Source: an uncultured Methanoregulaceae archaeon (GTDB taxonomy: Archaea; Halobacteriota; Methanomicrobia; Methanomicrobiales; Methanospirillaceae). Taken from it: a stretch of DNA of 64,000 nt. Made by a program: the position numbers and the translations under genes. The stretch is taken from positions 1,344,001-1,408,000 of the forward strand of contig OY970061.1 in assembly GCA_963705255.1 (NCBI GenBank). Reading direction: 5' to 3'. The notes beneath the pieces are model-generated. The model made no database searches and was not told the DNA's origin. It worked only from the letters and a program-made list of their open reading frames with translations. Shown in pieces: positions 1 to 64,000 of the stretch (positions are counted from its first letter, which is position 1; every line of letters begins with the position of its first letter).

Positions 1-2
1 TC

Positions 3-209
3 GTCTGCGAGGATGACGGAGCCGGTATCCCCGCTGACAAGAAAGGAGCCCTCTTCCCTGCCGAGTACGGGCGGCATGTCGGTTACGGCCTCTTCTTCAT
101 CAAGCAGATCCTGTATACCACGGATATCATCATCAAGGAGACCAGCCTGCCCGGGAAAGGGGCACGGTTCGAGATCCATGTCCCAAAAGGGGAATACCGT
201 CGCATCTGA
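3..209 (+). CDS. C-terminal end of a sensor histidine kinase (HATPase_c), truncated by window edge
   Basis: Frame from position 3 reads VCEDDGAGIPADKKGALF...GYGLFFIKQIL...GKGARFEIHVPKG*, with DxGxG and GxGL boxes; not the ORF given in the track. Confidence 0.85.
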   Translation, partial: VCEDDGAGIPADKKGALFPAEYGRHVGYGLFFIKQILYTTDIIIKETSLPGKGARFEIHVPKGEYRRI

Positions 210-319
210 CGGACGATAAAAAATCTTTTTTCCAAACCGGAGACGGGTTCACGACCAGATCCGAAAGATACGTCCGGCTGCCAGCTGCCACCCCCGCATT
301 CGCGGTGCAGGGAATTTCA

Positions 320-991
320 TCAGAGCAACTCGCTCAGCCGGTGGCCGCCGCTGCTCCCGCACCGCTCCCGGTACTTGCAGCGGTTGCAGGGAGCGTTGAG
401 CGGGCGCCCGGGGATCTCCCCGTTATGGATGGACCGGATCCTGTTCAGGGTAGCGATCACCTGCCGCCGGTCGCGGGACTGGACCGCGTGGTACCGCGAG
501 ACCCCGTCCGGGATGTATTCCACGCATCCGCCCTCGACAATCCTGCCGGTCATCTCCTCGAGGCAGAGCGCGAGCGCCGCAACCCGCAGCCGGTCGGCCG
601 CGTAGGTCCCGAACGGCATGGCACCGGCGGCCCGGACGATGGAAAAAGCCCCGTCCTGGGTTATACGGTCGATCATCCCGACGATTCCGTGCTTTGCTGA
701 CACTACCTTCACATCGCATTCCCGCGCAGGTTTCCATTCGGACTTAGTGCACGAGGCGATACAGAAGGCGAGGAATTCGCGGAGAGCCGGATCAACGGTC
801 GGGCGGACAGCGAAAACTTCGCCCCAGATCGCCTCCGGGTCGAGCGGGTTCCCGAGGTGGTACGAGAGCTGCTTGCAGACCGCGTACCGGTCGGACTCCG
901 CGAGCGGGTCGTTGCGTTCATAATAATAGCGGACCGGGCAGGCGTGAACCCGCACCAGGTCCGAGACCGTCACATGTTCCCCATGGGACAT
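320..991 (-). CDS. Solo Cas4/Dna2-like Fe-S protein with degenerate nuclease motifs
   Basis: N-terminal HACPVRYYY, central GIVGMIDRI and C-terminal CxxCxxxxxC (PCNRCKYRERC); no CRISPR array or other cas genes in the window. Confidence 0.8.
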   Translation of the reverse strand: MSHGEHVTVSDLVRVHACPVRYYYERNDPLAESDRYAVCKQLSYHLGNPLDPEAIWGEVFAVRPTVDPALREFLAFCIASCTKSEWKPARECDVKVVSAKHGIVGMIDRITQDGAFSIVRAAGAMPFGTYAADRLRVAALALCLEEMTGRIVEGGCVEYIPDGVSRYHAVQSRDRRQVIATLNRIRSIHNGEIPGRPLNAPCNRCKYRERCGSSGGHRLSELL

Positions 992-1045
992 CGGGATGAT
1001 TCCTCATCCAATCTGGGAAGCGATTCGGGTTATAGTTTTGCTGAA

Positions 1046-1093
1046 CCGAGTGGTTCGTCAGAACCACGAGGTCGAGAAGCCATCAGGCTTCGA
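1046..1093 (+). repeat. Single dispersed twin-hairpin unit (same family as 16348-16673)
   Basis: CCGA-GTGGTTC gtca GAACCAC-GAGGTCGA-GAAGCC atca GGCTTC-GA. Confidence 0.7.
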
Positions 1094-1201
1094 GCGCCGG
1101 ATGGTCTGTTACAACCGCGAGACTCCCCGGGCAGGATCGGATGCCCTTCCCGCGCCCCCAAATATCAACTGTTATCTCGCAGCAGGGCATACCTGATCTC
1201 C

Positions 1202-1495
1202 ATGGCACAACAGGAAATCTCGGTCAATATCCCGCCCACCCTCGACCCGGTCTACAGCAACATGATCCAGATCGCGTACAAAGATGACGAGTTCACGTTC
1301 ATGTTCCTCCACCAGCTCCCGCAGGTGAACCAGGCGCGGGCAAAAGCCATCGTCTCGATCACGCCGTCACATGCCAAGAACCTTCTCGGGGTGCTCACCA
1401 AGACAGTAGCAGACTACGAGGCCAAGTTCGGGACCATCTCCCCGAAGGAGAATGCCGGGAAGGAGAACGTCACTGCGCTGAGCGGGTATTCGTAA
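1202..1495 (+). CDS. DUF3467 family protein
   Basis: MAQQEISVNIP...VYSNMIQIAYKDDEFTFMF...HAKNLLGVL...YEAKFGTI matches the family pattern; start taken at ATG 1202. Confidence 0.8.
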   Translation: MAQQEISVNIPPTLDPVYSNMIQIAYKDDEFTFMFLHQLPQVNQARAKAIVSITPSHAKNLLGVLTKTVADYEAKFGTISPKENAGKENVTALSGYS

Positions 1496-1614
1496 TCCGG
1501 CAGGGAGAACAAAAGAGATTTTTATCAGGTACGTAGGGTATCGCCCCGGCTCCCCCACCGTTTTCCGATACACATATTTTATTAGCGCAGACACCCGATA
1601 TTGTGAGGTATCGC

Positions 1615-1686
1615 GCCGCCGTGGCTTAGCGGTATAGCGGCTGATTCGTAATCAGCAGGTCGGGGGTTCAAGTCCCCCCGGCGGCT
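1615..1686 (+). tRNA. tRNA-Thr(CGT)
   Basis: Acceptor stem GCCGCCG/CGGCGGC, anticodon arm GCTGA-TTCGTAA-TCAGC, T-loop GGTTCAAGTCC. Confidence 0.95.
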
Positions 1687-1789
1687 TCTCTTCTTCTGTT
1701 CAGCTGACAGAAAATATCCTGAGTTGCGCATGTACCCCGGCCGTCACCCTTCGTTATGGTCATCCGGCTCGTGGAGGCACCGGATTGCA

Positions 1790-2827
1790 TCACGAGTACT
1801 TCCGCTCCGATTCGTCCCTCACCGTGCTCATGACCGCGGACATCCCGAAGTACTCGGTCATGCGGCTGCTGACCTCGACTGTTACCGTCGTGCCGTCCTT
1901 CTTCTTCTGGACCGCGTCAAAGAGCAGGTGGCCCCGGGAGAGGAGGACCTGCACCTTTTCCGGCGTCAGCAGGGTTTCGGGGTGCGTGTCCAGGTCGTGG
2001 AGCCTCATCTGCATGAACTCCTTCTTCGTGTAGCCGAGGTACCGGCTGGCGATCACGTTCGTCTCGAAGATCTTGCCGTCGAGGTCATGGAGGAAGATCG
2101 CATCGCTCGCCCCATCAAAGAGCGTGCGGTAGCGGAGCTCGGACTCGATGAGTTCGTCCTTGATCCGTTTCCTTTCCGTGATATCAGCGATCGAACAGTT
2201 GGCCATCCCGTCCTGTATCAGGGATGCCGTAGCAAGCACCCAGATCACGGCCCGGTCCTTCTTTCGCAGGGCGATCTCTGTATCGGCGATCTTCCCGTCC
2301 TGCCGTAATTTTTTCATGAACCTGTTCTCCTGGTCCGCGTCAAACCAGAGCGCCGAGATTTCCAGGTCCTTCATCTCTTCCGGAGAATAGCCGAGAATGC
2401 CAGCAGCCCGTGCATTGGACTCCCGGATCCGCGATGTCTCGGGGCTGAAGGTGAAGATACCGGCCTGCGAGTTCTCAACGATATCCCGGTATTTCTTCTC
2501 CTGCACAAGCTGGCTGGAGAAGGCGGAGATCACGATGCCGAGCGAGACGAAGACGTAAAAGAAGGCGATGCTCGATCCGTAGAGCTGGATGTCTGGCGAC
2601 CCGTACAGGTAGACGATGCCGAGGAATATCCAGCCGAGGAGGACCGTGAAATAGACAGCGTACCGCGGGGAGAAATACGCGATCAGGAAGATGGGAAGGA
2701 TATAGAAATACGGGAAGATACTGTAATAGCCGTTCTTTAAGGAGAAGATGGAGACGAGAATAATCCCCAGCGTAAGCAGTGCCGTGATGGAAAGCCAGAA
2801 TGTGGTCTGCGATGATATGGTCTTCAT
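1790..2827 (-). CDS. Membrane protein with two PAS domains
   Basis: N-terminal hydrophobic helices, PAS S-box signatures (KYRDIVENSQAGIF, DITERK, YRTLFDGASDAIF); no kinase domain. Confidence 0.85.
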   Translation of the reverse strand: MKTISSQTTFWLSITALLTLGIILVSIFSLKNGYYSIFPYFYILPIFLIAYFSPRYAVYFTVLLGWIFLGIVYLYGSPDIQLYGSSIAFFYVFVSLGIVISAFSSQLVQEKKYRDIVENSQAGIFTFSPETSRIRESNARAAGILGYSPEEMKDLEISALWFDADQENRFMKKLRQDGKIADTEIALRKKDRAVIWVLATASLIQDGMANCSIADITERKRIKDELIESELRYRTLFDGASDAIFLHDLDGKIFETNVIASRYLGYTKKEFMQMRLHDLDTHPETLLTPEKVQVLLSRGHLLFDAVQKKKDGTTVTVEVSSRMTEYFGMSAVMSTVRDESERKYS

Positions 2828-2935
2828 GTCCTGATCAGCTCGTGCTTCCTGATGCGTTGTTGAACATGGTTCCGGAGATTTATTAAATATTGTTTTGAGA
2901 CTGCGATATCTTTTTCTGGATCCGGCATTTCGGGT

Positions 2936-3592
2936 TCATGACTGCCGTTTCCGGTCAGCGTCCCCCGCCCGTTTCCTCCCCTCGATGAGGGACGCAAGCC
3001 TGCGGGCTGCCGCGGTGATATCCGGCTGGGCCACCACCGCGGAGATCACGGCAACCCCGTCGGCGCCGGCATCAATTACGTCACAGACATTCTCCGGGCC
3101 GATGCCCCCGATAGCCAGAACGGGGACCGTTACATTCATGCGGATCTCCCTGATCAGGGCGGGGGCGAGCCCGGGCCCCGCGTCATATTTCGAACCCGTG
3201 GAAAAGACCGGGCTGATGACCACATAGTCCGCCCCTTCCTCTTCGGCTGAGACTGCCTCCTCAACGCTCCTGACCGAGACCCCGATGACGAACCCGGGCG
3301 GGGCGATCTGCCGTGCGACACCGGGCCGGAGATCCCCCTGGCCGAGGTGGACACCGTCTGCCCCGCAGGCAAGGGCGACATCAAGCCGGTCGTTTACGAT
3401 GAACCCGGTACCAGCAGGGCCGGTTACGGAAAGGATCCGCCTCCCGATACGGACGAGGTCCCGGCAGCTGAGGGACTTGTCCCGGAGCTGGATAACATCG
3501 GCACCCCCACGGACTGCCCGTTCCGCGATGACCTCGTGCGGGAGTCCGCCGGACAGGGCCTCGTCCGTGATCACGTACAGCTCGTATTTCAT
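2936..3592 (-). CDS. thiE: Thiamine-phosphate synthase
   Basis: LYVITD, IQLRDK, IVNDRLDVALA, GVHLGQGD, AIGGI motifs. Confidence 0.95.
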   Translation of the reverse strand: MKYELYVITDEALSGGLPHEVIAERAVRGGADVIQLRDKSLSCRDLVRIGRRILSVTGPAGTGFIVNDRLDVALACGADGVHLGQGDLRPGVARQIAPPGFVIGVSVRSVEEAVSAEEEGADYVVISPVFSTGSKYDAGPGLAPALIREIRMNVTVPVLAIGGIGPENVCDVIDAGADGVAVISAVVAQPDITAAARRLASLIEGRKRAGDADRKRQS

Positions 3593-3601
3593 AAAGGGGA
3601 C

Positions 3602-4402
3602 TCAGGGTGACCGGATGCGTGTACAGGACGAGAGGTCCGCGGGGACGAGGGCTGCAAGCTCGTCGAAGAGGGCCTGCTTGAACGAACCGGGCCCGCAGGA
3701 TGCGGCAGCCGCCCGTTCCCCGGCAATACCGAACGCGGCGAAAGCGGCAACTGACGCGGCGAGAGTGTCACGGGATACAGCGGCAAATGTCCCGGTCACG
3801 GACGCTGCCATGCAGCCGGTACCTGAGATTCTGCCCATCATCGGGTGGCCGTTGTCCACGAGGATGACACGCCGCCCGTTGGTCACGATATCGGTGGCCC
3901 CGCTCACTGCTACCGTAATCCCAAGGGACCTGGCCAAGTCTTTGGCAACGGCGACCGGATCGCCCTCGAGGCCGTGGGAGTCGACCCCCCTGACCCTCCC
4001 TTCCGCCCCCGCGATAACACCGATCTCGCCGGCATTGCCTTTGAGGACCGCGACCTCCAGTTCGTCGAGCAGGCGCCGGGCGCACGCTGTCCTCATCCGG
4101 GTGGCGCCGGCCCCGACCGGGTCGAGGATGACCGGGATCTCCCGCTCGTTTGCCATCCGGCCGGCAAGGAGCATGGACCCGATCTGGGCCGTGTTGAGGG
4201 TCCCGATATTCAGGACGAGCGCCCCTGCGACAGCCGCCATCTCCTCCACCTCTTCCGGTGCATCGGCCATGACCGGGGCACCGCCAGCGCAGAGCGTGAT
4301 ATTGGCGCAGTCATTCACAGTCACGTAGTTGGTGATATGGTGCACGAGAGGCCGTCTCTCACGAACAAGGGCGAAGATATCGGCGAGGTGTTTTGGTTTC
4401 AT
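3602..4402 (-). CDS. thiM: Hydroxyethylthiazole kinase
   Basis: [37 protein letters not shown]. Confidence 0.95.
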
Positions 4403-4536
4403 GGAAGGTCACTCAAAGACCGGGAGCAGGACTGCCCCCTTGTGGTACCAGAACTATATCGGTCTGTTCCTATAAATCATGATAATAACGTCTCTGCCCG
4501 GAGGGGGCAACGGTAGTGAAAAGGACTGAACGGGGA

Positions 4537-7176
4537 CTACCTGACGATCTCTTCCATGGTCGCAAGGAATAGGTCCGCCTCCTCGGCCGTGTTGTACGGC
4601 CCGAGGCTGACCCTGACCGTCCCGTCCGGGAGGCCGAGCCGCTCCATCAGGGGGATGCAGCAGTGGTGCCCGGACCTCACCATGATATCGGCCGTCTCGT
4701 CAAGGCGCTGGGCCACCTCGTGCGGATGGAACCCGTCGACAACAAAGGAGATGACCCCGACCCGGCGGTCCGCCGGTTCTGTGATATAGAGATGAACCCG
4801 GGAGATCCCGCGGAGACCTTCAATGATCCGGGTGGCCAGGGCCTGCTCATGCCTCCGGATCTTGTCCATCCCGATCGCCTGGAGGTAATCCACCGCTACC
4901 CCGAGGCCGATCCCCCCGGCAATGTTGCCGGTCCCGGCTTCATACCGCTGGTACCCTTCGGACAGCACGAACTCCCTGCCTTTCACCGTCTCGACCCCGC
5001 CCCCGCCGAGCAGCAGGGGTTCGATGAGCGGTTCCTTCATCCAGAGGACGCCGGTACCGGTCGGGCCGAGCATCTTGTGGCCGGAGAATGCGCAGAAATC
5101 GCAGCCGATCCCGGATACATCGACCGGCATGTGCGGGACGGTCTGGGCCATATCGGCAAGCAGGAGAACTCCGTGGTCCCGGCAGATCTTCGCAATTTCG
5201 GCAAGGGGGGTTATCACGCCCAGCACGTTGGACGCGTGGGTAACGGCAGCGAGTTTTGTCGCCGGGGTGATGGCTGCTTCGAATTCGGACAGGTCGATGG
5301 AGTAGTCGTCTCGTATCCCCACGACATCGACACCCACTCCCCGTTTGGCAAGGTTATACCATGGCAGGAGGTTCGAGTGGTGCTCAAGGATGGTGGTGAC
5401 CACCCGGTCTCCCGCTTTCCAGGGAAGGCCGTAGGCGACCATGTTGATCGACTCGGTGGTGTTTTTCGTAAAGACCGTAACCCCGCTCTTTCCCCCGATG
5501 AACCCGGCAACCTTCTCGTGGGCATGCCAGTAGCGCTGCGATGCGATCTGGGTGAGGCGGTGGACGCCGCGCCCGACATTTGCCCGGTAGTTGTGTTCGA
5601 ACTCCACGAGCGACTGTATCACGGGCTCAGGGGAGAGGCTGGTGGCTGCATTGTCAAAATAGACGATCTCGGAAACGAGCGGGAAGTCTTTCCGGATTTC
5701 CTGTACGGCATAGTCCTGCCCGGACTGCTCTGTCATCTTCCTGTCCATTCTTCTCTCTCCTGAAATATCAACCATTTCATGCTTCTTTTCTCCCTGCGGC
5801 ACTCCGCGGAGGGTATAGTCGTCGTTGACCGCGACGCCTTTTCTGGCGCAGAGCTCCCGCATCTTGGGGGGAAGGGCCTTCCACCGCCAGAGCCCCCAGC
5901 GACAGTAGGCTTCCGGGAAGCTCTTCTTCTCCGCCCATCTTTCGACAAATGCATCCCAGCGGCGGGCAAACTCCGGGTGCATGACCCGCAGCATCTCGTA
6001 CTCGCTCTCGAGCATGGCAGGGCAGAGGAAACACCCGATTCGTTCGATCCCCTGTTCGTAGAGCGGGTTCATCTCCGCCTTCTGCCACCAGAGGTACAGG
6101 AATACTTCGAGGGCCCGCCAGTTCCGGATCGGCGAGATGTTGAGCTGCAGCGGGTTGTCGGGGTTCTGGCTCGCCTCCTCGAGGCCGGCCCGGTTCCATG
6201 ACTCGTACCAGCGGTTCCCCTGCACGGTGGCACAAGGACCGATCTCCGCGAGGTAGAGCTTGAGGGGGCGGAGCTTCTGGAACTTGCAGCACCAGCGGTT
6301 GTCCTTTCCCGGCGGTCCCGCCTTCTCCACGGCCTGCCAGAAGTCACCGCCCTTTTCGATAACCTCCACTCCCTGCGATCGGACAAATTCCAGCGTTTCG
6401 GGGAACTCCAGAGTGGTATCTATGAAAAATGCTTTGGTGACTCCGGCTTTCCGGGCGAGGTGGAGGACCGCGGTGCTGTCCTTGCCACCGGAGAACGAGA
6501 CGTTGACCGTAGGGCGGTCGCTCATGTGCTGCCGGATGGTCCGGATGGCATTCCGTTCCAGGTTTTTTAAGTGGTAGCGGTTCTTCTCAATGACCTCATC
6601 CCAGCCGGGATCCGGCAGGGTGCGGGTGACAACAGGGTTGAGCTCCCTGACCTTGACGGTCCGGTCCCTCACCATGCCTGTCCCGTACCGGTTTTTATAT
6701 TTCACGACCACTGACCCGTCCGGAAGAGAGGCTTTGAGCGGGATCCGTTTTCCCCCGACCCGGCCCGGTTCCCTCCGTATGTCGGTACAGAGGTCGAGGT
6801 CCACGATCCCCTTCGTGACATGCGGGAGGATGAACGGGAGTGCTTCCGCTGCAACATCAAGGCTGAACTTCCGCGCAACCGGATCGAAGGTGAGCCGCCC
6901 GAACGGTTCGCCGTTCATGATCACGAGGTCTGCACGGTCGGTCCCGCCGGTCTTGTTCAGGAGGATGACCCGTGAGAGCGGCACGTCACCGAACTGCTCC
7001 TGCACGAGGTCCCGGATCAGGGCGCTGTCCGCGGAAAGGGCCGGGCGGAGATCATAGGGCTGCAGGAGCTCGATCTTCTTTCCCACGTTCCCGCACGCAC
7101 AGCTCTTTGCGATCAGGGGGACATTGCAGTGTTCACACCAGTAGAGGATCTTTTTTACCGGCGGCTCGCGCATCAC
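4537..7176 (-). CDS. PAPS-reductase-like (PP-loop, Fe-S) domain fused to SufS-type cysteine desulfurase
   Basis: N-terminal Zn-ribbon CxxC..CxC, SFSGGKDS, RWCC, RIGCFLCP; then YFDNAATS, FSGHKMLGPTG, RSGHHC. Confidence 0.9.
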   Translation of the reverse strand: MMREPPVKKILYWCEHCNVPLIAKSCACGNVGKKIELLQPYDLRPALSADSALIRDLVQEQFGDVPLSRVILLNKTGGTDRADLVIMNGEPFGRLTFDPVARKFSLDVAAEALPFILPHVTKGIVDLDLCTDIRREPGRVGGKRIPLKASLPDGSVVVKYKNRYGTGMVRDRTVKVRELNPVVTRTLPDPGWDEVIEKNRYHLKNLERNAIRTIRQHMSDRPTVNVSFSGGKDSTAVLHLARKAGVTKAFFIDTTLEFPETLEFVRSQGVEVIEKGGDFWQAVEKAGPPGKDNRWCCKFQKLRPLKLYLAEIGPCATVQGNRWYESWNRAGLEEASQNPDNPLQLNISPIRNWRALEVFLYLWWQKAEMNPLYEQGIERIGCFLCPAMLESEYEMLRVMHPEFARRWDAFVERWAEKKSFPEAYCRWGLWRWKALPPKMRELCARKGVAVNDDYTLRGVPQGEKKHEMVDISGERRMDRKMTEQSGQDYAVQEIRKDFPLVSEIVYFDNAATSLSPEPVIQSLVEFEHNYRANVGRGVHRLTQIASQRYWHAHEKVAGFIGGKSGVTVFTKNTTESINMVAYGLPWKAGDRVVTTILEHHSNLLPWYNLAKRGVGVDVVGIRDDYSIDLSEFEAAITPATKLAAVTHASNVLGVITPLAEIAKICRDHGVLLLADMAQTVPHMPVDVSGIGCDFCAFSGHKMLGPTGTGVLWMKEPLIEPLLLGGGGVETVKGREFVLSEGYQRYEAGTGNIAGGIGLGVAVDYLQAIGMDKIRRHEQALATRIIEGLRGISRVHLYITEPADRRVGVISFVVDGFHPHEVAQRLDETADIMVRSGHHCCIPLMERLGLPDGTVRVSLGPYNTAEEADLFLATMEEIVR

Positions 7177-7398
7177 ACAGACAGATGGATCTGATCAGGA
7201 GATAAGAGAAGCGATCGGGGGAAGTATGCGGGTGACCGCAAGGGGTGTAAACATCTTTTGTAAAACCTCACCGTTGCGGGCACGGGCCTGTTGCTCCCGG
7301 GAAATACAGGCGGTTCCTGCTGCCGGGAGAAAAGGACGGTTGTATCAACAGCAAAGTATATACGAATGCAATCCTGACGGAAAGATGGTGAAGGTACC

Positions 7399-7803
7399 AT
7401 GGTGAAGCTAACCGCAGAACTGAAAGAGGCAATCTCCAAGATGAAAGTTTTCCCCGTCGCGACCGCGACCAAGGACGGGACGCCGAACGTGATCCCTATA
7501 GCTGTCGTCGAGCTCGTGGACGACGAGACCCTCTGGATCACCGACAATTTCATGAACAAGACCCTCTCGAACTTACGGACCAACCCCAAGATCGCCCTGT
7601 ATGTCTGGGGGCCCGAGATCAAGGGGTGCTTCCAGATCAAGGGAGTGGCATCCATCAGGACAAGCGGGCCGGACTATGAATCGATGAAGGACAAGATCAA
7701 CAAGAAGAACCCGGCCCTGCCCGCCCGCTCGCTGGTCATCGTGAAGATCACGGAAGTCTTCGAGTGCAAGCCCGGCCCGACTGCCGGAGCAAAAATTCTC
7801 TGA
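7399..7803 (+). CDS. Pyridoxamine 5'-phosphate oxidase-like FMN-binding protein
   Basis: VATATKDGTPNV, KTLSNLRTNPKIAL, FQIKG. Confidence 0.85.
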   Translation: MVKLTAELKEAISKMKVFPVATATKDGTPNVIPIAVVELVDDETLWITDNFMNKTLSNLRTNPKIALYVWGPEIKGCFQIKGVASIRTSGPDYESMKDKINKKNPALPARSLVIVKITEVFECKPGPTAGAKIL

Positions 7804-8035
7804 CCGGATTTACCCGGTGCCGGGATCCGGCAGCAGTTTCAGGTTACCGGGCGGTTTCTTCCCGGTCCTGCTGCCGGAGGACAGGTCTTCATTTCCATTT
7901 TTTGATACCGGCATTAACGGCGGTCACGTGAGGTGCGGTCCTGCCATTGCCGGGATACGAACTGCGACTCGTTGCGTGAAGTTCCGACCATAAACCTGAA
8001 AATCCCGCAGGACGCATATCTCCCGGAGAGACCCC

Positions 8036-8758
8036 ATGGAACCTGACGGCCGGATCAAAACCCTTGCGGAATCGCTTGGTGCGGATTACTACGGGATTGC
8101 CGACCTGACCGACGCGCATGACGTTATCCTGATGCAGGGCGGCAGCCGGGTGGCACACTACCCCCGTGCCGTGGCCATGGGTGTCAGGCTTCTGGACACC
8201 CTCGTCGATCTCCTTCCCGATCGGAACGACGACGCCGGTGCGATGCTGTACCGTCACCACGCCTATGATGTGGTCAACCAGGCCCTCGACCAGATGGCAC
8301 TTCAGGTCGCAAACGCCATCCAGCGGGAAGGGTTCCGGGCCTTCCCTGTCCCGGCTTCGAAACGGACAAGCGACGAACAGATTGCCGGCATATTCTCCCA
8401 GAAACTCGCTGCAAACCTGGCCGGACTCGGGTGGATCGGGAAGAGCTGCCTGCTCGTGACTCCTGACCATGGCCCGAGGGTCCGCTGGGTCTCGGTCCTC
8501 ACCGATGCCCCGCTGGCGCCCTCCGGACTGCCCATGGAACCCCGGTGCGGAAGATGCACTGCCTGCGTGGATATCTGCCCGGTACATGCATTCACTGGCA
8601 GGCCGTTCTCCCGGGACGAACCCCGCGAAGCACGGTTCGATGCGAGGGCATGCGACCAGTACTTCAGGGAACTGGAACGATCGGGGCTCCCGCCGGTCTG
8701 CGGCCTCTGTCTCTATGTCTGTCCCTATGGGCGGACGCCGGAACAACAGGGTACATGA
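8036..8758 (+). CDS. QueG/reductive-dehalogenase-like 4Fe-4S protein
   Basis: AGLGWIGKS, GPRVR, CGRCTACVDICP and CGLCLYVCP. Confidence 0.85.
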   Translation: MEPDGRIKTLAESLGADYYGIADLTDAHDVILMQGGSRVAHYPRAVAMGVRLLDTLVDLLPDRNDDAGAMLYRHHAYDVVNQALDQMALQVANAIQREGFRAFPVPASKRTSDEQIAGIFSQKLAANLAGLGWIGKSCLLVTPDHGPRVRWVSVLTDAPLAPSGLPMEPRCGRCTACVDICPVHAFTGRPFSRDEPREARFDARACDQYFRELERSGLPPVCGLCLYVCPYGRTPEQQGT

Positions 8759-8874
8759 CCGGATCTCTTTTGCCCGCGAAGAAGGCAGGTATTCCTGATG
8801 CGAATGGCCGCAGGTGATCGGCAGGGAGAGGGACGGAAGAGGGCGGGAAAAGATACCGGCTCCCTTCAGGATGA

Positions 8875-9402
8875 TTACAGGGGCACCTGGTCAGGCCCCA
8901 GGAGTGTCTCCGATGTGGCAACCCACCAGTCGGCGCCATTGTTGTACTGGTGGATGGTCGAGTATCTCATGCCATCGAGTATGACAAAATTTGCCGGGTA
9001 CTGGCCCTGGTAGACGGGCGACGGGAAGATATTATAGGGTTTTAACGTCACATTGGACCCGCCCATACCCCCGGCAGCGAACCGGTATTCCATGCCGTCG
9101 GAATACCGGATCACGATTTCGACGGAACTGTACACCCCGTTCACCACCTCGATATTCCCGGGATATTCAAAGGTGTAACCCGTGCCCGGGTTGAAACCGG
9201 CACCCCGTGACTGGATGACTGCAAGTTCCGTGGGGGCTACGGTTGTGATAACCACGGGAGCAGGGAGCGGAGTGATGGGAAGGGCGGCAGGGATTGTTTC
9301 AGCCGGGTTTACCTGGCCGGGAGTGGGGGACCCGGCACACCCGGCAGCGAAGGAAAATCCGAGAATGAGAACCAAAAAAATCCAGATTTCACTTCTTTCC
9401 AT
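8875..9402 (-). CDS. Putative lipoprotein, function unknown
   Basis: Signal peptide ending in AAGC lipobox, then a Pro/Thr-rich linker. Confidence 0.7.
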   Translation of the reverse strand: MERSEIWIFLVLILGFSFAAGCAGSPTPGQVNPAETIPAALPITPLPAPVVITTVAPTELAVIQSRGAGFNPGTGYTFEYPGNIEVVNGVYSSVEIVIRYSDGMEYRFAAGGMGGSNVTLKPYNIFPSPVYQGQYPANFVILDGMRYSTIHQYNNGADWWVATSETLLGPDQVPL

Positions 9403-9527
9403 ACTTAAAATTCATCACATCGGTAATTGAATATTCCCATGATCCCACAATGATGGGCTCCGGGTACATCCGAAGGGAAACTACCAGCGTTTTATGTATC
9501 CCCGCGCACAGCAGGATACGCCCGGGA

Positions 9528-10640
9528 TCATACCGGCAGCGGCATTTTTGTCGCTTCCAGGGTATCCTCGATCTCCCGGATGGTCGCGAGCTTCGCTTTT
9601 GTTGACGGGCCGACGGGCACCGCCTTGCAACCGGATGCTTTTGACGTAGACTCGGCAAATGTCCCGATCCCGCGTGCGATCGCCATTGTCTCCTCTTTGT
9701 CATACCCGATCAGGGGCCGGTAGATCGGGACTTCGGACGCTGCATCTGTGAGGACGAGAAGATTATCGAGCGTCTGGCTGGCCACCTGGCCAAGCGACTC
9801 CCCGGTAACGATCCCCTTGGCACCTGCCTGCCGTGCAAATGCTGTAGCCACCCTGTACATCCTCCGCTTGCAGAAGATGCAGGTGTATTTCTCAAGCTGC
9901 CTGCTGACCAGTTCCCGCTTTGCGGCCGCAAGGTACAAGTCCCGGATGACGGTCAGCCTGATGCCCGGCTGGTACGTTGCCAGGACATCCACGACTCGCT
10001 GTGCCCGGGCAACGGTAGTCTCGTCAAGGAAGGTATCGAGCGCGACGAAGAGCGGGATGATCCTGCACCCGCGCTTCATCATCATCCACGCGGCGACCGG
10101 CGAGTCGATACCCCCGGAGACGAGGGCGACAAGCGTCCCCTCGACCCCGAGCGGGAGGTCGCCGACCGCCTTTGTCACGGAGTCATAGAGATACGCCTCT
10201 TCTGCCCGGATTTCGATATGGATCTCCTTATCGGGTGTCGCAAGGTTCACTTTAAGGTGGGGGAACTCGTGCCGGAGGAGGTCACCGTATTCGATCGCCT
10301 TGTCATTGGAACTGAAGGTGTGTTTGCCCACCCTCCTGACACGGACTGCGAACGTTTTTGCCTCGTTCAGGCCGTGCCGCCGGCAGTAATCGGGAAGGTA
10401 CCATTCAATCTCCCTGAGATTGATGTGCTCCACCTCGGAGAACGAAACGATACCGAAGATCTTCTTCAGGAGTTCCGGCTTCACGTCACCGTCAAGCCAG
10501 ATCCTGCCCCGTTCGTTCCGTACGTGGATGCCGGGCATCACTTCGACGATATTTGCAATGAGTACGTTCTCCCACTGCCTCCGGACCGGATCTGATTTTA
10601 AGAAAATTTCAGAGTACCGCACAAGCCATTGTTTTTTCAT
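9528..10640 (-). CDS. thiI: tRNA 4-thiouridine synthase (THUMP + PP-loop)
   Basis: VRYSEIFLKS, LVSGGIDSPVA, CIFCKR, TGESLGQVASQT. Confidence 0.93.
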   Translation of the reverse strand: MKKQWLVRYSEIFLKSDPVRRQWENVLIANIVEVMPGIHVRNERGRIWLDGDVKPELLKKIFGIVSFSEVEHINLREIEWYLPDYCRRHGLNEAKTFAVRVRRVGKHTFSSNDKAIEYGDLLRHEFPHLKVNLATPDKEIHIEIRAEEAYLYDSVTKAVGDLPLGVEGTLVALVSGGIDSPVAAWMMMKRGCRIIPLFVALDTFLDETTVARAQRVVDVLATYQPGIRLTVIRDLYLAAAKRELVSRQLEKYTCIFCKRRMYRVATAFARQAGAKGIVTGESLGQVASQTLDNLLVLTDAASEVPIYRPLIGYDKEETMAIARGIGTFAESTSKASGCKAVPVGPSTKAKLATIREIEDTLEATKMPLPV

Positions 10641-10649
10641 GACGTCAAT

Positions 10650-10946
10650 TCACCAGAGGGTTTTTTTCTTTCTTGCCGTTTTCCTGACACGGTCAGCCTC
10701 GTCGGCGTCTTCGATCCCCAAGAGATAGGTGCCGTGGCAGGGTTTGGTGTACGGGAAGACGATCTTTCCGCTGTCAAGCCTGAGGGCGATCGGCGGGAGG
10801 CCAATGAGGTATTCATCGAAGATCTTGTAGCCGGGATCGACATACCAGACCTCGGCAAAATTCTTCTCCACGTACTCCCGGCACTCCCTGAAGGAGGCGC
10901 CGAGCGGGAGGATCATCTCGTACTTCAGGTTCTCGATGCAGCCCAT
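10650..10946 (-). CDS. DUF1894 family protein
   Basis: MGCIE...PYTKPCHGT; methanogen family usually paired with DUF1890. Confidence 0.8.
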   Translation of the reverse strand: MGCIENLKYEMILPLGASFRECREYVEKNFAEVWYVDPGYKIFDEYLIGLPPIALRLDSGKIVFPYTKPCHGTYLLGIEDADEADRVRKTARKKKTLW

Positions 10947-11416
10947 CCGAACACCTCGTTGATCTTCATCTTCAACTGCATCGGGTTGTGGACCGCCTTG
11001 TCGACGATCTTCTCGCAGGGGAAGGTGATCGTCTCCTCAAGTACCTCGGGGGTTCTTCCGAATACGATCACAACGAGCCTGCTCTTCAGCAGAAGGTAAC
11101 TCATGGTCGCCGCGTACTGGATGGCTGCATCGTTGTGCGCAAACACCACGCAGAGGTCGCAGTCCCGCTTCTTTTTGACCACCTCTTCGATGCACTTCTC
11201 GAGCACCATCATCTTCGGGATGTAATGCTTCCCGGGATCCGAGACTTTGAGCAGGTTGAGCACCGAGGGGTTGCCGGTGGCAAGGACAACGGTTCCCCGC
11301 TTCTGCAGGTTGTGCGCCATGTACAGGGCGATTGCCATCTGCACCGGGACCTCGGGGCACCCGAGCAGGAGGATCGCGTTCTTTATGTCGTGCTGTGCCG
11401 GTTCTTCTGAAGTCAT
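10925..11416 (-). CDS. DUF1890 family protein
   Basis: LLLGCPEVPVQ, FAHNDA, AVHNP. Confidence 0.85.
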   Translation of the reverse strand: MTSEEPAQHDIKNAILLLGCPEVPVQMAIALYMAHNLQKRGTVVLATGNPSVLNLLKVSDPGKHYIPKMMVLEKCIEEVVKKKRDCDLCVVFAHNDAAIQYAATMSYLLLKSRLVVIVFGRTPEVLEETITFPCEKIVDKAVHNPMQLKMKINEVFGWAASRT

Positions 11417-11422
11417 ATCTTC

Positions 11423-11959
11423 TCACCAGTCGCTGTCTTCCCGGGGGTGCAGACCGGCGGCTCCTGCGCAGGTGTACTCCATATCCGCCTCCTTTATCGG
11501 GTGGTGACAGTACGGGCAGGTGAAATCGCATTCCGACCCCTCGTACGGGCAGATCGTCATGGAGAGATCCGCAAGCGGGTGTCCCTTGCCATGGATCTCG
11601 AACTCCTTGTACCAGCCGAACGGGGCCCGTTTTACGTCGATCGACTCTTTCCCGAGGGACTCCTCGAGCCCTTTCAGGATCGAGAGGGCGACCTGCGGTG
11701 ACCCGAGAGCTGTTGTCAGGTGGGCGTACGGGTAGATCATCACCCGGTCCACCTTCAGCCTGGCCAGGCGCGCCATCACATTTTTCGTGGCGCTTGCAAT
11801 CACATGCGCCGGGTTCTTCTCATCCAGTTTCTCTACGCAGCAGAAGAGGACAACGCAGTCCTTCATGCTATCTTCGCGGGCACCGACCGGTTCTGCCATC
11901 TTCGTCTCCCGGGCGGCGTAGTACCACATGGAATCGGCATGGATCGAGAGTATCCTCAC
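11423..11959 (-). CDS. Free-standing archaeal threonyl-tRNA synthetase editing domain with Cys-rich tail
   Basis: [35 protein letters not shown]; GTG start at 11959 inferred. Confidence 0.88.
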
Positions 11960-13436
11960 GGGTTCCCCTCCCGACCAGGATACTGATCGCATCGCTCGTG
12001 ATCAGCCCGACAACCCCGTTTTCTCCGTCAACGACCGGCAGTGCCGAGATCGCGTGCTCTTCCATCTTCTTTGCCGCCGCTTCGATGGGTTCATCAGAAG
12101 TCGTAGTGATGACGTTGCGGGACATGATCTCGTCCAGCCAGAGGAAGTTGGATGCAACCGCTTTTGCGATATCCCATGAGGTGACAATTCCCACGAGCTG
12201 TCCCCCACCCGAGAGGACCGGCAGGTGGTTGACGCCGGTATGGATCATACGCCGGGCTGTTACGGCAATCGTCGTCCCTTCCTCGATTGTCTGGACGTCC
12301 CGGGCCATCACATCGCTGACAACTGTGCTGGAAAGGAACTTCCCGACAAGGTAGTTGATCTGGCCGGACTCAAGGAGGAACGCGTCATGCCCGTAGTTGG
12401 AGCGGATCTCGCAGTAATGGACCTCGGCCTCGTTTGCGGTCAGCGCCGAGACGATCTCCTGCGACTGGTACGGAGGGTAGAGCCAGTCGGAGGATACCGA
12501 GATCACCAGGAACGCTGCTTTTACCCCGGAAAGGCCCGTGGTGAGCGATCCGTCCTTTGTCAGGTCGAAATAGTCGATCGCCTTGGTGATGTACAGGTAG
12601 GAGTTGGCATCGAACCGTTTCGTGAACGTGTCCCCCTGGTGATGGAGGTAGCTCTCTACCTTGAAATCCGTGGAGAAGTCAAACCCGATCCGGTCCTTTC
12701 CCTGCAGGGCCCTCCCGAACTTCTCGTGCATGGACTCGTTGGAGAGGTAGGTGATATGCCCGACCATCCTCGCGAGAGCAAGGCCGTGGATCGGGAGCGT
12801 CTTCCCGTAATAGTCACCATGGTTCCAGTGCGGATCGGAGATGATCGCTTTCCTGCCCACTTCATTGAAGGCGATCTGCTGGGGTGTCGAGTATCCCGAC
12901 GTGGCGATCACGACCGCTTTTCTGACCGTCCCCGGGTACGAGACCGTCCACTGCAGGACCTGCATGCCGCCCATCGATCCGCCGGCAACCGCATAGAGCT
13001 GGACGATACCGAGATGATCGATGAGCAGCTTCTGGGCATTCACCACGTCCCTGACCGTGATGACCGGGAACGTTATGCCGTAGGGTTTTCCCGTTGCAGG
13101 GTTGACGGAAGACGGCCCTGTCGAACCCTTGCAGCCACCGATAATATTTGAACAGATCACAAAATACCGGTCGGTGTCGAACGCCTTACCGGGACCAACG
13201 ACGGCATCCCACCAGCCGGGTTTCTGATCACCCTCGTGGAACCCGGCAATGTGGGCATCACCTGAAAGGGCGTGACAGATCAAAACGGCATTGCTCCTCT
13301 CTTTGTTGAGCCTGCCATAGGTCTCGTAGGCGAGGGTAAGCGAGGGGAGGGTTTCCCCGCTTTCCAGTACAAGCGGGGAGGGATGACGATAATACTGCGT
13401 TGTTATAAGTCCCACGGAACCTTTGATCATCGACAC
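11868..13436 (-). CDS. metX: Homoserine O-acetyltransferase with C-terminal CBS pair
   Basis: [21 protein letters not shown], two CBS repeats; true stop probably near 11957 (run-on overlap suggests a 1-nt error). Confidence 0.93.
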
Positions 13437-13515
13437 ACCCCGTGTCGTACCTGGGTGAGTTCTGCAAGGATATCCCGGATGTCCTTAAAACTAAGGGGCC
13501 GGAAGGTAGTGTGCT

Positions 13516-16343
<2,828 letters not shown>

Positions 16344-16347
16344 GGTG

Positions 16348-16673
16348 TTTCTCCTCATCGTAGTCCTGATGGACCAACCGGAAGTCGAAGGTTCGGCTTC
16401 GCCTCCCTCTTCTTACTTGTAGTTCGGACGAAACTTTTCGGGTTCGAAAAAGTGCTGCGCACTTCTTCTCATCCTCAAGATGCTGACATCTTTCTGAAAG
16501 TCGAAGATTACTTCGTAAATCTTCTCCTCATCGTGGTTCTGATGAACCACTCTGATTTCAAAGAACTGGTGCGCAGTCCTTCTCGTTGTCGAGGTCCCGA
16601 TGGACCTCCCGCAGTTCGAAGAAATGCATCGCATTTCTTCTCATCCTCGAGGCGCTCCGCGCCTCTTCGGAAA
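16348..16673 (-). repeat. Tandem array of about 5.5 twin-hairpin units, period 57-59 nt
   Basis: Units start at TCGAAR/TCAAAG at 16385, 16444, 16501, 16558, 16616; each is hairpin-8 nt linker (TCATCCTC-like)-hairpin. Confidence 0.85.
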
Positions 16674-16744
16674 AGCCATGACCCGGAGTCGAACCGGGAT
16701 CCGCTGATCTGCAGTCAGCCGCGTGGCCGTTCCGCCATCATGGC
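16674..16744 (-). tRNA. tRNA-Cys(GCA) copy 1
   Basis: GCCATGA/TCATGGC acceptor stem, anticodon loop CTGCAGA, GGTTCGACTCC, discriminator U. Confidence 0.95.
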
Positions 16745-16755
16745 ACCTTTGTCTG

Positions 16756-16799
16756 GATTCACGATTGTGAATCTGACTATACTAGATAACAATTGTGAA
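16756..16799. promoter_or_regulatory. Two palindromic operator-like sites (TTCACGATTGTGAA, ATAACAATTGTGAA) between TATA box and tRNA-Cys
   Basis: Sites at 16758-16771 and 16786-16799; minus-strand TATA-like TTATAAATA at about 16800-16808. Confidence 0.7.
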
Positions 16800-16990
16800 T
16801 ATTTATAAGTTCGGTCATCGGCAGAATTTTCCTGATCCTGTTCTCATGTCGTGAATTTTCTTTGGTTTCAGGTTCCAAGGTCTTCTCTGGGAATGATCAT
16901 CGGGAAAGGCAGGCCGGACGCGCCAACAAGCATGACAGGAGATGTGATGGGCAGAAAAATTAATGCAGAAAGACGGTGAGCAAAAACAAG

Positions 16991-17034
16991 GAGAGAATCA
17001 TCCTCTCCTCATCATGGTTCTGATGAACCGCTCG
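16991..17034 (-). repeat. Partial twin-hairpin unit directly 3' of tRNA-Cys copy 2
   Basis: TCCTCATC-ATGGTTC tgat GAACCGC-TCG. Confidence 0.7.
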
Positions 17035-17037
17035 TAG

Positions 17038-17108
17038 AGCCAACGCCCGGAATCGAACCGGGATACGCTGATCTGCAGTCAGCCGCGTAGCCTTTCCGCC
17101 ACATTGGC
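17038..17108 (-). tRNA. tRNA-Cys(GCA) copy 2
   Basis: GCCAATG/CGTTGGC acceptor stem, anticodon loop CTGCAGA, GGTTCGATTCC. Confidence 0.95.
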
Positions 17109-17225
17109 ACCTGTTCCGGCGATTGTTGTCGCCATACCATAGTAAGACGGGGGATATTTAGAGGCTGATCTGTGGGCGGGATTTGCCGCAAATCCGGGTT
17201 GGGGGGCTTTGCCCGTGAATGCCGG

Positions 17226-17312
17226 ATCAGGTCCAGATGAACCACTCTGGAAGCAGAAGGTTCGCCTTCGCCTCCCTTCTCATCCTCGAGGTGCTGCGCA
17301 CCTCATCGGAAA
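17226..17312 (-). repeat. About 1.5 twin-hairpin units
   Basis: ...GAAGGTTCGCCTTCGCCTCCCTTC-TCATCCTC-GAGGTGC tgc GCACCTC-ATCGGAAA; shares a block with 16379-16408. Confidence 0.75.
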
Positions 17313-17321
17313 CCGAAATAC

Positions 17322-17335
17322 TTAACAATTGTGAA
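17322..17335. promoter_or_regulatory. Operator-like palindrome TTAACAATTGTGAA
   Basis: Identical to 45590-45603; lies upstream of the wHTH regulator. Confidence 0.65.
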
Positions 17336-17348
17336 CTTCCATTCCATA

Positions 17349-17644
17349 ATGGTGATCCACTATGAGGGATCGTTTTTGTCGTAACCACCAATGAGAATAG
17401 CACCATACGAAGGATCGGGCACCTGCCGCCATCGGCAAAGCTCGTGTACAAAGTGCTTGAACACGGCGGCCAGCTGACCCAGAAGGATCTCATCCGCGAG
17501 ACCTCCCTGCCTTCCAGGACCGTGCGCTATGCATTGAACCGGCTGAAGGCAGAACAGATCCTTGTCGAGCGCTATTATTTCAGTGACGCCCGGCAGAGCC
17601 TGTACGGCCTGAACCCGCCACGCCAGGAGGTGGTTGCCGTATGA
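17349..17644 (+). CDS. Archaeal MarR-like winged-helix regulator (start uncertain)
   Basis: LPPSAKLVYKVL...LTQKDL..ETSLPSRTVRYALNRL...DARQSLY; homology extends upstream of the tracked GTG 17444, with a probable homopolymer slip at 17373-17377. Confidence 0.8.
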
Positions 17645-17850
17645 TGCGGCCTCACATGCGTCCTGCAGGCATGACATTCCTGTACCCCCCGGTGCGGTGC
17701 TGAACACGGTACAGGAATTCTCCTTATCCATCTTTTTTAAACTGCATGTATCATCAGCAAAAGATTTGTGAAATGGGCGTTCTCCCGTAAAATCCCCGGT
17801 TTTTTTGCAACCATCAAAGGCCAAATAACGCGGAGGGCGATGGATGCCTG

Positions 17851-18270
17851 CTAAGTCGGGCCATTTCCGAAGCTTGCATCAATCCACCGGATGATCTCGT
17901 CCCGCACCTGCCGGAACCCGGCCCGGACTTCCTCATCGGAGCCGGTGAATGCCGAAGGGTCCGGAAATCCCTGGTGAATTTCCTCCTTTGCGCCGGGAAA
18001 GAACGGACACGCTTTCTGTGCAGAATCGCAGACCGTGACAACCGTCTCAATTCCCTTCCCGTAATGTTCATCGATGAGCTTCGAGCGGTGGCTTGAGATG
18101 TCGATCCCGATCTCCTTCATCACCTCGATTGCCATCGGGTGGACCCGTCCTGGTTCGGTCCCGCCGCTGAATACCTCGTAGCGGTCACCGTACTTTTCCT
18201 TCATGTACCCCTCCGCTATCTGTGAGCGGGCGGAGTTGTGGGCGCAGATGAACAGGATCTTCTTTTTCAT
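17851..18270 (-). CDS. arsC: Thioredoxin-dependent arsenate reductase (LMW-PTP fold)
   Basis: CAHNSARSQIAEG P-loop, VTVCD..ACP, FPDP; next to acr3. Confidence 0.9.
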   Translation of the reverse strand: MKKKILFICAHNSARSQIAEGYMKEKYGDRYEVFSGGTEPGRVHPMAIEVMKEIGIDISSHRSKLIDEHYGKGIETVVTVCDSAQKACPFFPGAKEEIHQGFPDPSAFTGSDEEVRAGFRQVRDEIIRWIDASFGNGPT

Positions 18271-18288
18271 GATTACACCAGTATCATT

Positions 18289-19374
18289 TCAGCGCAGCGA
18301 TGGGCTGCACGTACCGTCACTCTTTCCGCCATACCATTTCTTCCTGAGCCAGAGCGAGACGTTCACCAGCCCGATCAGTACCGGCACTTCGACGAGAGGG
18401 CCGATCACCGTGGCAAATGCCGCCGGTGATGCGATACCAAAGACGGCAATGGCGACTGCAATCGCAAGTTCGAAGTTGTTGGACGCAGCGGTGAAGGAGA
18501 GCGAAGCCGACTTCTGGTAATCGACCCCGAGACGGTGGGCCATCCAGAAGCTTGCAAAGAACATGATGACAAAGTAGCAGAGCAACGGGATCGCGACCCG
18601 TACCACATCGAACGGGACGTTCACGATGTACTCTCCCTTGAGGGAGAACATGACGATGATGGTGAAGAGCAGGGCAATAAGGGTGATCGGCGAGATCTTC
18701 GGGATGAAGACCTGCTCGTACCATGCCTTCGACTTTACGCGGAGGAGCGCGTACCGGGTGACCATACCGGCAATGAAGGGGATGCCGAGATAGATGAAGA
18801 CGCTCCCGGCAATCTGGACGATCGTGATCGAGACTGTTGAGCCGGCCCCGATGCCGAGCAGAGGCGGCAGGAACGTGATGAAGAACCAGGCATAGACGGA
18901 GTAGAAGAAGACCTGGAAGACCGAGTTCAGTCCCACGATTGCGGCGCAGTACTCACAATCTCCTTCAGCGAGATCGTTCCAGACGATCACCATCGCGATG
19001 CAGCGGGCGATGCCGACGAGAATCAGGCCGTACATGAGCATCGGCTGGTCGCGGAGGAAGACGATGGCAAGGACAAACATCAGGACCGGCCCGACAATCC
19101 AGTTCTGGACGAGCGAGAGCCCGAGGATTTTTGTGTTCTGGAATATTTTCGTGAGTTCCTCGTACTTCACTTTCGCGAGCGGCGGGTACATCATGAGGAT
19201 GAGGCCTATCGCTATCGGGATCGAGGTTGTACCGATCGAGAGACCGGTGATGAGTGCCGGTACTGCGGGCGAAAAGTACCCGATGCCGATACCGGCTGCC
19301 ATGGCAAGGAAGATCCAGAGGGTCAGGTAACGGTCGAGGAACGAGAGGTGTCTGGTGGTTTCCATAGGTATCAT
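18289..19374 (-). CDS. acr3: ACR3 arsenite efflux transporter
   Basis: [35 protein letters not shown]. Confidence 0.95.
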
Positions 19375-19376
19375 CT

Positions 19377-19811
19377 TTACAGGATCTTCTCAAGGATATC
19401 TGCAGCATCCCGGACGAGCGGCATGCATTTCGTAACGAAGAGTCCGTTATCGCGTGCCCGTGCAAATTCTTCCGGGTTGCCAAGATTGTAGCCGAGCAGT
19501 TCCGTGCAGTTGATCGAGCCATTCTTCTCAGTAAACCCGTGGATGAACTGCCGGACAAGGGCCCGCGTCTTCTCGGTTGCGACATCGTCGTCCGCTACGG
19601 TCTTCCCATATTTCAGCCCGATCACCAGGATTGCTCCGGATACGGCCCCGCAGATATTGCCAGTCTTCGAGATCCCGGCGCCGAAGCCGCACGCAATCTT
19701 TTTTGCCGTATCAGGGTCCAGGCCCAGATCTTCGGAAAATGCTGAAAATACTGCAGCAGAACAAGTGAACCTCTTCCCGTAACTGGCCACTGCTTCATCA
19801 GATTTTGTCAT
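19377..19811 (-). CDS. C-GCAxxG-C-C family putative redox protein
   Basis: [22 protein letters not shown]. Confidence 0.88.
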
Positions 19812-19835
19812 GGCACATTTCTCCGTATCAGTAAA

Positions 19836-20796
19836 TTATCCCAGTATCGCATTAAACAAATACCCCGTCAGCGTGAACGAGACGAACAGGATCCCTGCGA
19901 AGATCAGGATCAGCTTGATCTTGATCACTTTTCTCAGGATGACCATCTCCGGCAGGGACAGCCCGATGACCGACATCATGAACGCGAGCGCCGTGCCCAC
20001 CGCCATACCTTTTGCCGTGAGCACCTGCATGATCGGGATCATGCCCGCCGCGTTCGAGTAAAGCGGGACGCCGATAAGCACTGCAATGGGGACAGCGAGC
20101 GGGTTGCCGGGTCCCGCGAACGAGACCAGGAAATCTGCCGGTGCATACCCGTGGATGATCGCACCGATCGCGATACCGATGGCGATGTAGGGAAATACCG
20201 TAAGAGTGATGCTCTTCGATTCGCCGATGGCAAAAGCAATCCGCTCCCACCACGTCATCGGCTTATCGGCCTGGTCGTGCATCTTGCATTTCCAGACAAA
20301 CTCCTCGACCTCACCCTCCAGGTGAAGGCGCCCGATGATGATGCCAGCCACAATCGCAATGATGAGTCCGGAGACGATGTAGATGAGCGCAATCTGCCAG
20401 CCGAACATTGCAAGCAGCATTGCGGCTGCCACCTCGTTGATGAGCGGAGATGCGATCAGGAACGAGAATGTGATACCGAGCGGTACACCGCTTTCAACAA
20501 AACCGATGAAGAGCGGAACAGCCGAGCAGGAGCAGAACGGCGTGGGGATCCCAAGAAGTGCAGCGAGCACGTTGCCGACTCCTTCCGTCCGGCCCGCCAC
20601 CAACTTCTTCACCTTCTGCGGGGTGATGAACGAACGGACTATGGCTACCCCAAAGACCACTACGGCAAGCAGCAGCGAAACCCAGAATGATGTCGTTGAC
20701 AAAGAAGTTCACGGACGAGGCGAGGGGACTGCCCTGTGCAAGCCCGAGGACCGAGTAGGTCACCCAGTCGGCGAAGAGTTGTAAATAATTCTGCAT
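19836..20796 (-). CDS. ArsP/DUF318 permease (frameshift near 20695)
   Basis: PFCSCSAVP, FLIASPLIN, GVPLYSN, LSLPE; N-terminus MQNYLQLFADW is in another frame. Confidence 0.85.
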
Positions 20797-20800
20797 AGTG

Positions 20801-21490
20801 TTATCCTCCGGTTATTTTCTGATCGATAATTTTCTCCATCTCGTCCGTGAATGGTTTCACCCGTGCACCTGCTTCGGGGGATACTTCGTTGATAGCTTTC
20901 ACGAGGTCCCGGATATGGAGCAGCCCGGATATCTCCTTGTCACAGGTCTTGCCGAACCGGGGCGCCCGGCAGAAGTGGCAGATCCGGAGACCGTAGTGCT
21001 GGAGCTGTTCAGGACTCACCTTGGTCCCGTGTAGTTCCGCACTTGCCGCAACGGTCGAACCGCAGGGCGATCCTCGCATGACCCGGACGCTGTCGATGGT
21101 CCCGTCCTCTTGAATCATAACCTCGAATGAAGGCCGTCCGAAGACTTTTGCAAACTCGTTGATCTCCGGTACCCAGGTATTGTCTTCAAGCGAGCACATC
21201 GTCAGGGGTGCAATAATATTCTCGTTGATCCCCTTTGCCTGCCGGAGGAACCCGGGGCCGAAACTGACCCCGAGGATTACCGGTTTCTGCTTCTCGATGA
21301 TCGCGAGGGCGACGTCCGGGTGGCGGACGTAGGAGATGTAGAGATCGCACTCCGGAAGATCGAGTTCGATGTCATCCACCATTATCGCCTGCGGGAACGG
21401 GGCCATGATCCATTCGGTCGGGAACCGTTCCCTGATTACCTCAAAGGCCCGGTCACCGAACTTCCCATCGCTGACAATACCAATCTTCAC
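20801..21490 (-). CDS. DUF166 family protein
   Basis: HPDV, MCSL, FGRP, RGSPCGST, CHFCRA. Confidence 0.75.
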   Translation of the reverse strand: MKIGIVSDGKFGDRAFEVIRERFPTEWIMAPFPQAIMVDDIELDLPECDLYISYVRHPDVALAIIEKQKPVILGVSFGPGFLRQAKGINENIIAPLTMCSLEDNTWVPEINEFAKVFGRPSFEVMIQEDGTIDSVRVMRGSPCGSTVAASAELHGTKVSPEQLQHYGLRICHFCRAPRFGKTCDKEISGLLHIRDLVKAINEVSPEAGARVKPFTDEMEKIIDQKITGG

Positions 21491-21834
21491 GGGGATCCCC
21501 CATTGTCCGTAATAGCATGGATGACTTTCTCAATCTCTTCGTACTGCACATCCGCCATCCCGTTCTTCTGGATGCCCAGTTCGGTTGCGATGATATGGCG
21601 ATGGGGAGTGAGGCAGGATTTTGCAAGTTTCTTTGTCGCACAACAATCCGTGCACCCGTCGATCACGATCACCTGTTCGGCATCACCGGCTTCCGCTTCG
21701 AGCGTTGCGGCAGACTGCTTGGCATGCATCCACATGTACTGGCCCGGCTTTCGCTGGAGAAGGATCTGGGCCACCTGTGTGGTGAGCTTTCCGGTATTCG
21801 AGATGCCGGAGCATGTCACAAGTGCGAAGGTCAT
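21487..21834 (-). CDS. DGC-domain putative zinc-binding protein
   Basis: CSGISNTG, IDGCTDCCA; start MTFALV. Confidence 0.85.
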   Translation of the reverse strand: MTFALVTCSGISNTGKLTTQVAQILLQRKPGQYMWMHAKQSAATLEAEAGDAEQVIVIDGCTDCCATKKLAKSCLTPHRHIIATELGIQKNGMADVQYEEIEKVIHAITDNGGSP

Positions 21835-21853
21835 TTCAGAACCCGAGGATGTT

Positions 21854-22321
21854 TCAGCAGGTGCCGCCGCACCCGCAGCCGCTGTCTTTACCACCGGTCT
21901 TTTTCCCGGGCTTTGCAGAATCCGTCTTCCGGCCCTCGCCCTTCCAGCATGCTGCAACGATCTTCTCTATATCATCATTCGTGTAGGATTTCGAGGGCCC
22001 CTTGGTGATGCCGAGTTCGGTCATGACAAGGTGCTGTCCTGCTGCAACGCCCTGTGCCCCGGCTATCTTCTTTGCACAGAGCATCGGGCAGCCGTCAAGA
22101 ATGACGACTTCATCGGCATTCATCGCGTTGGCGATAAGATTTTCCGCACCGATGGCGAGCAACGAGGCGCAGGCGATACTCCCGTAACCTTCCTCAGTCA
22201 GCTGAAGTGCCGCAAGGTTGGTCAGCTGTCCGACATTCGCCTGCCCGGCACAGGGAAAGATAATCCGTTTCGGTTCGTTGGCTCCGCATGAACATTTTGT
22301 CGTTTCTGTCATTGTTTTCAC
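21854..22321 (-). CDS. DGC-domain putative zinc-binding protein
   Basis: PCAGQANVGQ, LDGCPMLCA, Cys-rich tail. Confidence 0.85.
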   Translation of the reverse strand: MKTMTETTKCSCGANEPKRIIFPCAGQANVGQLTNLAALQLTEEGYGSIACASLLAIGAENLIANAMNADEVVILDGCPMLCAKKIAGAQGVAAGQHLVMTELGITKGPSKSYTNDDIEKIVAACWKGEGRKTDSAKPGKKTGGKDSGCGCGGTC

Positions 22322-22554
22322 TCCGTCAACATTTTCTTGATCTCATTCACATCAGGTATCCGGCCTTCCGCCATTTTCTCTCCATTGATGAAGAGCGCAG
22401 GCGGGAGCATTACACCGTGCCCGACAATTTCAGCAAGGTTTTCCACTTTAACGACCTCTGCCGTGATTTTCAGTTCCATTACTGCCTGCTCGGCATTGGC
22501 AAAGAGCCGTTTGCACTTCGCGCAGCCGGTTCCGAGTACTTCGATTTTTGTCAT
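22318..22554 (-). CDS. Small thioredoxin-like protein (MTH895/ArsE type)
   Basis: IEVLGTGCAKC, PALFING. Confidence 0.9.
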   Translation of the reverse strand: MTKIEVLGTGCAKCKRLFANAEQAVMELKITAEVVKVENLAEIVGHGVMLPPALFINGEKMAEGRIPDVNEIKKMLTE

Positions 22555-22571
22555 GATTTGCTCAGTCTGTC

Positions 22572-22844
22572 CTATTCCTGGTTTTGTTTCCGGCCCGATT
22601 TCCGGTATTCCTCAACGAGTGCCTCCGCATAATGGTTCTCGACAGCGGAAGGGATGTAATTGTACACCTTGACCTGTTTCAGGAGTGCCTCGCGGATTGC
22701 CGGATCGCTGGTCAGGTTCTGAACCCTGACAGCGGCAATGCTCTCATCAAGCATAGTAATACCGGTCGGGAGACCGTTGATGGTAATCTGCCGGATACGC
22801 CGGAGGGCCTCGGCAGCGCAGCACGGTTTGTTATCGTTCTCCAT
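22572..22844 (-). CDS. Conserved hypothetical protein
   Basis: PCC..., VKVYNYIP...YAEAL; operonic position. Confidence 0.7.
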   Translation of the reverse strand: MENDNKPCCAAEALRRIRQITINGLPTGITMLDESIAAVRVQNLTSDPAIREALLKQVKVYNYIPSAVENHYAEALVEEYRKSGRKQNQE

Positions 22845-22945
22845 TTCCTGACTCCGGAAATCTAATTTGTTTCGAATTTCAAATTTTGTTGAATTAGTGT
22901 GAACAAGGCAAGATTATATATCTTTGCATTTCAGATTATCTTGAA

Positions 22946-23347
22946 ATGAAGCGAAAGGTCGCAACCTGCTGCGGTGCACCGGCACAAGAGGGGGATCCGG
23001 CAACAGAGATTCCGGAACAGATCCAGATTGAACTCGATGCGATAGGAGGACTTCCGGCCCTGTCGAAGCGCATTCCCTCGAAAAAAATTCTCGATGAGAG
23101 AGGAAGGATCTACCAGGCCCTTTCTGATCCGCTCCGCCTCTCGATTCTCTATATTATCAGGGACCAGCCACTCTGTGTCTGTGTCATCAACCGGTTCATG
23201 CGACTTTCCGGTTCAAAACTTTCCTATCACCTGAATATCCTAAGGGAGAGCGGGCTCATCGAAGGGGAAAACAACGGCAATTGGATTATCTATTCGATTA
23301 CTGATCGCGGGCGCCGGCTCCTTCAATGTACGGAACACGCGGGATAA
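22946..23347 (+). CDS. arsR: ArsR/SmtB regulator
   Basis: ALSDPLRL, LCVC, LSYHL..L..SGLI; divergent from the ars operon. Confidence 0.88.
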   Translation: MKRKVATCCGAPAQEGDPATEIPEQIQIELDAIGGLPALSKRIPSKKILDERGRIYQALSDPLRLSILYIIRDQPLCVCVINRFMRLSGSKLSYHLNILRESGLIEGENNGNWIIYSITDRGRRLLQCTEHAG

Positions 23348-23413
23348 CTGCGTATCTGTTAAAAAACTGCCTAAACTGCAAATTATTTATAGAACCTGCG
23401 ATAAGTATCATTC

Positions 23414-24053
23414 ATGTCAAATTCAAAAAAAGTTGAAATACCGCAGGGGGTCTGGGACTTCCACGGACATATCTGTCCGTTCATGCCGATCGGATACCGG
23501 ATGGGACAGGTTGCGATGCGGGAACTCGGCGTTTCGCATATCGGGGATCACGGTGCATTCGGCCTCTCGGAGATGGGTGTCGGGCACCCGCAGACCTGCA
23601 TGATTGACGGGTTCATGGCCGTCACCGGCTGGTACGTACGGGAAACTCATGATGGAGCGGCTCAATTATGGAAAGGTCGCATGTCTCCTCGTTGTCCCCG
23701 GGAAAGGAGCGGTTCGCGTGTACCTGAAATCGGAGTTCCAGGACGCGCTCGGCAAACAGGAATTTTTTGTCTACCGCAAGAAGGGGATCGAACCGTCGCA
23801 GGTCCCCGCCGATGTCGTGAAAAACGTCGTGGATATGGTTCTCACGGCAACGGAGGCTGAGCTGTTTACCGTCACGAAACTACCGGACTTCACCTTCGGC
23901 CGCCCGAAAGGTTCCTTTGCGAAGATGAAATGCAGCAAGTGCGGCGAGTATGTCTTCGAGCGGTACGCGCGGATGGTGGACGGCAAGCCCGAGTGCATTC
24001 CTTGTTCGGGATATGACCAGACCTGGGTAAACGTCCTGAAAGGTACGCAGTAA
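23414..24053 (+). CDS. FmdE family protein with C-terminal Zn finger (frameshift near 23630)
   Basis: FHGHICP, TCMIDG, then CSKCGE...CIPC in the next frame. Confidence 0.85.
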
Positions 24054-24064
24054 TCCGGTGAACA

Positions 24065-24838
24065 ATGGACAGCACCCTGTTGATCGCGGTCATCGCCGTC
24101 TTTCTGGTATCGATCATCTTTTCGATGTTCGGGCAAGGGGGCGGATCGCTCTACACACCGATCCTTTTCCTCATTGGATATACGGCGCTCGTATCGATTT
24201 CTACATCGCTTGTGCTAAACCTCATTACTGCTTTTGCAGCAGCGATTATATACTACCGGGCAAATCTTATCGATTTCCGTCTTGCAGCTGCTTTTATTCC
24301 AGGCATCTGTATTGGTGCGTTTATCGGTGGCGCAATGACTAACTTTGTGAATCCCGCGATCCTTCTGTGGCTCTTTGTCATATTCCTTGCCGGCGCGGGG
24401 GGACGGATGATCTATACCTGGTGGGAGAAGTCATCTGCCGAAGAGGAATGCCCCGTTACCTTCTCGCGGGGGATGTATGTGGGGATCGTTTTGTTCAGTT
24501 TCGCGGTCGGGATTCTCTCCGGTCTTCTTGGGGTTGGCGGGGGAACTATCATCATACCGGTTTTGATCTTCCTGTGCCGGTATCCAACGAAAAATTCAGC
24601 AGGTACCGTAAGTTTCATCGTAATCTTTTCCTCGATCTTCGGTGTCGTCGGACATTCGGCGTTTGGCAGCCTGGACCTGGAACTTATTGCAGTTACGGCA
24701 GTTGCGGTCTTCATAGGAGTTACCATCGGTGCTAGATATATGGTGAAAATCCAACCCCGGTATATCAAGGCGGGTTTCGGGGTGGTTCTCTGGGTGTTTG
24801 CTCTCCAGCTTATCCTCAAGCTGATGCAGAGCCATTAG
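24065..24838 (+). CDS. TauE/SafE sulfite exporter family
   Basis: GQGGG and LGVGGG repeats, multiple TM helices. Confidence 0.88.
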   Translation: MDSTLLIAVIAVFLVSIIFSMFGQGGGSLYTPILFLIGYTALVSISTSLVLNLITAFAAAIIYYRANLIDFRLAAAFIPGICIGAFIGGAMTNFVNPAILLWLFVIFLAGAGGRMIYTWWEKSSAEEECPVTFSRGMYVGIVLFSFAVGILSGLLGVGGGTIIIPVLIFLCRYPTKNSAGTVSFIVIFSSIFGVVGHSAFGSLDLELIAVTAVAVFIGVTIGARYMVKIQPRYIKAGFGVVLWVFALQLILKLMQSH

Positions 24839-24951
24839 CATTTTTTTTAAGAGAGGTGGATATCAGAAAAAGAAAATTAAAATCCATTTTGAGTAATTTT
24901 CTTTTATGTCCTCAATAGTATCTTTCCGGTTCTGAAGTACCGAATGAGAGA

Positions 24952-25359
24952 TTAACGTGTTTTTGATTTTATTACCCTCTTTGATGGAATTTTCTCATCA
25001 TGGCAGTTTCCCCGGCACTGGTACCTGTCAATAGAATCCCGTTTCTCCGCCCACTGGATCAGGGGAAGGACTGCCTCGCAGAGCTGTTTCCCGTCTTCAG
25101 TCAGGGAATACTCAACCCGTGGCGGGATCTCCGAGAATGATTCCCGGTGAATCAGGTTTTCTTTCTGGAGATCTTTTAACACATCGGCAAGGGTTTTGGG
25201 ACTTATCCCGTCAAGCCTCTGCATGATATCATTGAACCGGATTTTCTCATGATGGCCGATGATGCTGATGATCAGGATGGCCCATTTTTTTGCAATGATA
25301 TTGATGATGCCTTCAAGGGGGCACAGGCAGATGTGATTACTATTGTTTTCCATAGTCAC
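24952..25359 (-). CDS. HxlR family regulator
   Basis: CPL..KKW, ISPKTL, EIPPRVEYSLT. Confidence 0.9.
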   Translation of the reverse strand: MTMENNSNHICLCPLEGIINIIAKKWAILIISIIGHHEKIRFNDIMQRLDGISPKTLADVLKDLQKENLIHRESFSEIPPRVEYSLTEDGKQLCEAVLPLIQWAEKRDSIDRYQCRGNCHDEKIPSKRVIKSKTR

Positions 25360-25440
25360 TTTAAAACTATAAACTTGACACTATTAATACTATTCAATTG
25401 ATAGTAAGTTTAAAGAAGAAAATTTTTGGAGGAAAGAAGT

Positions 25441-25632
25441 ATGTGCCATGTATCAGCGGGAAATCCGGTATCGCCGATGAACGTCCATTGCGGTTGTGAA
25501 TGCGGCTGCCCCGTCATGCTCCCGGTTGAGGAGGAGATCCGCAGTCTTGAAGACCATAAAAAAATCCTGCAGGACCGGATTGAAACGATCGATAAGAAAA
25601 TTGCCGGTCTGAAGACCGCGAACAAATCATGA
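25441..25632 (+). CDS. Small Cys-rich coiled-coil protein
   Basis: HCGCECGC followed by a heptad coil; overlaps the start of the ABC gene. Confidence 0.65.
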   Translation: MCHVSAGNPVSPMNVHCGCECGCPVMLPVEEEIRSLEDHKKILQDRIETIDKKIAGLKTANKS

Positions 25633-26546
25633 ACGCCATAGAAGCCGGACACCTCGTCAAGCGATTTGGCACGATAACCGCAGTGAACGATGTCGGCCTC
25701 ACCGTCAAGGAGGGTGAGATCTTCGGTTTTCTCGGCCCGAACGGGGCCGGCAAGACCACGACGATGCGGCTTCTCACCGGTGTTCTCACGCCGGACGCAG
25801 GATCCGTCAGGATTAATAGCATCGACATCCATCACCATCCCCTCACTGCAAAGATGCAGATGGGAGTGATCCCCGAGAGCAGCACGGTCTACGGCGATCT
25901 TTCCGCAGAACAGAACCTCCATCTGAGCGGGAAGATGTACGGCATGCCCCGGACACTCCGGGAAGAACGAATTGATGAGCTCTTATCGCGGCTGGGCCTT
26001 TCCGAAAAACGACGCCTCCCGGTCCGGACATTCTCGAAAGGAATGAAACAGCGGGTGAGTATCGCGTGCGCCATCATCCACCGGCCCCGCGTCCTGTTCC
26101 TTGATGAGCCAACCAGCGGGCTGGATGTGCAGAGCCGCAGGCTCGTGATCGAGACGATCCATCACATGAACGAACAGGGCAGCACGATCTTTCTCACCAC
26201 GCACAACATCGAAGAGGCAAACACGCTCTGCCGGATTGTCTGCATCATCAACAAGGGGAAGATCGTCGCGCAGGACAGTCCCGAGCGGCTCAAGAAGATG
26301 TTCGAGACAACGCAGTCGGTCGAGGTCTCCTTTGACCGGCCTGTAACCCGGGACCTGTTCGCTGCGGAAGGAATTTTGCGGGCAGAGCCGTGCGGTGACA
26401 AGTGGCGGCTGTACACGGACAATCCGGGCATGGTCCTGAAATATCTTGTCGGGCGGGCCGAGCGCGAGTCCCTTGGCATCACTTCGCTCACGACATCCGG
26501 CCCGAGCCTTGAAGAAGCGTTTGTCCAGATCACGGAGTGTGCATGA
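25629..26546 (+). CDS. ABC-2 exporter ATP-binding subunit
   Basis: GPNGAGKTT, FSKGM, LDEPT. Confidence 0.93.
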   Translation: MNAIEAGHLVKRFGTITAVNDVGLTVKEGEIFGFLGPNGAGKTTTMRLLTGVLTPDAGSVRINSIDIHHHPLTAKMQMGVIPESSTVYGDLSAEQNLHLSGKMYGMPRTLREERIDELLSRLGLSEKRRLPVRTFSKGMKQRVSIACAIIHRPRVLFLDEPTSGLDVQSRRLVIETIHHMNEQGSTIFLTTHNIEEANTLCRIVCIINKGKIVAQDSPERLKKMFETTQSVEVSFDRPVTRDLFAAEGILRAEPCGDKWRLYTDNPGMVLKYLVGRAERESLGITSLTTSGPSLEEAFVQITECA

Positions 26547-27292
26547 TGGAGATCCCGCTATTCCTCCGTGGGATTCTCGTCATCACCGGGAAAAACATGA
26601 GGCTGTATTATACCAAGCCGCCGGTCCTGATGTTCGGGCTCCTCTTCCCGCTCTTCATGTTCTTTGCGTTCTTTGTCGGCCGCCACCTCGACCTGACAAC
26701 ATTCTTCCCGGCGTTCCTCGCGATGATGCTCTTTTTTACTGCATCGTCGGTAGGCCCGCTGATTACGCCCTGGGAAAAACGGGAGAAGACCTATGAACGG
26801 CTCCTTTCCTACCCGGTGACGCAGGACAGTATCATCCTTGGTGATGTTGCGGCGGGCGCAGTCTTCGGGATTGGGATCAGTATCCTCGTCTGGATCGCGA
26901 GTACCGCCTTCGTGCCGGTCGCGATTACGAACATCGGGTTGTTTGCCCTTGCATTTGTCCTCGGCACCCTTTCCTGTGCCGCACTCGGCGCCCTGCTGGC
27001 TGCACCCGCATCCGACAGTCCGCCCAACGTGATGATCTTTTCCAACCTGATACGGTTCCCGCTCATCTTCATCTCCGGGATATTCGTCCCGCTTGCGCAG
27101 ATGCAAGGGTGGGGTCTCGCGATTGCATACTGGTCACCGCTCACGTACCTTGTCGATCTGTTCAACGCGGCCATGTCCGGAACATCGGTATTTTCTCCGC
27201 TTGTCGACTGTGGCGTGCTCATCGGGGTCTCTGCCCTATTCATCGGTGCAGCACGGGTCATCCAGAAACGAAATCTGGTAAAAGGCATGTGA
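26543..27292 (+). CDS. ABC-2 exporter permease
   Basis: Six TM helices, FISGIFVP, SPLTY. Confidence 0.9.
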   Translation: MMEIPLFLRGILVITGKNMRLYYTKPPVLMFGLLFPLFMFFAFFVGRHLDLTTFFPAFLAMMLFFTASSVGPLITPWEKREKTYERLLSYPVTQDSIILGDVAAGAVFGIGISILVWIASTAFVPVAITNIGLFALAFVLGTLSCAALGALLAAPASDSPPNVMIFSNLIRFPLIFISGIFVPLAQMQGWGLAIAYWSPLTYLVDLFNAAMSGTSVFSPLVDCGVLIGVSALFIGAARVIQKRNLVKGM

Positions 27293-27450
27293 GAAAACGA
27301 TCACAAACAGGATTCGGGGATTCTTTACTACCTGAAGTACCTCTCCGATGCTACGATTCATGTTGATCCCGCAACGGAATCCGGGCTGATCATCACCATG
27401 TCGCCGAGCACAGCCATGAATGACTGTCGCCTCATTCACACTGATTTTTT

Positions 27451-28062
27451 TTAAATGATGGGAAAATACTTGATCGCTATCGTCTCACAATTTTGCCCGT
27501 TCATGATGCAGAACCCACGAGTCTTTTCAATAACAGAAACCTGCACAAATCCCGCATTCCTGAAAAATTGGGTCACCTCTTCAACAGTCCAGTATGCAGC
27601 GAACCGTAAGAATCTGTCTTTTATTGGTTCGTGCTGATATCTTCGATAAATTTCCCCATCCTTTTCAATGAACCCGACAACGAGCATCCCCCGGGGTCGG
27701 AGCACACGATTCACTTCACGGAAAACCGCTTCGACATCATCAAGAAAACAGATGACCGTCATCATAAGGACGTAATCGAAGGAATCTGCACGATACGGCA
27801 GGTGCCCCCCCTCACCCAGCACGACCTCGATGTTCCGGCTCTTCGCTATTTTCAAAAGATTGCAGGACGGGTCGATGCCATACCCGACGCCGAGCGGTAC
27901 TGCAAACCGGCCTGACCCAATACCCACTTCAAGCCCACGCCCGGTACTGGTTACCGCCTCACCGAGCATCCGAACCTCTGCCTCATAAACCGAACCATGT
28001 TCGTCGAACCAACGATCATAATCAGCGGCAAACTCGTCAAAGACGCGGCGTGATGGAATCAT
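27451..28062 (-). CDS. Class I SAM-dependent methyltransferase
   Basis: LEVGIGSGRF, LPY..DSFD, RVLRPRG. Confidence 0.9.
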   Translation of the reverse strand: MIPSRRVFDEFAADYDRWFDEHGSVYEAEVRMLGEAVTSTGRGLEVGIGSGRFAVPLGVGYGIDPSCNLLKIAKSRNIEVVLGEGGHLPYRADSFDYVLMMTVICFLDDVEAVFREVNRVLRPRGMLVVGFIEKDGEIYRRYQHEPIKDRFLRFAAYWTVEEVTQFFRNAGFVQVSVIEKTRGFCIMNGQNCETIAIKYFPII

Positions 28063-28457
28063 CTGCTATTCCCGTCCGAAGGGGCCAGCCGTATTTTCAT
28101 CTTATCCCGGATAGATTCCTCAACTCCTTTCAGTTTTGCAATCCCGGGCTCGCCTTCGCGTTCATAATACAGCAGAAGATGGAAGTAGTCCGCCACAAGA
28201 TCCTGGAACTCTTTTTTGTACCGCACTTCGACATTACTTTCCCAGAGAAAACCCTTGATGGAGATGAACTGCTCTTTTTCAAAAGAGAAGTAGGGTTTCC
28301 TGAGTTGTTCAAAAGACCGGACCGTGCCAAAATTTACCAGAAACTTCAGGAAGCCTTCGGTCAGCGGTTCGTCAAGCACGTACTCTTTCATGAGCGAGCC
28401 GTCAACACAGACTTTAGTCTGAACGGACTTGAGAATCCGCACTCCATGCCACCTCAC
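28059..28457 (-). CDS. Conserved hypothetical protein
   Basis: Operonic ORF between the desulfurase and the methyltransferase; start uncertain. Confidence 0.6.
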   Translation of the reverse strand: MRWHGVRILKSVQTKVCVDGSLMKEYVLDEPLTEGFLKFLVNFGTVRSFEQLRKPYFSFEKEQFISIKGFLWESNVEVRYKKEFQDLVADYFHLLLYYEREGEPGIAKLKGVEESIRDKMKIRLAPSDGNSR

Positions 28458-29640
28458 GGATCGCTTCTGCCGCTACTCTGCACTCATCGCGGGTATTGAA
28501 ATACGAGAAACTTGCCCGGATACAACCTTTCCCGCCGTCAATGCATTCATGGACGAGCGGAGCGCAGTGCAGCCCGGTCCTCATAATCACGTTGTAGGCC
28601 CGGGCGAGGATGAATCCCGCTTCATGATTGTCGATGCCGGCGATATCAAACGATACGACCGGGAGATCGGGTTTTTCATTGTAGATGGTGATGCCCTGTG
28701 TATCCTTCAGTTCGCGGATGAAACAGCGGGTAAGGTCCGTATTCTTCTTCTCGATTGCTTCCTGACCGATCGATGTAATAAACCGTATCCCGGCGTAGAG
28801 CGATGCTATGCCGGGGTAGTTGTGCGTCCCTGCCTCGAACCGCATCGGCATCTCGAAGGGCTGGGTGAGCGTTCTGGAATCCGTACCCGTGCCACCCTGC
28901 CGGGTGATCGCGATAGCATCCGGCTCAGAGATGAAGAATCCGCCAATGCCGGGGATGCCGAAAAGTGCCTTGTGCCCGGTGAATACAAACGCACCGACCG
29001 GGATGTCCGAAAGATCGACCGGGATGTGGCCGGCGGTCTGGGCCCCGTCCACAATAAAAAAAATGTCATTGGCATGGAGGTATTCCGCAATCGGTCTTAT
29101 GTCCTGCACGGACCCGAGTACATTGCTCCCGTGTGTCATCACCACGAGCCGGGTCTCGGAACAGATCGCTTTTTCGATTGCTGCGAGGCTGACGGTATTA
29201 TCAATGAAAGGCACGACCGAAAGTGTGATTGCTCCTTCCTGTTCCAGCGTGGTGAGCGGGCGGAGTACCGAGTTGTGTTCGAGTTCGGTGGTGATTGCAT
29301 GGAACTGCATACCGGTCTTCTTCACAAACCCGTGAATCAGCAAGTTAAGTGAATCGGTGGCATTCTGCGTGAAGATGAAATTTTCAGCAGGCCCCGAATG
29401 GAAAAACGCAGCAAGGGCTTCCCGTGCGGCAGAGGGATAATCCATGGATCCATTTCCCGTTGTCCTTCCCGGTTCGTGCAGCGGCTGCCGCAGGCAGTTT
29501 GCAACTTCCTCAAGCACTTCGGATGGCTTTGGCCATGTCGTCGCAGCGTTGTTGAGGTAGATGAGCGGGGGCTGTGTATCCTGCGGTGCGTGATCCATCG
29601 AGATGACTTTTGTTGTGCACCCTCTTTGTTCTTTTGACAA
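28414..29640 (-). CDS. Cysteine desulfurase-like class V aminotransferase
   Basis: YLNNAATTWPKP, TGHKALFG, RTGLHCAP. Confidence 0.9.
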   Translation of the reverse strand: MSKEQRGCTTKVISMDHAPQDTQPPLIYLNNAATTWPKPSEVLEEVANCLRQPLHEPGRTTGNGSMDYPSAAREALAAFFHSGPAENFIFTQNATDSLNLLIHGFVKKTGMQFHAITTELEHNSVLRPLTTLEQEGAITLSVVPFIDNTVSLAAIEKAICSETRLVVMTHGSNVLGSVQDIRPIAEYLHANDIFFIVDGAQTAGHIPVDLSDIPVGAFVFTGHKALFGIPGIGGFFISEPDAIAITRQGGTGTDSRTLTQPFEMPMRFEAGTHNYPGIASLYAGIRFITSIGQEAIEKKNTDLTRCFIRELKDTQGITIYNEKPDLPVVSFDIAGIDNHEAGFILARAYNVIMRTGLHCAPLVHECIDGGKGCIRASFSYFNTRDECRVAAEAIREVAWSADSQVRSD

Positions 29641-29824
29641 CCACGTAAATCAGCATCGTGAAACTCCCTGAAATTGTTCGTTCCTGCCTCAACTCCACGG
29701 TAACTCCCGGACCACTCATATCGCAGGACTGCGGTTCCCGGATACACCGTGTCTCTTATTGAAAACAACGAATATGAGACGGCACATTAGAATAGATCCA
29801 AATAAAAATGAATATCGGAACTCC

Positions 29825-30974
29825 ATGCCACCCTCCCTCAAAAGTCTGGACTTTTTTAAGGACTCATACGAGCTCCGCATCGCCCAGCTGAAATGAAGAG
29901 AGAGAAAACGGAATAAAGGTCGTCGGGACCTTCTGCCTCTATGTTCCGGATGAGATCATCTTTGCAGCGGGTGCCGACCGGATCGTGCTCTGTGGCGGAA
30001 GAGCCGATACGATTTCCGTGGCAGAGCAATCGCTTCCAAGGAACATATGCCCGCTGATCAAGTCCTCGTTCGGGGCGGTGGTCGACGCATGCTGCGGGGG
30101 GAACCTGGCGTGCCCTCATGTCCCCCTGGTCGATGTGGTGGTTGCAGAGGCGACTTGCGACGGGAAGAAGAAGATGTACGAGATCCTTGCTGATTTCCTA
30201 CCCACCTATGTCCTCGACCTCCCGCAGAAACCCGGGAGCCCCGAGGCCCTGAATTATTTCCTTTCTGAGCTCCGGAAGTTCGGGAAGTTCATGGAGGGCC
30301 TGACCGGAAATGTCGTGAGCAACGATGCACTGAGGCGGGAGATCCGGTCGGCAAATGAGACAAAACGGCTCCTCCACCGGCTCTTCGGGCTGAGGAGGCG
30401 CGATCCGCCACCGATCAGGGGATCCGAAGTCCTCCGGGTGATGCAGAAGCAGTTCTTCCTCTCACCCGGCCAGTTCAAGCAGGGAGTCAGCCAGCTCTGC
30501 GACGAGATGGAGCGCGCCACACCGGACGTCCGGACGGGACCGCGGATCATGATCTCGGGGTGCCCGATGGCGGCAGGAAATACGAAAGTGCCGGACATTA
30601 TCGAGCAGAAGGGCGGGGTGATTGTGGTTGAGGAGAGCTGTACCGGCACGAGGTCGTTCTGGGATCTTGTGGACGAGGATAAAGACCCGTGGACAGCCCT
30701 CGCAGAGCGGTACCTGGAGATTCCCTGTGCATGCATGACACCCAATGACCAGCGGGTCGCCCGTATCGTGGATCTCGCGAAACACTACGATGTCCAGGGT
30801 GTGGTGTATTACACCCTGCAGTTCTGCCATGCCTACAATATCGAACGCCTCCGGGTGCAGAGGGCCCTGAAGAAGGAGAAAATTCCCTTGCTTGCGATCG
30901 AGTCTGACTATGGAGACTCGGACATGGAACAGATCGGGATTCGTGTCGACGCGTTCCTGGAGATGATCGTGTGA
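29825..30974 (+). CDS. 2-hydroxyacyl-CoA dehydratase-type (double-cubane) subunit, frameshift near 29892
   Basis: VGTFCLYVP, ICPLIKS, TCDGKKK, EESCTG, PCAC, FCH. Confidence 0.88.
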
Positions 30975-31738
30975 TCACCGCGGGGATCGACGCGGGTGCC
31001 GCCACGACGAAGGTGCTCCTGCTCCGGGACCGGGAGATCATAGGGTACCGGATCGCCGGCACCGCGTTTGATTTCCTCACCGCTGCCCGGAATATGTTTG
31101 ACGAGCTCCTTGCGAGCTGTGATATCGGGAGAGAGGTGGTCGGGGAAGTGTACGCTACGGGGTATGGCCGGAATTCCATTTCGTTTGCAGATACATCGAT
31201 CAGCGAGATTACGGCGCACACGAGGGGAGTATCCTTCCTCTTTCCGGAGGTGCAGGGGATCATCGATATAGGAGGGCAGGACTCGAAGGTCATCGTGGTA
31301 GAAGACGGGAGAGTCGCGGACTTTCTCATGAACGACAAGTGCGCTGCAGGGACCGGGAAATTTCTTGAGTACACGGCAAAGGCGCTGGAGGTCCCGATAA
31401 ACGAGCTCGGCGGTCTCGCGCTCGCATCCAACCACCCTGCCGACATCACCAGTATGTGCACGGTATTTGCAGAGTCAGAGGTGATCTCGCTCCGGGCGAG
31501 GGGCGTCACCAAGGAGGACATCGCAGCGGGCCTCATCACGAGCGTCGCGCAACGGGTGGTGGTGATGGCGAAGCGGATGGGATTGGAGGAGCGTATCGCG
31601 TTCGTCGGTGGGGTGGCGAAGAATGCCGGGATGAAGGCAGCACTCGAGAAGGAACTGGGTGTCACCCTTTACGTCCCTTTCGAACCTCAGATTACCGGGG
31701 CCCTAGGGGCTGCAATTGCCGCACAGGGGAACAGGTAA
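30971..31738 (+). CDS. ATP-dependent activase (HgdC/BadF type)
   Basis: GIDAG..TTK, ATGYGR, DIGGQDSK, MNDKCAAGTG, CTVFAESE. Confidence 0.92.
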   Translation: MITAGIDAGAATTKVLLLRDREIIGYRIAGTAFDFLTAARNMFDELLASCDIGREVVGEVYATGYGRNSISFADTSISEITAHTRGVSFLFPEVQGIIDIGGQDSKVIVVEDGRVADFLMNDKCAAGTGKFLEYTAKALEVPINELGGLALASNHPADITSMCTVFAESEVISLRARGVTKEDIAAGLITSVAQRVVVMAKRMGLEERIAFVGGVAKNAGMKAALEKELGVTLYVPFEPQITGALGAAIAAQGNR

Positions 31739-31959
31739 CACTCTCCATCAATTCGTATTCACCCGATCCGGCTGATATCGTGCGCTCCGGTTGGATAGGC
31801 GGTTCCGGTGCGTCGTCGTGACTTTTTAAATACTATGCCGGTATCGATTACGACGAGGTCATTTTCTTTAAGTCTCGTTCATGCACCAGAACCGCTGGCC
31901 GGGATTGTAATGAGAGGAAGAAAAATTTTTAAAACAGAAGGCCGGAAAAACGCAGAAAT

Positions 31960-32256
31960 TTATTTTTCCGGGACATTCTCACCAAGAGGCTTGAGAATCG
32001 TTGTTACCAGGGTACTCAGGTTTTCTGCTTTCACGAGTGCCATGCAACAGAATCCTCCCTCTTTTTCAAGGGTGAACAATGCAAGTTTATCCCCCGGCCG
32101 TATACCTGCTTTCTCCCTCAGATCTTTGGGAAGTACCATCTGGCCGCGTTCGTCGACACTCAGTAACGCCTCCATTTTGTAAACCGATCCGACATCACAT
32201 CCGCAGGATATATCTCCGGAAATTCCGGGGGGAACAACATCTTTTTTCTTCGTCAT
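31960..32256 (-). CDS. AbrB-fold protein resembling HgcAB-associated HgcC
   Basis: VDERGQMVLPKDLREKAGI..GDKL, CC motif. Confidence 0.75.
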   Translation of the reverse strand: MTKKKDVVPPGISGDISCGCDVGSVYKMEALLSVDERGQMVLPKDLREKAGIRPGDKLALFTLEKEGGFCCMALVKAENLSTLVTTILKPLGENVPEK

Positions 32257-32562
32257 AGTCTCGTGCACTACTGATTATTTTATACCTATTTAATTCTTCA
32301 GAAAAATCAGAATAAAAAATACGGATGCCAGGTTTTTTCATGCCTAATTATCAACCCGTAAAAAAGCCAGAATAAGCGGCGTCTGGACTACAACCGGAAC
32401 TGCATCGCATTTTTTGTCCACAACGCTGTCCATATACAATATTTTCAGCACAGTCTTACGAATCTGATTAATCTGATAAATTTAAATATGCTGAAAGCTC
32501 ACATCAATTTTGTGATTTGGATATGACCGGAAAAATTGGATATCCGAATCCGGGGATGTATC

Positions 32563-33433
32563 ATGAAAACGAAACCCACGAGTGAAAAAACAATCAAGGA
32601 TGAGATCAGGAACAGCTACGGGACTATTGCACGGACCGGCGGATCGTGCTGCGGCCCTGCACCTTCATGCGGGGATTCTGCCGCTTCCGACGCTTCCCGG
32701 AAAGTCGGCTATTCCGATGATGAAATATCTGCAGCACCGGACGGCGCCAACCTTGGCCTGGGCTGCGGGAACCCTGTTGCCATCGCCTCGCTCCGGGATG
32801 GGGAGATCGTTCTCGATCTTGGATCGGGCGGGGGCTTTGATGCCTTCCTTGCAGCAAAAAAAGTCGGCCCTGCCCGGCGGGGTAATCGGTATCGACATGA
32901 CGCCGGAGATGATCGAACGGGCACGGTCCAATGCAAAGCGGGGCGGGTATTCCAATGTCGAATTCCGGCTTGGCGAGATTGAAAACCTGCCAGTCGATGA
33001 CAATTCCGTTGATGTCATCATCTCCAACTGCGTGATAAACCTGTCACCAGATAAGAGCAAGGTATTTTCAGAAGCATTCCGGGTCCTGAAACCCGGCGGC
33101 CGGTTCATGGTATCCGATACGGTGTTGACGCGGCATCTTCCCGAAGCGATCCAGAAATCCGTTGCCGCATATATGGGCTGTATCTCCGGGGCACTTATGA
33201 AAGAAGAGTACCAGTCCAGGCTCCTGGCTGCCGGCTTTGCAAGGGCCGATATTGTAAAGGATTCCCCTATTGACTTCACTTCCGCGATACGGGATCTGGG
33301 ATTTAAGGTAGATATCGAACCGGCAGAACTGGCCAAGATCGTTGCAATACTTGACAAAAGCGTTACGAGCATAACCGTTTCAGCGGCCAAGAGAGATACT
33401 GGTAGGGAGAAGGCTCATCGGGCATATCCTTGA
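32563..33433 (+). CDS. arsM: Arsenite methyltransferase (frameshift near 32870)
   Basis: [33 protein letters not shown]. Confidence 0.9.
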
Positions 33434-33484
33434 ACAGGCAGGCTGACCGGGAATGACGGTGAAAGCAGTGACAGGAGAACTGGA

Positions 33485-34270
33485 ATGAAAGCGAATATCT
33501 ATTATTTTTCCGGGACCGGAAACTCGCTAGCCGTTGCCCGGGACCTTGCGAAAGATTTGGATGATGCGGATCTTATTCCCATCCCACAGGTAATGCACCA
33601 GCAGGAGATTACGGATAATGCTGAAGTAATCGGGATTGTTTTCCCGGTCAATTTCTACGATATGCCTCGGTATGTAAAGGAGTTTGTGAAAAAACTCAGT
33701 TTTTCAGGAAGACCATATATTTTCGGTATTGCAACCTGTGGACAGAACCCCGGTCATTCCCTCTTCACACTCAAATCTCTCCTTGAGGAGAAGGGAACAA
33801 CTCTTGCAGCCGGGTTCGTGCTGGTCATGCCGGAAAATTATATCGCTCCCCTTGACCTGATAGAGCCCGCATCAATCCAGCAGCAGAAAAACAAGGATAT
33901 CAAGGAGAAAATTCCCGCACTTGCAGCTGCCATTACACAACGACAGGTTTCTGTACCTGAAGGGACCGATTCCCTTGTATGGCGCATTCTCGTGGGTATA
34001 TTCTCGATTTATGTAACATCCGTGATCCGGATCCCAAAAAAGATCCATGCTACAGATGCCTGCAACCGGTGCGGAGTGTGCGGGCGTATCTGCCCCACGA
34101 ATAATATAACCGTCACCAAAAATGCTGTGATCTGGAATGGACGCTGTACCCAATGCTACGCCTGCATCCACTGGTGTCCCCAAGGAGCAATTGAGATTGG
34201 CAGCTATACGGCGGGCAAGCCCCGCTATCATCACCCGGATATAATTCTTAAGGATATGATCCTGCGGTGA
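33485..34270 (+). CDS. EFR1-type flavodoxin-ferredoxin fusion
   Basis: YFSGTGNS, two CxxCxxCxxxCP motifs. Confidence 0.9.
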   Translation: MKANIYYFSGTGNSLAVARDLAKDLDDADLIPIPQVMHQQEITDNAEVIGIVFPVNFYDMPRYVKEFVKKLSFSGRPYIFGIATCGQNPGHSLFTLKSLLEEKGTTLAAGFVLVMPENYIAPLDLIEPASIQQQKNKDIKEKIPALAAAITQRQVSVPEGTDSLVWRILVGIFSIYVTSVIRIPKKIHATDACNRCGVCGRICPTNNITVTKNAVIWNGRCTQCYACIHWCPQGAIEIGSYTAGKPRYHHPDIILKDMILR

Positions 34271-34277
34271 GGATACC

Positions 34278-34856
34278 ATGAACGTTGTTGCATTCAACGG
34301 CAGTGCCCGTAATGACGGCAATACCGCCATTCTTGTCAATGCGGTATTTGCGGAACTGAAAAAAGAAGGTATCAGGACCGAGCTTGTCCAGCTGGCAGGA
34401 ACGGAGATCCGGGGTTGTAATGCCTGCGGCACGTGCTTCGCGAACCAGGACAAGCGGTGCGGAATAAAAGATGATATCCTCAACGACTGTATCGAAAAGA
34501 TGCTGGATGCCGACGGGATCATCCTCGCCTCGCCTGTGTATTTTGCTGATGTGTCCACCGGGATGAAGGCACTCATCGACCGGGCCGGCCTTGTGGCAAA
34601 GGCAAACCAGGACATGTTCCGGCGCAAGGTCGGGGCATCGGTGGTTGCTGTCCGCCGTGCCGGGGCCATCCACGCGTTTGACACGATGAACCATTTCTTC
34701 TTCATCAGCCAGATGGTAGTCCCCGGCTCATGGTACTGGAATATCGGCCTTGGGGGACTTGGCCCTGAGGATGTAAAAGGCGATGAGGAAGGGTTGATGA
34801 CCATGCGGACGCTTGGCGCCAATATGGCGTGGCTGCTGAAGAAGATCAACGACTAA
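34278..34856 (+). CDS. Iron-sulfur flavoprotein (Isf family)
   Basis: GSAR..GNT, CxxCxxC..C, ASPVYF. Confidence 0.9.
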   Translation: MNVVAFNGSARNDGNTAILVNAVFAELKKEGIRTELVQLAGTEIRGCNACGTCFANQDKRCGIKDDILNDCIEKMLDADGIILASPVYFADVSTGMKALIDRAGLVAKANQDMFRRKVGASVVAVRRAGAIHAFDTMNHFFFISQMVVPGSWYWNIGLGGLGPEDVKGDEEGLMTMRTLGANMAWLLKKIND

Positions 34857-34964
34857 TTTTTTTCAGATAGCCACGGTCAGGTCATCGGTTGCCACGATGA
34901 GCCCGGTACTGAGCTCAATGTTCTCATCATGGCAGTTGCCCCGGCACCGGCGCCTGTCCCTGAT

Positions 34965-35672
34965 TTACCACGCCCTGCCGTACGTGTTGTGGTACGTAAA
35001 CGATGCACGGTCCCTGCGCACCCTCAGGTAGCCCGGTTGCGCGGCGGGGTACCCCAGCCTGACGGCAAACGATACCGCCATATTCTCCGGTACCTCCAAG
35101 ATCTTCTTTACATCCTTCTGGACGGGACCGCTGAATGCGCTCATGATCTGGAACCCGATACCCAGCTCCTGGGCCGTGAGCCACATGTTCTCCATCAGGC
35201 AGCCGAGGCTCAGGATCCCGAGCACGTCTCCCTCCGATGCCGGCGCCCGCTTCCGGGTATCGTACACCACGACGAGGAGGGCCGGGCTCCCCTTGATCGT
35301 CTCGTCAAGGGTCCCCGGGGTCCTGTCCTTCATCGCGGCTTCGAGCTGTGCCTTGTCCCGCCATGCCGGCGGGAACCCCAGCCCCAGAATCCCGACCTTC
35401 TTCTTCAGCAACTCCTCCTCCGACACCGAGAGCTGCTCGAAATTTTCCCGGATAAAGTCCGGTGACGGGTAGGTCGGTATCTTCCCGAGCCGGTCCAGGA
35501 CTTTTCTGTCATCGACAACGATGATCTCGAAGTTCTGCATGTTGTGGGCAGTCGGCGCCCACCGGCCCGCTTCCAGGATCTTTTTTATATCGCGTTCAGG
35601 CACCTGCCTGTGCGGATCAAAGAATGCCCGGGTCGAATGCCTCTCCTGTATAATCTTCATCAGATCGTCCAT
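34965..35672 (-). CDS. Nitroreductase family protein
   Basis: RHSTRAF, APTAHNMQ, ENMWLTAQELGIG, LGYP. Confidence 0.9.
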   Translation of the reverse strand: MDDLMKIIQERHSTRAFFDPHRQVPERDIKKILEAGRWAPTAHNMQNFEIIVVDDRKVLDRLGKIPTYPSPDFIRENFEQLSVSEEELLKKKVGILGLGFPPAWRDKAQLEAAMKDRTPGTLDETIKGSPALLVVVYDTRKRAPASEGDVLGILSLGCLMENMWLTAQELGIGFQIMSAFSGPVQKDVKKILEVPENMAVSFAVRLGYPAAQPGYLRVRRDRASFTYHNTYGRAW

Positions 35673-35790
35673 GGTTCCTGCCTCTTGCAGCAGCTGAACT
35701 GCACGTTTGCATTGAACGATATATACCTATAAAATTTACTCAGGTACAGGTTCCGATGCGTTGCCGGTGCCGGGCGATTTTAAAGAATAG

Positions 35791-35817
35791 TGGCAGGGGG
35801 ATCGCCCCCCCCTGCCA
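35791..35817 (-). terminator. GC-rich hairpin downstream of the small membrane-peptide gene
   Basis: TGGCAGGGGG...CCCCCTGCCA inverted repeat. Confidence 0.45.
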
Positions 35818-35827
35818 TCGTGTGGTT

Positions 35828-35971
35828 TTACGGTTTCGGGCTCTGCCCTCCGTCTGATTCCATGTGATCGAGGACCCTGTCCCACATGACGAGGAGTCCC
35901 GGGATGATCACGTAGGCGAGCAGTCCGGCTCCTGAGAACCCGGCGGTGATCAACACTTCGTTGTCGACCAT
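35828..35971 (-). CDS. 47-aa single-TM peptide (below ORF-track cutoff)
   Basis: MVDNEVLITAGFSGAGLLAYVIIPGLLVMWDRVLDHMESDGGQSPKP*, preceded by a GGTGA RBS. Confidence 0.65.
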   Translation of the reverse strand: MVDNEVLITAGFSGAGLLAYVIIPGLLVMWDRVLDHMESDGGQSPKP

Positions 35972-35986
35972 GTCAGTCACCACGGA

Positions 35987-36490
35987 TTACGAGAGCGCCG
36001 GGATGCTGTCGGCCCAGGTCTCGACCTTGCTGCGGATCGCTTCATCGCTGTACAAAGTGAGAGTCGCCTGCGAACGGCTGAAGTTGACGTAGTAGATCTC
36101 GCCGTTTGCATCGTGGCACCTCAGCGTCACCGCGAAGGTCTCGTGGGCGGCGTCGCGGACCGCGGTCCCCCCAAGGGAGGTTGCGATCGCCGTGTCAGCC
36201 TCGATATGGTTTGCCACGGCCGTGAAGGCTGCGACCGACTCTGCCCGGATGCTGATGAGCCCGACGGTGTTTGCATCAGAGTCCTGGTAGAGGACCCGTG
36301 CGGTGTAACCCTGCCGGCCGCGTTCAACCGGGGGGTGGTTCACTCCTTGTGCGTTGTAGGAAACGCACTGGAAGGGGTTGTTCGTTATGACGCCCTGGAC
36401 AATAGTCTCGAAGGCAGTCACGTCTGGGAGCGGTGTCGCGAACTTTCGGACAGCGCTCTTCGTGGTAGTTCCTAATACGAAATCTGCCAT
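35987..36490 (-). CDS. 167-aa hypothetical protein
   Basis: Clean ORF with host-like codon use and a structured 5' leader; family not assignable. Confidence 0.8.
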   Translation of the reverse strand: MADFVLGTTTKSAVRKFATPLPDVTAFETIVQGVITNNPFQCVSYNAQGVNHPPVERGRQGYTARVLYQDSDANTVGLISIRAESVAAFTAVANHIEADTAIATSLGGTAVRDAAHETFAVTLRCHDANGEIYYVNFSRSQATLTLYSDEAIRSKVETWADSIPALS

Positions 36491-36501
36491 GTTTTTTTCT
36501 C

Positions 36502-36559
36502 TCCGAAGAGGTTCAGTATGAACCTTGAGGATGAGAAGAACTCATCAGAGTTCTTCGAA
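36502..36559 (+). repeat. Single dispersed twin-hairpin unit
   Basis: TCCGAA-GAGGTTCA gta TGAACCTT-GAGGATGA-GAAGAACTC atca GAGTTCTTC-GAA. Confidence 0.8.
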
Positions 36560-36813
36560 TTCCGAAGAATTCCGTATAACCTCGATGGGGTAAAGGGAGG
36601 CAACCTGCCTTCCCTTAACTTCTGTGGGTTCGTCCTGAACCTAGGTTTTTCTTGCGTCTCGGGGCGCCCTTTGACATACCATCATTGGTTTTTGGAATAT
36701 ATCGGGTAATTTGTGGGGGAGCAATCCGGGGGCATACAAGGCCGTAATTGCCGTTTCGGGCAGTTTGGAGTGGATCGACATTGAACGGGGCCCGAAATAA
36801 AAAAAAGAGTGGA

Positions 36814-37373
36814 TTATTTCAGGGATGCCGGAAAGTCGAGGTCATACCTCAGACCTCCCGGGTAGACCAGGTAATATCTCCAGCCGCAGGCCGGGGAGTA
36901 GACCCAGATCATGATCCGGTCAAGGATCTTCTTTGCCAGCTCGCGGAGGCTGTCCACTTTACCGGTATAGAGCTCGCGCAGTTTTGCCGCGTTCGGCACC
37001 GGCAGGCGCGAGCGGAGGGCGAGCACCAGCACCGAGCCGGCTTTGTTGAGCCCGATGAGATTGATCGGGATTGAGGGTTCGCTCAGGCGGACCGGAAGAT
37101 AGCCGTAACGTACCTGAGAAGATCCATCGCCTCATAAACGAGCGGATTGCTCCGCGTCCGGCCCGGACGGGCTACTGTAGCCGTCACATCGATGGGAGAA
37201 TGGACGATGACCTCGGTCCCGGTCCTCTCCGGATCCGGTACGGCGTGTTTCCGGCATTTCACCTGATTTGCAGATTTCTGTCCGCAAGTCTTTCCTCTGG
37301 CGGGAGATTTTCCTCCCTTCCCCGCCCGGGAGATACTATGTGGCCTCCCGGTCGTTTTCTCTTTTGTATTCAT
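36814..37373 (-). CDS. Degenerate Hjc/PD-(D/E)XK-like protein (frameshift near 37110)
   Basis: Joined reading ...YEAMDLL..YGYLPVRLSEPSIPINLIG....SVLVLALRSR... follows the Hjc spacing pattern. Confidence 0.55.
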
Positions 37374-37808
37374 TCAATCACTCCTTTTTCAGCATCACAT
37401 CCTGTTCTCCTGCGATTCTTTGGCACCGGGATATTCCTTCCCGGATCTGTCACGAACGCCGGTCCAAACCGGAGGTCCCCTAGGAGTATTACCTACGGGA
37501 ACGACCGGTGGCTACCGCACCGTCATTCAGAGACGCACACTACGATCCGGGGGCAGACGAGACCCAAAACGGGAACTCACCTGAAGGATCGCAGCGCGAT
37601 AGTTGCATTCCCACAATGCCTTGAGAGGTACAGCAAGTACACCGGTCACTGCCGCAATGAACACCAGGCCAGGGACTAGGAGGCAGGTAATCCACTCCGT
37701 CGTATGCAGAGGGACCCCGGGCCCCGTGATCGATGCCTGTGTCAGTGTACAGTCTTCGTGTGGCATTTGTGATTATCTAAGGAAAAGATAAAATCACATA
37801 TATATTAG

Positions 37809-38057
37809 GTGGATGATGCAGGTTATATGGAAAATATTTGGGCCTGTGTACGGGAACCGGGGCCGGATTTGTATGACCCGGAGGTGCCATCGATTGAACT
37901 GCAGAACACCCTCAGTAAATATTCCCCAATGAATGCATCGCAGATCAGCGCACTATCTCATGCAGACCTGCCCTATAGAGCATCAAAAGATAATGAACCC
38001 ATAAAATACGAACTCGTTTTTTATCGCGATCCGCAAATGTTCGTGAGCCAAAACTGA
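37809..38057 (+). pseudogene. C-terminal remnant of a DUF4065/Panacea (SocA-like) antitoxin
   Basis: YSPMNASQISALSHADLPY....PIKYELVFYRD resembles the family C-terminus; N-terminal part absent. Confidence 0.6.
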
Positions 38058-38197
38058 TGAGGGGGGACACAAGTACGAACGGAGGCCGCTCACGACTTTT
38101 CAATAAAGAGCGATCTCTTTGCTACCAAAATCTCCCAAAATGTTTCTGAGTAGTAATTCATCAGGAGATCATATCCTTTATAATACGCCGGAATCCC

Positions 38198-38240
38198 AAA
38201 TACTAATAAATACTAAAATCTACAAGATTAGTATTTAGTA
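38198..38240. promoter_or_regulatory. Inverted-repeat operator upstream of fic
   Basis: TAAATACTAA (38207-16) / TTAGTATTTA (38228-37), plus a direct AAATACTAA copy, downstream of TTTATAA. Confidence 0.6.
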
Positions 38241-38250
38241 GGACGGCTCC

Positions 38251-39618
38251 ATGACGCAACTTCCTGAAAAACCACCGGACTGGACGAAACACCTCACAGG
38301 GGGACTGGTAAACTATTTGATCAATGCGGAGTTCGCAAAATCTGTGGCGGAATATAATCGTCGTTACCTCTTCTGGGACGAACTGAAGTACCGGCTGCCA
38401 GATGAAGAGCAGCGGAGGACGGCGTGGGCTGTCATGAAGTTTTACCGGTCGATGCGACAGGAGATTCCTTATTCCTCACTCAGACTCACCTACTCGATCA
38501 TTCCTGAGATAGTAAAAAGCCTCCACGCGATCGACAGCTACCTCACCGGGAACATCCGCATCCACAACAAGACCATCCGGCTCGAACAGTCCTACATCAT
38601 CAACTCGTTCATGGAGGAAGCGATCGCATCAAGCATTCTCGAAGGTGCAGCAACGACACGGAAAGCTGCAAAGGAGATGCTCCGGAAAGGCAGGAAGCCG
38701 AAGAACAGTTCCGAGCAGATGGTTGTCAACAACTACGAGGCTATGAACTTTATCCTTGAACACAAGGACGACCCGCTCACTCCTGATCTCATCCTTGAGA
38801 TCCACCGGCTGGTAACAAAAGGAACCATCGATGAAGACTCGGTCGGGCAGTTCCGGACCAACAATGATATCGTCGTCGCAAATCCAGCCACCGGCGTGGT
38901 CTTTCATACGCCACCTGATTATCGAGAGATAGAACACTCCGTAGCTGAACTCTGCGATTTTACCAACCGCGTTGAACAGGATTCCGGAAAGGGAGATGCG
39001 GATTACATTCACCCGGTCATCATGGGGATTATCCTGCACTTCCTCATCGGGTATATCCACCCGTTCAATGACGGGAACGGGAGGACTGCCCGCAACCTCT
39101 TCTACTGGTACGTCCTCTCACGCGGCTACTGGCTGTTTGAGTACATGCCCATCTCGCGGATCATTCTCCGGTCGAAAAAGAAGTATTCGCTTGCATACCT
39201 CTTTACCGAATACGATGAGATGGATCTCACCTATTTTATCCTTTATAACCTGTCCTGCGTTGATGAAGCCCGGAGAGATCTCCTGAAATACCTGGAGGGG
39301 AAGCAGACCGAACAGAATGCAACAAAAGCTATCATTAAAAAGATCCGGGATATCAACCAGCGTGAAGGGGATATTCTCCGGCACATGATGGAGCACAGTG
39401 ACGAGTATTTCACAATCCGGGAGATCATGCAGATGTATACTACCGTATATGAAACTGCCCGGACCGATCTCCTTCATCTTGCAGATCTCGGATACCTGAA
39501 CAAGGAAAAGCGGGGACGGGAATTCATCTTCATCTTCAATGAAAGCAGCGAACTGTGGAAACACAATGCAAAGAAAGATGCTACCGTCAAACCTCATCCA
39601 CGTCAGGAGGAATCCTGA
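38251..39618 (+). CDS. Fic family protein with C-terminal winged helix
   Basis: SSILEG, canonical HPFNDGNGRTAR, C-terminal ETARTDL..L. Confidence 0.93.
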   Translation: MTQLPEKPPDWTKHLTGGLVNYLINAEFAKSVAEYNRRYLFWDELKYRLPDEEQRRTAWAVMKFYRSMRQEIPYSSLRLTYSIIPEIVKSLHAIDSYLTGNIRIHNKTIRLEQSYIINSFMEEAIASSILEGAATTRKAAKEMLRKGRKPKNSSEQMVVNNYEAMNFILEHKDDPLTPDLILEIHRLVTKGTIDEDSVGQFRTNNDIVVANPATGVVFHTPPDYREIEHSVAELCDFTNRVEQDSGKGDADYIHPVIMGIILHFLIGYIHPFNDGNGRTARNLFYWYVLSRGYWLFEYMPISRIILRSKKKYSLAYLFTEYDEMDLTYFILYNLSCVDEARRDLLKYLEGKQTEQNATKAIIKKIRDINQREGDILRHMMEHSDEYFTIREIMQMYTTVYETARTDLLHLADLGYLNKEKRGREFIFIFNESSELWKHNAKKDATVKPHPRQEES

Positions 39619-39837
39619 CCACATTCAGTCGTTCCCGCAGCCGGGTTTCCCGGGTTGGGGAGTCGTGAGGGTTTCATCACCGGATTTCACATAAGGTTTG
39701 TCAGGCCGAATTTGGGAGAGGGGGGGATGGGGGCGAGGGGTAGGAATGTTGCCAAGTATATTTCCGATGGAGTATTACAAAATTTTGAATTAGTGGAAGG
39801 TGGGTAAGTATATAACAGAAAAGAAGATTGTGGGAAA

Positions 39838-40775
39838 TTAGCTTAGCCTGTTAGGAAGACGATGATGTCCTACCTTGTCATGCGATTGTAGACTTTTTAA
39901 AATGGTATTCATTTCATCCATTTCTTCTTTTGAAAAATTATCACTGTCCATTACTTTATTCCCGTAATTGTTTAGTTTTTCAAATAATCCTAGTTTTTTA
40001 TCTGGAAAATTCCGAGAGGATTGTCCGGTAACCCACTTAAACTGCGAATCCGAAAATTGTTTGAAAGGCCCATTCATACATGCTGAAACAAGACGGTCTC
40101 TCTTAGTAGGATCTTTCGATGCTAATATGATATTCATGATTCTCGTTTCTGATAGGCTGAAAATTGGATCATCAGGATTCAAACTTTTTTTCCAGTCATA
40201 AAAAAATACAGCATAATCAAATATGCGTTTACCATAACCATATTGCCCTCTGCCCCATTGTTCAAGAGCTTGCGTAATTTTTTCGAGGGAGACATCACGA
40301 TTATCATCTAAAAATTGTCGAATGCGTTTTCCCGATTCCCAAAATTCGGATGTTGTTGTTATTTTTTGCTTTCTGATCTCCCCACATATGTTTTTATTGT
40401 ATCTTTGAACTTCAGCTTTTGAAAAAGCTCGGATTTTTTCTTCAAGTTTGCTTTTTTCTTGCATCAATGAAGTACTAATACTTTTTAATCCAGATTGTGT
40501 TTTATTGCTAGTTGCTGTATCCCCAGCAATGTACTTTTTAGTACCATTATTAAAAGTTAAAATCAGCCCTTTCGGTCTTGCAATTATTCTGACTTTTAAG
40601 CCTACATTTTTTTTAACGTCGGCCCAGTTGATCTCATTATTCGTATTTACATTGATTGGTTTTCCTGGAGGCCCCCTGCAAGAACTTCTCTAGCCCAAGC
40701 TTGTGCTTCATCTGCTGTCCATCGTAACCCTCTTTCTGGGATAGTTATAACGATATTTGCAGGATTATATTCCAT
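39838..40775 (-). CDS. Protein with C-terminal DUF1016/YhcG N-domain-like region (frameshift at C-run near 40675)
   Basis: MEYNPANIVITIPERG... joins the tracked ORF with +1 base; FWESGKRI...GYGKRIFDYAVFFY...LSETRI..I..SKD...RD pattern. Confidence 0.6.
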
Positions 40776-40779
40776 GATA

Positions 40780-42831
40780 TCATTCCCGAGATGCAGCTCG
40801 TAATTTTTCACAGGAACGTAAAAATTTTTTTCTTAAAACGTCTACATTCTGAAAATGCTGTAATACTTGGTCTTTATCGAATTTTTCCTGAGGACTATTC
40901 TCCATGAAATCCTTGAGTCGTCGTTCTGCCATAACTTCAGCAATCATTTCATATAAAATCGAATCAGCGACTCGAGGTTGAGTTTCGTATACGAGACCGA
41001 TCCGAGCCCCTTTTGTATTAAACCAAATATCTCCATCAGACCAAATAGGCATAATCTCATTCTGAATTGGATCGAGCGAGTCATCTGTTATCGGTGATAA
41101 ATCCTGGATTGTACCTTTCCGTCCATCATCACCTTTATTTCCTCCTTTTGGAGGACTTCTGGAAATTATTTCTGGTTCTATTTCAATCCATATCGAATGT
41201 AACGCTCGCTCAAGTTCAATTGACTCAGTTGAAGAATCGGATCCCTTTTGTCTTGGCGGTTGATTTTGTAATATACACCGGATGTAATTTTTTCCTATTC
41301 CAAAATCATCAATGATCGGGATGTCTAATGTATAAACAATTCTTCCTTTTTTATCTGCAACAGCAGGGTCGATAATTGGAATATCATGATATTCCCATGC
41401 ATTCAATCGAGATAATCCTTTATCAAGAGCTTCTATTGTTAATTGTAGATATTTTTGATATTCCTTTGTGGGATTTAGAATGATAATTTCAATGTGGGCC
41501 TTATCCTCATAGTTGTAAAATTCCTTATCGAGTTTAATATCTGATATGAACGGATGTTCTGGAGATTCTTTTTTATTTCTTTTTCTCGTGATTTCATCAG
41601 TACCTGACCACGGATTAAAATCTGGTACTTCTGCAAATGCTCTTTGCAAAACGTCTAAATTTATTTGAGCTCGCTTTCTATCTTTTTCGGTCAAGCGAGG
41701 TTTAAATTTTCTTTTTTCATAAGGTATAATAAAATCTTCAACATTTTGCTGAAGCAAGTCCTGAACTTTTTTATAGTGGGGATGAGGAGTAAATCCACGG
41801 TGCCCTGGTTTTTCACATGCGCATAAGAAGCGTCCTTCGAAGTTACAATCGTAACTTGCCCAACCATAAATTCTATCCTGTAATTCTGTACTAATTTTTC
41901 GACCGAAATCTGTGTCACGTTCAATAACCTGTGTACCCTTTTTTATTAGCGCAATACCCCTTAACTCCCGGGGTAGTGGTTCTTCTGCTAAAAAAAACGC
42001 CACATTAGTTAATTCCCCAATTTTTTTCTTATTGTAGGTTACTGGGATTTTTGAGATTTTTTTCACTATTGGTTTTCCACTATCTGTTGCTGGAACAGGG
42101 AAGTGAGGCATTCCAATTTTTTGAAGGTCTTTATCAATATATCCAAATCTGATTTGAACACCTTTTTTTATTGCAGCACACCAAGTTTTTGAAATATCTT
42201 GAATGATTCTTTCGGCATCCAATAATTCATCATGAACCGGGTCAATCACACCTCGGATGATAATTTCTGATCCCTCAGGTTCATCAGATTTCATGAGATA
42301 GTCTTCAGATAAAACCCAAGTCCAATCATTTCCGGATCTCGTCCAATGAGACGCCATTGTATCTGTTTTATGGAAGGATTTGGGAGAGGCAATTTTTGTT
42401 CGTACGATTGTTTCAGTTCCAGCTACAATAAGTAAGGATTTACCCTGCCCTCTTGATCCAAGAGAATTTAATGGCTTACCTAACCCGCCCAAATAGTGAA
42501 AATTGCCCCAACTGCAGTGATCATCATGGCAATCTTCGGCACCTGAAATCCTACCCCAAAAACATTTTTTACAATGGGGCATCCCGGTAGTACCATAATC
42601 TCTTATAGACAGGATACGATTTTTGGGATCATATCTGATTATAATTTTTACATCCTTATAATCAGATTTTTTTGCGTCAATCGAATTTTGAATCGACTCT
42701 TGAAAAATACCTTTCGCATGTGACTCATAATCATCTTTATATGATTCCATTAACCGATGTGTATTTGCACTTAATTTATGACTCTCTTTAGCGTAGTCGG
42801 GAATTGTTGTTTTTAATGATTCTGTGGACAT
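40780..42831 (-). CDS. GHKL (MORC/Hsp90-like) ATPase, 683 aa
   Basis: ESIQNSIDA (N box), IRDYGTTGM (G1), GSRGQGKS (G2), EGSEIII (G3). Confidence 0.85.
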   Translation of the reverse strand: MSTESLKTTIPDYAKESHKLSANTHRLMESYKDDYESHAKGIFQESIQNSIDAKKSDYKDVKIIIRYDPKNRILSIRDYGTTGMPHCKKCFWGRISGAEDCHDDHCSWGNFHYLGGLGKPLNSLGSRGQGKSLLIVAGTETIVRTKIASPKSFHKTDTMASHWTRSGNDWTWVLSEDYLMKSDEPEGSEIIIRGVIDPVHDELLDAERIIQDISKTWCAAIKKGVQIRFGYIDKDLQKIGMPHFPVPATDSGKPIVKKISKIPVTYNKKKIGELTNVAFFLAEEPLPRELRGIALIKKGTQVIERDTDFGRKISTELQDRIYGWASYDCNFEGRFLCACEKPGHRGFTPHPHYKKVQDLLQQNVEDFIIPYEKRKFKPRLTEKDRKRAQINLDVLQRAFAEVPDFNPWSGTDEITRKRNKKESPEHPFISDIKLDKEFYNYEDKAHIEIIILNPTKEYQKYLQLTIEALDKGLSRLNAWEYHDIPIIDPAVADKKGRIVYTLDIPIIDDFGIGKNYIRCILQNQPPRQKGSDSSTESIELERALHSIWIEIEPEIISRSPPKGGNKGDDGRKGTIQDLSPITDDSLDPIQNEIMPIWSDGDIWFNTKGARIGLVYETQPRVADSILYEMIAEVMAERRLKDFMENSPQEKFDKDQVLQHFQNVDVLRKKFLRSCEKLRAASRE

Positions 42832-42837
42832 AAAAAA

Positions 42838-43101
42838 TTACGGAAGGGAGATTTCTTTCTCTACCTTTCCTTGGAATGCGTTTTCAACAGTTCTAACAGA
42901 TTCCTTCAGAGTTCGGAGAATGTATTTTACTTGGGCATCAGTATACTCATATCTGTTCTTGTCCGCTAATGGAGCAATAAGTTCGATGGTGTGTACTGCT
43001 TTCTCTAATCGGGCTTCCCCAAGTTTCCGAAATTTCTGTGCTTTGGGGCTTTCAACCTGAGTTTTTTCTTCCATATTTTGTTCCTCAAAACGATTATACA
43101 C
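42838..43101 (-). CDS. Small helical protein of the type seen in R-M/defence loci
   Basis: KFRKLGEARLEKA..IELI..LA....YEYT..QV..I...L. Confidence 0.75.
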   Translation of the reverse strand: MYNRFEEQNMEEKTQVESPKAQKFRKLGEARLEKAVHTIELIAPLADKNRYEYTDAQVKYILRTLKESVRTVENAFQGKVEKEISLP

Positions 43102-43194
43102 ATACTAGAATCAATTGAATGATCCAGTATTTGAGCTCATAAATTATTTATATTTTTCTTAAAAATGAAAATTTTTCAATGCAATTATTGATTC

Positions 43195-44184
43195 TTATAT
43201 TGCTTCTACAGAAGCTACAGGCATTATAGTATTTAATGTAGAATCTTGAAAAAAATATTTTTTGGGGACCCTTTCTATTGCAAAACGAATCCTTTTAGAG
43301 GCGATATTGTAAGCTTTCTCATTCAGCTCAATGCCGACAGATTTACGACAGAGCTCCAAGGCACCTAGCATTGTGGTTCCGCTCCCTGCATGAGGATCGA
43401 GAACAAGATCATTTTGTTTTGATGACGCTAGAATAATCCATCGTATTAAATCCAGCGGTTTTTGAGTTGGATATTCAGAATTACTTATTATGGGGGGAAT
43501 TTCAAGGATACTTTTTGGATATCTTTTTCCAACATTCTTCATGGAATATGGTTCTTTTTTGAAAGAATCCTGAGTCGCGGGATGATTCTTTTTCCTATTA
43601 CGAGTATATGGTTTGCCGTTTGTCATGACTTGTTTTGTGTAAAATTTTGTATTATCGATTCGAGCTCCTTTTTTACAGAAAACGAATATATTTTCATGAA
43701 TCGGTAGCGGTTTGAAATTGGAAGACCAGGGTATATTATTGCGGTTCCAGATTATCTCAAATCTGAAATCAAAATATTTTCTGAAACTATTATAGACATC
43801 AATCAATGAGGGTTGCTTTCCAAAAATATAGACAAGGCCATTATCATTTAACACGTTATGATAAAGATCAGCCAAAACATCCCAATCTGGAGCTTCGTCC
43901 CATGGAAGCTTAGTAATACCATAGGGAGGATCGTCAATGATAAGATCCACAGAACTTGGAGATAATGTTTTAAGATGTTCCTCGCAATAGTCTTGCACTA
44001 ATGTTGGCTGATAAAATGAAGGAGGATCACGCCCAAATGATGTAATATGTCTAAATTTATTCTTATCACCTTGTCGATAATATTCGACCAAGTAATAGTA
44101 ATTTCCATTTACCCCTTTTGATTTTTTTATGTAATAACGTGACAGTCTGTGTTCATCGACTTGATCTAAGGAAAGAGGAGACAT
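43195..44184 (-). CDS. Beta-class N4/N6 DNA methyltransferase with N-terminal extension
   Basis: DPPY (motif IV) precedes YPTQKP and VLDPHAGSGTT (motif I). Confidence 0.92.
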   Translation of the reverse strand: MSPLSLDQVDEHRLSRYYIKKSKGVNGNYYYLVEYYRQGDKNKFRHITSFGRDPPSFYQPTLVQDYCEEHLKTLSPSSVDLIIDDPPYGITKLPWDEAPDWDVLADLYHNVLNDNGLVYIFGKQPSLIDVYNSFRKYFDFRFEIIWNRNNIPWSSNFKPLPIHENIFVFCKKGARIDNTKFYTKQVMTNGKPYTRNRKKNHPATQDSFKKEPYSMKNVGKRYPKSILEIPPIISNSEYPTQKPLDLIRWIILASSKQNDLVLDPHAGSGTTMLGALELCRKSVGIELNEKAYNIASKRIRFAIERVPKKYFFQDSTLNTIMPVASVEAI

Positions 44185-44390
44185 CAGTGATCAAGGCCTC
44201 CCATTTTTTCTTTGGATTTTGACTCATTTGGCTCAGTTTTTCCTCCGACCCGCTTGAATTCAAAAACCATTCTTCTTATTGCATCTCTAGCTGCTTCTGC
44301 TTCATTGAGATAATAGGTGCCAACAATTTTTTCGAATTCTTTTGATAGTTCGTCAGGTAGATCGGTATGACATTTCTTTGTTTTTGCCAC
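44184..44390 (-). CDS. Ribbon-helix-helix (CopG-like) protein
   Basis: beta-strand-LPDEL...YLNEAEAARDAIRR; stop overlaps the MTase start. Confidence 0.75.
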   Translation of the reverse strand: MAKTKKCHTDLPDELSKEFEKIVGTYYLNEAEAARDAIRRMVFEFKRVGGKTEPNESKSKEKMGGLDH

Positions 44391-44680
44391 AAAGTTACTC
44401 TAGAGTAATTATGTAAATACTTTGCGATTACTTTGTAGTAACTAATGAATATCTTTTTATCTTCATTCTTAATCCGTGGTCTCATCCATTTCCTATCCTA
44501 TGTGAAATTATTCCACACAAGTCTCATCGCGAAGAATGGGGCCAGAAGATTACCCGAAACGCTCCCACAAACATTTCCATTCATGAGCAGGTTATACGAC
44601 GGTATCGTGCTTCAGAAAGATGCCGCACGAGAACATTGACCCCTAGGTAACCCAAACATCCGCGAACTATCCCCACCCCT

Positions 44681-44999
44681 TCCCAAAACCTTCCGGCCCA
44701 ACTCAGTACCTCCCAAAAATAATTTTGCCTCAGGTCCGATCGCGCCAAAATTTTTTTTGGCGCAACTCAGTACGAGCCAGAAAAATATCTGGGACCCCCT
44801 CCCAAAAATGACCGTTCACGCCTAAACACCAGTTGTCTGACACGGCCCGGTCGCGCCAAAAAAATATTTGTCCCAACTCAGATCGGCCCAAAAAAATTTT
44901 TGGCGCAACTCAGTACGAGCCAAAAAAATATTTGCCTCGCACTGGATCGAGCCGGAAAAATATCCGGCGCGATCGGGACCGGGCCGGAAAATCTTCCGG
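44681..44999. repeat. Two blocks of exact 32-bp-period palindromic repeats
   Basis: 16-bp CCRRAAAAWWWTYYGG-like units at 44681, 44713, 44745, 44777 and 44856, 44888, 44920, 44952, 44984. Confidence 0.88.
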
Positions 45000-45111
45000 A
45001 CCGCACAACCCAATCAACTGACCAACCCCTCTCTTCCGGTCCGCAACGGGAAAAAGAACTCCATGCAAGATCCGCAAGGATATTCACCACAGGTAATAAA
45101 ATACGTGCAGG

Positions 45112-45480
45112 ATGCTGAAGACCAGCTACTTCGCGAGGAGTGCCAAAGAGCCCGGTGCGGTCTCGATAGCCCGCTTCCCGCCGCGATGGTATTCCGGCAG
45201 GAGATACTTCAGGCTCGCCCCGACACCTGAGATGCTGAAACTCGAGGACTGGGAAGAATACCAGAGAAGGTACCGGGAGGAGATCCTCTCGGGCCTCGAT
45301 CCCGATGAGATCCTCCGGGACCTGGACGTTGCGGGGGCAGGTCATGATGTCATCCTGCTCTGCTTCGAGAAGGAACGGACGCACTGCCACCGCGGGCTGG
45401 TCGCAGAATGGTTTTCTGAAACAATAGGGCTCGAAGTCCCCGAAGTCGGATCCCCGTCCACGATCCAGGCGACACTCTAG
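45112..45480 (+). CDS. DUF488 family protein
   Basis: KTSYF, VSIAR.PP, LAP, LLCFEK...CHR..VAEW. Confidence 0.85.
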   Translation: MLKTSYFARSAKEPGAVSIARFPPRWYSGRRYFRLAPTPEMLKLEDWEEYQRRYREEILSGLDPDEILRDLDVAGAGHDVILLCFEKERTHCHRGLVAEWFSETIGLEVPEVGSPSTIQATL

Positions 45481-45568
45481 AACCTGTGGTTGGCAGTCGC
45501 GAGCCTAGCGAGGGGGATACGGGACCGGCAGGAACGGGGAATGACAGCCAACCTGCCGGAAAACCAAC

Positions 45569-45603
45569 CTATATATTTCCGTCCCGCAATTAACAATTGT
45601 GAA
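45569..45603 (+). promoter_or_regulatory. cysK promoter: TATA box followed by TTAACAATTGTGAA palindrome
   Basis: CTATATATTT at 45569-45578; palindrome at 45590-45603. Confidence 0.7.
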
Positions 45604-45687
45604 TTATTCTCCGGCAGAAGCCCCATCCCCGAAAAGAGCCAACGGACACCGGAGACAGAATCCCTGAATTCCTGAGAGAGGTTGCCT

Positions 45688-46671
45688 ATGAAAATCCACG
45701 ACAATATCACCAAAACCATCGGCAATACCCCGCTCGTCCGGCTGAACCGGGTGACAAAAGGCCTGGACGCAACCGTGCTTGCCAAAGTCGAGTCCTTCAA
45801 CCCGATGGGCAGCGTGAAGGACCGGATCGGGGTTGCCATGATCGAGGCTGCCGAGACCGCAGACCTGATAACGCCGGATACCATCATCCTCGAGCCGACA
45901 AGCGGCAATACCGGTATCGCCCTTGCCATGGTGGCCGCTGCCCGGGGTACAGGATCACGCTGGTCATGCCGGAGACGATGAGCATCGAGCGGCGCAAGCT
46001 CCTCAAAGCCTTCGGCGCCGAGCTCATCCTCACGCCCGGCAAAGAGGGGATGAAGGGAGCGATAGGAAAGGCCGAGGCCCTCCTAGCAGAGAACCCCCGG
46101 TATTTCTACATCCCCCAGCAGTTCCGGAACCCGGCAAATCCCGCCATCCACCGGAAGACAACGGCAGAGGAGATCTGGCGGGACACGGACGGGAAGGTGG
46201 ATGCCGTTGTCTCCGGTGTGGGGACCGGCGGGACAATCACGGGAATAGCCGAAGTGATCAAGCCCCGCAGGCCCTCGTTCAGGGCCATCGCCGTAGAACC
46301 CGATGCATCCCCCGTCCTCTCGGGAGGCCAGCCCGGCCCGCACAAGATCCAGGGCATCGGTGCGGGTTTTGTTCCCGACGTGCTCAGGAAGGATCTCCTG
46401 GACGAGGTGATCCGCGTGACATACGAGGATGCTGTTGCCGCCGCACGGAAGATGGCCAGAGAGGAGGGCATCCTCATCGGCATCTCCGGCGGGGCAGCGA
46501 TATGGGCAGCGCTCCAGTCTTGCGGCACGGAAGGAGTACGCAGGCAAGACCATCGTGGTCATCCTGCCGGATACCGGGGAGCGGTACCTGAGTACGGAAC
46601 TCTTCGAAGTCCGGGATGTTAACCAGGACCCCGGAGAGGAGAAGGATCGTCAGTATCCTCCGGCCGGGTAA
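45688..46671 (+). CDS. cysK: Cysteine synthase A (frameshifts near 45945 and 46515)
   Basis: [47 protein letters not shown] across three frames. Confidence 0.92.
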
Positions 46672-46683
46672 CGGGGCAGGATC

Positions 46684-47646
46684 ATGGTCTTCGACCGCCT
46701 CCGGGAAGAGATCCGGGCAATCTTTTCCAAGGATCCCGCCGCCCGCTCAACCCTCGAGATCCTCTGCTGTTACCCCGGGCTCCATGCCCTCTGGTTCCAC
46801 CGCCGGACGCACTGGCTCTGGACCCATAACTGGAAATTCTGGGCCCGGTTCGTCTCCCATATCAGCCGGTTCCTGACCGGCATCGAGATCCATCCCGGGG
46901 CGCAGATCGGGCGCCGCGTGGTCATCGACCACGGCATGGGGGTCGTCATCGGCGAGACTGCCGAGGTCGGCAACGATGTCCTCATCTACATGGGCGTAGT
47001 GCTCGGGGGCACTGCCCTTGAGAATGTCAAGCGCCACCCGACGGTCGAAGACAACGTGATCATCGGTTCCGGTGCGATAATTCTCGGCCCGGTACGTATC
47101 GGGGCGGGCGCGAAGGTGGGGGCGGGGTCCGTGGTGGTCCGCTCCGTACCCCCGGGCGCCACGGTCGTCGGGGTCCCGGGAAGGATCGCCGGACCGGAAT
47201 GCGGGACACGACCGGAAGACGAGGAGGCCATGCCCGACCCGATGCTCAGGGTGGTCAGCCGGCTCCTCGACCGGCAGAACCAGCTCGAGGAGAGGCTCCG
47301 CGCCCTGCAGCAGTCGCTCCCCCCCGCCCCGGGCGAGGACCGCAGGGCAGAACAGGTCTGCGAATCGGAGATACGGCAGGTGCTCAGGGAGGTGATCGAT
47401 CCCGAGGTGGGGATCGATATCGTGGACCTCGGCCTCATCAAGGAGATCCGCGTGACCGCGAACCATGTAGAGATCGACATGATCCTGACCAGCAAGGCCT
47501 GCCCGCTCGTGGACCACCTCTCAGAGCAGGTGAAACGGAAGGTGCTGGGCGTGTGCGGGATCGAGGAAGTCGACGTGAAGGTCCTCGACGAGCCCTGGAA
47601 CTGGGACCGGTTCGTGCACCAGCGGGGAGCGCTCAAGAAGATCTGA
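46684..47646 (+). CDS. cysE: Serine O-acetyltransferase fused to C-terminal DUF59
   Basis: [23 protein letters not shown]; then [16 protein letters not shown]...CP..PW. Confidence 0.92.
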
Positions 47647-47880
47647 AAACCCGGATGACCACGACAGCCCGGAAGACGCGGGCTTGAGATCCGGTGGCCG
47701 CCCGGTCTCTCTCATTCAGGGAAACCGTCAGGCTCCAGAGGGACAAAAGGAGACCGGGTTTTCCACCTTCTCATTCAGCATGGCCGGTATCGTGCGGGAT
47801 AGGAACTGACTCCATAAAAACGATACATCTGCTCTCACCGGGTTTCTTTTATTTCACTCCGGTTTCATCCTCTGACGGAT

Positions 47881-48948
47881 TTAGTGCGAATGCGCAGGCA
47901 GCCCGTCATGGTCGTGCTCCGCAATATCGTGATAGTCAGGCCCCGAGGCAGTCGACGGGTCGACATGGATGGTGGCATCCGAAAGATACCGAAGATGGTG
48001 AAGGAGTTCGTGCCGGAACTCTTTCGCAATCGCATGGCCTTGTTCCACGGAAAGGGATGAACCGACCGTGATGTTGACCTCCGCATGGAGCCGGTGGCCC
48101 AGCCAGCGGACCTTTACATCGGTGATCTCCACCACTCCTTCAACGTACTCAGCAGTATGGCGGATCTCGTCGGTGATTGACGGGTCGACGCCATCGAGCA
48201 GCCGGGTGAAGATCGTTTTTCCCGACTCCCAGACAATCCAGAATATGATGATCGTGATGATGAGACCGATGACCGGGTCGGCAATCGGGAACCCGAGATA
48301 GACCCCGGCCGCACCGATCAGGACTGCAAGGCTCGCAAGCCCGTCTGTCCGTGCGTGCTGGCCATCTGCAACGAGCGCTGCACTGCCGATCTCGTTTCCT
48401 ACCCGGATGCGGAGCCGGGCCACGGCTTCATTCCCGGTAAACCCGACAAGTGCTGCCGCTGCTACCGCCCAGAGGAACGTCACCTGCTGCGGGTGAAGGA
48501 GGCGGTCTATGGAGACGTACCCGGCAACAACAGCCGATACCAGAATCATCAGAACCACGAACACGCCCGCAAGGTCCTCGACCCGCCCATACCCGTAGGT
48601 GAACCGTTTCGTCGGCTTCCACCGGGCCAGCAGAAACGCGAACAGGAGCGGGATCGCGGTGAACGCATCGCCGAAGTTATGGATGGTGTCGGCGAGCAAT
48701 GCGATGCTGCCGGAATAATAGACGATGATTATCTGGAACAGTGCGGTGATGAAAAGGCCGGCAAACGACCACTTGACCGCCCGGATCCCCCGTTCGGTGG
48801 TGAGAATGGATGGATCGACAATACCATGCGTGTGGGCATGGCCGTGGTGATGGTCGTCACGGTCATCCCCGCGATCATGCCCGGGGAGATGGCCATGATC
48901 AAGTCCGTTATCTTCCCGGGATTCATGGTCTTCAGTAGTGAGGATCAT
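47881..48948 (-). CDS. Cation diffusion facilitator with His-rich termini
   Basis: SIALLADTIH, YGYGRVE, ADGQHARTD, IHVDP. Confidence 0.92.
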   Translation of the reverse strand: MILTTEDHESREDNGLDHGHLPGHDRGDDRDDHHHGHAHTHGIVDPSILTTERGIRAVKWSFAGLFITALFQIIIVYYSGSIALLADTIHNFGDAFTAIPLLFAFLLARWKPTKRFTYGYGRVEDLAGVFVVLMILVSAVVAGYVSIDRLLHPQQVTFLWAVAAAALVGFTGNEAVARLRIRVGNEIGSAALVADGQHARTDGLASLAVLIGAAGVYLGFPIADPVIGLIITIIIFWIVWESGKTIFTRLLDGVDPSITDEIRHTAEYVEGVVEITDVKVRWLGHRLHAEVNITVGSSLSVEQGHAIAKEFRHELLHHLRYLSDATIHVDPSTASGPDYHDIAEHDHDGLPAHSH

Positions 48949-48966
48949 GCTCTTTCACCTCCTCAT

Positions 48967-50154
48967 TCACCCGGCCGGGTCTGGGGAAGGGTTCGTAGTG
49001 TCCAGGGAGACCACCGCGATGGTATTGCCGCTCTCCCGGCAGTACGTCCCGACCCGCCGGAAAACATGCGGCACCATCGACCCCGGGGTCAGGAGGAGCG
49101 AGGATTCCCCGACGAGTGCCCGCAGGATACTTTTGTCTATCACGCCGTACGTGAAATCGAGCGATATCGATTCACGCTCGGCCAGATTCTTCGCCCTGGT
49201 CCCCATTGCCCCGCACCTGTACGACGGGTGGTCTGCTATCCACGCCAGGATCTCACCGGCACCGCTCTTATCCACGTCGCAGACCGTGATGGTCCCAAGG
49301 GCCCTGCCCGCGTGTGGTTTACTGAAGCTCTGTTCGAGCGAGCTGACCAGCTGGAGGACGGACTTCGGCGACTCCGTCTTCTCCATCATCTGCCGCGAGA
49401 CGAGCTCCGTGTAGACTTCCAGCACCGCAGGCATCCGGAGATTGGCAGCAGCAATGAGTGCCGTGCTGGTGAAGACCTCCTCGGGAGAGCCGGCATGGAT
49501 CACGGTCCCCCTGTTCATGAGGATGATATGGTCCGCCCAGAGGTACGCGAGCTCCACGTCATGGGTCGAGATGATGATCGTCGTCCCCCTCGCATTGAGT
49601 TCGTCGAGCAGCTCCATGAGGTCCGCGGCCCCGGCCGGGTCGAGCGAGCTGGTGGGTTCGTCGAAGATGAGGACCTCCGGCTCCATTGCAAGGGTACCGG
49701 CGATTGCGGCCCGCTTCTTCTCGCCACCGCTCAGCTGGTGGGGCGGCCGCTTCTCGTACCCGGTAAGGCCCACGGCCGCAAGCGATCGGGCAACCGCCGC
49801 CTGGATCTCGTCCGGCGTCATGCCGAGGTTGAGGGGGCCGAACGCCACGTCCTGGTACACCGTCGGGGCAAAGAGCTGGGTATCCGAGTTCTGGAATACC
49901 AGCCCCACCTTCTTCCGCACCTCACGCAGCGAGCGGCTGTCGTACCGGAGCGGTTCACTGTTGAAAAGCACCCGTCCCTTTGAGGGTTCAAGAACTCCGT
50001 TGCACATCAGGAGCAGGGTGGTCTTCCCGGCCCCGTTGGGGCCGACCAGTGCAACCTTGGCTCCTTTTTTTATCGAGAATGTTACCCCGGAAAGCGATTC
50101 ACGGCAGTTCGGGTAGGCATAATGAATATTGTCAAATTCGAGCAGGGTTGTCAT
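48967..50154 (-). CDS. cbiO: ECF cobalt/nickel transporter ATPase with C-terminal extension
   Basis: GPNGAGKT, LSGGEKKR, DEPT. Confidence 0.88.
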   Translation of the reverse strand: MTTLLEFDNIHYAYPNCRESLSGVTFSIKKGAKVALVGPNGAGKTTLLLMCNGVLEPSKGRVLFNSEPLRYDSRSLREVRKKVGLVFQNSDTQLFAPTVYQDVAFGPLNLGMTPDEIQAAVARSLAAVGLTGYEKRPPHQLSGGEKKRAAIAGTLAMEPEVLIFDEPTSSLDPAGAADLMELLDELNARGTTIIISTHDVELAYLWADHIILMNRGTVIHAGSPEEVFTSTALIAAANLRMPAVLEVYTELVSRQMMEKTESPKSVLQLVSSLEQSFSKPHAGRALGTITVCDVDKSGAGEILAWIADHPSYRCGAMGTRAKNLAERESISLDFTYGVIDKSILRALVGESSLLLTPGSMVPHVFRRVGTYCRESGNTIAVVSLDTTNPSPDPAG

Positions 50155-50157
50155 AGG

Positions 50158-50953
50158 TCACCGGAAAGGCACTATCGTGCTTGTCATGATCGCAACCGTG
50201 ATGCAGAGGCCCAGATAGACAGCGATTGACACAATTGCCGCTGGTTTCGGGGGATTCTGCTGACCGAGTAATTCCAATTTACCATCATAGCATCGCGAAT
50301 CCATTGCAATGACCAGGTCCTCGGCCTCTTTCCATGCCCTGATAAAGAGCATAGCGCCGAGCATGGCCATTGAATTGAGAGAGCGTTTGAATGTGGTATA
50401 TCCTTGCCGGATGGTCTGGGCATTGTGGATAGCGATTGTCTGGGCGATAAAGACGAAGATAAAATGGTAGATCAGCATGGAAAGATCGACCACAACGGGA
50501 GGAACCCGCAGTTTGTGCATGACAGAAAAGATCTCGATCATGGGAGTTGTCAGGGCAATGAAGAAGAGCCCGCACATCCCGCCAAAGGTCCGGACAAGTA
50601 CCGAGGGATGCAAGGTTCGCGGAGCCGGTCGTCACGGTCAGAGGGACATTGGCGAGGGTAAACGTCAGGATGGGTTGCCCGCCCCCGCTTAAAAACAATA
50701 TCACAATCACTGAACAAAACGCAAATATCAACGGTATGTGGAGGAGTTCGATATAGACCCGTACCGGTATTTTTGCAAACAGAAGGGTGATTGCAGAGAG
50801 TGTAATGAGGATAAAAAGCGGGGCCAGTGGGGCCGGAGAAGCAACACAGATGAAGATGGCACCCATACCGAGGATAAGTTTAAGATAGCAGTTTACGTCC
50901 CGTAAGGCATTTGCCTGGGCATAGTAATCCAGATTCTCTTCCATAAACGTCAT
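50158..50953 (-). CDS. cbiQ: ECF transporter T component (frameshift near 50610)
   Basis: ALTTP, AQTIRQG, AMDSRCY. Confidence 0.85.
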
Positions 50954-51005
50954 AATGATTACCTATACTCTGACGTCTTAAACGTCGGAAAATTGAAAAG
51001 ATGGA

Positions 51006-51332
51006 TTATGTAGGTTTTGCACTATCGCGTTTACCCCGGTAAAATCCGAAGAAGTATCCGATTACGAACGCTCCAAGACCTGACTGGATGCTGAAGAGCA
51101 GGGACTCGACTTCAGTGCTGGGCGGCGTCCAGATAGGCTGTATCCACGGAGTATATCCCGTGACCTCGATTGCAGCGCTGCCCATATCATCCGATCCCTG
51201 CCAGGTCTCCTGCCCGGGTTTGGCGGTTGCCTGGATAGTGGCATTATTTATGAGGAAGACCGCTGCAAAGATGACGATGAAGACCGCAAAGAGGATTTCA
51301 AGTCTGAACTTCATGAGTGTCTTGAAGTTCAT
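51006..51332 (-). CDS. cbiN: ECF cobalt transporter CbiN
   Basis: GSDD, YTPW..P.WTPPS.EVESLLFS.Q. Confidence 0.9.
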   Translation of the reverse strand: MNFKTLMKFRLEILFAVFIVIFAAVFLINNATIQATAKPGQETWQGSDDMGSAAIEVTGYTPWIQPIWTPPSTEVESLLFSIQSGLGAFVIGYFFGFYRGKRDSAKPT

Positions 51333-52027
51333 GCGAAATCCCCCATAATTTTCGAAACCTGCTCTTGTGTAAGCACCCTGAGTTTGACGAGAATATCGCC
51401 CCGGCTCTGGACGATGTATTTGAACACCATTGCGATAAGCAGGCCTTCAACGATCGCAAGAGGAACCTGCGTAACCGCATAAATTGCAAAGAAAGTCTCA
51501 AAGGAGATCAGGAACCCCCCGTGCGTTGCCGGGAATGCCGCTGCGAGCTCAATCGCCGTGATAACATAGGTAAAGAGATCCGCGACAAATGCGACGAGGA
51601 AGATATTTACGAATATGTTCAGGTTCACTGCCTTTGCCACCCGGTACACCGCATACCCGAGAAGCGGTCCCGCAATCCCCATCGAGAAAAGGTTGGCGCC
51701 AAGCGTAGTGATCCCTCCGTGGGCCATGAAAAGTGCCTGGAATATCAGCACGATCACGCTGAGAACAACGGTGATAAAAGGACCAAACAGGACAGTCGAT
51801 AACCCGGTCCCCGTGGGATGGGAACAGCTTCCCACGACAGGAGACGGCATCTTCAATGAGGATAAAAGGAAGATAAAGGCTCCTGACACTGCAAGCAGTG
51901 AGAGTGTGTCACGGTTTTCCTTAACCTGGCGATTCAGGAGATAAATCCCATAGACAAGGAACGGAGCTGATACGAGGTACCAGAAGACGCACCATTGCCA
52001 GGGCAGAAATCCTTCCATTATGTGCAT
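51329..52027 (-). CDS. cbiM: ECF cobalt transporter S component
   Basis: MHIMEGFLP, SCSHPTG, AHGGITTLGAN. Confidence 0.93.
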   Translation of the reverse strand: MHIMEGFLPWQWCVFWYLVSAPFLVYGIYLLNRQVKENRDTLSLLAVSGAFIFLLSSLKMPSPVVGSCSHPTGTGLSTVLFGPFITVVLSVIVLIFQALFMAHGGITTLGANLFSMGIAGPLLGYAVYRVAKAVNLNIFVNIFLVAFVADLFTYVITAIELAAAFPATHGGFLISFETFFAIYAVTQVPLAIVEGLLIAMVFKYIVQSRGDILVKLRVLTQEQVSKIMGDFA

Positions 52028-52303
52028 AGTAATACAGGATCAACTTTACTTGCACTAACTAAATAAAACTTGCTTGTCGGGTGCGTGATCCTTTTTAAAG
52101 ACCGGTCCGGACCGGAGGTGCCACCCGCAGGAAGGCGCGTTCAGCGCGTCCTGTCGGATCCCCGCACGCTATTTCATTGCATGCCAATCTGATCACCATG
52201 AAGCTGACCGGGCCCGGACAGAAAAAAACCGGCATGACCCCTAAGAAACTTCAGAACACTCTTCCAGCGGGTTCCACCGAGCCGAAGAAATCATAACGCC
52301 GGC

Positions 52304-53248
52304 TTAACCGGAGATCCCCGCACCGTAATGGTGCGGTCCCGGGTGGACGACCTCAATCAGCGACCGTTCGAAGATCTCTTCTTCCCTGACGGGCCGCGAA
52401 ATGTACCCGAGCGATTGCAGGGTCTGTACAAATTTCATCGTGGATACGATGTATTCCGGTGGCAGGGCAGCGCAGTACTTCGGCGAGATATGGTAAGTCT
52501 CCAGCACAAAATCCGGGTCGACCATGCCGGTGGTTTCTGCGACGATACGGGCGGCAGCAGGTGATTCATTCCGGATCATCCCGCACGCGGCCTCGTGGGC
52601 TGACAGGAACCCAAAGAGCAGGTCCCGGTTCTCCAGCATCCGGCGCATGACCACGATCCCGTAGCTCGGGTTGAACGGCCAGAGACGGTCCGGGGGCACG
52701 ACGAGGCGTGCGCTGCCGTACCTGCGGGCGGTCACCGCGAGGGCGGGAGTACCAGCCGCAGCTGCAATCTCCCCCTGCTGGATGGCATCGGACAGAAAAT
52801 CGGCCCAGGGATAGTTCTTCACGGTGACATCATGAAACCCGTGCTCCCGCAGCAGCTCGTTCACGATGACATCGTGGATGGACCCTTTTGGCGGAGTGCC
52901 GATCGCTTTGCCTGAGAACTGGGAGAGAAAATCCGGCATGCCAGAGCACTCACCAAGCGTGCGAATCCCGGCGCCGGCTATCATGACCGTCCCTTCCACA
53001 TGCCCTCCCGCGATACAGGCGAGGGAGAGGCCGCGGTCGATCCCGATGATCACCGGTGGAAGCCCGATATACCCGAGATCGATAGTCCCGTTCTGCATCG
53101 CGTTGATGATATCCGGCCCGGACGGGAAGAGCGCCCACGTGGCCGCAAGACCCTGGCGTTCCAGCAGGTCCGTTCCGCGAAGCAGGAATGCGGTATGGTA
53201 CATCGTCGAGAGGTGGCCAATTCTGATCTTTGCGGGTTCCTGTGGCAT
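52304..53248 (-). CDS. SsuA/NMT1-type substrate-binding protein lacking a signal peptide
   Basis: FPSGP..NAM..G.IDLGYIG.PP, GSIHDV. Confidence 0.82.
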   Translation of the reverse strand: MPQEPAKIRIGHLSTMYHTAFLLRGTDLLERQGLAATWALFPSGPDIINAMQNGTIDLGYIGLPPVIIGIDRGLSLACIAGGHVEGTVMIAGAGIRTLGECSGMPDFLSQFSGKAIGTPPKGSIHDVIVNELLREHGFHDVTVKNYPWADFLSDAIQQGEIAAAAGTPALAVTARRYGSARLVVPPDRLWPFNPSYGIVVMRRMLENRDLLFGFLSAHEAACGMIRNESPAAARIVAETTGMVDPDFVLETYHISPKYCAALPPEYIVSTMKFVQTLQSLGYISRPVREEEIFERSLIEVVHPGPHHYGAGISG

Positions 53249-53251
53249 GGT

Positions 53252-53740
53252 TCACCCTATCTTTTTCGCGACCGTGGTGATCGCTTCGCTGACCACGGAG
53301 AGTTCCGGGCGGAGCATCCCGACGGGGATATCCACGATCTTCTCGACAATGGAAGCGAGGATAGGTGCGCAGACGATCCCGGATGCCCCGTCTTTTTCCG
53401 CACGGGCCGCCGCGATGATGCACTCCTCAAGGGAATTTGCGGAATATCCCCGGATCCTGAAGCTCTTCCCGTTGACGTCCGTCTCGCGGACTTCAAGGTT
53501 GTCGAGCAGGAACCGGGCGGCGATGATCGCGATGAACCGGTCGTGCCCGGGTTCGAGGACCGAGACAATTTTTTTTATCGTCGAGAGGCGCGGGTCCCGT
53601 TCGCCAGCCGTAACCTTGTAGAGCGTCGAGGCAGGGATGCCGGTCAGCTCTGCAAGGTCCCTGACGGTCAGGTTCTTCCGCTCCAGCTCCTCGTTCAGCG
53701 CTGTGGTAAAGTCGGTCTCGAAAATCCTCTTTGACAGCAT
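53252..53740 (-). CDS. XRE-type HTH regulator with C-terminal effector-like domain
   Basis: LAELTGIPASTLYKV..GERDPR, GIVCAPI. Confidence 0.82.
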   Translation of the reverse strand: MLSKRIFETDFTTALNEELERKNLTVRDLAELTGIPASTLYKVTAGERDPRLSTIKKIVSVLEPGHDRFIAIIAARFLLDNLEVRETDVNGKSFRIRGYSANSLEECIIAAARAEKDGASGIVCAPILASIVEKIVDIPVGMLRPELSVVSEAITTVAKKIG

Positions 53741-53843
53741 ATTAACCCTTAAGTGATACTCTGAAGATTATAATTGTTACTATAAGGATAATTATTTTGC
53801 CAAATTGGAAAATTATATCAGCACGGGTACAATCATACTGAGT

Positions 53844-54647
53844 ATGCAGAGCGTTCAGTTTTCCGAACTTACGATCCTTCCCGGCGCCGACCGTTGCGGG
53901 GAGAAAGAGGGGTTTGATCGGATAACCCTCCGCCCGGGGGACACGGTCTCCATCGTAGGGTCGACCGGTTCGGGAAAATCGGCATTCATCAACGATATCG
54001 AAGTGCTTGCCCAGAAAGATACCGTCACCGGCCGTTCCATCCTGATCAATGGCGCTCCCCCGGCCGATGACATGGTCCGCGATCCCGCAAAAAAACCCAT
54101 CGCCCTCATCACCCAGAATACCCGCGTGATTGCCGACCTGACGGTAGAACGGTTCCTCGCACTTCACATACGGGCACGGGATTCCGACGCCCAGGAGCTC
54201 ATCACCCGTACGGTTGCGCTTGCCAATGAATTTACCGGGGAGAAGATTGACAAGGCCATGCGGATGACATCCATCTCCGGCGGCCAGACCCGCTCACTCC
54301 TCATCGCTGACGCCATCATGATCGGCCAGACCCCCATCCTGCTCCTCGATGAAGTGGAAAACGCCGGCATCTTCAAGGAGAAAGTCATCCGCTGCCTGAA
54401 ACATTACAACAAGGCGGTTATTTTTGTCACCCACGATCCCCTGCTCTCCCTGATCACCGACCGGAGGATCGTCATGAAACGCGGGGCAGTCGTGAGCGTC
54501 CTCGAACCAAAGGACGCTGAAAGGGAGATGATCACCCATATCTCCGGCATCGATGCATTCCTCGTGGATCTCCGCGAAAAGATACGGGCCGGGGAACTGA
54601 TCAGCGAAGATATCCTGGCACGGGACATGACGGTCATCCCTGCATGA
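53844..54647 (+). CDS. Stand-alone ABC-type ATPase
   Basis: GSTGSGKS, SGGQ, LLDE, VTHD; no adjacent permease. Confidence 0.85.
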   Translation: MQSVQFSELTILPGADRCGEKEGFDRITLRPGDTVSIVGSTGSGKSAFINDIEVLAQKDTVTGRSILINGAPPADDMVRDPAKKPIALITQNTRVIADLTVERFLALHIRARDSDAQELITRTVALANEFTGEKIDKAMRMTSISGGQTRSLLIADAIMIGQTPILLLDEVENAGIFKEKVIRCLKHYNKAVIFVTHDPLLSLITDRRIVMKRGAVVSVLEPKDAEREMITHISGIDAFLVDLREKIRAGELISEDILARDMTVIPA

Positions 54648-55351
54648 AACTCGTCATCGTTGCCGGACCGCCGAGTGCGGGGAAGACCGCGGTGATCCGG
54701 CAGATCGTCCGGGAATTTTTAACGACACGGAACCCGGTATTCCTGAAGATCGATGTTGTCCGGGCATTCGAGGACGACGAACTCAGGGAGGAGTTCGGTA
54801 TCCCGGCACGGAAAGTCTACTCCGGCGATCTCTGTCCCGACCATATGGGCATCATGATCATGCGGGACGCGATAAGCTGGGCAGAGGGCCTCAATGCCGG
54901 TATCCTCATCATTGAAAGTGCCGGGCTCTGCCTCCGCTGTACCCCCTACACGACCCAAGCATTCGGCATTGCCGTGCTCTCAGCGATCTCCGGCAGCAAT
55001 TCCCCCCTTAAGATGGCCCCCATGATCGCCCTTGCCGATGTGGCGGTGGTGACCAAGACAGACCTCGTCTCCCAGGCGGAGAAGGAAGTGTTCCGGGAGT
55101 GCATCAGGATGGTCACGCCAGGCATCGATATCATCGAGACCAACGCAATCCAGGGAACAGGTATGCGGTACCTGATGCGGGCTGTCGCGGCATATCCGGA
55201 TATTGCCGATGCAGCCACGATCACCCTGAGAGGGACCCCGCCCCTCGGGGTCTGCACGATCTGTATCGGGAAAAAAGAGATCGGGTGGCAGCACCACTTC
55301 GGCGTGATCCGGCCGCTGGAAGAGGCTGACAATATCTACCGGGGTGACTGA
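54644..55351 (+). CDS. HypB/UreG-like GTPase
   Basis: GPPSAGKT, LCPDH, ESAGLC.RC, TKTD, CTIC. Confidence 0.85.
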   Translation: MKLVIVAGPPSAGKTAVIRQIVREFLTTRNPVFLKIDVVRAFEDDELREEFGIPARKVYSGDLCPDHMGIMIMRDAISWAEGLNAGILIIESAGLCLRCTPYTTQAFGIAVLSAISGSNSPLKMAPMIALADVAVVTKTDLVSQAEKEVFRECIRMVTPGIDIIETNAIQGTGMRYLMRAVAAYPDIADAATITLRGTPPLGVCTICIGKKEIGWQHHFGVIRPLEEADNIYRGD

Positions 55352-55353
55352 CC

Positions 55354-55968
55354 ATGGCATGGGTCCCCCCGGGCAGGGACTGCGGGGCCTGCGGCCTGCC
55401 GAGCTGTGACGAGTTTGTCAGGGCGGTCAGGGAGAAGAACAAGACCAACGAGGACTGCACGTTTTACACGATCTGCCAGGGTGCACATGGTGAAAAGACG
55501 ACCTATACCGGAACCGATGTAACCGGCGCAAAATATGACTTCGTCCTCCGGGCTTTTCCCGGTGAACCTTCGGCACGCAAATTTATCGTCCCGTTCCGGG
55601 CGGATCTTGTGGAGAGATGGGACATTCAGAAGGGTGACCTCGTAACCGGCCGTCCTGCCGGACCCGGCTGCCCGGTCTATCACGCGCTCAGGGTACTCTC
55701 TGCCAACCCGGTCACGGGAGTCCTGGAGTGCCATACGGTCGGCCCGCTGGAAGCGCGGAAGGAAAAACCTCACGACGTGCAGGCCTACCATGTCCACGCG
55801 TTCGAGGGGATTGCCGAGACGATCGTCCGTCCGCCGACCCTCGGCCTCCGCCAGCGGTTCCTTCCCGGCTACTGCATGATGGACCTCTCCCATACCGCCG
55901 TGGTAAACATGGTATTGAAGAAGGAGGAGGGCACGCATGTCCGCCTTGAAGATATCAGGATCCTGTGA
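55354..55968 (+). CDS. Fe-S binding protein
   Basis: PGRDCGACGLPSC...C N-terminal FeS domain, GRPAGPGCP. Confidence 0.85.
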   Translation: MAWVPPGRDCGACGLPSCDEFVRAVREKNKTNEDCTFYTICQGAHGEKTTYTGTDVTGAKYDFVLRAFPGEPSARKFIVPFRADLVERWDIQKGDLVTGRPAGPGCPVYHALRVLSANPVTGVLECHTVGPLEARKEKPHDVQAYHVHAFEGIAETIVRPPTLGLRQRFLPGYCMMDLSHTAVVNMVLKKEEGTHVRLEDIRIL

Positions 55969-55977
55969 GCACGTTCC

Positions 55978-57252
55978 ATGATACCCAAGTACCGGGTCAG
56001 GTGCGTTGCCGGGAACGAGATCGTGGATGACATCTCCCTCCTCTCCTGCCCGCACCGGCATGATTCGCTGCTCCGGACCGAGTACAGCACCCGGAAACTC
56101 CGGCTCGCACCCCACAAAGGCATGTACCGCTACCTGGCATGGCTGCCGGTCAGCGCCCCGCTCCTCCCGTCGGGTGGGCCGGTCACGTTCACGGACCCGG
56201 GACTCTCCCGCGAGCTCGGGCTCCCGGGCCTCTCCATCTCGTTCTCCGGTTATTTCCCCGAGCGTGGGGCGGACCTCACGACCGGTTCCTTCAAGGAACT
56301 TGAGGCATCGCCCACCATGCAGCGGCTGCAGGAACTGGGCGGTAAGATCCCGGTGATCGCCTCGGCCGGCAATACCGGCAGGGCCTTTGCGGAACTCTCG
56401 GCACGGTGCAGGCGGCCGGTCGTCATTGTGATCCCGGAGAAAGCGGTTTCCCGGCTCTGGACCACGGAGCCGGCGCAGGATATCTTCCTTGTCGCTGTGA
56501 GAGGAGACTATTCGGATGCGATCGCGGTCAGCACAACCCTCGCCGCAGTCCCCGGGTGCATACCGGAAGGCGGGGCGAAGAACGTGGCCCGGCGGGACGG
56601 GATGGGCACGGTGATGCTCGATGCCGCCGCGACCACCGGCAGGATCCCTGGTCACTATTTCCAGGCGGTGGGGAGCGGTACCGGGGCGATCGCCGCGTGG
56701 GAAGCCGCGATACGGCTCATCCGCGACGGCTCATACGGGCAGCAGCTGCCCCGGCTCCACCTGGCCCAGAACGAGCCCTTTACACCGATGGTCTCGGCCT
56801 GGGCGGCACACCGGCGCGAGATCGTCCCCGCGGAGGATATGCCCGACGCGGCGGAGAGTATCGGGAAGGTCATGTCCGATGTGCTGACGAACCGGAACCC
56901 GCCGTACGGTGTCCGCGGTGGTCTCTTTGACGCTCTGCAGGAGACGCGTGGACGTATGTACGGCGTCACGAATGAGGAGGGGGCGGATGCGGAGAAGCTG
57001 ATCCGGGAGACCGTGGGGATCGATCCCGATCCCGCGGCTGCCATCGCCACCGCAGCGCTCGTACAGGCAGTGGAAAAAGATATCATCGGCCCCGGCGACC
57101 ATATTCTCCTGAACCTGACGGGCGGCGGATACGAGCGGATCCGGGAAGATTTTACGCTCTACCCGATCAGCCCTTCCGCCACGGTCTTTCCGGGTGAATC
57201 GCGGGACGAACTCGTGGCCGGGCTCAGGGAGTGGATCTCACGCTATGGATGA
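55978..57252 (+). CDS. Cysteate synthase
   Basis: Threonine-synthase fold: SFKELEA, ASAGNTGRAF, EGGAKNVARRDG, QAVGSG; precedes comDE. Confidence 0.9.
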   Translation: MIPKYRVRCVAGNEIVDDISLLSCPHRHDSLLRTEYSTRKLRLAPHKGMYRYLAWLPVSAPLLPSGGPVTFTDPGLSRELGLPGLSISFSGYFPERGADLTTGSFKELEASPTMQRLQELGGKIPVIASAGNTGRAFAELSARCRRPVVIVIPEKAVSRLWTTEPAQDIFLVAVRGDYSDAIAVSTTLAAVPGCIPEGGAKNVARRDGMGTVMLDAAATTGRIPGHYFQAVGSGTGAIAAWEAAIRLIRDGSYGQQLPRLHLAQNEPFTPMVSAWAAHRREIVPAEDMPDAAESIGKVMSDVLTNRNPPYGVRGGLFDALQETRGRMYGVTNEEGADAEKLIRETVGIDPDPAAAIATAALVQAVEKDIIGPGDHILLNLTGGGYERIREDFTLYPISPSATVFPGESRDELVAGLREWISRYG

Positions 57253-58387
57253 AGGCCAGGTCATCGCCGAATTAAAAAGCCGGAGGATCGATCTCGTCTC
57301 TGCAATCCCCTGCGACAAGGCACGGGGACTCTTCTTCCGGCTCCCGGAAGAATTCCGGCACATCGGCCTCACCCGGGAAGAAGATGGCGTGGGGATCTCC
57401 GCAGGGGCATTCCTCGCGGGGGCCCGCCCCCTGATCGCACTCCAGAGTTCCGGCCTCGGGAACATGCTGAACGCGATCCTCTCCCTCACGACCACGTACG
57501 GCCTCCCGCTCCCGATCCTCGCCAGCTGGCGGGGAGGGGAGGGCGAGACCATCCCGGCACAGGTCCCGTTCAACCGCCCACTCCCCCGCATCCTCTCGGC
57601 CGCAGGGATCCCCTTCACCATCCTTTCGGGCCCGGACAATCCCCGGGAGATTGGTGATGCCATCTCCTCCGCCTATGAAAAACGGTCGCCCCACGTGATC
57701 CTTGTCCCGCCCGGATGCATCGGGGAGAACACCTGTACTGCGGGTTGTGCAGTTCCCCGGGGCCCCCGACCATCGAAGGTCTGCTATGAAAGGAACTGGC
57801 GGGCACCGCTGATGACCAGGTTCGATGCCATCCGGACGATCGCTTCACGCATGGAGGAAGAGGTGCTGGTCTCCAATATCGGTGTGCCCTCAAAAGAGTT
57901 GTATGCCGCACGGGACCGGCCCGGAAATTTCTACATGCTGGGAAGTTACACCCAGGCTTCGGCAATCGGGCTTGGCATTGCCACGGTCAGGCCGGAGAAG
58001 CGGGTTATTGTGCTGGACGGCGACGGGAGCCTGCTTGGTTCCTCCATCCTTCCGGTGATCGGGGCAGCCGCACCGGAAAATCTCACGATCGTCGGCCTTG
58101 ACAACGGGGTCTTCGGCAGTACCGGCAACCAGCCGCGCCCGGGGTGCGACACGGTTGACCTCGCCCTCATGGCAACTGCCGCAGGTTTCAACCAGAGCAT
58201 CACTGTCCACGAACCCCGGGAACTGGAAGCGGCCATCGGGTCTTCTGCCCGGGGCGGGCCTTCCTTTATCCATGCCCGGATACAGCCCGGGAACCGCGAT
58301 GTGCCGAATATCCCGCTCAGCCCGGAACGGATCCGGGACCGGTTCATGACAGCACTTGAGACAGCCCACGGTCATACGAACCAGTGA
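57245..58387 (+). CDS. comDE: Fused sulfopyruvate decarboxylase alpha/beta
   Basis: TREEDGVGI, QSSGLGN, NFYMLGS, DGDGS, STGNQ. Confidence 0.9.
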   Translation: MDEGQVIAELKSRRIDLVSAIPCDKARGLFFRLPEEFRHIGLTREEDGVGISAGAFLAGARPLIALQSSGLGNMLNAILSLTTTYGLPLPILASWRGGEGETIPAQVPFNRPLPRILSAAGIPFTILSGPDNPREIGDAISSAYEKRSPHVILVPPGCIGENTCTAGCAVPRGPRPSKVCYERNWRAPLMTRFDAIRTIASRMEEEVLVSNIGVPSKELYAARDRPGNFYMLGSYTQASAIGLGIATVRPEKRVIVLDGDGSLLGSSILPVIGAAAPENLTIVGLDNGVFGSTGNQPRPGCDTVDLALMATAAGFNQSITVHEPRELEAAIGSSARGGPSFIHARIQPGNRDVPNIPLSPERIRDRFMTALETAHGHTNQ

Positions 58388-58659
58388 TGGTATCCGGCCA
58401 GAGCCCTGGCAGGGAAAATTTCGGCGATATCAGCATCTGTCCCCTGAAAAATTCCGCGCGGTCACACGTTTTTATATAAACAATAGCTGGAAGTACTTTT
58501 CCACCCTGAGAGATTTTTTCGTCATATTTTTCTGTTTCATCAGATCCCCGGGACCACCATGGTTTTCAATGGGCATAAATACTCAAAACCAGCACGCTGG
58601 TAATGCGAATGCTCCGTACTCCAGGGTCAGGGGCATATCTCCAGAAAGGCGGTCACGTT

Positions 58660-61094
58660 ATGACCACAGGCACCATTCAGTCCATGATCAGAAAGCAGAT
58701 CAAACCGGCAATCGTCATTTTTTTGCTCCTCACGCTTGTCACGGGTATCGTATATCCCCTGTTTGTCACCGGCATCGCACAAGTGATCTTTCCTGTACAG
58801 GCCAACGGGAACCTGATCCAGCATAACGGCAATGTCGCAGGTTCTGCGCTGGTAGGCCAGCCCTTCAGTTCCCCGGAATACTTCTGGGGCCGCCCCTCGG
58901 CAACGTCACCATTCCCCTACAATGCCGGAGCATCGACAGGCTCGAATCTCGGGCCGAACAACCCTGCACTCATCGATGCCGTGAAGGCCCGCGTCGATGC
59001 CCTCCACGCCGCAGATCCGGGGAATACGCAGGCGATTCCCGTGGACCTGGTCACGGCATCCGCAAGCGGCCTTGACCCGGACATATCTATCGCTGCCGCC
59101 GAGTACCAGGTTCCCCGCATCGCACGGGAACGGAACCTGAGCGAACAGGATGTCCATGCGCTGGTCGCGCAGCAGATCGAACCCCGTCAGTTCGGTATCT
59201 TCGGGGAGCCACGGGTCAACGTCCTCTCCCTGAACCTTGCGCTCGACGACCTCAGTGCAGGGCGCATCACAGTCTCATCGCAGCCATTGTCATGGTCCAC
59301 CCAGCTCCAGATATATTTCCAGACCCCGATGCTCGGCATGCGCATGTCAGACTGGCTCCAGCTGATCCTCTTCATCGTCATCATCGCTTTCTGCGTTGTC
59401 CCCCTTGGGGTCTGGATGGCGAAGGTATTTACCGGCAAGCCCAATTTCCTGACACCGTTGAGCGGCTTTGTCGAACAGAAATTCCTTGCACTGGGAGGTG
59501 TGGACGGGACTGAGGAGATGGACTGGAAGGAGTTTGCCATTGCCCTCATGGTCTTTACGGTCCCCTGCATTCTTGTCGTATTTCTCCTCCAGATCTTCCA
59601 GCAGTTCCTGCCGCTCAATCCTGCCGGGCTCGGGCCGGTGCCCTGGGACATCTCCCTGAACACCGCAGTCAGTTTTACCACCAACACAAACTGGCAGGCC
59701 TATGTGCCGGAAGTCACGGTCAGTTACCTCACCCAGATGGCCGGGCTCGCCGTCCAGAACTTCATATCGGCAGCAAAAGGCATCGCCGTGCTGATAGCAC
59801 TCATCTTTGCTTTCTCCCGGCGTTCGGGCACCACCATCGGCAACTTCTGGGTACTCCTCATCCGGAGCGTCATGATCCTGCTGCCAATCTGCCTCGCGAT
59901 CGCACTCGTGCTGGTCTGGCAGGGCGTCCCCCAGACCTTCAGCGGCCCGGTCACGGTCCCGCTCCTCGACCCGGTGAACGACAGTAACGGGGTTCTTGTC
60001 ACCACGCAGACGATCCCGCTCGGGCCTGTGGCATCCCAGATCGCGATCAAGCAGCTGGGCACGAACGGGGGAGGTTTCTACAACGCCAACTCCGCCCACC
60101 CGCTTGAGAATCCCACGCCGTTCTCGAACTTCCTCGAAACCCTCGCTATCCTCTTCATCCCTACGGCGCTCTGTTACACGTTCGGGAAGATGATCGGTTC
60201 GGGGCGCAAAGGGGTAGCCCTGCTGATGGCAATGACCATCATCTTCCTGCCGCTTGCCGGTATCGCGATCGCGTCCGAGCTGGGCGGGAACCCGGCATTC
60301 AGTGCACTGGGAATCGACCAGGACCCCGGGCATGCGCAGCCGGGAGGGAACATGGAGGGCAAGGAAGTGCGGTTCGGGATCGTCCCGTCGGCATTCTTCT
60401 CCGTGGTAACAACGGTCACTTCCTGCGGGGCGGTCGACTCGATGCATGATTCCTATATGCCGCTTGGCGGGTTGGTCCAGCTCTTCGATATCCAGCTGGG
60501 AGAGGTGGTATTCGGCGGCGTGGGTTCGGGACTTTACGGCATGCTCGTCTTTGCCATCATCGCCATGTTCATTGCCGGCCTGATGGTCGGCCGGACCCGG
60601 AACTCTATGGCAAGAAGATCGAACAGAACGAGATGAAGCTCTCCACCATCATCATCCTGGTCCCGATCTTCCTGATCCTCACTTTCACAGCTATTGCAGT
60701 AATGACGGCCGCGGGCCAGGCCGGGGCGTTCAACCCGGGACCGCACGGGTTCTCAGAAATCCTGTACGCCTTCTCCTCCACATCCCAGAACAATGGCAGC
60801 GCTTTTGCCGGGATCAATGCCGACAGCCTCTTCTATAACCTCGCAGGGGCATTCGCCATGTTCGTGGGACGGTACCTCGTGATCATCCTGACCCTTGCCC
60901 TTGCCGGTGCGCTCGTCACCAAGAAGATCGTTCCGGTCAGCGGAGGCACCCTGCGGGATCACCGCCCGCTCTTCATCATCTGGCTGGTGTTTGTCATCCT
61001 CATTATCGGGGGCCTGAGTTTCCTGCCCGCCCTTTCCCTTGGGCCTGTTGCAGAATTCCTGAATATGGCCGCGGGAGGAATGATCCATGTCTGA
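58660..61094 (+). CDS. kdpA: KdpC-KdpA fusion (frameshift near 60600)
   Basis: KdpC motifs ([22 protein letters not shown]) continue in frame into KdpA motifs (NTNWQ, GTNGGG, SCGA, NNGSAF). Confidence 0.88.
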
Positions 61095-63189
61095 ACATGG
61101 AAAGACCCGAAATGTCTATGATACCCCGGGTCTCTACCGGAGGGCGGTCATCGACGCATTCATCAAACTGGATCCCCGCACCCTGATCCGGAACCCGGTG
61201 ATGTTCACCGTGGAAGTCGGCAGCGTGATCACGACCCTGCTCTGGCTCCAGGCTCTTACCGGAGCGGGGGAAGCCCCGGCCGGGTTCATCGGAGCAGTCT
61301 CGGCCTGGCTCTGGTTCACCGTACTGTTTGCGAACTTTGCCGAAGCCCTTGCTGAAGGCAGGGGAAAGGCACAGGCCGACTCCCTGCGTAAAATGCGGCA
61401 GGACACAGCAGCAAAAAAACTGCATCCCGGCCACGTGATCACCAAGGGGAGGGAGCCATCATCCCTCGATTATATTGAAGTCTCATCCTCCACGCTGCGC
61501 AAGTCCGATCTCTTCTATGTAAGGGCAGGCGACACGATACCGGTCGACGGGGAGATCATCGAAGGGATCGCATCCGTCAACGAGAGCGCCATCACCGGGG
61601 AGAGCGCGCCGGTCATCCGGGAATCCGGCGGGGATCGCAGTGCGGTCACCGGAGGGACCGCGATCCTGTCCGACTGGCTCGTTGTCAGGGTCAGCGCAAA
61701 CCCCGGCGAAGGGTTCCTCGATCACATGATCAGCCTTATCGAGGGAGCAAAAAGGCAGAAGACCCCGAACGAGATCGCCCTCAATATCCTGCTCATCGGC
61801 CTGACCGCGGTCTTTATCCTTGTCTCCGCCAGCCTCTATGCCTTCTCGAAATACAGTGTCGGGGCTGCCGGTGCGGGCACTACCGTGACGATCACGGTCC
61901 TCGTCGCCCTTTTTGTCTGCCTCGCACCGACAACTATCGGCGGGTTGCTCAGCGCGATCGGCATAGCGGGGATGGACCGCCTGATCCAGCGCAATGTGAT
62001 CACGACTTCAGGCCGGGCCATCGAGGCTGCCGGTGACGTGGATGTCCTCCTGCTGGACAAGACCGGGACCATCACGCTCGGCAACCGCCAGGCCGTGGAA
62101 CTGATCCCGGTAGACAACAGCGACATCATGGATCTGGCCGAAACCACGCAGCTTGCCTCCCTTGCCGATGAGACGCCCGAGGGCCGGAGTATCGTTGTGC
62201 TCGTCAAGGAAAAATATAATCTCCGCGGCCGGTCGGTCGCTTCCACCGATGCCGGTACTGATACCCGGTTCATCCCGTTCACGAGCCAGACACGGATGAG
62301 CGGGGTTGATCAGGGAGAACTCCGCATCCGCAAGGGTGCGGCAGACGTCGTGTTCCGGTACATTGAATCACAGGGCCACACCGTCTCCGACAATCTTCGC
62401 CAGGAAGTGGACACGATCTCCCGTGCCGGGGGTACGCCCCTCGTCGTGACGCGGAACGGACAGGCACTGGGCGTGATCCATCTCAAGGATATTGTCAAGG
62501 GGGGCATCAAGGAGCGGTTTGCCCAGCTCCGGAAGATGGGGATCAAGACCGTAATGATCACCGGCGACAACCGGCTCACCGCGGCAACCATCGCGGCAGA
62601 AGCCGGGGTGGACGATTTCCTTGCAGAGGTCACGCCCGAAAGCAAGCTCAAACTCATACGGGAGTACCAGACCGGCGGGAGGATGGTCGCGATGACCGGG
62701 GACGGCACCAACGATGCCCCTGCGCTCGCCCAGGCGGATGTTGCGGTTGCGATGAATACCGGCACCCAGCCGGCCCGGGAAGCGGCAAATATGGTCGACC
62801 TGGACTCCAATCCCACGAAACTGATCGAGATCGTGGAGATCGGAAAGCAGCTCCTGATGACCCGGGGGTCACTGACCACGTTCTCTATTGCCAACGATGT
62901 AGCGAAGTATTTCGCCATCATCCCGGTCGCATTCGCCTCTACCTATCCCTCCCTTGCCACCCTCAATGTGCTCGGGCTGCACAACGGTATCCTCTCGGCG
63001 GTGATCTTCAACGCCATTATCATCGTCCTCCTCATCCCGCTTGCCCTTCGGGGCGTAAAATACCGGGCCATGTCGGCTGAAGAGGCGCTGCGCAACAACA
63101 TCCTCATCTATGGTGTCGGAGGGCTTATTGCCCCGTTCATTGGAATAAAGATCATTGATATGCTTCTGATACTGCTGGGAGTACATTGA
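61087..63189 (+). CDS. kdpB: K+-transporting P-type ATPase subunit B
   Basis: TGES, DKTGT, KGA, TGDN, GDGTND. Confidence 0.96.
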
Positions 63190-63225
63190 TGCTGCTGATG
63201 CTGCCCGGAGTGTGACGCGCTACCC

Positions 63226-64000
63226 ATGGCCGTCCCCTTAGAATGCCGCCCCGACCCGGACACCCTCCTCGCCCACGTCCAGGGCGAGGAGCGGCAGAAG
63301 CACCGGGGCAGCCTCAAGATTTTCCTGGGATACATCGCTGGCGTTGGCAAGACCTACGAGATGCTGAAAGCAGCGCACCTCCGGAAAAACGAAGGGATTG
63401 ATGTAAAGATCGGCTATGTCGAAACTCATGGCAGGCCGGAGACCGAAGCGCTGGTAGAAGACCTCCAGGCAGTTCCCCGGAAGGAGGTGGAATACCGGGG
63501 CGTGAGGATTCCGGAGATGGACCTCGACGCGATACTTCAGTGCCATCCGGGGCTCGTGCTCGTGGACGAGCTCGCCCATACCAATGCCCCGGGGTCACGC
63601 CACCCCAAACGCTACCAGGATGTCGAGGAACTGCTCGACGCGGGGATCGATGTCTATACGACCCTGAATGTCCAGCATGTCGAGAGCCTCAATGACGTGG
63701 TCGCCCAGATCTCCGGGATCATCGTCCGGGAGACCATTCCCGACCGGGTGATCGACGAGGCTGCCGAGATCGAGCTCGTTGACCTCGCCCCACCGGAACT
63801 GCTCCAGCGGCTCAGGGAAGGTAAAGTGTATGTCCCTGACATGGCACAGCGGGCGATCGAGCAGTTCTTCAACGAGGGAAACCTCTATGCCCTCCGGGAA
63901 CTGGCCCTCCGGCGCGCCGCGGAACGGGTCGATAACCAGATGCTCGCCTACATGCAGACACGGGCAATACCCGGCCCATGGGCCGCGAGCGAACACCTGC
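63226..64000 (+). CDS. kdpD: KdpD sensor, N-terminal part (runs off window)
   Basis: RPDPDTLL, LKIFLG..AGVGKTYEML, VETHGR, VDELAHTN, TLNVQH; absent from the ORF track because there is no stop. Confidence 0.92.
   Translation, partial: MAVPLECRPDPDTLLAHVQGEERQKHRGSLKIFLGYIAGVGKTYEMLKAAHLRKNEGIDVKIGYVETHGRPETEALVEDLQAVPRKEVEYRGVRIPEMDLDAILQCHPGLVLVDELAHTNAPGSRHPKRYQDVEELLDAGIDVYTTLNVQHVESLNDVVAQISGIIVRETIPDRVIDEAAEIELVDLAPPELLQRLREGKVYVPDMAQRAIEQFFNEGNLYALRELALRRAAERVDNQMLAYMQTRAIPGPWAASEHL

Follow-up and report, generated by a model that had tools for sequence, protein, structure and literature searches.

A hairpin repeat array between tRNA-Cys and pscS as a probable cluster of an archaeal REP/BIME-like family

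Between tRNA-Cys and pscS, the gene for SepCysS, an uncultured Methanoregulaceae archaeon carries an array of twin-hairpin units. We consider it probable that this array is a cluster of an undescribed archaeal repeat family of the REP/BIME type, which is passively carried in the tRNA-Cys/pscS spacer. The array lies in the window analyzed here, a stretch of 64,000 nucleotides taken as a whole. Its unit is scattered approximately 150–190 times through the genome and is therefore regarded as REP-type repeat DNA and not as a regulatory device specific to cysteine synthesis. In its behavior the family resembles repeat DNA that is selfish or at any rate non-essential: units are intergenic in either orientation, exceed 100 copies in some few species while being nearly absent in congeners, and form phased head-to-tail arrays.

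The array occupies 16344–16673 on the minus strand and comprises four clear units of 57–59 nt, one degenerate unit and one half unit (Table 1). The first-pass annotation had placed about 5.5 units of this length between tRNA-Cys and pscS, which is a fair count with four of them statistically solid, and all six stem pairs that it quoted (e.g. GTGGTTC/GAACCAC) are present in the sequence. Units were scored with R1, a covariance model built from 79 family members. Units 1–4 reach E-values of 1e-9 to 1e-18 with filters off and 45–69 bits in the whole-genome search. By eye the second hairpin of unit 5 resembles members of a GGGAGGC-type subfamily, and its first hairpin has been replaced. A short stretch is common to unit 5 and the tRNA-Cys/pscS spacer of the related genome G002 (by eye, unscored). 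A run of five T residues (16447–16451, transcribed strand) lies inside the 3′ arm of the second hairpin of unit 4. As a whole, the array folds at −133.3 kcal/mol compared to −98.9 ± 5.3 kcal/mol for shuffled sequences (z = −6.5; none of 100 shuffles was as good). Tandem Repeats Finder reports no row for the array because its units are only 58–65% identical to one another. An open reading frame of 73 aa within the array (16413–16634) has no NCBIfam match and was taken as chance, since the repeat DNA beneath it occurs in both orientations. A contig from the assembly of a second study spans 16386–16584 with one difference; contigs joining across the array units were not found.

The start codon of pscS, an ATG at 16343, is conserved in an alignment with 14 related loci. 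The half unit ends 5 nt from this ATG, and its linker supplies, as annotated before, the motif GAGGAG 7 nt before the ATG, likely the Shine-Dalgarno sequence. A TATA-like box upstream of tRNA-Cys copy 1 is the presumed promoter of a transcript of tRNA-Cys, array and pscS, and such a co-transcript carrying the array is probable. Two further units are found near the second tRNA-Cys copy. The truncated one is orthologous to a full unit in G018 (alignment with L048), and the one upstream is absent from the corresponding place in that genome (alignment).

Table 1. Features of the tRNA-Cys/pscS locus, with positions in the window.
Feature	Position	Strand	Evidence and remarks
pscS (SepCysS)	14979..16343	-	TIGR02539 391.5 bits, cut-off 365.25
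Half unit, first hairpin and purine linker	16344..16383	-	R1 model positions 1-35
Unit 5, degenerate	16384..16440	-	R1 1.0 bit, E 2.7 over 16384-16437; not significant alone
Unit 4, full, short first hairpin	16441..16498	-	R1 45.8 bits whole-genome; 35.6 bits filters off
Unit 3, full twin-hairpin	16498..16556	-	R1 68.9 bits; best family match in array
Unit 2, full twin-hairpin	16555..16614	-	R1 46.4 bits, whole-genome search; 37.9 bits across 16557-16608 with filters off
Unit 1, full twin-hairpin	16613..16671	-	R1 45.3 bits, E 2.6e-12
tRNA-Cys (GCA) copy 1	16674..16744	-	ARAGORN; Rfam tRNA 56.9 bits; 3′ end abuts array
TATA-like box, A/T-rich (putative)	16799..16808	-	By eye; upstream of tRNA-Cys copy 1
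Truncated unit directly after tRNA-Cys copy 2	16983..17037	-	R1 26.7 bits; followed by T5 run
tRNA-Cys (GCA) copy 2	17037..17108	-	ARAGORN
Additional unit upstream of tRNA-Cys copy 2	17251..17310	-	R1 29.3 bits

The family unit of about 58 nt consists of two hairpins and a purine-rich linker (core GGAGAAGAA), with TTCTTCGA at its end. In each hairpin tandem G.A/A.G mismatches bracket a Watson-Crick stem, and the first hairpin additionally possesses an NTCA loop and a short outer helix that covaries. The GA...GA bracketing first noticed in the array holds for the whole family: the bracket letters G and A are each conserved in 63–95% of 97–99 aligned copies, and cross-strand G.A or A.G combinations occur at the brackets in 52–84 of 91–94 distinct copies. 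By sequence both hairpins are compatible with tandem G.A pairs (hairpin 1: G.A 52/91, A.G 67/91; hairpin 2: G.A 63/94, A.G 84/94).

The stems vary while their pairing is kept. Among 94 distinct copies 91.9% of the cells are paired compared to 77.8% in shuffles, and 184 cells carry double changes compared to 45, values attained by none of 500 shuffles, where it must be kept in mind that the copies are related by descent and that the shuffle and Wilcoxon figures thus overstate their independence. The alignment (A2) was built onto the structure of the model and is hence biased toward it; slid controls are paired to at most 60%. For the outer helix alone 70% of the cells are paired and 37 are double-changed. 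There is also a strand asymmetry, with 76 GU/UG against 23 AC/CA pairs. Of the two strands, the top one gives the more stable fold in 87 of 99 units under RNA parameters and in 93 of 99 under DNA parameters. The proposal of the first-pass annotation that structure is kept over sequence is borne out by this covariation, which is equally expected of mobile repeats recognized as single-stranded DNA.

Compensatory changes within one strand and strand asymmetry would be unexpected of a duplex binding site, and the G.A brackets are of consequence only when a single strand folds. This is an argument against a DNA-level element without a single-stranded stage, e.g. sites for chromatin or nucleoid proteins or recombination hot spots. 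The strict period of 57–59 bp in phased arrays, the intergenic placement and the neutral orientation would fit such an element, and so would the 58-bp unit with halves of about 29 bp, which comes near the steps of archaeal histones (approximately 60 bp for the tetramer and 30 bp for the dimer). We regard this explanation as very unlikely.

An iterated nhmmer search of the genome (2.6 Mb) returned 191 copies, of which 108 are near full length, and a search with R1 returned at least 150 matches. Conservative gene calls take up 66% of the genome, and 188 of the 191 copies lie outside them. Of the units located between co-directional genes, 48 are in sense and 48 in antisense orientation, a statistic that is based on our own crude gene caller. 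Genome-wide, 83 units are on the plus strand and 108 on the minus strand with no clear switch; the GC skew is too weak to define replichores, so that a test for replication strand is uninformative.

Neighboring units no more than 120 nt apart form 33 head-to-tail, 13 head-to-head and 9 tail-to-tail pairs, and 17 of the 33 head-to-tail pairs have a fixed gap of 10–12 nt. Some clusters are mosaic composites of common modules in differing order, and the units of the present array belong to differing subtypes. Two stretches of about 250 nt in a 2.2-kb duplication differ solely by an indel of 56 nt, the size of a unit, bounded by a 13-nt linker repeat that is itself part of the unit; they are the one clean pair of a filled and an empty site and record the gain or loss of a unit. 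The head-to-tail order and the constant period might suggest a minisatellite, i.e. a local tandem duplication that arose in place and diverged with its hairpins retained. This we consider highly improbable: likeness within the array is no greater than that of random family members (family median 59% identity), unit 3 shares 83% identity with a genomic copy outside the array but only 58% with its best match inside it, relatives do not have the array in common, and there is no tandem signal in Tandem Repeats Finder. Integron attC-like sites, likewise head-to-tail, strand-specific and conserved in structure over sequence, were set aside, as the units directly adjoin one another and are not separated by cassettes.

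The distribution in relatives is patchy. In a survey of 41 relatives the present genome (G000) and G019 each have at least 133 copies, G002 has 59 and G022 has 31; the remaining 20 congeners carry 0–3 each. In other families of the order 0–1 weak matches per genome were found. Across the Methanoregulaceae 24 of 141 genomes have a match; among them are 10 of the 23 genomes of the own genus and 10 of the 11 genomes of a second one. At 11 of 14 related loci the distance from tRNA-Cys to the pscS start codon is only 10–16 nt, and the array is therefore an insertion; 12 of the 14 spacers contain no unit at all, that of G022 contains one and that of G002 a partial one. Certain copies occupy orthologous positions in the low-copy genomes G006, G010 and G018, evidence of long persistence that would be compatible with a host function as well. 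A clean pair of empty and filled sites with a target duplication was not obtained among orthologous intergenic regions, as these are too diverged. The REP/BIME-like element that the first-pass annotation had offered as one of two readings fits these data with its dispersed intergenic units, patchy copy number and absence from most related spacers.

Its other reading was a structured RNA specific to this locus, serving as a processing array, as an L7Ae scaffold or in translational control of tRNA-dependent Cys synthesis. Such an RNA might be a leader of pscS that senses tRNA-Cys or cysteine status in a T-box-like manner or one that recruits L7Ae to K-turns controlling SepCysS translation. Several features are in line with it: the array is on the transcribed strand between tRNA-Cys and pscS and reaches the Shine-Dalgarno sequence with its last linker, the family conserves tandem G.A pairs, and by eye UGC or GCA triplets occur in three of four second-hairpin apexes. 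These triplets, however, are located within stems and are not a feature of the family. A T-box-like leader would be expected to be conserved upstream of its gene in relatives, which the short spacers contradict, and the unit is found in either orientation beside unrelated genes throughout the genome. Tandem sheared G.A pairs are the core of K-turns bound by archaeal L7Ae, and a 3-nt bulge defines the K-turn. The conserved tandem G.A/A.G at each stem foot resembles K-turns and C/D-box RNAs in sequence. In contrast to a K-turn the covarying outer helix (columns 2–4 with 38–40) abuts the G.A pairs symmetrically and the consensus has no adjoining 3-nt bulge; unlike in C/D-box RNAs neither C nor D box is conserved, and the linker varies. 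In Rfam 15 the region 15800–17400 matched only two tRNAs at E ≤ 10, with no snoRNA match at threshold, and 24 kb of unit-rich loci gave no match at E ≤ 0.01; no C/D-box, K-turn-containing or T-box family was among the matches. Neither an L7Ae scaffold on K-turns nor a regulation of cysteine synthesis finds support. The comparative data already largely refute a locus-specific pscS leader, to which we give hardly any weight.

A different function of the host remains to be weighed, in which the units are domesticated, orientation-tolerant RNA hairpin modules, as bacterial REPs can be, that stabilize 3′ or 5′ transcript ends against exonucleases, insulate parts of a co-transcript (tRNA from mRNA or from 5S rRNA) or pause RNA polymerase. 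Here they would buffer the pscS mRNA once RNase Z frees tRNA-Cys. Within 150 nt of genes, 63 units are near 3′ ends (34 sense, 29 antisense) compared to 32 near 5′ ends (12 sense, 20 antisense), and gaps between convergent genes hold 64 of 188 units compared to 27% of the intergenic length. A unit within 300 nt is found for 7 of 47 tRNAs, whereas random intergenic points yield 3.2 ± 1.7; this modest excess is largely due to the three tRNA-Cys genes, all of which have a sense unit abutting their 3′ end. One unit is located between tRNA-Cys and 5S rRNA. The positions in common with low-copy species, the conserved G.A brackets and NTCA loop and the top-strand-specific fold point in the same direction. 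On the other hand, despite a strand-specific fold the units show no preference for sense or antisense relative to neighboring genes, most congeners get by with 0–3 copies, and the first hairpin of the orthologous copy in G006 is decayed. Domestication of the family as a whole is in our view unlikely, if a credible proposal.

In bacteria, REP-type repeats and the enzymes that partner them have been studied extensively, and BIMEs bind host proteins (IHF, gyrase, Pol I). Like REPs the present units are many-copy, mainly intergenic palindromic repeats, and like BIMEs they form clusters that mix repeat types and other conserved motifs. As far as described for enterobacteria and Pseudomonas, REP, REPIN and BIME elements are likewise short intergenic hairpin repeats of tens to hundreds of copies, with copy numbers that vary widely between related species (PMC3733652; Bertels and Rainey 2011, PMC3116915). 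They also keep their structure despite variable stems, conserve letters at the foot of the stem that are unpaired or mismatched, mix unit types in clusters and are enriched at 3′ ends and between convergent genes. There are differences as well. Tagged REPs are listed for eight phyla, of which those named are bacterial (Di Nocera et al. 2013, PMC3733652), whereas the present family is archaeal. The REP as commonly described is a single palindrome of 20–40 nt, the present unit a twin hairpin of about 58 nt with a conserved purine linker. Inverted dimers are the main organized form in REP/REPIN systems. Head-to-tail dimers are given as absent or rare among REPs (PMC3733652), whereas head-to-tail pairs prevail in our family. 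CGTC-tagged REPs have no dedicated transposase according to the same account, and like the present family they combine loops of 4–5 nt with heterogeneous stems (PMC3733652). Their CGTC is an unpaired end tag, whereas CGTC/CATC-like letters are found here in the loop, and the CCA tail and initial A-T stem pairs described for them are missing; they are arranged in head-to-head dimers (PMC3733652). The present family has neither a GTAG nor a CGTC end tag; its consensus flanks are GA on both sides of the stem.

Our literature search found no archaeal equivalent of REPs and no account of this family; supplementary files, which were outside its scope, might list archaeal repeats.

In REP/REPIN-RAYT systems the genome contains a RAYT gene (Y1/HUH, PF01797), which is typically flanked by repeats. 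The first-pass annotation had suggested looking for a linked transposase of this kind, and Y1_Tnp (PF01797) gave no match in the high-copy genomes G000, G019, G002 and G022, while the positive controls were matched. Membership in the REP/RAYT type therefore fails, and the four congeners that do have a PF01797 match carry merely 1–3 units. Y2_Tnp (PF04986) was not matched either, yet the control genomes were equally silent. A search for REPtron-like genes flanked by units yielded only a histidine kinase, an amino-acid kinase and a nucleotidyltransferase. One RVT_1 gene occurs in G000 and none in G019, G002, G022 and G020, so that reverse transcriptase was dropped as mobilizer. A gene with an RNase III domain adjoining a unit cluster was dropped as well, since closer homologues are found in genomes with 0–1 units. 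The degenerate 26-nt motif of the second hairpin has no exact match in viral contigs.

MITEs and IS200/IS605-derived palindrome elements (PATEs) of archaea and bacteria are small, non-coding, structured and dispersed, with lineage-specific bursts, and all of this applies to the present family. MITEs have terminal inverted repeats and a target-site duplication; terminal inverted repeats could not be defined here. In contrast to MITEs no parent insertion sequence with the same ends is present in G000: multi-copy insertion sequences were not found there, all repeats longer than 500 bp being paralogous cellular genes, and the only two DDE_Tnp_1 fragments have no units nearby. In contrast to IS200/IS605-derived elements TnpA (Y1) was not found in the four high-copy genomes, and the two to three TnpB loci have no R1 match within 1.5 kb.

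A further comparison can be made with Ssn nucleases, for which hundreds of NTS/SRM hairpin repeats are described as recognized in single-stranded form by a chromosomal nuclease dedicated to them (Chenal et al. 2025, PMC11893778). Single-strand recognition of this kind would fit the top-strand-specific fold. A small GIY-YIG Ssn gene co-occurs with the repeats and is flanked by them in such a system. The GIY-YIG candidate in G000 is one sub-threshold ORF of 152 aa (21.1 compared to 22.6 bits), approximately 1.4 kb from a unit. The only GIY-YIG gene general in these genomes is of UvrC size, and the small ones do not track copy number, with none found in G002 and G022 and one each in G014 and G016, which have few units.

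With regard to a mechanism of the REP/BIME-like family, we think that the hairpins are kept since the single-stranded top strand would be what a copying or insertion machinery recognizes, and that this machinery would not be a Y1/HUH transposase. Recombination or slippage across the linker, which is conserved, may then lengthen arrays and reorder their units. At the present locus units were inserted into the ancestral 10–16-nt spacer, and the array is most likely a passive structured leader of about 330 nt inside the co-transcript, its last half unit presumably abutting the Shine-Dalgarno sequence, with an effect on pscS that may be neutral or merely modulatory. The unit abutting every tRNA-Cys 3′ end could have a role in tRNA or transcript processing. 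A bolder and rather doubtful version is that the GA-bracketed hairpins are recognition modules of a non-HUH single-strand machinery with a new partner protein, and that the host has adopted some copies (those at all three tRNA-Cys genes, the pscS leader) for keeping apart or protecting the parts of tRNA-mRNA and tRNA-rRNA co-transcripts. If true, the hairpins would correspond in archaea to the REPIN-RAYT or SRM-Ssn partnerships.

For annotation these results suggest caution in taking such arrays for locus-specific riboregulators. More than 100 copies with a strand-specific covarying fold, yet without a Y1 transposase, raise the question which enzyme copies the family, and its patchy distribution provides a handle for phyletic profiling across the Methanoregulaceae. 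The tRNA-Cys/pscS pair, tightly packed in relatives, tolerates a structured insertion of 330 nt and thereby represents a natural experiment on tRNA-mRNA co-transcripts in methanogens.

The array between tRNA-Cys copy 1 and pscS represents one cluster within an archaeal repeat family, so far undescribed, that resembles REP/BIME elements. The 454-aa open reading frame downstream of it is SepCysS (pscS; TIGR02539, 391.5 bits against a cut-off of 365.25), followed 3' by an O-acetylhomoserine sulfhydrylase-like gene. A 351-nt stretch of the locus folds at -133.3 kcal/mol compared to -98.9 +/- 5.3 kcal/mol for shuffles (z = -6.5; none of 100 shuffles was equal). Positions 16386-16584 of the array are also present, with one difference, in a contig of a second study, which shows that the array was not created by assembly. 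Rfam reports the two tRNAs and nothing else at the locus, and Tandem Repeats Finder does not call the array; it calls a 32-nt repeat of 3.5 copies at 44851-44963 (score 106-109) that is unrelated to the unit family. Two open frames at the array, one of 549 aa (15159-16808, plus strand, antisense through pscS, array and tRNA) and one of 73 aa inside the array (16413-16634, minus strand, no NCBIfam match), were taken as chance.

When the region was compared by BLAST with 41 related genomes, pieces of the array matched many sites in their own genome and a few congeners. An iterated nhmmer search from one unit converged on 191 matches in the 2.60-Mb single-contig genome (108 near full length), and R1, a covariance model built from the alignment A1 of 79 units (two hairpins, 59 positions, 16 pairs), returned at least 150. 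The first-pass annotation had counted about 5.5 units in the array; R1 supports four full units and the half unit before pscS, while the fifth stays below significance at 1.0 bit. The literature searched, supplementary files excepted, holds no description of the family.

Features of the tRNA-Cys/pscS locus, further units in the window, and related repeats of the genome holding it (G000, contig C1)
Feature	Position	Strand	Basis
tRNA-Cys copy 2, upstream	17108-17037	-	
TATA-like box	about 16799-16808	-	by eye
tRNA-Cys(GCA) copy 1	16744-16674	-	
Non-coding spacer holding the array, 330 nt	16673-16344	-	
pscS region, 454-aa ORF, ATG at 16343	14979-16343	-	
Truncated unit, directly after tRNA-Cys copy 2	16983-17037		R1
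Further unit	17251-17310		R1
Three other window units	1044, 36502, 46609		R1
Mosaic repeats, examples	C1:2209180-2209580, 233450-233700, 1026930-1027390, 2244330-2244740		
2.2-kb segmental duplication	C1:2057880-2060041 and 2467529-2469746		

The consensus unit opens at its 5' end with a short pyrimidine-rich flank, followed by the first hairpin (GA, 7-bp stem, NTCA loop, returning stem, GA), a purine linker with the core GGAGAAGAA, a second stem with a conserved base and a variable apex, and the 3' terminus TTCTTCGA. All six stem pairs quoted from the array by the first-pass annotation are present, and the GA...GA bracketing it described holds for the whole family. Its view that structure is kept rather than sequence is borne out as well. 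If the 99 matches (94 distinct) are aligned under guidance of the model, standard pairs occupy 91.9% of cells compared to 77.8% in shuffles, and both sides have changed in 184 cells compared to 45, although these figures lean towards structure, as the alignment was fitted to it and the copies are kin. None of the five observed measures was reached in 500 shuffles, and sliding the partners by 1-3 columns left 34-60% pairing. An alignment made with MAFFT only still shows double changes at 8 of the 12 predicted pairs. The G.A pairs had been likened to the core of L7Ae-bound K-turns. A 3-bp outer helix, 70% paired and varying as UA/AU, CG/UA and UA/CG/GC, closes the first hairpin across them; each hairpin is thus a helix with a symmetric internal loop of tandem G.A pairs and not a K-turn.

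Of the 19 loci that the BLAST comparison gave from relatives, 14 contain tRNA-Cys together with the start of pscS, and their spacers were compared. Eleven, one of them in a genome of a different family within the order, have a spacer of 10-16 nt with a GGAGG/GGTG-type Shine-Dalgarno and no unit. In the related genome G010 the spacer has 47 nt of unrelated sequence without a unit, in G022 77 nt with one unit (30.4 bits), and in G002 134 nt with part of a unit. Over about 3 kb, 12 of the 14 loci are free of units altogether. Judged by this sequence comparison, the array is an insertion into the tRNA-Cys/pscS spacer. A dedicated RNA device for cysteine synthesis, as suggested previously, does not agree with a cluster of a dispersed family inserted here. 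The GAGGAG motif attributed to the last linker does lie 7 nt upstream of the ATG. Since the ancestral Shine-Dalgarno region is similar to the linker, the motif may just as well derive from that region.

Neighboring copies within 120 nt are arranged head-to-tail in 33 cases, head-to-head in 13 and tail-to-tail in nine. A fixed gap of 10-12 nt between 47-nt cores, leading to the 57-59-nt period, is found in 17 of the 33 head-to-tail pairs. Units are also built into longer mosaic repeats, a few hundred bases in length, whose common modules come in different orders. In G000 such mosaics of about 250-400 bp recur at 80-94% identity and contain units in both orientations along with other conserved modules, among them G/C-rich hairpins and a conserved stretch 3' of the unit. 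The two copies of the 2.2-kb duplication are identical over the roughly 250 nt compared, except for a few differences in the last ~10 aligned positions and one indel. This indel of 56 nt is one unit long, phase-shifted and bounded by a 13-nt linker repeat, which indicates that units can be gained or lost, and hairpins recombined, via the conserved linker. Recent tandem duplication in place is not the origin of the array, as its units are only 58-65% identical to each other (family median 59%) and unit 3 has a closer counterpart at another site of the genome (83% identity).

Several observations mark the top strand as the one that folds. G.U-type pairs number 76, compared to 23 of the A.C-type mismatches expected if the opposite strand folds, with 39 of the 76 at a single position of one subfamily. 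Predicted stability favors the top strand over its complement in 87 of the 99 distinct units under RNA parameters and in 93 of 99 under DNA parameters, and the G.A brackets become C.T/T.C mismatches on the opposite strand. Orientation and location counts are approximate because genes were called with a purpose-written, simple codon-usage caller: sense and antisense units number 48 and 48 between co-directional genes, 34 and 29 within 150 nt of gene 3' ends, and 12 and 20 within 150 nt of 5' ends. The called genes take up 66% of the genome, and 188 of the 191 copies fall outside them (64 convergent, 28 divergent, 96 co-directional; intergenic-length shares 27%, 23% and 50%). A strand-specific fold indifferent to host transcription fits an element that is recognized as single-stranded DNA or is self-transcribed, and fits a cis-acting mRNA signal less well. 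The best hint of the alternative, a host function of units in transcripts, comes from the tRNA-Cys genes, as each of the three is abutted by a unit. For the third (G000:C1:1622400-1622752, locus L040) this is one full unit, placed between the tRNA gene and a putative 5S rRNA gene identified by eye.

Among the 41 relatives searched, copy numbers are high in four genomes, with at least 133 matches each in G000 and G019, 59 in G002 and 31 in G022. The other 20 congeners have 0-3 matches; in five further families of the order, the 16 genomes searched have 0-1 weak ones. Family-wide, with up to 39 candidates per genome scored, at least 24 of 141 genomes matched at E <= 1e-5: at least 10 of 23 in the own genus, at least 10 of the 11 of a second genus, and one genome in each of three further genera. 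Some copies in low-copy species occupy sites orthologous to those of G000 copies. In G006 the shared site is 3' of a gene, in G010 it is upstream of a paralogous gene, and in G018 it follows tRNA-Cys copy 2. Hence the family is old and has undergone bursts in some lineages. In one other intergenic region shared by two species the elements are in opposite orientation.

The Y1/HUH transposase (PF01797) that the first-pass annotation suggested looking for was not found in the four high-copy genomes; the controls of the search matched, and the gene was found in four congeners carrying 1-3 units. No parent insertion sequence emerged, every repeat above 500 bp in G000 being paralogous cellular genes. 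DDE_Tnp_1 is represented there by two fragments only, and the 1.5 kb around each of the 2-3 TnpB-like loci is free of units. A reverse transcriptase was rejected as mobilizer, since the single G000 gene was not found in G019, G002, G022 and G020. This solitary 528-aa ORF (RVT_1, 39.6 bits; G000:C1:315961-317547, minus strand; L071:742-2328) has a unit about 630 nt upstream. GIY-YIG genes were examined following a passage of the Ssn paper (PMC11893778): a UvrC-sized gene occurs in all genomes examined, G000 has one 152-aa candidate with a sub-threshold match, and small GIY-YIG genes do not agree with unit copy number. An RNase III-domain protein (235 aa) adjoins this 152-aa ORF beside a unit cluster (G000:C1:2431885-2433080, L078). 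As mobilizer it was rejected, closer homologues being present in genomes with 0-1 units; the two genes may form a defence or toxin-antitoxin pair. Viral contigs gave no exact match to a degenerate 26-nt motif of the second hairpin.

Defining tests place the family outside REP/RAYT, IS200/IS605 derivatives and K-turns, and probably outside MITEs, as no related autonomous insertion sequence was found in G000. The REP/BIME-like reading in the first-pass annotation thus holds for the dispersed character of the family and not for REP/RAYT membership. Bacterial REPs differ from the family in that its unit is a twin hairpin, its tandem G.A brackets are conserved, and its arrays are phased and run head-to-tail.

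For the host gene pair, the 10-16-nt spacer in 11 of 14 loci suggests a tRNA-mRNA co-transcript. So short an ancestral spacer hardly leaves room for a separate pscS promoter, and co-transcription of tRNA-Cys and pscS is therefore likely the ancestral state; Mukai et al. 2017 (PMC5424206) mention that tRNACys genes can be linked to those of SepCysS. By eye the array shows no TATA-like stretch; its sole T5 run lies in unit 4 and is a possible weak terminator of the archaeal type. The tRNA-Cys/pscS transcript of the window genome would now carry a 330-nt structured leader. At the short-spacer loci, if the genes are co-transcribed, maturation of the tRNA 3' end would yield an mRNA whose leader is very short.

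Follow-up and report, generated by a model that had tools for sequence, protein, structure and literature searches.

A foreign five-gene cassette encoding a DNA methylase and a predicted GHKL+S5 ATPase in an uncultured Methanoregulaceae archaeon: a candidate methylation-gated defence system

A horizontally acquired cassette of five genes occupies positions 39838-44390 of the window (the whole 64,000-nucleotide stretch of DNA that was analysed) and encodes a DNA methylase together with a GHKL ATPase and the inseparable partner of that ATPase, protein T. Our analysis suggests that the cassette, on balance, probably works like a restriction-modification (R-M) system, as a methylation-gated defence. 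A sequence-only reading had proposed a system that tells self from non-self by methylation; the four methylase classes found beside the GHKL-T pair in related loci are consistent with that proposal and lend it partial support.

The five genes are all encoded on the minus strand and are tightly packed. The list of open reading frames places them at 44184-44390 (68 aa), 43195-44184 (329 aa), 42838-43101 (87 aa) and 40780-42831 (683 aa), followed by the gene for T, which is read as two open reading frames (40647-40811 and 39838-40467). Base 44184 is common to the stop codon of the 68-aa gene and the start codon of the methylase gene; 6 nucleotides separate the 87-aa gene (p87) from the ATPase gene, and 4 nucleotides separate the latter from T. 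The GC content is 0.35-0.38 in 40000-44500, and 0.58-0.67 and 0.51-0.63 in the flanks (45000-49999 and 34500-37999, respectively), as expected from the earlier description of five packed, co-oriented genes in an AT-rich insert. The DNA matches listed for 20 relatives include none to 39838-44390 but do cover the flanking cysK/cysE and Fic genes. Of 401 genomes from the host phylum, only two, one of them the genome that contains the window, were found to encode a member of the close ATPase family. A SoFic gene (PADLOC E 1.8e-46) adjoins the cassette.

The methylase gene (43195-44184, minus strand) encodes a beta-class N6-adenine/N4-cytosine DNA methyltransferase of 329 aa, which matches PF01555 with an E-value of 9.6e-33 and a score of 114.4 bits (cut-off 26.7). 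Both catalytic motifs noted earlier are present, in the order DPPY (residue 85) and then the AdoMet loop DPHAGSGTT (near residue 252). Relatives in the PDB include M.MboIIA, CcrM, DpnA and N4C methylases; the PADLOC MTase_II model, a generic Type II model, also matches (E 8.7e-36), and an orthologue in related locus L002 is 87% identical.

The 683-aa protein (40780-42831, minus strand) is a paraMORC2-like GHKL+S5 ATPase, as judged from its Bergerat boxes and predicted fold. The boxes E45xxxN49xxD52A, D78xG80xxG83 and G125xRG128xG130K (motifs I, II and III), all of which the sequence-only reading had recognised, are invariant across 24 homologues, and a Bergerat fold is predicted. Predicted-fold alignments to SMCHD1, MORC2/3, the MutL N-terminal domain, GRP94 and ParE span both domains of residues 19-378, and the model is that of a MORC/Hsp90-type protein with an S5-fold transducer directly after the GHKL domain. 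This ATPase module is followed in the model by an Ig-like beta-sandwich (421-551) and by strands and a long helical hairpin (552-683). The protein matches no Pfam, PADLOC (E<=0.1) or NCBIfam family, and PDB sequence searches found no GHKL chain. MORC proper was rejected as an assignment since neither the ATPase nor its close homologues match Pfam (HATPase_c_3/MORC models); identity to eukaryotic MORC2/MORC3 and SMCHD1 is 12-16%, and the CW, coiled-coil and hinge domains of those proteins are absent here.

Two motifs characterize the ATPase. An ExxxH motif (E340-K-P-G-H344; 41800-41814, minus strand) marks the C-terminal end of the S5/transducer domain and is closely followed by a long helix (351-375). 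It is invariant in the close-family alignment, and in the wider family H344 is conserved in 112/112 sequences and E340 in 97/112, with Gln in another 12. In the available text of Iyer et al. (2008, PMC2292703), ExxxH in the S5 domain is a paraMORC2 signature; the ATPase carries this signature, a likeness by motif and architecture. The second motif is a Cys4 knuckle (C87, C90, C101 and C106, with W92 and W108; 42514-42573, minus strand) inserted in the ATP-lid region, where it separates the G1 box from G2. All 24 close homologues conserve it and only 10-11 of the 112 wider-family sequences have the four cysteines, and sequence comparison marks it as specific to the window's subfamily. The knuckle may bind zinc.

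Protein T (39838-40775, minus strand) is 312 aa when intact and is interrupted in the window by a 1-nucleotide indel in a G5C2 run at 40670-40676. The frameshifted terminal protein of about 310 aa noted earlier is indeed a single gene: an intact 312-aa allele, P0039, is identical to the window over the 35 residues before the break and the 278 after it. The housekeeping gene cysK of the window is likewise split, so the frameshift in T, which as it stands counts against the defence reading, is plausibly an assembly indel. In the predicted model, an alpha/beta domain (1-85) at the N terminus of T is joined by a disordered linker to a helical domain (about 107-278), a candidate DNA-binding domain of ParB/Noc/KorB type, and we propose that T is a putative ParB/KorB-like helix-turn-helix DNA binder. 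A protein-atlas lead placed T near a 'DUF1016/ParB HTH' cluster with a score of 0.91 on just 140 shared features, PF17761 being found on 23% of the cluster members. None of 23 T homologues matches YhcG/DUF1016_N (PF17761) at E<=5 in a search where HMMER filters drop most weak matches. Against PADLOC at E<=0.1, the 54-aa head of T had no match and the 209-aa tail only a chance-level one to PDC-M51A (E 0.045).

The first gene (44184-44390, minus strand) occupies the position of a controller protein and encodes a putative ribbon-helix-helix (RHH) regulator of 68 aa. The open reading frame is in place as described earlier, but its RHH identity is weak: the NCBIfam matches, CdrS (E 0.0088) and NikR (E 0.0094), score about 16 bits against cut-offs of at least 100. 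Neither Pfam nor PADLOC gave a match at E<=0.1, and a PDB sequence search gave nothing useful. Upstream lies an AT-rich candidate operator/promoter (44389-44470, minus strand), with a palindrome (44389-44414) that abuts the RHH start codon and a second inverted element, AGTTACT/AGTAAT, about 25 nucleotides further upstream. The orphan protein p87 (42838-43101, minus strand) has orthologues that are about 90% identical in equivalent positions of L002 and L008 and in no other related locus. Because these orthologues, at 78 aa, begin to align only at residue 10 of p87, translation may in fact start at the ATG at 43074. The only family match of p87 is a chance-level one to PADLOC mad1 (E 0.027).

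Comparison of related loci indicates which parts of the cassette are conserved. T directly follows the ATPase gene in 10 loci by BLAST, and in 13 of the 13 loci that hold any downstream sequence by HMM (7 of the 13 are in the HMM seed), with junctions that are start/stop overlaps or 4-nucleotide gaps. In the window, as in 11 of 23 related loci (L001, L002, L004, L006, L007, L008, L010, L011, L013, L016 and L021), a methylase gene is found at most two genes away from the GHKL-T pair, the remaining 12 loci ending too early to tell; in L021 the genes for GHKL, T and the methylase run head to tail with overlaps. In the wider family, a methylase adjoins in 4/5 loci, and the fifth ends 190 nucleotides past the partner gene. 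By family assignment, the methylases fall into four unrelated classes: the close family has PF01555, PF07669/PF02384 and PF02086, and the remote relative L031 has PF00145 (C5) next to it. These counts overstate independence because several loci are near-duplicates (L005/L006, with L004 close to L006), and the abundance of methylases in defence and mobile islands raises the chance baseline of adjacency. The idea that the genes form a unit is upheld, but conservation is limited to GHKL-T and an adjacent methylase: the RHH gene is present in the window alone among the loci compared and p87 only in the window, L002 and L008. Most relatives encode, in place of RHH/p87, a protein U of 330-450 aa with an RHH...winged-helix architecture. 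No match to U was found in the window's genome, and p87 was rejected as a candidate for U since the sequences are unrelated; the window version may thus be incomplete or rewired. The related loci keep defence-island company: SIR2, HD, DndB, GmrSD_N, DUF4238 and Nmad3 occur there, as do an SbcCD-like pair and, among mobility genes, integrases and a serine recombinase.

The sequence-only reading had recognised no nuclease motif, and our searches agree: nuclease families have no match in the five proteins, nor in the 23 T homologues even at E<=5. Family searches also detected no helicase or other known effector domain, while fold searches covered residues 552-683 of the ATPase, residues 1-96 of T, and p87 barely if at all. 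Because no such domain was found, 'restriction' here is without a demonstrated executor.

The claim that the architecture matches no named system stands for PADLOC-DB v2, in which, besides chance-level and mad matches, only the generic MTase_II and the neighbouring SoFic were matched. The architecture has a precedent, however: in 2008 Iyer, Abhiman & Aravind (PMC2292703) predicted a role in R-M operons for GHKL+S5 paraMORC ATPases. In the available text of that paper, paraMORC2 resembles the cassette ATPase in its N-terminal GHKL domain with intact ATP motifs, its S5 domain, its sporadic, laterally mobile distribution and its linkage to DNA methylases. However, the genes that paraMORCs chiefly accompany there are SF-II helicases, Vsr and RE-fold endonucleases, whereas the cassette has neither helicase nor nuclease; paraMORC2 is mostly cyanobacterial and Gram-positive, whereas the identifiable taxa of the cassette family are archaea; and the cassette family has T (putatively ParB-HTH-like) and U as partners, with the Cys4 lid knuckle added in the window's subfamily. 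Tiamat (10.64898/2026.09.30.754977) and VcSduA/paraMORC3 of Shedu type I-D (PMC12137116) also use a GHKL ATPase, in anti-phage defence, but according to the accessible parts of these reports they carry a C-terminal PD-(D/E)xK nuclease (NOV_C/DUF3883 or DUF4263) where the cassette ATPase has an Ig-like domain and a helical tail. Methylases and MADS1-like or BrxR-like regulators are found next to some Tiamat-like genes, the methylase association being described in the same portion of the Tiamat report only together with a helicase, which the cassette lacks.

Cassettes of a C5-methylase with HEF_HK/HATPase_c_3 and Response_reg_2 (Bellieny-Rabelo et al. 2021, PMC8011034) likewise have a conserved methylase gene beside a paraMORC-related GHKL protein with an inseparable small partner and, in the available text, have no obvious nuclease. 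They are, however, bacterial with mostly C5 methylases, and the window proteins do not match HEF_HK (PF19191), Response_reg_2 (PF19192) or HATPase_c_3. MADS (mad1-8; 10.1101/2023.03.30.534895, PMC13662399) similarly combines, as far as the available text goes, several genes and a small regulator in a defence linked to methylation, in which MAD6-8 are mandatory signature genes and MAD3-MAD4 is an OLD-like ATPase-nuclease. It was rejected as an identification: MAD6, MAD7 and MAD8 are absent, the mad1 match is at chance level, mad2 (E 4.5e-12) reflects generic methylase similarity, with generic Type II models scoring far better, and no other mad gene is matched.

In the mechanism that we favour, the beta-class methylase would mark host DNA, and the effector, comprising the GHKL+S5 ATPase and its obligate partner T, would target DNA without the methyl mark. 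The ATPase is presumably an ATP-operated dimeric clamp, as in MORC, MutL and Hsp90. Methylases of different classes replace one another freely beside a conserved GHKL-T, which suggests that site recognition most likely comes from the methylase or from general sensing of methylation state, and not from a co-evolved restriction enzyme. This logic would be that of Type III R-M and BREX, where discrimination is methylation-gated with specificity supplied by the methylase, and where BREX excludes without a recognised nuclease. The likeness to both is one of functional analogy alone: only the DNA methylase is homologous, and PglZ, BrxC, BrxL, Res and a helicase are absent here. Because no nuclease is detectable, we favour an effector that would use ATP to entrap or occlude unmodified DNA and so block its replication and expression. 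The small upstream RHH protein may control its own operon, in the manner of an R-M controller protein.

The effector might instead cut DNA while still being gated by methylation, through a cryptic nuclease (the ExxxH motif, residues 552-683 of the ATPase, residues 1-85 of T, or p87) or a host nuclease recruited by GHKL-T, as MutL licenses MutH/UvrD; we consider this unlikely, though its chance is appreciable. The GHKL defence proteins paraMORC3/VcSduA (PMC12137116) and Tiamat (10.64898/2026.09.30.754977) bear nucleases in the available accounts. The poor fold coverage of ATPase residues 552-683 and of T outside about 97-301 leaves room for one, and the invariant His (112/112) and Glu/Gln (109/112) in S5 are unusually strict for a mere contact site. 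However, the absence of nuclease family matches argues against cutting, as do the seven invariant residues of T, none of which form a typical catalytic set, and the position of ExxxH just before the long transducer helix. The gamma-phosphate 'switch' residue of other GHKL enzymes sits at that position, so the motif may serve ATP hydrolysis and not cleavage.

Two readings dispense with methylation-gated immunity. The cassette may serve the maintenance or regulation of a mobile element, with a ParB-like binder, RHH/wHTH adaptors and an ATPase motor for segregation, stabilisation or epigenetic control, and an orphan or addiction methylase. The predicted ParB/Noc/KorB-like fold of T and the sporadic, compositionally foreign cassette fit this function, as do the integrases or recombinases near L001, L007, L051 and L053; RHH proteins, moreover, are classical centromere or operator binders. 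Yet the insert is only about 4.7 kb and has no integrase, replication gene or direct repeats at its edges, the viral contigs scanned encode no relative, the neighbours are mostly defence genes and not plasmid or virus backbone, and GHKL ATPases are not known from any partition system, all of which make the reading quite improbable. Less probable still is an incidental methylase beside a self-contained GHKL-T pair (with or without U), for example a modification-dependent Type IV-like or MutL-like DNA-repair factor. The methylase is upstream and co-directional in the window clade and convergent downstream in most other loci, the differing classes imply no co-evolved protein interface, and at L031 the C5 methylase comes together with an HhH-GPD glycosylase. 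Against this, a methylase adjoins in the window, in 11/11 close-family loci with enough sequence and in 4/5 of the wider family, it shares one packed or overlapping operon with the pair in the window and L021, and no consistent second restriction gene stands beside the methylases.

A bolder form of the preferred methylation-gated defence, which we hold only tentatively and think rather unlikely, is nuclease-free immunity, in which an ATP-driven MORC/SMCHD1-like clamp and a ParB-like loader would read methylation as self and entrap or silence an unmethylated invader, with the methylase as an exchangeable specificity module. If true, the cassette would stand as a prokaryotic equivalent of epigenetic silencing by eukaryotic MORC/SMCHD1, and its logic might be an evolutionary forerunner of that process.

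The cassette comprises five minus-strand genes: a 68-amino-acid (aa) putative RHH protein (44184-44390), a 329-aa methylase (43195-44184), the 87-aa orphan p87 (42838-43101), a 683-aa GHKL ATPase (40780-42831) and the terminal gene T, which is read in two frames (40647-40811 and 39838-40467). Base 44184 is common to the 68-aa and methylase genes, and the gaps between p87 and GHKL and between GHKL and T are 6 and 4 nt, respectively. GC content is 0.35-0.38 across 40000-44500, as against 0.58-0.67 in the right flank and 0.51-0.63 in the left. When 20 relatives were searched with a 16-kb DNA query spanning the cassette and its surroundings, the flanking cysK/cysE and Fic genes gave matches, but none of the matches listed fell in 39838-44390. 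No tRNA, integrase, att or flanking direct repeat was found at the insert edges, and an Rfam search over 30-50 kb of the window returned no match. The gene layout, the GC contrast, the lack of a listed DNA match and the unmarked edges confirm what the sequence-only reading had observed, namely five tightly packed, co-oriented genes in an AT-rich insert.

The gene convergent with the cassette (38251-39618, plus strand) encodes a 455-aa Fic-domain protein that matches SoFic in PADLOC (E 1.8e-46). Homologues at 78-80% DNA identity occur in other contexts in two relatives (G001 and G006), which may make this site a variable defence hotspot. The roughly 1.7 kb that separate a 167-aa ORF from the Fic gene (36500-38200) are of mixed composition and hold neither a convincing ORF nor an Rfam match; short dispersed repeats of this zone (query positions 2503-2569) recur in the genome at 88-91% identity. 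On the other side, the insert borders on a ~330-nt repeat element (44685-45016) that is built of 32-nt units (CCAAAAAAATATTTG...CAACTCAGnnCGnG) and has at least five further copies in the same genome (71-81% identity). A DUF488 protein ('active DUF488-N3' subclade, E 2.9e-13; 45112-45480, plus strand) is encoded between this element and cysK.

The 68-aa protein shows weak RHH similarity (CdrS, E 0.0088; NikR, E 0.0094), far under the cut-offs, and a palindrome (44389-44414) abuts its start codon. The methylase belongs to the beta-class N6A/N4C enzymes (PF01555, E 9.6e-33), with DPPY at residue 85, in agreement with the DNA methylase and catalytic motif read earlier from the sequence; its solved relatives include M.MboIIA, CcrM, DpnA and N4C methylases. 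The 683-aa protein likewise proved to be the GHKL ATPase with all its boxes that had been proposed. While Pfam, PADLOC, NCBIfam and PDB sequence searches give no GHKL match, the Bergerat boxes and a four-cysteine (Cys4) knuckle in the lid are invariant in an alignment of 24 sequences, and the AlphaFold model (pLDDT 81.5) matches Hsp90, TRAP1 and Topo VI-B in Foldseek (E ~1e-13). Residues 420-683 fall only into unnamed clusters in the protein atlas.

T is a single gene, interrupted at 40670-40676 by a 1-nt indel within a G5C2 run. An intact 312-aa allele, P0039, is fully identical to the window protein before and after the interruption, which bears out the earlier suggestion of a frameshifted terminal gene at 39838-40775. 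Where they align, the contigs of runs X1-X4 agree fully with the window; the pieces listed do not span 40670-40676. Cysteine synthase, a housekeeping gene (PALP, cysK-like; 45682-46622, plus strand), is also split into two frames, with 45682-45981 covering profile positions 1-79 and 45966-46622 covering positions 85-281, a split that could reflect either a frameshift or an assembly indel. Since cysK is split in the same window, an assembly indel is plausible for the break in T.

According to its model (pLDDT 85.8), T combines a small amino-terminal alpha/beta domain with a helical one. For the latter, the best fold matches are the DNA-binding domains of ParB, Spo0J, Noc and KorB, in a range that the tool regards as ambiguous for helical domains; the same holds for its match to ParB-CDP (Foldseek probability 0.85, E 0.6). 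A BFVD fold search gave no match. PF17761 (DUF1016_N) is matched by none of the 23 T proteins, and one atlas lead is a "DUF1016/ParB HTH" cluster. Seven residues of T are invariant, with no recognisable catalytic set among them, and complex prediction for GHKL and T (score 0.02) was informative neither for nor against an interaction.

The close ATPase family is rare, with 28 proteins in 5.8 billion clusters and Thermoplasmata as the sole taxon named. It is present in two of 401 host-phylum genomes, the window's own included, and a second 401-genome sample around the Thermoplasmata genome G412 yielded G412 itself and one fragmentary match (E 5e-6). The viral contigs scanned contained no relative. 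In the 23 related loci retrieved, T follows GHKL wherever downstream sequence is available (10 loci by BLAST and 13 by HMM, seven of the latter having been in the HMM seed alignment). Two downstream ORFs in L021 were rejected as T, the true T being L021:10024-10893; the GHKL, T and methylase genes of this locus overlap head to tail. In L007 the full-length T is followed by another T-like gene, which is shorter (198 aa; L007:11090-11686) and whose product shares 47% identity with the window T fragment (residues 78-234); thus, the helical domain is duplicated there. The same locus has Nmad3, an SbcCD-like Metallophos protein paired with a 902-aa SMC/AAA_15 protein, and an integrase.

The window and 11 of the loci carry a methylase within two genes of the GHKL-T pair; the remaining 12 end too early to show whether they do. 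These enzymes are of the PF01555 class (window, L002, L008, L010, L011 and L021), the Eco57I/N6_Mtase class (L004, L006, L007 and L016, with L001 assigned on the strength of 46% identity between its enzyme and that of L007) and the D12 class (L013). In 12 loci GHKL is preceded by U, a protein of 330-450 aa with an RHH-like amino terminus and a winged-helix-like carboxyl terminus, which was not found in the window's genome. The five-gene set proposed in the sequence-only reading recurs in part: GHKL-T and the methylase are found together elsewhere, and p87 orthologues (~90% identity) are confined to L002 and L008. Searches assigned p87 to no family. The possibility that the RHH protein and p87 are split pieces of U was rejected (hhalign probability 0.1; hmmsearch E 0.05-0.3). 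In one subclade (L015, L016, L019, L020 and L023) the position of p87 is taken by a Cys-rich ORF of 61-70 aa between U and GHKL (for instance, L016:1488-1679), with a conserved, zinc-ribbon-like pattern (CC..EP...W......YC..CG) and no similarity to p87. Defence-type neighbours include SoFic in the window and SIR2, HD, DndB, GmrSD_N, DUF4238 and Nmad3 in the related loci.

Searching 1.84 billion representative proteins by profile extended the family to 244 matches (E<=1e-3), most of them without a Pfam domain and a few matching HATPase_c_3 or an MG2-like Ig domain. Among 112 full-length sequences, N49, G83, G130 and H344 are kept in all, E340 in 97 (with Gln in a further 12) and each knuckle Cys in 10-11. 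Judged by motif, the family thus carries the paraMORC2 ExxxH signature (E340...H344, in the S5 domain) as set out in PMC2292703. Five wider-family loci, all from the host phylum, share a common plan: MTase, wHTH, GHKL, a 238-aa protein and U (L051); GHKL, a 297-aa protein and N6_Mtase (L052); a small ORF, GHKL, proteins of 247 and 77 aa and an N6_N4 MTase (L053); U, GHKL and a 245-aa protein before the contig end (L054); and GHKL with a 219-aa protein, followed by a convergent HhH-GPD gene and a C5 methylase (L031). No homology to T was detected in the 219-297-aa partners at its position. In L031 (1-1179), gyrB of genome G072 contains an intein with a LAGLIDADG homing-endonuclease domain; the remote GHKL relative lies within a few kb of it. 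Taken together, the close- and wider-family assignments show that methylases of four unrelated classes accompany the GHKL family.

The foreign insert, the inseparable pair, the exchangeable methylase invariably beside it and the defence-island neighbours point to a methylation-gated, R-M-like defence cassette, with GHKL-T as the putative effector. Closely related GHKL-T pairs adjoin different methylase classes (L010 versus L013, for instance), from which we infer that specificity comes from the methylase and not from a co-evolved nuclease. Because no nuclease was detected in the cassette proteins, the favoured action is an ATP-driven clamping or occlusion of unmodified DNA by GHKL-T. The main rival is a cryptic nuclease within the cassette, for which the ExxxH site could provide the centre; alternatively, this site may serve as the ATPase's gamma-phosphate switch. 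Lesser rivals are a maintenance role of the cassette for a mobile element and a merely incidental adjacency of the methylase.

A 2008 study (PMC2292703) predicted that GHKL+S5 ATPases encoded beside methylases belong to R-M systems. The nuclease-bearing branches work experimentally, as reported for paraMORC3/Shedu (PMC12137116) and Tiamat (preprint 10.64898/2026.09.30.754977), and related cassettes with other partners have been published (PMC8011034). Membership of the cassette in MADS was rejected, since MAD6-MAD8, mandatory according to the MADS preprint (10.1101/2023.03.30.534895), have no match in PADLOC. The literature searched contained no experimental support for the nuclease-less ExxxH-type branch and, limited as that body was, no description of the ATPase-T-U-methylase architecture. 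The locus is a compact, four-to-five-gene version of this branch. With it come T as a defined, obligate partner, U as a recurring third protein, and evidence that the methylase may be of any class. Should the cassette prove to be a defence system, it would reveal DNA restriction by a MORC-like clamp without a classical nuclease, or else a new nuclease centre, and would offer a tractable prokaryotic model for MORC-type ATPases that read DNA methylation.
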